20,000 nt of DNA. Origin: Myxococcota bacterium. Lineage in GTDB: Bacteria > Myxococcota_C > UBA6777. Each line of letters opens with the position of its first letter. Positions within the stretch are counted from its first letter, which is position 1. The translations under genes and the position numbers were made by a program. Positions 1-20,000 of this stretch are shown here, piece after piece. Location of the stretch: contig JAKLKB010000018.1 of assembly GCA_023150835.1 (NCBI GenBank), forward strand, positions 57,130 to 77,129, given 5' to 3'. Under the pieces are notes generated by a model, which worked only from the letters and a program-made list of their open reading frames with translations, ran no database searches and was not told the DNA's origin.

Positions 1-605
1 AACCCGATGGCTTCTGGCCCTGTAAGCGTATAAGCTTGATTCGCGTGCTTTTCTGGCGCAACAAACGCCTCGGCGGCCACCTCCGCCACATCATACAGAT
101 CCACAAAAGCTGCACGACCTTTGCCCGCAGGCACATACAAACGATCCGCCTCGCAGATATCCTGCAAGTAGGCGTCTTGTAGGTTTTGCGCGAAAAATCC
201 GGGGCGCAGCAACGTGTACGGAGCGACCGATGCTTTGAGGTGCATCTCAACTTTATGATGCGGAATGATCTTGTTTTCTCCCGCTCCTGCAACCGATAAA
301 AAGACGATATGCTCAGCCTTTTTTTCTCGTGCGATATCCACAAAAGGATTCAGCGTTTTTTCCACATCTGCGATCGGCGGCGGACGCAACAAAAACACGC
401 CCGAACATCCCTCCAAAGCAGCCGACCACGTCGCAGCGTCCCGAAAATCAAACCGCACACTCTTGACTTCTCCGTTCCAGTACTCTTCTGCCGATGCCAC
501 CGATGAAACAGCAGCCCGCACGTCGATACCTCTTACACGCAACGCACGAACCACCTCACGACCCACATTCCCCATCGCTCCTGTCACCAAGATCCGCTTC
601 GTCAT
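1..605 (-). CDS. NmrA/SDR-like NAD(P)-binding oxidoreductase (C-terminus runs off the left edge)
   Basis: Not in the ORF track because the stop lies outside the window. Reverse complement from ATG at 605 reads MTKRILVTGAMGNVGREVVRAL (Rossmann GxxGxxG), later TLLRPGFFAQN and AAFVDLYDVAEVAA, typical of NmrA/atypical SDRs. GGGAG RBS upstream. Confidence 0.85.
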   Translation of the reverse strand, partial: MTKRILVTGAMGNVGREVVRALRVRGIDVRAAVSSVASAEEYWNGEVKSVRFDFRDAATWSAALEGCSGVFLLRPPPIADVEKTLNPFVDIAREKKAEHIVFLSVAGAGENKIIPHHKVEMHLKASVAPYTLLRPGFFAQNLQDAYLQDICEADRLYVPAGKGRAAFVDLYDVAEVAAEAFVAPEKHANQAYTLTGPEAIG

Positions 606-647
606 CAAAAGATCTCCCAAACAAAATCGCCTCAAGCCGACGTCACC

Positions 648-769
648 CAAAAACCCGCGTTCGCGCCCGTTGCGAGCGACTGCGTCGTTGGTTTGAAACA
701 CGATGCTCTGTTCGCCAATACGGGGTCAAGGGGTTGCGACCCCTTGCGGGGTTTGGGGCCGCGCCCCAA
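648..769 (+). repeat. Dispersed structured repeat family I (MITE/REP-like), copy A
   Basis: Shares blocks AAAAACCCGCGTTCGCG..GCGAC..GTCGTTGGTTTGAAA..TTCGCC..CGGGGTCAAGGG with copies B-E. Hairpins CAAGGGGT-TGCG-ACCCCTTG (727-746) and TTGGGGC-CGC-GCCCCAA (753-769). Confidence 0.8.
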
Positions 770-813
770 TTCAACAAACATCCTCAGATGTACGCTTACT
801 CAGACGGCGAGCC

Positions 814-861
814 GTTGCGGCCCCTTGCGGGGTGTGAGGCAGCGCCCCTAATTCAACAAAC
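814..861 (+). repeat. Partial tandem duplication of the 3' part of copy A
   Basis: GTTGCGGCCCCTTGCGGGGTGTGAGGCAGCGCCCCTAATTCAACAAAC closely matches 733-779. Confidence 0.8.
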
Positions 862-902
862 CCCACCGCCTCCCTTCTCTTTCTACCCAAGGAGCTCCCA
901 AG

Positions 903-1871
903 ATGGACAAGATTCTACAAAAAGCTGGATACACCGAACAACAATACACACACGGCGCTGTTACGCTCAATTACGCGGTCAGTCCGCCCAAACAACGCGC
1001 TCTCTTGCTTATCCCCGGCCAGACGATGCCTTGGCAAAGCTACACCCGCGTCCTTCCTGCGCTCGCACAACACTTCCAAGTCTACGCGCTGGATATCCAC
1101 GGACACGGGCGCTCTTCACGCTGCCCACAACGCTACACCTTCGAGGCCATCACCGAAGATCTCGTCGCCTTTCTTCACAACGTCGTTCAGCGCCCCGCCT
1201 TTTTGTCGGGTAATTCTTCAGGCGGCCTATTTGTCACATGGATGGCCGCCCAAGCCCCCGATTATGCGCAAGGCGTCATCGCCGAAGATCCGCCTTTTTT
1301 TAGCAGCGAACATCCCCGACTCCAACAATGCTTTGTATACCACGTGATGAAGCTATTTCTCGAAACCCTTGATCGCCCCGAAGGACGAGACTTGGGCGCG
1401 CTCTTTCAACGCCTAGAGATCCCGCACAAAAGCGGAAAGCGCGTCTCCAAAATCCCGATGTTCCTCGCTCGCCTTCTTTCTTCGTGGCTTCAACGCCGCC
1501 AAGCCAAAACCCCCGACCAGCCGCTCGATATCCCTTGGTTGCCCCTCCAACTCCGCCTCACCATCCGCTCTTTTTCCGAATACGACCCCGCCTTCACACG
1601 TGCCTTCTACGAAAACACGATGGCGGGAAGCTTCGATCACGCTGCCATGCTCGCAAAGATCCAATGCCCCTTCGCTCTGATCCACGCCAACTGGTTTGTT
1701 CACGAAAAATTCGGACTCGTCGGTGCGATGCTCCAAGAAGAAGCCCAGCGCGTTTGCTCGCTCGTCCCCCAAACTCGCTATCTCCCTGTCTCTGCGGGGC
1801 ATGTCGTCCACCTCGAAGCCCCAAAACTTTTCCTCCAAATTATCGACGACTTCACAAACGACGCAGTATAG
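903..1871 (+). CDS. Alpha/beta fold hydrolase
   Basis: LLLIPG oxyanion region, ALDIHGHGRS motif, nucleophile elbow GNSSGG, C-terminal catalytic His in AGHVVHLEAP. AAGGAG RBS upstream. Confidence 0.9.
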   Translation: MDKILQKAGYTEQQYTHGAVTLNYAVSPPKQRALLLIPGQTMPWQSYTRVLPALAQHFQVYALDIHGHGRSSRCPQRYTFEAITEDLVAFLHNVVQRPAFLSGNSSGGLFVTWMAAQAPDYAQGVIAEDPPFFSSEHPRLQQCFVYHVMKLFLETLDRPEGRDLGALFQRLEIPHKSGKRVSKIPMFLARLLSSWLQRRQAKTPDQPLDIPWLPLQLRLTIRSFSEYDPAFTRAFYENTMAGSFDHAAMLAKIQCPFALIHANWFVHEKFGLVGAMLQEEAQRVCSLVPQTRYLPVSAGHVVHLEAPKLFLQIIDDFTNDAV

Positions 1872-1903
1872 GCTCTGATCAATCTCGTCCGTGTAGGCTC
1901 CGA

Positions 1904-2389
1904 TCAATCTCCTTGCTTTCCCAACGAACGCAACTTTTCGTCTTGCAAGCATTTCGTCAACAAACGATCCAAAGCATTCGCAAAGCTCCGTTTATCGGCC
2001 TCTCCAAACGGCCTTGGCCCTCCCGTCTGCACACCTGAATCACGAAGATCCTGCATAAAGTCCCGAACCGACAAGCGTTCGCGCACATTCTCTTCCGTAT
2101 ACAACTCCCCATGATTGCTCATCGCAACACCCCCCGCTTCGATCACCAACGCCGCCAACGGGATATCGGATGTCACCACCAGATCCCCCAACCCCACGCG
2201 CTGCGCAATGTAATGATCCGCAACATCAAAGCCCTTTTCCACCACCACTTGCGACAAATACGGCGATTGTAACAGGTACATCCCACGATTCGCCACAAAA
2301 CAAGCACGGACTCTTCGCTTTTCCGCAACACGAAACAAGATATCTTTGATCGCCTTCGGCGTTGCATCGGCATCCACCCAGATCTGCAA
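1904..2389 (-). CDS. yaiI: YaiI/YqxD (UPF0178, DUF188) family protein
   Basis: IWVDADA N-terminus, DLVVTSDIPLAA, and LRDSGVQTGGP..F...D...FANALDR signature. TTG at 2389 follows GAGGAGG (ORF track extends to 2410). Confidence 0.9.
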   Translation of the reverse strand: MQIWVDADATPKAIKDILFRVAEKRRVRACFVANRGMYLLQSPYLSQVVVEKGFDVADHYIAQRVGLGDLVVTSDIPLAALVIEAGGVAMSNHGELYTEENVRERLSVRDFMQDLRDSGVQTGGPRPFGEADKRSFANALDRLLTKCLQDEKLRSLGKQGD

Positions 2390-2423
2390 ACGAAACCTCC
2401 TCTCAATCAATTAGGTTTGTTTT

Positions 2424-2566
2424 TGTGGGGCTTTGCCCCACACCCCACTGCCTTAGCGCGGCTCCCTTGACCCCGTATCGGCGGAGTGATCAGTGGTTTT
2501 TCAAACAAACATCCCTGCCGCTTCAAATAACGCGAACACGGGGTTTTTGCAAACAGCATCACTCCG
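2424..2566 (-). repeat. Family I repeat, copy B
   Basis: Reverse complement: GGAGTGATGCTGTTTGCAAAAACCCCGTGTTCGCG..GAAGCGG..TTTGTTTGAAAAA..CCGCCGATACGGGGTCAAGGGAGCCGCGCTAAGG..TGTGGGGC-AAA-GCCCCACA. Retains the left terminal repeat. Confidence 0.8.
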
Positions 2567-2575
2567 ATAAGAAAA

Positions 2576-4258
2576 TTATTCGTCAAGATCTACGTCTTTT
2601 TCTTCTTTCTTCTCTGGTTTTTTCTCTTCTCTTTTTTTCTCTTTTGCGGTTTCTTTGCAAAGACAGCGTCCCTGCTCACCTTTTGGACCCATCGGTCCCT
2701 TGTCACCTTTCAACCCTTTCGGACCCATCGGTCCCTTGTCACCTTTCGGACCCATCGGTCCCTTGTCACCTTTCGGACCCATCGGTCCCTTATCACCTTT
2801 CGGACCCATCGGCCCCTTATCACCTTTCGGACCCTGTTCGCCTCTCAGTCCTTTCGGTCCCATCGGTCCTTGCGCGCCTTGTTCACCCTGTTGGCCTCGC
2901 TGACCGACCGGACCTTGCTCACCTTGTTCTCCTTTTGTCCCCATCGGACCTTGCCGCCCCATTCGGCCCTGCTCACCTTTCGGACCTTGCTCACCTTTTG
3001 GCCCCTGTTCACCTCTCGGGCCTTGCTCACCTTTCGGTCCCATCGGACCTTGCGGGCCTTGCAGCCCAACGGAGCCTTGCTCACCTTTTGGTCCAACAGA
3101 GCCGTTCTCGCCTTTTGGACCTCGCGTTCCCATCGGTCCGACCGCTCCCGTAGCGCCTCGCTCGCCTTTCGGACCTTGTGGTCCTTGCAACCCCATCGGC
3201 CCTCGCGTTCCTGCCGCTCCAGAAACACCCTGCTCGCCTTTCGGGCCTTGCGGCCCAACGGGGCCTTGCTCGCCTTTTGGACCTTGCGCTCCTTGCGGTC
3301 CCATCGGTCCTTTCTCACCTTTCGGGCCTTGCTCGCCTTTCGGCCCCTGCGGTCCTTGCGGACCTTGCGGCCCAACGGGGCCTTGCTCACCTTTCGGTCC
3401 TTGTGGGCCGATCTTTCCAGCGATACCCTGCTCGCCTTTTGGCCCCTGTGGGCCGATCTTTCCAGCGATACCCTGCTCACCTTTTGGACCTTGCGGGCCG
3501 ATCTTTCCAGCGATACCCTGCTCACCTTTTGGACCTTGCGGCCCCTGCGGACCTTGTAATCCTTGTGGACCCTGCGGTCCTTGCGGACCTTGCAGACCTT
3601 GCGAACCTCTTGGCAGAAGAACGTGTTGTATTTGCGAGCCGCAGCGAAAACGAATGACTGTACCGCGTGCCTCTTGTGAAACGCCGTCGATTTGACAGGG
3701 CGTGCCTTCGTTTCCTTTTTCTCCTTGCAAGACCATGACTTGCGCCAACGTTTTTTGCTGGCTGCCAAAGAATCCCACCAAAACAAACAGCCCTGCACGC
3801 AATGTTTGCGGCAGATGGATCTCGCGTTTCATCGAAGTTCCTCCTTGAAGAATTTGAAAACCTTGCTCGCGTCCGTAATGTTGTTTGGGTTCACGCTCCG
3901 AGACAAGAGAAACACCCGTCAGCACGTCAAGATGTTCGCCATGTATCGTCCACCGCGAACGAAACCGCCGCGAAGCCATCTTTGCAAAAGACGGCTTTGC
4001 TTGCTCAGAAGAAAAAACGATGGGGGACAACGTACCCTCACCTTCGATAGAGAGGACTTTTGCGTTGTGAAAATGACGAATCATTTCTGATGCGCAATGT
4101 CCTTTTTGACATACCAAGCCTGACAGACAATCTGTATCACGCTTGCAAGGTCGCCCAAGCCCACCGTCTTGGCAACCCGTCACAAACAGCGACAGAAAAA
4201 ACCACAGCCACACGCTGCGCTGTAATCCAATCCAAACACCTCGAACCCTCGCTCTCAT
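2576..4258 (-). CDS. Collagen-like (Gly-X-Y) putative lipoprotein
   Basis: Hydrophobic leader ending FVTG-C, Cys-rich module [18 protein letters not shown], a globular domain, 105 uninterrupted G-X-Y triplets (3607 to 2663), CLC, and a K/E-rich tail. ATG at 4258 follows AGGAGG (track start 4294). Confidence 0.9.
2663..3607 (-). repeat. Coding tandem repeats of the collagen domain (9-bp periodicity; 45-bp x3 and 27-bp x4 sub-repeats)
   Basis: [15 protein letters not shown] x3 and GPKGDKGPM x4, near-identical at DNA level. Confidence 0.9.
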
Positions 4259-4314
4259 CAACCCCTCCTGTACCATGCGCTCGCCATCCGCCAAAGCAGA
4301 TCAACTCTCTTGAT

Positions 4315-4484
4315 AAAACTCACGCTCCCAACAAAAAACCCCGTGTTCGGGTAGGTTCAAGCGGAGCCGTCGTTGGTTTGAAAAAACTCAGTTCGCCCCG
4401 CCAAGTCGGGGTCAAGGGGCCTTTGGTCCCTTGCGGGGCGTGGTACCTCGCCCCACAAAGACAATTCCAACCGCGCAACCTCTA
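4315..4484 (+). repeat. Family I repeat, copy C (apparently full length, decayed ends)
   Basis: Core AAAAAACCCCGTGTTCGG..TCAAGCGG..GTCGTTGGTTTGAAAA..CCGCC..CGGGGTC, hairpin CAAGGGGCC-TTT-GGTCCCTTG, GGGGCG..CGCCCC. 3' CCAACCGCGCAACCTCTA (4467-4484) matches the right TIR of copy D at 13/18. Confidence 0.8.
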
Positions 4485-4624
4485 CCTTGAAACAAGGCTC
4501 TTCACTTTTACAATGCCCGAAGACACAAAGCAACTTCGCCCCGCTCTGCGCGACACTTTTCTTGCGGCCTCGTCCTGCGGGCTGGAGTTCGATCACTCTC
4601 ACAAAAACAAAAAAGGAGTCCGAC

Positions 4625-6016
4625 ATGAAATCCCTTCCCTTCCGTCCACCTTCACCAGACGCATCGGCCCAAGAGATCGACCCTTCTCGCGGAAGTCTTC
4701 GCTCTGTTCGAAAATTCTCAGGACTCGCGCTTGGCTTGTTCTTCCTCTCCGTCTCCATATCGCCAACGACAGCCCAAACAACTCCCCCCACAACCACCCG
4801 ACACCGTAAGCCCACTCTTCCCAAAACAGCACCACGCCCCGTCCTTCCGACATCAAGGGCCACACAACACAACCAAGCTGCCCCACATGCCCCGCCCAGT
4901 TTCACTTTCCTCAACCCACTACGCGGCGGTTATCCTTATGTGCAAAGCGTTGCATTCTCCGATCGAGGGGATCGCGTGATCGTGGGAGCCGCAGGAAAAG
5001 ATGGCGGAGTCCGTTCTTGGTCTTGGTGGTCAGGCATTGAGCAAGAATTCGCAAGTCCGTACGGAGATATCGTACAAGTGAGCTTCCTTCAAAAAGAAAG
5101 CTTTTTTGGTGCTTGGCGCGTGTATACGCCGGGAGATGGTCTAAATGGAAATCAATTCACGATCCACAAGATCGGCCAAAAAGATCCTATTTTAAGTGGA
5201 GAGTATGGAACTTCTTTTGCAACTTTTTCTCATTCAGCTCCACAAACCGCGCTTGTTGGCGGTTGGAGCAAGATCGCTTTCTTTGCCTCGGGAAAAACCC
5301 AAGGCTCGTTGCCGAACAAGGCTGAACGCCCCGATACCACAGCGATCACACTTTCTTCCAACGGTCGTTATGCCGCCATCTCCCAACGCAACGCCACCAA
5401 AGACATCAAAAAATACCACGATGAGATACTCTGGATCGACACCTTCAAAAAAAAGATTCTGACAACAACGATACGACCTTTTTCATATCCACTCGAACGC
5501 TTGGCCTTAACGAATGATGGACACCTCGCGATCGCAACACGCGGATACGCGGAGATCTGGGATCTCAAGCGCGAAAAGCGGTTGCTCGGTATCGATCAAC
5601 AGGGGTTTCCTGAGCTTTTGCCGCTGTACTCTCCCGATCAAAAGACATTCCTACTGATCAGCCAAGCCAGTATCGGCCAGTCATGGACTTACGCACGCAC
5701 CCCTTCTGGTTTCAATTTCGCCAATCCTTCCAATCACAAAGACACCAAGATCTTTTTCTACGACGCAAACACTTACAAGATTCAAAAGATCTGGACGATC
5801 CAACAATGCCTTTTTCGTACAACTTATTTCCGTTTTGGAAGTATCCGAGGCCCCGAACACAATCCTGAGCGTGTGGCCTTTTCTCCTGATGGGCGTGTCA
5901 TCGCGATCGGCTGCAATGGCGGCGTGCTTTTCTTTGACAGATCGCTGAACCAACAAATCAAAGGCATTCCTTGGATGGTCCGCCGTCCTCTCCAACAACA
6001 ACCCCCCAAACCTTGA
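4625..6016 (+). CDS. Exported WD40/beta-propeller-like protein
   Basis: ATG 4625 after AAGGAG; hydrophobic signal-like segment and P/T-rich linker. Blade-like motifs SVAFSDRGDRVIVG, ITLSSNGRYAAI, LALTNDGHLAIA..AEIWD, YSPDQKTFLL, VAFSPDGRVIAIG. Confidence 0.75.
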   Translation: MKSLPFRPPSPDASAQEIDPSRGSLRSVRKFSGLALGLFFLSVSISPTTAQTTPPTTTRHRKPTLPKTAPRPVLPTSRATQHNQAAPHAPPSFTFLNPLRGGYPYVQSVAFSDRGDRVIVGAAGKDGGVRSWSWWSGIEQEFASPYGDIVQVSFLQKESFFGAWRVYTPGDGLNGNQFTIHKIGQKDPILSGEYGTSFATFSHSAPQTALVGGWSKIAFFASGKTQGSLPNKAERPDTTAITLSSNGRYAAISQRNATKDIKKYHDEILWIDTFKKKILTTTIRPFSYPLERLALTNDGHLAIATRGYAEIWDLKREKRLLGIDQQGFPELLPLYSPDQKTFLLISQASIGQSWTYARTPSGFNFANPSNHKDTKIFFYDANTYKIQKIWTIQQCLFRTTYFRFGSIRGPEHNPERVAFSPDGRVIAIGCNGGVLFFDRSLNQQIKGIPWMVRRPLQQQPPKP

Positions 6017-6123
6017 TTGTCGAACGAATACAGCGAACCCATCGCACCCGAACGGCTCCCACCCCAAACTTTGCTCCCCAACGCCCCACAAAACAAATCG
6101 AGACGGCGTCGCTCAAACGGTAT

Positions 6124-7545
6124 TTATGGCTGTTTGCAAGCGCCCAACGACTGAACCGAAACGCCCAATCGTGCGGCTTCGCAATCGTTACTGTACGTTT
6201 TACCGTCACAACCGCACACAGGCTTGTATTCTCCACGACAACCTGTGGGCTTGGGCATACAAACCCCGGGATGATCGGCGGCTCCGCACATCGCGGTCAA
6301 GCTGTACTGACAATACTGATCGTCAGGGCAAGAGTTATCGACGCCGGGAGGAACAAGCCCACCGCATGACTTCCCAGTACAAGGCATCTTTGAGCAAAGG
6401 GCGCTTCCACCTCGGCAGGTGCAAGTATTACAGCCGTCTCCTGCGGGGAAAGACTCACCTTCTTTGTAACGTTGGCCGTTGTATACGCAAACACCCGGCT
6501 GGCTTTTGCATTCGCCCTCGTATTGTACAGAAAGGCCCGCCATCGCGGCATCACAAGCATTGCTATAAGTCTTTCCATCGCAGCCACACACAGGCTGATG
6601 GATCAGGTTGCAGCTTTTGGGCTTATCAACACAAACACCCGTTCCATCGTCAAATCCGCAGCCTTTTTCGATCTTGCAATACTTCCCATCGGCACAGCGA
6701 AGTCCTGCTTCCCCTCCACAAAACGATTCTGCGCAAGCTTCATCCGTACAAGCCACTTTTCCTTTGAAGCACGAACACTTGCTTCCTTTATCACAGAACG
6801 ATTCTCCGTCTTTGTAGATCTTACCGTTGAACTCGCACTGTTGAGGTGTTGCACAAGCGCCGATCTTGGCTGCGGATGTTCCTGCTGCGTTGGCTGCGCA
6901 CTCGTTTTCGTACGTTTTCCCGTCGCATCCACAAACAGGCGCATAATACTCGGGGCATCCTGAGGGCTTGACTTTGCAAACACCGGGATGATCGGCAGCA
7001 CCGCACATCTTGTCCAACGTATAGTGGCAATACTGCTCGCTTGGGCAAGTGTTGTCGACGCCGGGTGCAACGTGACCACCGCAAGATTTTTCCGTACAAT
7101 TTTTCTTTGTGCAACTCACCCCACCGCCACTACAAACACAAGTGTTACAACCATCCGCCGCAGGAAACGTGCTGCCTTCTTTGTATGTTTTGCCTTGAAA
7201 CAAGCAATCTTTGGCGCACACCATCAAGGTACACATCGGCACACCGTTGCTGCACATACATGAATTGCAGCCGTCAGATGCAGGAAAAGACTCACCTTCT
7301 TTGTATGTTTTTCCTATATACGCACAGGTTTTTGGAAGACAGGCTTTCTCTGTACAACTGATTGCACCTTGCTGACAAGTACAAGTGTTGCAGCCATCGG
7401 ATGCAGCAAAGCTGCTGCCCTGCGCGTATTCTTTGCCATTGTATCGGCACACCCCCTCAGGTGTGGTCACACCGCAGCCGCTCCCCAAAACTCCAAGCAC
7501 CCACAAACCCAACGCCACCCAAAACTGCACTTTGACACGAAGCAT
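6124..7545 (-). CDS. Cys-rich lipoprotein with pacifastin/VWC-like and Kazal-type protease inhibitor domains
   Basis: Signal ending LGSG-C. Five CxYxGxxYxxGxSF..CNxCxC..G..CTxxxC modules (one degenerate) and three Kazal motifs (PVCGCDGKTYxNxCxA). Confidence 0.85.
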   Translation of the reverse strand: MLRVKVQFWVALGLWVLGVLGSGCGVTTPEGVCRYNGKEYAQGSSFAASDGCNTCTCQQGAISCTEKACLPKTCAYIGKTYKEGESFPASDGCNSCMCSNGVPMCTLMVCAKDCLFQGKTYKEGSTFPAADGCNTCVCSGGGVSCTKKNCTEKSCGGHVAPGVDNTCPSEQYCHYTLDKMCGAADHPGVCKVKPSGCPEYYAPVCGCDGKTYENECAANAAGTSAAKIGACATPQQCEFNGKIYKDGESFCDKGSKCSCFKGKVACTDEACAESFCGGEAGLRCADGKYCKIEKGCGFDDGTGVCVDKPKSCNLIHQPVCGCDGKTYSNACDAAMAGLSVQYEGECKSQPGVCVYNGQRYKEGESFPAGDGCNTCTCRGGSALCSKMPCTGKSCGGLVPPGVDNSCPDDQYCQYSLTAMCGAADHPGVCMPKPTGCRGEYKPVCGCDGKTYSNDCEAARLGVSVQSLGACKQP

Positions 7546-7848
7546 GGTTTTATCCTTCCTCTAAACATACCCGCACCTCTGATCGAGGCCAACGCAAACA
7601 CTACAACAGGCATCAATTTTCGTTCCCGCTACCTGCGACTCTCCACACATCTCTTTTTCGATCAACGGCTTCTCTTCTTTTCGCCGCCTGATTGTACTCG
7701 CTCAAAAGCAGCGGATATCCAAAGAACCCTCAAAAATCTGAGGCTCCCCCTTGCCTGTCCCCTGCGCGAATCGTTTGGGCACGACAAACACCTAAACAAT
7801 CTCGACACAGCGCATTCTATCAAAAGGTTTATTTCAAAAGGAGAAAAC

Positions 7849-8886
7849 ATGAACAACAACAAGATCCTACGCATCTCACCGCTGGGCTTTCCTTGGCAAA
7901 CACTTGATCCCTTTCTGTTCTGCGTTTATCACAAAGACGATTATCCCGAAGGGAACGAACAGATGGGACCAAGCGCAAGCCTAAAGGGCCGTTCTATCGG
8001 CGCAGACTTTGGTGGAAAAGATGGGTGGAGTATGTATCACGGCTCGACCATCCCGGGTTTCCCTCAGCATCCGCATTACGGATTTGAGACGATCACCATC
8101 GGGCGGGCTGGATACATCGATCACTCCGACTCTTTGGGTGCAACCGCCCGCTTTGGTGAAGGCGACGTGCAATGGATGACCGCAGGAAAAGGCGTCGTCC
8201 ATTCGGAGATGTTCCCTTTGGTGCATCGCGATCGGCCCAATCCAACGGAGCTTTTCCAGATCTGGCTCAATCTTCCACGCGAAGACAAAAGCAAAGATCC
8301 CTATTTCACGATGTTTTGGAAGCACCAGATCCCCATCGTCCATCACACCGATGAGATGGGCCGAAACGCGACCATCCGCGTGATCGCAGGCGCGCTCGGA
8401 GAAACACAACCCCTCGCCCCACCGCCAAGCTCTTGGGCTGCAAGGGCTTCTTCCGAGATCGCGATCTGGACGATCCAACTCGATCCCCACGCCCAATGGA
8501 CACTCCCCCCCGCTTCCAAAGAAGCCCATCGTGTCCTTTCTTTTTTCAAAGGAAAAAGCATCCACATCGAAAACAAAAAGATCGAAAACAAACACTCGAT
8601 TCAAGTACATTCAGATGCAAGTCTTTTTCTTCAAAATGGAGAAGAACCTGCGGAGATCCTTTTGCTTCAAGGGCGGCCTATCGGCGAGCCTGTCTCGCAT
8701 CACGGACCTTTTGTGGTCAATCAACCCGAAGATATACAAGCCGTGATCGCTGCGTATCAACGCACAGGCTTTGGGGGCTGGCCTTGGGGCGATCATGGGC
8801 CTGTCCATCCACGAGAAGCCAAGCGGTTCGCCATCCACGCCGATGGGCGCAAAGAAACCCCTGACGCGCCGCCACATTCTTTCTGA
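7849..8886 (+). CDS. Pirin family protein (bicupin)
   Basis: DPFLFCVYH, GFPQHPHYGFETIT, HSDSLG, GDVQWMTAGKGVVHSEM, FQIWLNLP, GRPIGEPV..HGPFVVN. ATG 7849 after AAGGAG; the upstream extension to 7369 is likely spurious. Confidence 0.95.
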   Translation: MNNNKILRISPLGFPWQTLDPFLFCVYHKDDYPEGNEQMGPSASLKGRSIGADFGGKDGWSMYHGSTIPGFPQHPHYGFETITIGRAGYIDHSDSLGATARFGEGDVQWMTAGKGVVHSEMFPLVHRDRPNPTELFQIWLNLPREDKSKDPYFTMFWKHQIPIVHHTDEMGRNATIRVIAGALGETQPLAPPPSSWAARASSEIAIWTIQLDPHAQWTLPPASKEAHRVLSFFKGKSIHIENKKIENKHSIQVHSDASLFLQNGEEPAEILLLQGRPIGEPVSHHGPFVVNQPEDIQAVIAAYQRTGFGGWPWGDHGPVHPREAKRFAIHADGRKETPDAPPHSF

Positions 8887-8901
8887 TCGCGGTAGAAATG
8901 A

Positions 8902-11313
8902 CTAATGTTTTCGTGATGAGAATCTTCGCCAGATCGCCCACCCGATCGCCAGCGGGATCAGCAAGAAAAATCCACCCGCCGAAAACGCTGCACCTGCCGC
9001 TCGAAACATCGCGGCCAACCCTTGCTCAAAGACTTCGTCGTGGATCAGGTATGTCCATGTCGAGGAGGGCCGCTCCATGCCCGAGCGATCCAGCACAAAC
9101 CCTTGGGCCTCCCAACGAGAAGAGCGAAAGGTGCGCAACACACGTCGCGGGATCTCTTCTTCCATCGCTTCGTACGCGGCGATCGCTTGTTGGCAAAAGA
9201 CCACAAAGGGATCATGCCCTGCGGCGCTTTGTAAATGGATCCCTTCTCGGATATCTGCCAGCCGTGCGAGGTGCTCTGCCCAACACGCATCCAGATGAAA
9301 CAACGCAACTTCCCGAACCATCGACTGCAACGCCGCTTCTCCCACTTCTCCAAGCAGGCGATCTACCAAAGCAGGCTCCGCCTCTTTTAACACTTCATTC
9401 CAGTCTTTTTCTCCAAGCAATAGGTCTTTTCGCATCTCAGAAAACGCCAAACGCTGCTCTTCAACAAAAGACGAATACCGAAACAGCGTCTGGCGGATCG
9501 TATAATTTTGCCCTTCGACGATGCGTTGTGTGCGCTCCACCGCTTTCAACAGAGCAGGGTTATCGAGTGGTTCGCCTTCTTCTGTGGGCAAAAAGCGCTT
9601 GGGTATGGAGTCGATCACACGAAAACGCTGCATCAGATCGTCTTCTAGGCTGATAAAAAAACAAGACGAACCCGGATCGCCTTGTCTTCCTGATCGACCG
9701 CGTAGCTGATCGTCGATCCGCACGCTCTCATGGCGATTTGTGCCGATCACATACAGCCCCCCAGCCTTGACCACCGCTGCTCTCTCTGCTTCGTCGGCTC
9801 CCCCCAACTTGATATCCACGCCGCGCCCGGCCATATTCGTGGAGATCGTCACCGCAGCCAAACGCCCTGCTTGTGCGATGATCTCCGCTTCTCGATCATC
9901 GGTTCGTGCATTTAAGACTTGGTGAGATATCCCTAAAATATGTAATCGTTTAGAGATCAATTCTGATTCTTCAACACTACATGTTCCGACAAGAACAGGC
10001 CGACCTTGTTTCTGACAAGCTTGGACGGCTTGCAAGATGGCGTCGTGCTTGGCTTGTTTTGTTGCGTACAGGCGATCAGGTTCATCCACGCGGATACAAG
10101 GGCGATACGTGGGAAGAACAACCACAGACGAACCATAAAACAAAGCAAACTCGGCTTGGGCGGGGCGCGCTGTTCCTGTCATGCCTGCGATCTGCTCGTA
10201 TTGCCGCATCAAATGTTGCAGCGCGATCGAGCCAAGGATCTGCCCTTCGGGTTGCAAGGCCAAGCCTTCTTTCGCTTCGAGGGCTGCTTGGATCCCGTCG
10301 GGCCATTGGCGATCTTCGACCACGCGCCCTGTCCACTCATCGACAAGCTCGATTTTTCCGTCTCGTACGATGTAATCCACATCTTTGTGCAGCAAGATCA
10401 ACGCATGCAGCGCCACATGGATCCCAGCCAACAACGCCTGATTTTCAGACGCATGCAAGGAACCACACCCCAAACGTTCTTCAAGATGCGCAAGACCTTC
10501 TTCTGTCAGGTATACCAAACGCTGGAATTCATCTGTCCGAATGTGACGCTCTAACACCAGCTCTTTTACTAACGCGGCCAATCGGTGGGGTTCTGCGCGT
10601 GTATCCCGCTTTCCTCCCGCGATCACCAACGGGATGCGCGCCTCATCGATCAAGATCGAATCCGCCTCATCCACGATCGCAAACGAAAAGGGCCGATGCA
10701 CCATGGCCTCCGAAGATTGCACAAGCTGATCACGCAAAAAATCAAATCCTGCTTCTTTGGCTGTTGCATACGTGATCTCCGCGGCCCACGCAGCTTTTCG
10801 CTCTGCGGGCGTCAGGTCTTTTTGAATACAACCCACAGAAACACCCAAAAAATCGAAGACGGCTCCCATCCATCGGGCATCACGTTGTGCCAGATAGTCA
10901 TTAAACGTCAGGATATGCACTCCCTTTCCCTGCAACGACCGCAAAAAAGCAGGCATCACCGCCGCAAGTGTTTTGCCTTCCCCCGTTTGCATCTCCACGA
11001 TCTTGCCTTGGTGCATCACGATTCCCGCCATCATCTGCGTATCAAACGGACGCAAACCCACGCACCGATCCGCCACTTCGCGCACCAACGCAAACGCCTC
11101 GACCAACAGAGCATCCAACGCTCTCCCCGTCGATACCGCCTGACGCAAACGCGCAGCGCGTTCTTTCAACGAAGCGTCCTGCTCTTGCTTCAACCCGCCT
11201 TCAAGCGCACGAATCTGCTCCAACAGCGGCGCATACACTCTGGTATCATAGGCGATGGGTTCTTCGCGAAGGCGACTCAGCCATCGACGAAACCTTCCGG
11301 GGATCGGCTGCAT
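8902..11313 (-). CDS. secA2: SecA paralog, SecA2-like preprotein translocase ATPase
   Basis: EMQTGEGKT Walker A, NDYLAQRDA, IVDEADSILIDEAR, TNMAGRGVDI, HESVRIDDQLRGRSGRQGDPG. 803 aa, with no C-terminal Cys Zn-binding/SecB tail. Confidence 0.85.
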   Translation of the reverse strand: MQPIPGRFRRWLSRLREEPIAYDTRVYAPLLEQIRALEGGLKQEQDASLKERAARLRQAVSTGRALDALLVEAFALVREVADRCVGLRPFDTQMMAGIVMHQGKIVEMQTGEGKTLAAVMPAFLRSLQGKGVHILTFNDYLAQRDARWMGAVFDFLGVSVGCIQKDLTPAERKAAWAAEITYATAKEAGFDFLRDQLVQSSEAMVHRPFSFAIVDEADSILIDEARIPLVIAGGKRDTRAEPHRLAALVKELVLERHIRTDEFQRLVYLTEEGLAHLEERLGCGSLHASENQALLAGIHVALHALILLHKDVDYIVRDGKIELVDEWTGRVVEDRQWPDGIQAALEAKEGLALQPEGQILGSIALQHLMRQYEQIAGMTGTARPAQAEFALFYGSSVVVLPTYRPCIRVDEPDRLYATKQAKHDAILQAVQACQKQGRPVLVGTCSVEESELISKRLHILGISHQVLNARTDDREAEIIAQAGRLAAVTISTNMAGRGVDIKLGGADEAERAAVVKAGGLYVIGTNRHESVRIDDQLRGRSGRQGDPGSSCFFISLEDDLMQRFRVIDSIPKRFLPTEEGEPLDNPALLKAVERTQRIVEGQNYTIRQTLFRYSSFVEEQRLAFSEMRKDLLLGEKDWNEVLKEAEPALVDRLLGEVGEAALQSMVREVALFHLDACWAEHLARLADIREGIHLQSAAGHDPFVVFCQQAIAAYEAMEEEIPRRVLRTFRSSRWEAQGFVLDRSGMERPSSTWTYLIHDEVFEQGLAAMFRAAGAAFSAGGFFLLIPLAIGWAIWRRFSSRKH

Positions 11314-11501
11314 TTTCTCTTGTCTCCGTTCACAAAATTAAGAAAAGCCACTCCCCCCGCAAGCCACAAAGCTAAGCGGCCCCAAAACAATGGCAAGAAA
11401 AAACAACGCTTGCGCGCCCCTTCAAACCAAACCGACCCTTCGACGCAAGCCCTCTTGACGCTGTGAGCGCAAAGCACCAAGCTCGGAGCTTTGATGGAGA
11501 C

Positions 11502-11735
11502 AGGAGCGCCTTGCGGACAACCCCCCCTATGTTCTCGGCACTTCAAGCGACAGAGTCGTTGTGTTGAAAAGCCTGTGCTCTCTTCGCCCCTCTCGGGGTC
11601 AAGGGAGCCGTGCTAAGGGTGCGGGCCCGCCGCGAGGGCATTGAATCGGCACGCAGCGTCGGGTCAAGGGAGCCGTGCTAAGGGTGCGGGGCGTGGTACC
11701 TCGCCCCACAACACTGTCCAACTGCGTAAGTCCTA
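11502..11735 (+). repeat. Family I repeat, copy D, with internal 30-bp duplication and intact right TIR
   Basis: Core TCAAGCGACAGAGTCGTTGTGTTGAAAA..GCTCTCTTCGCC..CGGGGTCAAGGG. GGGTCAAGGGAGCCGTGCTAAGGGTGCGGG is exact at 11596-11625 and 11661-11690. Ends with CCAACTGCGTAAGTCCTA (11718-11735). Confidence 0.85.
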
Positions 11736-11790
11736 TTCTTACAAAGAAACCAGATCACATTGCGCAAGAAGCGCAAGAAAGGAACCTCTC

Positions 11791-12585
11791 GTGAAACTCG
11801 ATGCGCATCTACGCGAACAATGGCACCAAACCCCCGAAGGATGGCGCTTTGTGGTGCCAGAAGGATGGATGCAAGGGCGCTCGATCTTTGGTGGATTCAC
11901 GGCTGCGGCCCTTGCCGCGCTTGGCTACCGACACATCGATGCCGATCGCGTCTTGCGCACCATGAACATCCAACTGACCCATCCCACCGTCCCGGGCGAA
12001 GCGCAAGGCCAGATCACCATCCTGCGCGAAGGAAAAAATACCACATTTGCGCAAGCACAACTCTTTCAAAACGGTCAGATCACAGCCACGGCCAGTCTGA
12101 TCTTTACCAAGCCACGCGAGACTTCCAAGCCTGTGCTTCCTTCGCTGCGTTGGAGTCCCATCACCGAACCGCCCCCAGAACAACTGGACGATCTACCTTA
12201 TCTACCTGAGATCTTTCCTGAATTTACACAACACTTTGCGATGCGTTGGGCGCAAGGCTCTCCCCCGTTTTCAAGCGCTCAAGAAGCCTCTTTTTCGGGC
12301 TATTGCCGCTTTCGCAAGCCTGCGGGCGATGCCGAAGCCTTGCTTGGGCTGCTCGATGCTTGGCCTTGTCCGAGCTTTTCCATCGTGGATCGCCCGATCA
12401 TGGCCAGCACCGTCACATGGACAGCCCATCTCCTCGCTATCCCAACAGATTTCGATGGATGGTTCGCTTTTACCTACGAAACGGTCGCTGGAGAAGGAGG
12501 TTTTCATACAGCCGTCGGACGCTTGCATGACCCACAGGGAAACCTCGTCGGATGGACAGAACAGCTTGTCATCTTGTTTGATTGA
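11791..12585 (+). CDS. Acyl-CoA thioesterase (TesB-like double hotdog fold)
   Basis: W.QGRSIFGG..AA motif, ILREGKN, LLGLLDAWP, ASTVTWT, and a C-terminal G.LHDPQGNLV..EQLV.LF. GTG at 11791 after AAAGGA. Confidence 0.85.
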   Translation: MKLDAHLREQWHQTPEGWRFVVPEGWMQGRSIFGGFTAAALAALGYRHIDADRVLRTMNIQLTHPTVPGEAQGQITILREGKNTTFAQAQLFQNGQITATASLIFTKPRETSKPVLPSLRWSPITEPPPEQLDDLPYLPEIFPEFTQHFAMRWAQGSPPFSSAQEASFSGYCRFRKPAGDAEALLGLLDAWPCPSFSIVDRPIMASTVTWTAHLLAIPTDFDGWFAFTYETVAGEGGFHTAVGRLHDPQGNLVGWTEQLVILFD

Positions 12586-12615
12586 AAATAGAACTGATGC
12601 GATCGCCTCGTTTTT

Positions 12616-12866
12616 TATGGGGCGTTGCCCCATACGCGCCTTGTTAAGGTGGAAACCTCGTAGAGTCGGTCTTGATCGCCTTTTTTTTCTCCCCCCCCTC
12701 AATCCCCCCGGCCAACGGGGGGAAGTTGGAACGGGCAGCGTCTGCATTTCGTGCATACAGCGTGCGCCCCGAGGCTTCCGACTTTCGCTCCCTCCCCTGT
12801 TCACGGGGGAGGGCGGGGTGGGGGGCTTTCCTCCGCTTCACCTAATGCCTATGGGGCGTTGCCCCA
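12616..12866. repeat. Repeat family II: REPIN-like element with inverted ends and two inverted GC-rich hairpins
   Basis: TATGGGGCGTTGCCCCA at 12616-12632 and 12850-12866. The ends continue as degenerate inverted repeats (..GTTAAGGTGGAAACC vs reverse complement ..GGTGAAGCGGAGGAAAGCC). Internal hairpins CCCCCCG-GCCAA-CGGGGGG and CCCTCCCC-TGTTCACG-GGGGAGGG. Confidence 0.7.
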
Positions 12867-12992
12867 CACCCCACAAGGGACTCTCGCCCCTTGACCCCGT
12901 GAGAGGCGAACAGAGCACCATTTTTCAAGACAACCACTCTGTCGCTTGAGCGTTCGCGAACACGGCTTTTTTTGCCAACTGCGTCACTCCTA
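12850..12992 (-). repeat. Family I repeat, copy E, with intact left TIR
   Basis: Reverse complement: TAGGAGTGACGCAGTTGGCAAAAAAAGCCGTGTTCGCG..TCAAGCGACAGAGTGGTTGTCTTGAAAAATGGTGCTCTGTTCGCC..CACGGGGT-CAAGGGGC-GAGA-GTCCCTTG-TGGGGTGTGGGGCAACGCCCCA. Confidence 0.85.
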
Positions 12993-13013
12993 TCTTACAA
13001 GAAAGGAAAAAAG

Positions 13014-14753
13014 ATGTCTTTGCCTGCGATCTTTGCGGCTCACCGTTCGCGGTTTCTTTCTTCGGAGGATCTGGCGGATCGCCTCGAACAAGCGATCGCC
13101 AAAGCACGCAGCCTCGGCGTCACCCCAAGCGATGCCCTGTCTTGTCTGGAGACACTCCTTTGTTATGCCCCCTACAATACAACACTCCATCACGAACTGG
13201 CTCGCCTGCATGCCCAGTTGGGGAACCAAGAATCTTTCGCCGATCACCTTTCTGTTTGCTACGATATGAATCCATCTCAATGCACAGAACTTTTAGAAGA
13301 TCCCTTGCTCAAAGGTTTCCTTTCAGACGAAGAACACGCGCAAGTCTGGGACGCATTAAAGCAAGAGGCTCTCAGCCGCAAATGGAACGTCGTCTCCTTT
13401 CTTCAGATCGCCCCATCTTATGGCCCTTCCGAAGTCGAGCTTCAATGGAAAAACGACGATCTCGACGCCATCGACCGTTTTTATTACGCTCTCCCCGAAG
13501 GCGTGGACCGCTGGGTCCGCCCTCAGATGGATCGGCTTGGCTTTCTTGTCGAAGGCTCGCGCATCACACTCGAAAGCAACGCAGATCGCACCTACTGCTT
13601 TTATGGCCTGCTGCATCAAGCCATCCGCGATATCGCTCCATTTGTCCAAGACGCCCACTTCTTCATGTCCACATCATGCAAAGATTTCTTCGATGAATGC
13701 TGGATCGTCGCTCAACAATTCTTTTTCCGACGCCATCCATCCGTCGGCTATGACAGCGAAGAACAATTGCTCTTCCTTCAAACCTTTCTTCGCCAAACAC
13801 CCGAATATGCTCTGCTTCGCAACGCGCTGTCCCACGAATGGACTCGGGATGCGTCTGTTTTTGTACGCTTTTTTGTGCAAGGCGATCAAGCTTATCAACA
13901 AAAAGCCGAATTCGCACTCGATCAATCCCTTTTCTTTGATTCTCAAAATCCTGAAGTCTTCTATCAAAAAGCGCAGATCGCCCTTTACCAAAAACAGACT
14001 TCCTCTGCTCTCGAAGCCCTGCAAGCTTGTATCCGCTACGACGCCCACCACTTTCACGCCCACTACGCCCTCGGAAAACTTCACTTTGATGCCCAAGACT
14101 ATGCCAAAGCCATCGCCTCTTTTGATCGAGCCGCTGCGGAAAAACCGCACTATAACGAACTCCAGCTATACCGTGGCATGGCGCTCTCCGCTTTGGGCCG
14201 ACATACCGAAGCCAAAATAGCCTATCTTTTGGATATCGAACACATCCCCTATTACAATAGTTTTTCTTGCAACCTCGCAGGAAACAAACTCTATCAACGT
14301 GCAGACTACCAAGAGGCTTTGTTGTATTACGAAGCCGTCTTCCCAAAACACCGCATCTACGAAGCCGATCTCGCCCAAAGAGAAGCCAAAAGCACAAGCT
14401 CTTCCACATTCTACCAACAACGCCGCGACGAGATTTTTTCTCGTGAGATCCGAGCCTTGTACGGCAAAGCTGCTTGCTTTTTTGCACTTGAAGATTACCC
14501 ACAAGCCATCGCAGTCTACGAACAGATCCTCCAGCGCTCCCCCGAAGAGAAAGCCGCCTATCAACACTGCGCCACCTCTTATCTTCGGCTTCATCAATAC
14601 GAGAAAGCAGAAGATTGTCTGCGCCGTTATCTTGAAAAAGTTCCGAATGATCCGACCGCGCTTCGCGACCTTGGCAACGTCCTCACCAAAACAGGAAAAC
14701 ACGCAGAAGCCGAGGATTGCTTTGAAAAAGCCAAACGCTACGCCGCAGCCTGA
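13014..14753 (+). CDS. Tetratricopeptide repeat protein
   Basis: Multiple TPR-like helices (AHYALGKLHFDAQDYAKAIASFDRA; ALYGKAACFFALEDYPQAIAVYEQIL; ALRDLGNVLTKTGKHAEAEDCFEKA). ATG 13014 after AAAGGA. Confidence 0.88.
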   Translation: MSLPAIFAAHRSRFLSSEDLADRLEQAIAKARSLGVTPSDALSCLETLLCYAPYNTTLHHELARLHAQLGNQESFADHLSVCYDMNPSQCTELLEDPLLKGFLSDEEHAQVWDALKQEALSRKWNVVSFLQIAPSYGPSEVELQWKNDDLDAIDRFYYALPEGVDRWVRPQMDRLGFLVEGSRITLESNADRTYCFYGLLHQAIRDIAPFVQDAHFFMSTSCKDFFDECWIVAQQFFFRRHPSVGYDSEEQLLFLQTFLRQTPEYALLRNALSHEWTRDASVFVRFFVQGDQAYQQKAEFALDQSLFFDSQNPEVFYQKAQIALYQKQTSSALEALQACIRYDAHHFHAHYALGKLHFDAQDYAKAIASFDRAAAEKPHYNELQLYRGMALSALGRHTEAKIAYLLDIEHIPYYNSFSCNLAGNKLYQRADYQEALLYYEAVFPKHRIYEADLAQREAKSTSSSTFYQQRRDEIFSREIRALYGKAACFFALEDYPQAIAVYEQILQRSPEEKAAYQHCATSYLRLHQYEKAEDCLRRYLEKVPNDPTALRDLGNVLTKTGKHAEAEDCFEKAKRYAAA

Positions 14754-14876
14754 AAGCTCGATCGCCTGCCCTTTTGGAAACTCTGGAACAAAAAGCTAGA
14801 AAGATCAGCGCCCTTTGTACTATGATGGGTTTCGTTTGTGTGTGGATCTCTTCGCCTCCAAAAGAAAGCCAACATC

Positions 14877-17090
14877 ATGCTCACACCATCTTCCAACCCC
14901 CGTCGCTTCTGTTTGACCGATCCGCCGCGCCATGTTCGGAACTCTCATGCTGGGAGATGGTTGCGGATGTTGGGCTTATTCGCCTTGTTTTCCTTGGTGT
15001 CTTGTGGCATCCACCGCGAAGAAGAAGACGCACACGAACACCAAGATCACCATGAACCCGAACGTTGCGGGGCGCCGCTGTATCGTTTCCCCCAAGGCTC
15101 GGAGCATTTCTCGAAGGGGCCTTTGGGCGTTCACGTCGCTGCTCAAACCTGCGGCTCAGGCATGAAACCCCCGTCGATGGGAGGTTTTTCGCGTGGCGTG
15201 GAAGGATACACTTCCTACGTCGGACAAAGCACCTGTGACCCAAGCGCCAAAAGCGGTGTGACGGCCTTCAAAGATCTACTCTTGGCAACGTATCCATGCA
15301 CCGCAAGCTACGGGATTGTCCGCGCTTGCAACGTCGGTGGAACCAGCGAACACAAAGAAGGGCGGGCCTTTGACTGGGGCGTGTCAGCTTTTACACAAAA
15401 ACACGTCGCGGATTCTTTGCTCCAATGGCTGCTTGCCACCGATGCCCAAGGCAACAAACACGCCATAGCCCGTCGTTTGGGCATCATGTACATGGTCTGG
15501 AACAAACAGATCTGGCGCTCTTATCGCAGCCCCGACACATGGTCTACTTATACAGGCTCCAACCCGCACACCGATCACGTCCACTTTAGCTTTGGCTGGG
15601 ATGGGGCCAACAAAAAGACCAGCTTTTGGACAGGCGGAGCTACCGAGATCTGCTCTGCCACCCAAAATCAAAATTGCGCAAACTTCGGATGCCAGTGCGT
15701 AAGCGGAAATTGTGCTGGCGGCTTTTGCCCGGGCAACGGTTGTACATCCCAAGAGACCGGCGATTGCGCAAAGTTTGGTTGTGGGTGTGTCGATCATAAA
15801 TGCGCAGGGGGCGCTTGTGCAGGCTCGGGCTGTACCGCCAAAGAAGAAAAAGACTGCGGAGGATTCGGGTGCAATTGCGCCGATCACAAGTGTTCGGGCG
15901 GATTTTGCGCAGGTTCGGGCTGCACTCTCAAAGAAGAAACCGAGTGCAAGCAAAAAGGCTGTGGATGCGTCGATCACAAGTGTTCGGGAGGCTCGTGCAA
16001 CGGCGAGGGATGCACCGCCAAGCTCCAAACGGATTGCAAAAACCAAGGCTGCACTTGCAAGGACATGAAGTGCGTCTGTTGCACCCCAAGCACCGAGATC
16101 TGCGACAACAAAGACAACGATTGCGATGGCAAGATCGACGAAGATATCTCGCGTGATTGTAAGACAGCCTGTGGAAGCGGCAAAGAGACCTGCCGCGCTG
16201 GAAATTGGGAAGGCTGCACCGCCCCCAAGCCACAACCCGAGATCTGCGACGGCAAAGACAACGACTGCAACGGCCAGATCGACGAAGGCTGTCAATGCCA
16301 AAGCGGAACCTCCCGACCTTGCGGAAAGAGCGTCGGCACTTGCAAAGAAGGTACGCAGGCCTGCGAGGGCGGAAAATGGGGAGCGTGTACAGGCATCGAA
16401 GCGGTTGCTGAGACCTGCGATGGCAAAGACAACGATTGCAACGGCCAGATCGACGACGGCCCTCTCGGTGGCGAAGAGTGTGATCTCGGTGGAGGCGCTG
16501 GCAAGGGGCGTTTGGTGTGTTTTAAGGGGCAGATGCTTTGCCAAGCAAGCACCGAAGAAACGCCCCCCCTCGAAAAAACCCCCGAACCCTCGAACGAATC
16601 ACCCTCTCCAGAAGATGCAAGCCCACCCGAAGAAAGTATCTGTGTCGAAGGGCGACTTTGCCTTGAACCGATCCCCGAAGAAAAGAAGCTGGCTTTGGGA
16701 GAAAGCTGCAAAGATATGTCTGACTGCGAAAGCAACCTTTGTCTGACTTTAGAAGGATCTTCGCGCTGCTCCAAGCCATGCAGCAGCGCCATCGAATGTG
16801 CGGGCGAGATGGAGTGCAAAGACGGAAAAGCCTGTTGGCCCCGTGATGGTGTCTTGAAACTGGATAGCGGCGAACAAACCTGCAAAACCGACAGCGATTG
16901 CACCAGCGGTCAAGCTTGTGACCAAGGCTTTTGTGTCGCTGCACACGAGCTGCGCCCCGTCGGATCGGGATGCACTTGCTCGCACACTTCTCCTTCGACG
17001 CCTCCGCTCGGAGGACTCGGCCTCTTGCTTTTGCTGTGGTTGCGGCGGCGAAAAAAGATGGGGCTTGACGCAAGTCCCTCGCTCGCTTAG
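14877..17090 (+). CDS. Exported M15/Hedgehog-DD-peptidase-like Zn hydrolase with Cys-rich repeats, MopE-like motifs and MYXO-CTERM-like tail
   Basis: Lipobox-like LVS-C; SEHKEGRAFD (HxxxxxxD) plus HTDHVH (HxH); 30-aa Cys repeats; 3x ExCDxKDNDCxGxID; C-terminal GSGCTC..GLGLLLLLWLRRRKK. Start uncertain (14877, or 14961/14967). Confidence 0.8.
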   Translation: MLTPSSNPRRFCLTDPPRHVRNSHAGRWLRMLGLFALFSLVSCGIHREEEDAHEHQDHHEPERCGAPLYRFPQGSEHFSKGPLGVHVAAQTCGSGMKPPSMGGFSRGVEGYTSYVGQSTCDPSAKSGVTAFKDLLLATYPCTASYGIVRACNVGGTSEHKEGRAFDWGVSAFTQKHVADSLLQWLLATDAQGNKHAIARRLGIMYMVWNKQIWRSYRSPDTWSTYTGSNPHTDHVHFSFGWDGANKKTSFWTGGATEICSATQNQNCANFGCQCVSGNCAGGFCPGNGCTSQETGDCAKFGCGCVDHKCAGGACAGSGCTAKEEKDCGGFGCNCADHKCSGGFCAGSGCTLKEETECKQKGCGCVDHKCSGGSCNGEGCTAKLQTDCKNQGCTCKDMKCVCCTPSTEICDNKDNDCDGKIDEDISRDCKTACGSGKETCRAGNWEGCTAPKPQPEICDGKDNDCNGQIDEGCQCQSGTSRPCGKSVGTCKEGTQACEGGKWGACTGIEAVAETCDGKDNDCNGQIDDGPLGGEECDLGGGAGKGRLVCFKGQMLCQASTEETPPLEKTPEPSNESPSPEDASPPEESICVEGRLCLEPIPEEKKLALGESCKDMSDCESNLCLTLEGSSRCSKPCSSAIECAGEMECKDGKACWPRDGVLKLDSGEQTCKTDSDCTSGQACDQGFCVAAHELRPVGSGCTCSHTSPSTPPLGGLGLLLLLWLRRRKKMGLDASPSLA

Positions 17091-17164
17091 GAAGAGAGGC
17101 CAAAGTTTTCCCCTCAGCCCTTCTCTCTCAACGAAGTGGCCCTATACTGCGAAGGAGTGCGCAC

Positions 17165-18533
<1,369 letters not shown>

Positions 18534-18556
<23 letters not shown>

Positions 18557-18595
18557 TTCCCCCCCAAACAGCCCCCCCAAGGCGGCATCCAAGAA
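18534..18595 (+). repeat. 20-bp direct repeat duplicating the fumC 3' end
   Basis: CCCAAGGCGGCATCCAAGAA exact at 18534-18553 and 18576-18595. Confidence 0.9.
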
Positions 18596-18723
18596 CCAAC
18601 CGACAAAGGGGCAATGGGGCGCACACCCGCACGATGCAACACACCATACCAACGGTTGCATCCCATCCTCGGCCTTTTCAGCGCGGTGTACGTCGCTTGT
18701 CCGAACAACCACGAGGACTCCCG

Positions 18724-19668
18724 ATGCACCGCAAGATCCAACCCTTTCTTTTTGTCTTGTTTTTCGCTCTCTGCTTTCCTTTTCTGTATTGCAGCCCTTC
18801 CCCCACCGAAGAACCCGCCCAAGAACCCCGCATCGAAGCCTCGATCGAGTCGCTCCCCGAACCCATCGCCGAAACCACCTCCGAACCAAAGCCCGAACCT
18901 ACCGCCGAAACAAGCCTTGAGTCACAGCCCGAGCCTACGGTCGAAACGACCCCCGAACCACAGCCCGAACCCACCGCTGAAAACAGCCTCCCCGATGCTG
19001 AACACGTCCTTGAACCCCCTGCTCCCGAACTGATCCCTGAGATCATCACAGAGCAGATCCTCCCCCAACCCGGCTTTGGCCAGATCACGGGGGCCTGCGG
19101 TGAACTGGACGACTCCGAGTGGAATTCCTCGAACTCCTTTCTGTTTCGCAACACCATCGATCTCGGAACAACGGGCTTTGATGAAACCAAACTCACCGCA
19201 GGAGGCCAAAAACTGTGGAAAGATGGCAACCTCGGAGGAAGCTCTGTTCATTCAGAGATATTTGCTTATGAAGTCTTACAACGTTGTGAACTCGCCAAAC
19301 TCCTCAAAAGCGAACGAGAGATCCAATACACCAGCAGCAGCGGAAAAAAGACCGATATCTTGGTCGAGATCGACACCCGAAAGATCGGCGTCAGCGTCAC
19401 CCGCGCTTTTCATTACCCTCCCACCACCCCCTACACCGTCCAAGAAGCCACCGATCTGCTCAAAAAGAAGCTGAGCGATATCCCATTGAGCGCTTCCAAC
19501 GCCGCCCCCCAAGACGCATGGGTCCGTTCGATCCTTTCGGTGATCGCATACGACAAACAATACGCCGACACCGTCGAACAAGCCTACAAACAACTTGACG
19601 CCCAAACCAAGGCCAACATCATCTTAATCGTCACCGTCACCGACGGCAAAGACGATTACGTTTATTGA
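18724..19668 (+). CDS. Putative lipoprotein with P/E-rich linker and C-terminal PD-(D/E)xK-like domain
   Basis: ATG 18724 after GAGGA; leader ..FPFLY-C; EP/PE repeats; then GGSSVHSEIFAYEVL..KSEREIQY..KKTDILVEID..KIGVSVTRAF. The CDS is secure but the function call is tentative. Confidence 0.65.
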   Translation: MHRKIQPFLFVLFFALCFPFLYCSPSPTEEPAQEPRIEASIESLPEPIAETTSEPKPEPTAETSLESQPEPTVETTPEPQPEPTAENSLPDAEHVLEPPAPELIPEIITEQILPQPGFGQITGACGELDDSEWNSSNSFLFRNTIDLGTTGFDETKLTAGGQKLWKDGNLGGSSVHSEIFAYEVLQRCELAKLLKSEREIQYTSSSGKKTDILVEIDTRKIGVSVTRAFHYPPTTPYTVQEATDLLKKKLSDIPLSASNAAPQDAWVRSILSVIAYDKQYADTVEQAYKQLDAQTKANIILIVTVTDGKDDYVY

Positions 19669-19694
19669 TGGGCCTCACTTGTCGAGTTTGTTTT

Positions 19695-19767
19695 GTGGGA
19701 CGCTGCCCCATAGGCGTTAGGTTAAGCCGAGGAAAGCCCCACCCACCCCGCCCTCCCCCTTACATGG
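19695..19767 (+). repeat. Family II repeat, truncated copy F
   Basis: GTGGGACGCTGCCCCATAGGCGTTAGGTTAAGCCGAGGAAAGCCCCACCCACCCCGCCCTCCCCC aligns with the reverse complement of about 12805-12866. Confidence 0.8.
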
Positions 19768-19811
19768 GTAAAAACGCGGGCATCACGCAGAGGATGTCGA
19801 AAAGAAGAGTC

Positions 19812-20000
19812 CACGGAAAGCACGGAAAGTACGGAAAGTACGGAAAGTACGGAAAGTACGGAAAGCACGGAAAGTACGGAAAGCACGGAAAGTACGGAAA
19901 GTACGGAAAGTACGGAAAGTACGGAAAGTACGGAAAGTACGGAAAGTACGGAAAGTACGGAAAGTACGGAAAGTACGGAAAGTACGGAAAGTACGGAAAG
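19812..20000. repeat. 9-bp tandem array (YACGGAAAG)x21, continuing past the window edge
   Basis: 189 bp = 21 units. Units 1, 2, 7 and 9 are CACGGAAAG; the rest are TACGGAAAG. Confidence 0.98.

Follow-up and report, generated by a model that had tools for sequence, protein, structure and literature searches.

This locus raises the question of what keeps a common architecture in five intergenic sequences that have diverged well from one another within a 20,000-nt stretch of a Myxococcota genome (hereafter, the window). The initial annotation had described one dispersed element, and its five copies are all found where it had placed them and on the same strands, both in the sequence and as HMM matches. 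The genome-wide profile search that it recommended gives 799 matches (E ≤ 0.01) in the 7.56-Mb genome (G000) and none in the reversed genome; 646 of these matches are full-length copies. Orthologous copies were compared in a sister genome (G001).

The repeat is a gene-less MITE with IS701/ISMesi2-type inverted ends and target duplications of 5-6 bp. While its core had been located correctly, its extent had not: the true unit is larger, at about 170 bp including terminal inverted repeats (TIRs). Among 64 copies in which both TIRs have at most 3 mismatches, 51 are 168-171 bp long. In 41 copies whose TIRs have at most 2 mismatches, exact target duplications measure 5 bp in 6 copies and 6 bp in 4, where 0.1 would be expected for each length. 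The TIRs lie at fixed offsets, and a faint TIR signal persists where the opposite end is undetectable. As in other bacterial MITEs, they surround a non-coding core of 70-300 bp, and target-site duplication is accompanied by empty orthologous sites. Fifty-nine sites are empty in the other genome; 15 of these are single gaps of 170-187 bp, and 44 are not clean gaps. Copies with such an empty counterpart have fewer TIR mismatches than shared copies (6.7 vs 10.0, p=0.01).

An identical TIR surrounds 6 of the 7 IS701-type transposase loci examined, ISMesi2 included, and the likeness to the ISMesi2 group (IS701 family, NCBIfam NF049921) consists of a TIR identical over 17-18 nt together with the length of the target duplication. 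However, the ends of the MITE decay faster than its interior, and its core is unmatched in the IS701-type loci. Because the core HMM matches none of these seven loci (L232-L238), the MITE did not arise from them by deletion. G000 and G001 (assemblies 93% and 86% complete) yielded no IS701-type transposase in intact form, nor did six draft genomes queried for one, and two metagenome scans turned up no intact parent transposase. The sole trace is a 220-bp relic in G001, which combines MITE-type ends with a transposase N-terminus that is 82% identical to a 331-aa protein. A second TIR subtype exists in the family. By itself, this transposon shell is ordinary.

The element had also gone unrecognized as a named family, and a clear match to a described family was to have removed its novelty. 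This applies in part: the ends represent a known IS701 subgroup, whereas for the folded core no family was found in Rfam or in the literature searched. Rfam gave one chance match in the window, outside the elements, and 34 sub-threshold matches at five other loci, a few of them touching the edge of the module discussed below. No description of the family or the module was found in the literature searched (mostly open papers, in their main text without supplements), and the exact motif words returned primer-like matches only, one of which is relevant.

Within the window, the five copies differ greatly in how much of the shell remains. Copy A has a core at 648..768 on the + strand (HMM match 648-774, E 9e-32) and TIRs decayed beyond recognition, with mismatch fractions of 0.53 and 0.40. 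Sequence and alignment place its 3' double-hairpin module at 722..768 (+), and a partial duplicate of this module follows at 814..854 (+; HMM match 817-854 and pairwise alignment), which is missing in the G001 orthologue. Copy B (2398..2567, -) has its left TIR at 2555-2567 and a decayed right end, such that 2398 is approximate. Copy C (4314..4484, +) is 171 bp long, with decayed TIRs at 4314-4326 and 4472-4484 and flanks TCTTGA/CCTTGA. Copy D (11501..11735, +) has a perfect right TIR (11723-11735) and an internal 30-bp duplication (11596-11625 and 11661-11690) on either side of a 35-bp spacer. Copy E (12589..12992, -) has a perfect left TIR at 12980-12992, a core at 12852-12975 and a decayed right TIR at 12589-12601. 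It extends to 12589 because a second non-coding element of 223 bp (12631..12853, no strand assigned), whose ends we take to be IS186-like, sits in its last hairpin. Its insertion is marked by 11 duplicated bp, at 12620-12630 and 12854-12864; the IS186 target rule that we cite for it is given in PMC5009759. After subtraction of the insert and one target copy, copy E measures 170 bp. At the corresponding position, G001 carries another copy, inverted relative to this one.

The architecture that had been described is largely borne out, although its components differ in the evidence behind them. The compensatory exchange of GCGA..TCGC for GCGG..CCGC is real: this pair is Watson-Crick in 91% of 640 copies, compared to 49% expected, with r2 0.79. 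The CAAGGGG-N-CCCTTG hairpin is present with loops TGCG, TTT and GAGA in copies A, C and E, while the 3' arm of this third hairpin is broken in B and D, as it is in about one-third of all copies; the broken variants have spread. In B, the break is an AAGG arm variant, and the G001 orthologue has an intact arm. The terminal GGGGC..GCCCC hairpin is intact in A, B and E only, and is replaced in C and D by a recurrent variant (TACCT in C, whose G001 orthologue has the normal form). The two sides of the outer stem are complementary, yet covariation between them is no greater than column composition explains. Several G-T mismatches had been taken to imply folding of one specific strand. The excess of G-T over A-C (1032 vs 325) arises at three polymorphic columns; across the remaining 18 in the stems, the counts are 298 and 292.

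Three pairs covary, with r2 of 0.79, 0.86 and 0.73. The last of these is not helical, and joins a linker base to the centre of the last triloop. We refer to it as the loop-linker pair; the initial annotation had missed it, as it had the inverted ends and the occurrence of the 3' module in several phyla. Between the linker base and three polymorphic sites that intervene before its partner, r2 is 0.00-0.01. The pair is C747:G761 in copy A, T2447:A2433 in copy B and T12873:A12859 in copy E. A Watson-Crick combination is found there in 344 of the 373 copies in which both hairpins are intact, in 93 of 111 G001 copies and in all 40 aligned cross-phylum copies, a level that none of 500 shuffles reaches. 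Three unrelated genomes together have T:A in 56 copies, T:G in 0 and C:A in 1. All eight of eight pair-state combinations are present, in 24-53 copies each, and a tree of 250 of the 640 copies implies at least 13, 25 and 29 state changes, which are lower bounds because the tested columns were part of the tree's input. Other candidate interactions were rejected: covariation was no higher than expected for a TTCAA/TTGAA pseudoknot, a GGTTT/AAACC mini-hairpin and an alternative GCGAC hairpin, and a cap pair in the third hairpin equivalent to the loop-linker pair was unsupported.

Judging from these sequence patterns, the fold probably acts at the DNA level and is probably capped by a triplex. The triloops are purine-N-A/C in 395 of 476 cases, and the middle base of GNA loops in DNA faces the major groove (PMC3201870). 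Purine, pyrimidine and third-strand domains occur in one strand, as an intrastrand triplex requires, in the order G4-linker-G4-loop-C4. The runs are 95-98% conserved, apart from the one recurrent variant, and would allow about 4 triads. Because these G and C runs are invariant, covariation lends the triplex no support. An alternative fold, a quadruplex, could form from four G runs. The accessible text of PMC4666352 states that RNA cannot form purine-motif triplexes, and describes the BoxC, PIT and TM-ECO triplex repeats, which resemble the MITE in being intergenic and G/C-rich, with a hairpin and a third G run, in lacking strand bias and in their link to local instability. However, the domain order in the MITE is that of class I (third strand 5') rather than class II, with only those 4 or so triads; its core differs in order and sequence from the TM-ECO consensus given there and does not fit it. 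Two features of the MITE core go beyond these repeats as so described, namely a cap pair that covaries and an additional hairpin.

The 47-nt module at the 3' end is also found free of the MITE's ends. Bacillota, Synergistota, Desulfovibrio and further MAGs have it in this form, and on Bacillus plasmids it precedes mobV. A relaxed module pattern matched none of 399 genomes besides G000 and G001, and the distribution is therefore patchy; 2 viral contigs have the module. In other genomes, its 113 neighboring genes share no relationship and are mostly housekeeping.

The core outlasts the ends. Orthologues diverge by 3.6-4.7% at conserved core sites, whatever the gene context, compared with 11% in TIRs, 9% in other intergenic DNA and 19% at fourfold sites, where it is important to consider that "conserved" sites were set from G000 copies including one member of each orthologous pair and that a low-divergence filter depresses these rates. 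Over the whole core, divergence is 11%, which is not below that of other intergenic DNA. The match to conserved core sites is 0.95-0.96 throughout, from copies with intact TIRs to those whose TIRs are undetectable, and core conservation is 0.950-0.956 across four intergenic contexts. The frequency of the loop-linker pair climbs from 34/51 to 136/150 (p=2.5e-4) with TIR decay, which is only a proxy for age (both TIR subtypes, nested insertions excluded) and in which young copies are non-independent. Fifty-seven core sites conserved at 90% or more adjoin sites that are polymorphic at 50%. Replichore bias of the copies was not significant. The usual MITE pattern is thereby inverted, in that the cargo survives longer than the ends. 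These observations, with the TIRs, target-site duplications, empty sites and covariation, support the earlier proposal of a structured mobile element, non-autonomous and high in copy number, with selection on its structure.

Orthologous copies exchange short blocks for variants found elsewhere in the family. A set of 39 orthologous pairs has 42 clusters of differences, of which 19 exchange alleles that are each seen at least 5 times in the family, where 2.0 would be expected. The loop-linker state is unlike in 13 of the 39 pairs, and at least one side is mismatched in 12 of those 13.

On balance, we favor the explanation that a gene-less element with IS701 ends carries a 47-nt module that folds as single-stranded DNA and is kept in place by protein recognition. 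The module would have come first and been captured between IS ends, much as a second family in G000 captured a GTAG REP hairpin, and an ISMesi2-group transposase likely spread the element in trans. Within the module, the G4 run that lies ahead of the last hairpin may fold back on it, forming G*G-C triples in its major groove; the pyrimidine in front of that run would then meet the centre of a sheared triloop. The module is likely kept because a protein recognizes this fold; a structure-specific single-strand nuclease or recombination factor, Ssn- or RAYT-like, might nick there, after which short-patch repair from other copies would create the patchwork and intact folds would be preferentially kept or restored.

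Known systems of this type are Ssn with NTS/SRM (PMC11893778) and RAYT/TIRYT with REP/TIR (PMC3733652). As far as the accessible text of these sources goes, their repeats are likewise abundant, oriented hairpins in many phyla, sometimes inverted doublets, and read as single-stranded DNA, and the start of the module resembles the GGGGWSAS tag of the RAYT/TIRYT TIRs at 7 of 8 positions (PMC3733652). However, the MITE consensus lacks the GTAG or CGTC of REP/REPIN elements at the hairpin foot, and no module-flanked nuclease or Y1 transposase gene corresponding to those systems was found. In G000, no gene for a Y1 transposase, small GIY-YIG, DUF559, YraN or GxxExxY protein is flanked by the core; the search for the four small nucleases covered 7 genomes. 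A HUH partner was rejected: of the two weak Y1_Tnp matches in G000, one is what remains of an IS200/IS605 element and the other is a RAYT-like gene of GTAG type. Neither is core-flanked, and the latter has GTAG repeats alongside and no core within 1.5 kb. Y1_Tnp matches are absent from 3 of 5 other module-bearing genomes and present in 2. No repeat-flanked gene for a single-domain GIY-YIG protein was found in G000 or G001, and G403 has a GIY-YIG protein of 99 aa, encoded about 870 bp from a module. The 28 inverted core pairs that enclose 200-900 bp revealed no evident common protein by eye.

Among the alternatives, we regard as unlikely, and already weakened, that this is an ordinary decaying MITE whose hairpins are inherited baggage, seemingly conserved through gene conversion among copies and hairpin-templated repair with the fold unselected. 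Broken hairpin variants are indeed common and mobile, the core as a whole diverges at least as much as intergenic DNA elsewhere, z-scores for folding of the G-rich strand are modest, from -1.2 to -2.8, and the outer stem does not covary. However, neither stem repair nor conversion that lacks a bias can keep a non-helical pair at the observed r2 across unlinked intervening sites, leave highly conserved sites beside polymorphic ones or explain the same pair in other phyla. A still slightly less probable source of the conservation is an sso/ssi-like signal from small plasmids, for lagging-strand priming or single-strand conversion, that aids replication restart or conversion. The plasmids suggest this idea: all 4 MOB_V plasmids that were examined from the top matches carry the module 173-199 nt before mobV and oriented like it, 30 of 32 plasmid matches are mobilisable, and in pBMB0228 the module falls within the 370-bp oriT2 region, outside the 24-bp nic core (primer table of PMC4902927). 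Yet the Bacillus plasmids are close kin and amount to about one event, other plasmid matches do not adjoin mob, bias is weak when measured against local GC skew (296 vs 255, p=0.09) and no source was found that places an sso at the module's coordinates.

Least probable, in our estimation, is an RNA element that is co-transcribed with its neighbors and affects how stable their mRNA is or how it is processed, a role proposed for the bcr1, ERIC and Correia elements. G-T is tolerated at three columns on one strand, orientation between co-directional genes is uneven (126 sense vs 195 antisense, p=2e-5), convergent gaps are enriched (109 copies in 339 gaps vs 121 in 666 divergent gaps) and pieces occur in metatranscriptome contigs, which are unstranded with collapsed paralogues and give no strand or level. 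Against it, as against the ncRNA motif that had been offered as an option, stand equal conservation in sense, antisense, convergent and divergent contexts and the absence of an Rfam match; moreover, loop-linker pairing is at its lowest among sense copies (0.70 vs 0.86), the 3' end has no terminator-like site and the triloops are of DNA type. bcr1 of the Bacillus cereus group is similar in its size (~155-170 bp), 5-bp direct repeats, non-conserved positions and compensatory internal changes, but is described as an RNA-level cruciform (PMC3184786). To what the accessible text of that source reports of bcr1, the MITE adds a tertiary pair, context-independent conservation and a cross-phylum module.

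Returning to a single-stranded DNA module kept by protein recognition, a more far-reaching version is possible, although we advance it only tentatively. The 47-nt module would be a cross-phylum single-stranded DNA signal, a G-run-clasped hairpin with a loop-linker cap, that is read by a dedicated single-stranded DNA nuclease or primase on mobilisable plasmids and chromosomes; the IS701 shell would have amplified it about 650-fold, and it would drive short-patch exchange among copies. Natural single-stranded DNA folds beyond the simple hairpin are rarely documented, according to the accessible text of PMC5737381. A covarying tertiary pair in hundreds of copies and several phyla provides a handle for structure probing and protein pull-down, and the family is a natural data set on how 70%-identical 125-bp repeats trade patches of 4-7 nt.

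All five window copies of the repeat described in the initial annotation are present, as judged by sequence inspection and a profile HMM: A at 648-768 (+), B at 2398-2567 (-), C at 4314-4484 (+), D at 11501-11735 (+) and E at 12589-12992 (-). An Rfam search gave no match to the repeat. Across the draft genome (G000, 7.56 Mb), the profile finds 799 matches to the repeat's core, the ~125-nt structured interior; the reversed genome gives 0. There are 646 full-length copies, or one per 11.7 kb; among 640 aligned copies, the median pairwise identity is 71% and the median nearest-neighbour identity is 85%. By crude gene calls, 25/619 copies overlap an ORF. The congeneric genome G001 carries a similar load (630 candidate copies), while the repeat has no BLAST match at E<=0.001 in four further relatives (G002-G005), and the region of G002 syntenic to the window has 0 core HMM matches. 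Named records with the full element are titled Myxococcota. The window also encodes a collagen-like Gly-X-Y protein at 2576-4294 (-), whose frame reaches its stop at 2576 beside copy B, and an ORF at 8902-11313 (-) that is presumably SecA-like, judged from sequence.

The shell of the repeat is a MITE. The 13-nt sequence TAGGA(C/G)T(T/G)ACGCA sits 26-28 nt ahead of the core, with its inverted version 14-15 nt past the core, and the element measures 168-171 bp in 51 of the 64 copies in which both terminal inverted repeats (TIRs) have <=3 mismatches. Exact 5- or 6-bp target duplications occur in 10/41 copies whose two ends each have <=2 mismatches, compared with 0.2 expected. Orthologous sites were compared using 1.74 Mb of G001 (143 stretches, out of ~6.6 Mb). 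Of the G001 copies tested, 103/144 could be placed on G000 (70 shared, 31 absent, 2 inverted), and of the G000 copies tested, 86/588 could be placed on G001 (57 shared, 28 absent, 1 inverted). The 59 sites lacking the element comprise 15 with one gap of 170-187 bp and 44 that are less clean. The element's inverted repeat also borders 6 of the 7 IS701-type transposase loci examined, ISMesi2 included. In G001, a 220-bp IS701 relic (L130:1414-1633, contig C362) retains both ends and the first ~50 transposase codons; this N-terminus scores E 5e-6, far under the family cut-off, and is 82% identical to a 331-aa protein. Neither G000 nor its five relatives yielded an intact IS701-type transposase gene. 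The core has no match in any of the seven IS701-type loci, from which we infer that it was captured between IS ends. The shell was very probably spread by a transposase. Identical IS701-type ends enclose a GTAG REP hairpin in a second, younger G000 MITE family of 116-117 bp (e.g., C99:88664-88779, outside the window), with exact 5-6-bp duplications in 16/19 perfect-ended copies. A minor TIR subtype in G000 flanks, with inner ACTTGT replacing ACGCAGT, commonly occurs in copies whose opposite end is of the main type.

Three pairs in the core stand out for covariation, at model positions 43-77, 125-129 and 113-127, and inner pairs of the third hairpin exchange too. The initial annotation had proposed covarying stems; none was seen for the outer stem, and the excess of G-T mismatches that it reported is present but stems from three columns. 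The 113-127 pair, here called the loop-linker pair, belongs to no helix: it joins the pyrimidine ahead of the G4 run preceding the last hairpin (113) to the central base of the triloop in that hairpin (127). The pair's r2 is 0.73, compared with 0.00-0.01 for 113 against the polymorphic sites between the partners (118, 125 and 126). Each of the eight ways to combine the states of the three pairs is present, in 24-53 copies (of 391). On a 250-copy tree, Watson-Crick states switch no fewer than 13, 25 and 29 times for the three pairs. Block inheritance does not explain this covariation. Among copies of G000 with both hairpins intact, 344/373 keep the loop-linker pair, as do 93/111 in G001. Some last-hairpin loops in G000, such as TTCCA for TGGAA, look like common loops in reverse complement; they break the pair and are over-represented in copies with intact ends.

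Differences between orthologous copies come in blocks. Among clusters of >=3 differences, 19/42 are swaps between alleles each seen >=5 times in the family, compared with 2.0 expected; 14 of the 19 lie in the last 35 nt, and window copies B, C and D have swaps relative to G001. Because swaps frequently break the loop-linker pair, its high equilibrium level is notable. A second non-coding element, which we take to be IS186-like, is inserted into the last hairpin in 67/619 copies, including at 12631-12853 in the window. IS186 targets GGGG-N6/7-CCCC, according to passages of PMC5009759. The targets of the second element are GC hairpins, and 89/129 end-to-end reads show an 11-bp duplication (both strands, other targets included). 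Some of its copies are flanked by two different hairpin families and therefore indicate rearrangement; the element may contribute to the patchwork of core copies. It holds a BoxC-like motif near 12790-12823. Another copy begins at 19709, and a 9-bp tandem repeat at 19813-20000 continues past the window end.

The core outlasts its ends. Family-conserved core sites differ between orthologues by 3.6% (39 pairs at <=16% divergence) or 4.7% (all 56), compared with 11% at TIR positions, 9% in other intergenic DNA and 19% at fourfold sites. As TIRs decay, core conservation is steady, exact target duplications drop (14/61, 4/66, 3/141, 0/351) and the loop-linker pair rises from 34/51 to 136/150 (508 copies without nested insertions, one hairpin variant omitted). 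Since the pair is commoner where ends have decayed, the fold appears dispensable for the transposase and favoured by something else after insertion, with the caveats that the conserved sites are circularly defined and young copies are non-independent.

The fold probably acts at the DNA rather than the RNA level. The match to conserved core sites is 0.950-0.956 across sense, antisense, convergent and divergent positions, and triloops are purine-N-A/C in 395/476 cases. In passages of PMC3201870, DNA GNA loops are closed by a sheared G:A pair, with the central base directed to the major groove; sheared A:A and A:C loops are named there only in reference titles. The G4 run could fold back along the last hairpin's G strand as a triplex, a geometry that would bring position 113 next to the loop. 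Parts of PMC4666352 describe such a class I purine-motif intrastrand triplex, in which a G run folds antiparallel onto a hairpin's G strand, and say that it does not form in RNA. Alternatively, the G runs might form a quadruplex, or a protein might hold the loop-linker contact.

The last 47 nt of the core, a module of two hairpins, also occur outside the myxobacterial element. Of the 32 plasmids with a match, 29 come from Bacillus; in the 4 inspected, which were among the top matches, the module lies 173-199 nt upstream of mobV. In pBMB0228, the primer table of PMC4902927 places the module inside the 370-bp oriT2, outside its 24-bp core. A pattern scan of GTDB, permitting all four loop-linker states, found at least 91 stretches with the module (Bacillota, Synergistota, Desulfovibrionaceae, Anaerolineae, Proteobacteria and others); among the 86 matches listed, after removal of 15 with the full myxobacterial core, 70 are C:G, 15 T:A, 1 C:A and 0 T:G. 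The pair is kept in 40/40 copies of a hand-picked cross-phylum alignment, mostly one or two per organism, and 0/500 shuffles score as high. Five of the aligned genomes have 146, 83, 39, 3 and 24 copies, with 0 for the reversed pattern in each; three of these give T:A 56, T:G 0 and C:A 1. A relaxed pattern found the module in 0/399 other genomes, which counts against generality. In the unrelated genome G402, which has no Y1 transposase match, the module is frequently in inverted doublets; loci L176, L203 and L215 there are ~280-bp REPIN-like elements with inverted copies of an extended module as arms. The two genomes richest in the module have no IS701-type match, and 113 genes neighbouring it in other genomes share no common family. 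In another genome (G403:C95:41445-42552), one module copy is ~870 bp away from a frame for a 99-aa single-domain GIY-YIG protein, a proximity that could be chance given 39 copies in 2.6 Mb.

Our working analogies are Ssn with its NTS/SRM repeats (parts of PMC11893778) and RAYT/TIRYT with theirs (parts of PMC3733652); the module's membership in either is putative, and no Ssn- or RAYT/TIRYT-type gene flanked by it was found in the genomes searched. Separately, a RAYT-like gene in G000 (L002:1450-2214, contig C113) has an in-frame internal repeat (IGQAQ runs) and adjoins GTAG repeats. The nearest structured MITE is bcr1, from the portions of PMC3184786 consulted. The motif is absent from text sections of PMC6199540, PMC5737381 and PMC2267715; figures and supplements of the papers cited here (notably the triplex database, SRM alignments and stem-loop family tables) may list it. 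Taken whole, we lean towards a shell spread by a transposase and a DNA-level fold kept in place, probably because a structure-specific single-strand nuclease or recombination factor would read it: an ordinary shell with an interesting cargo.
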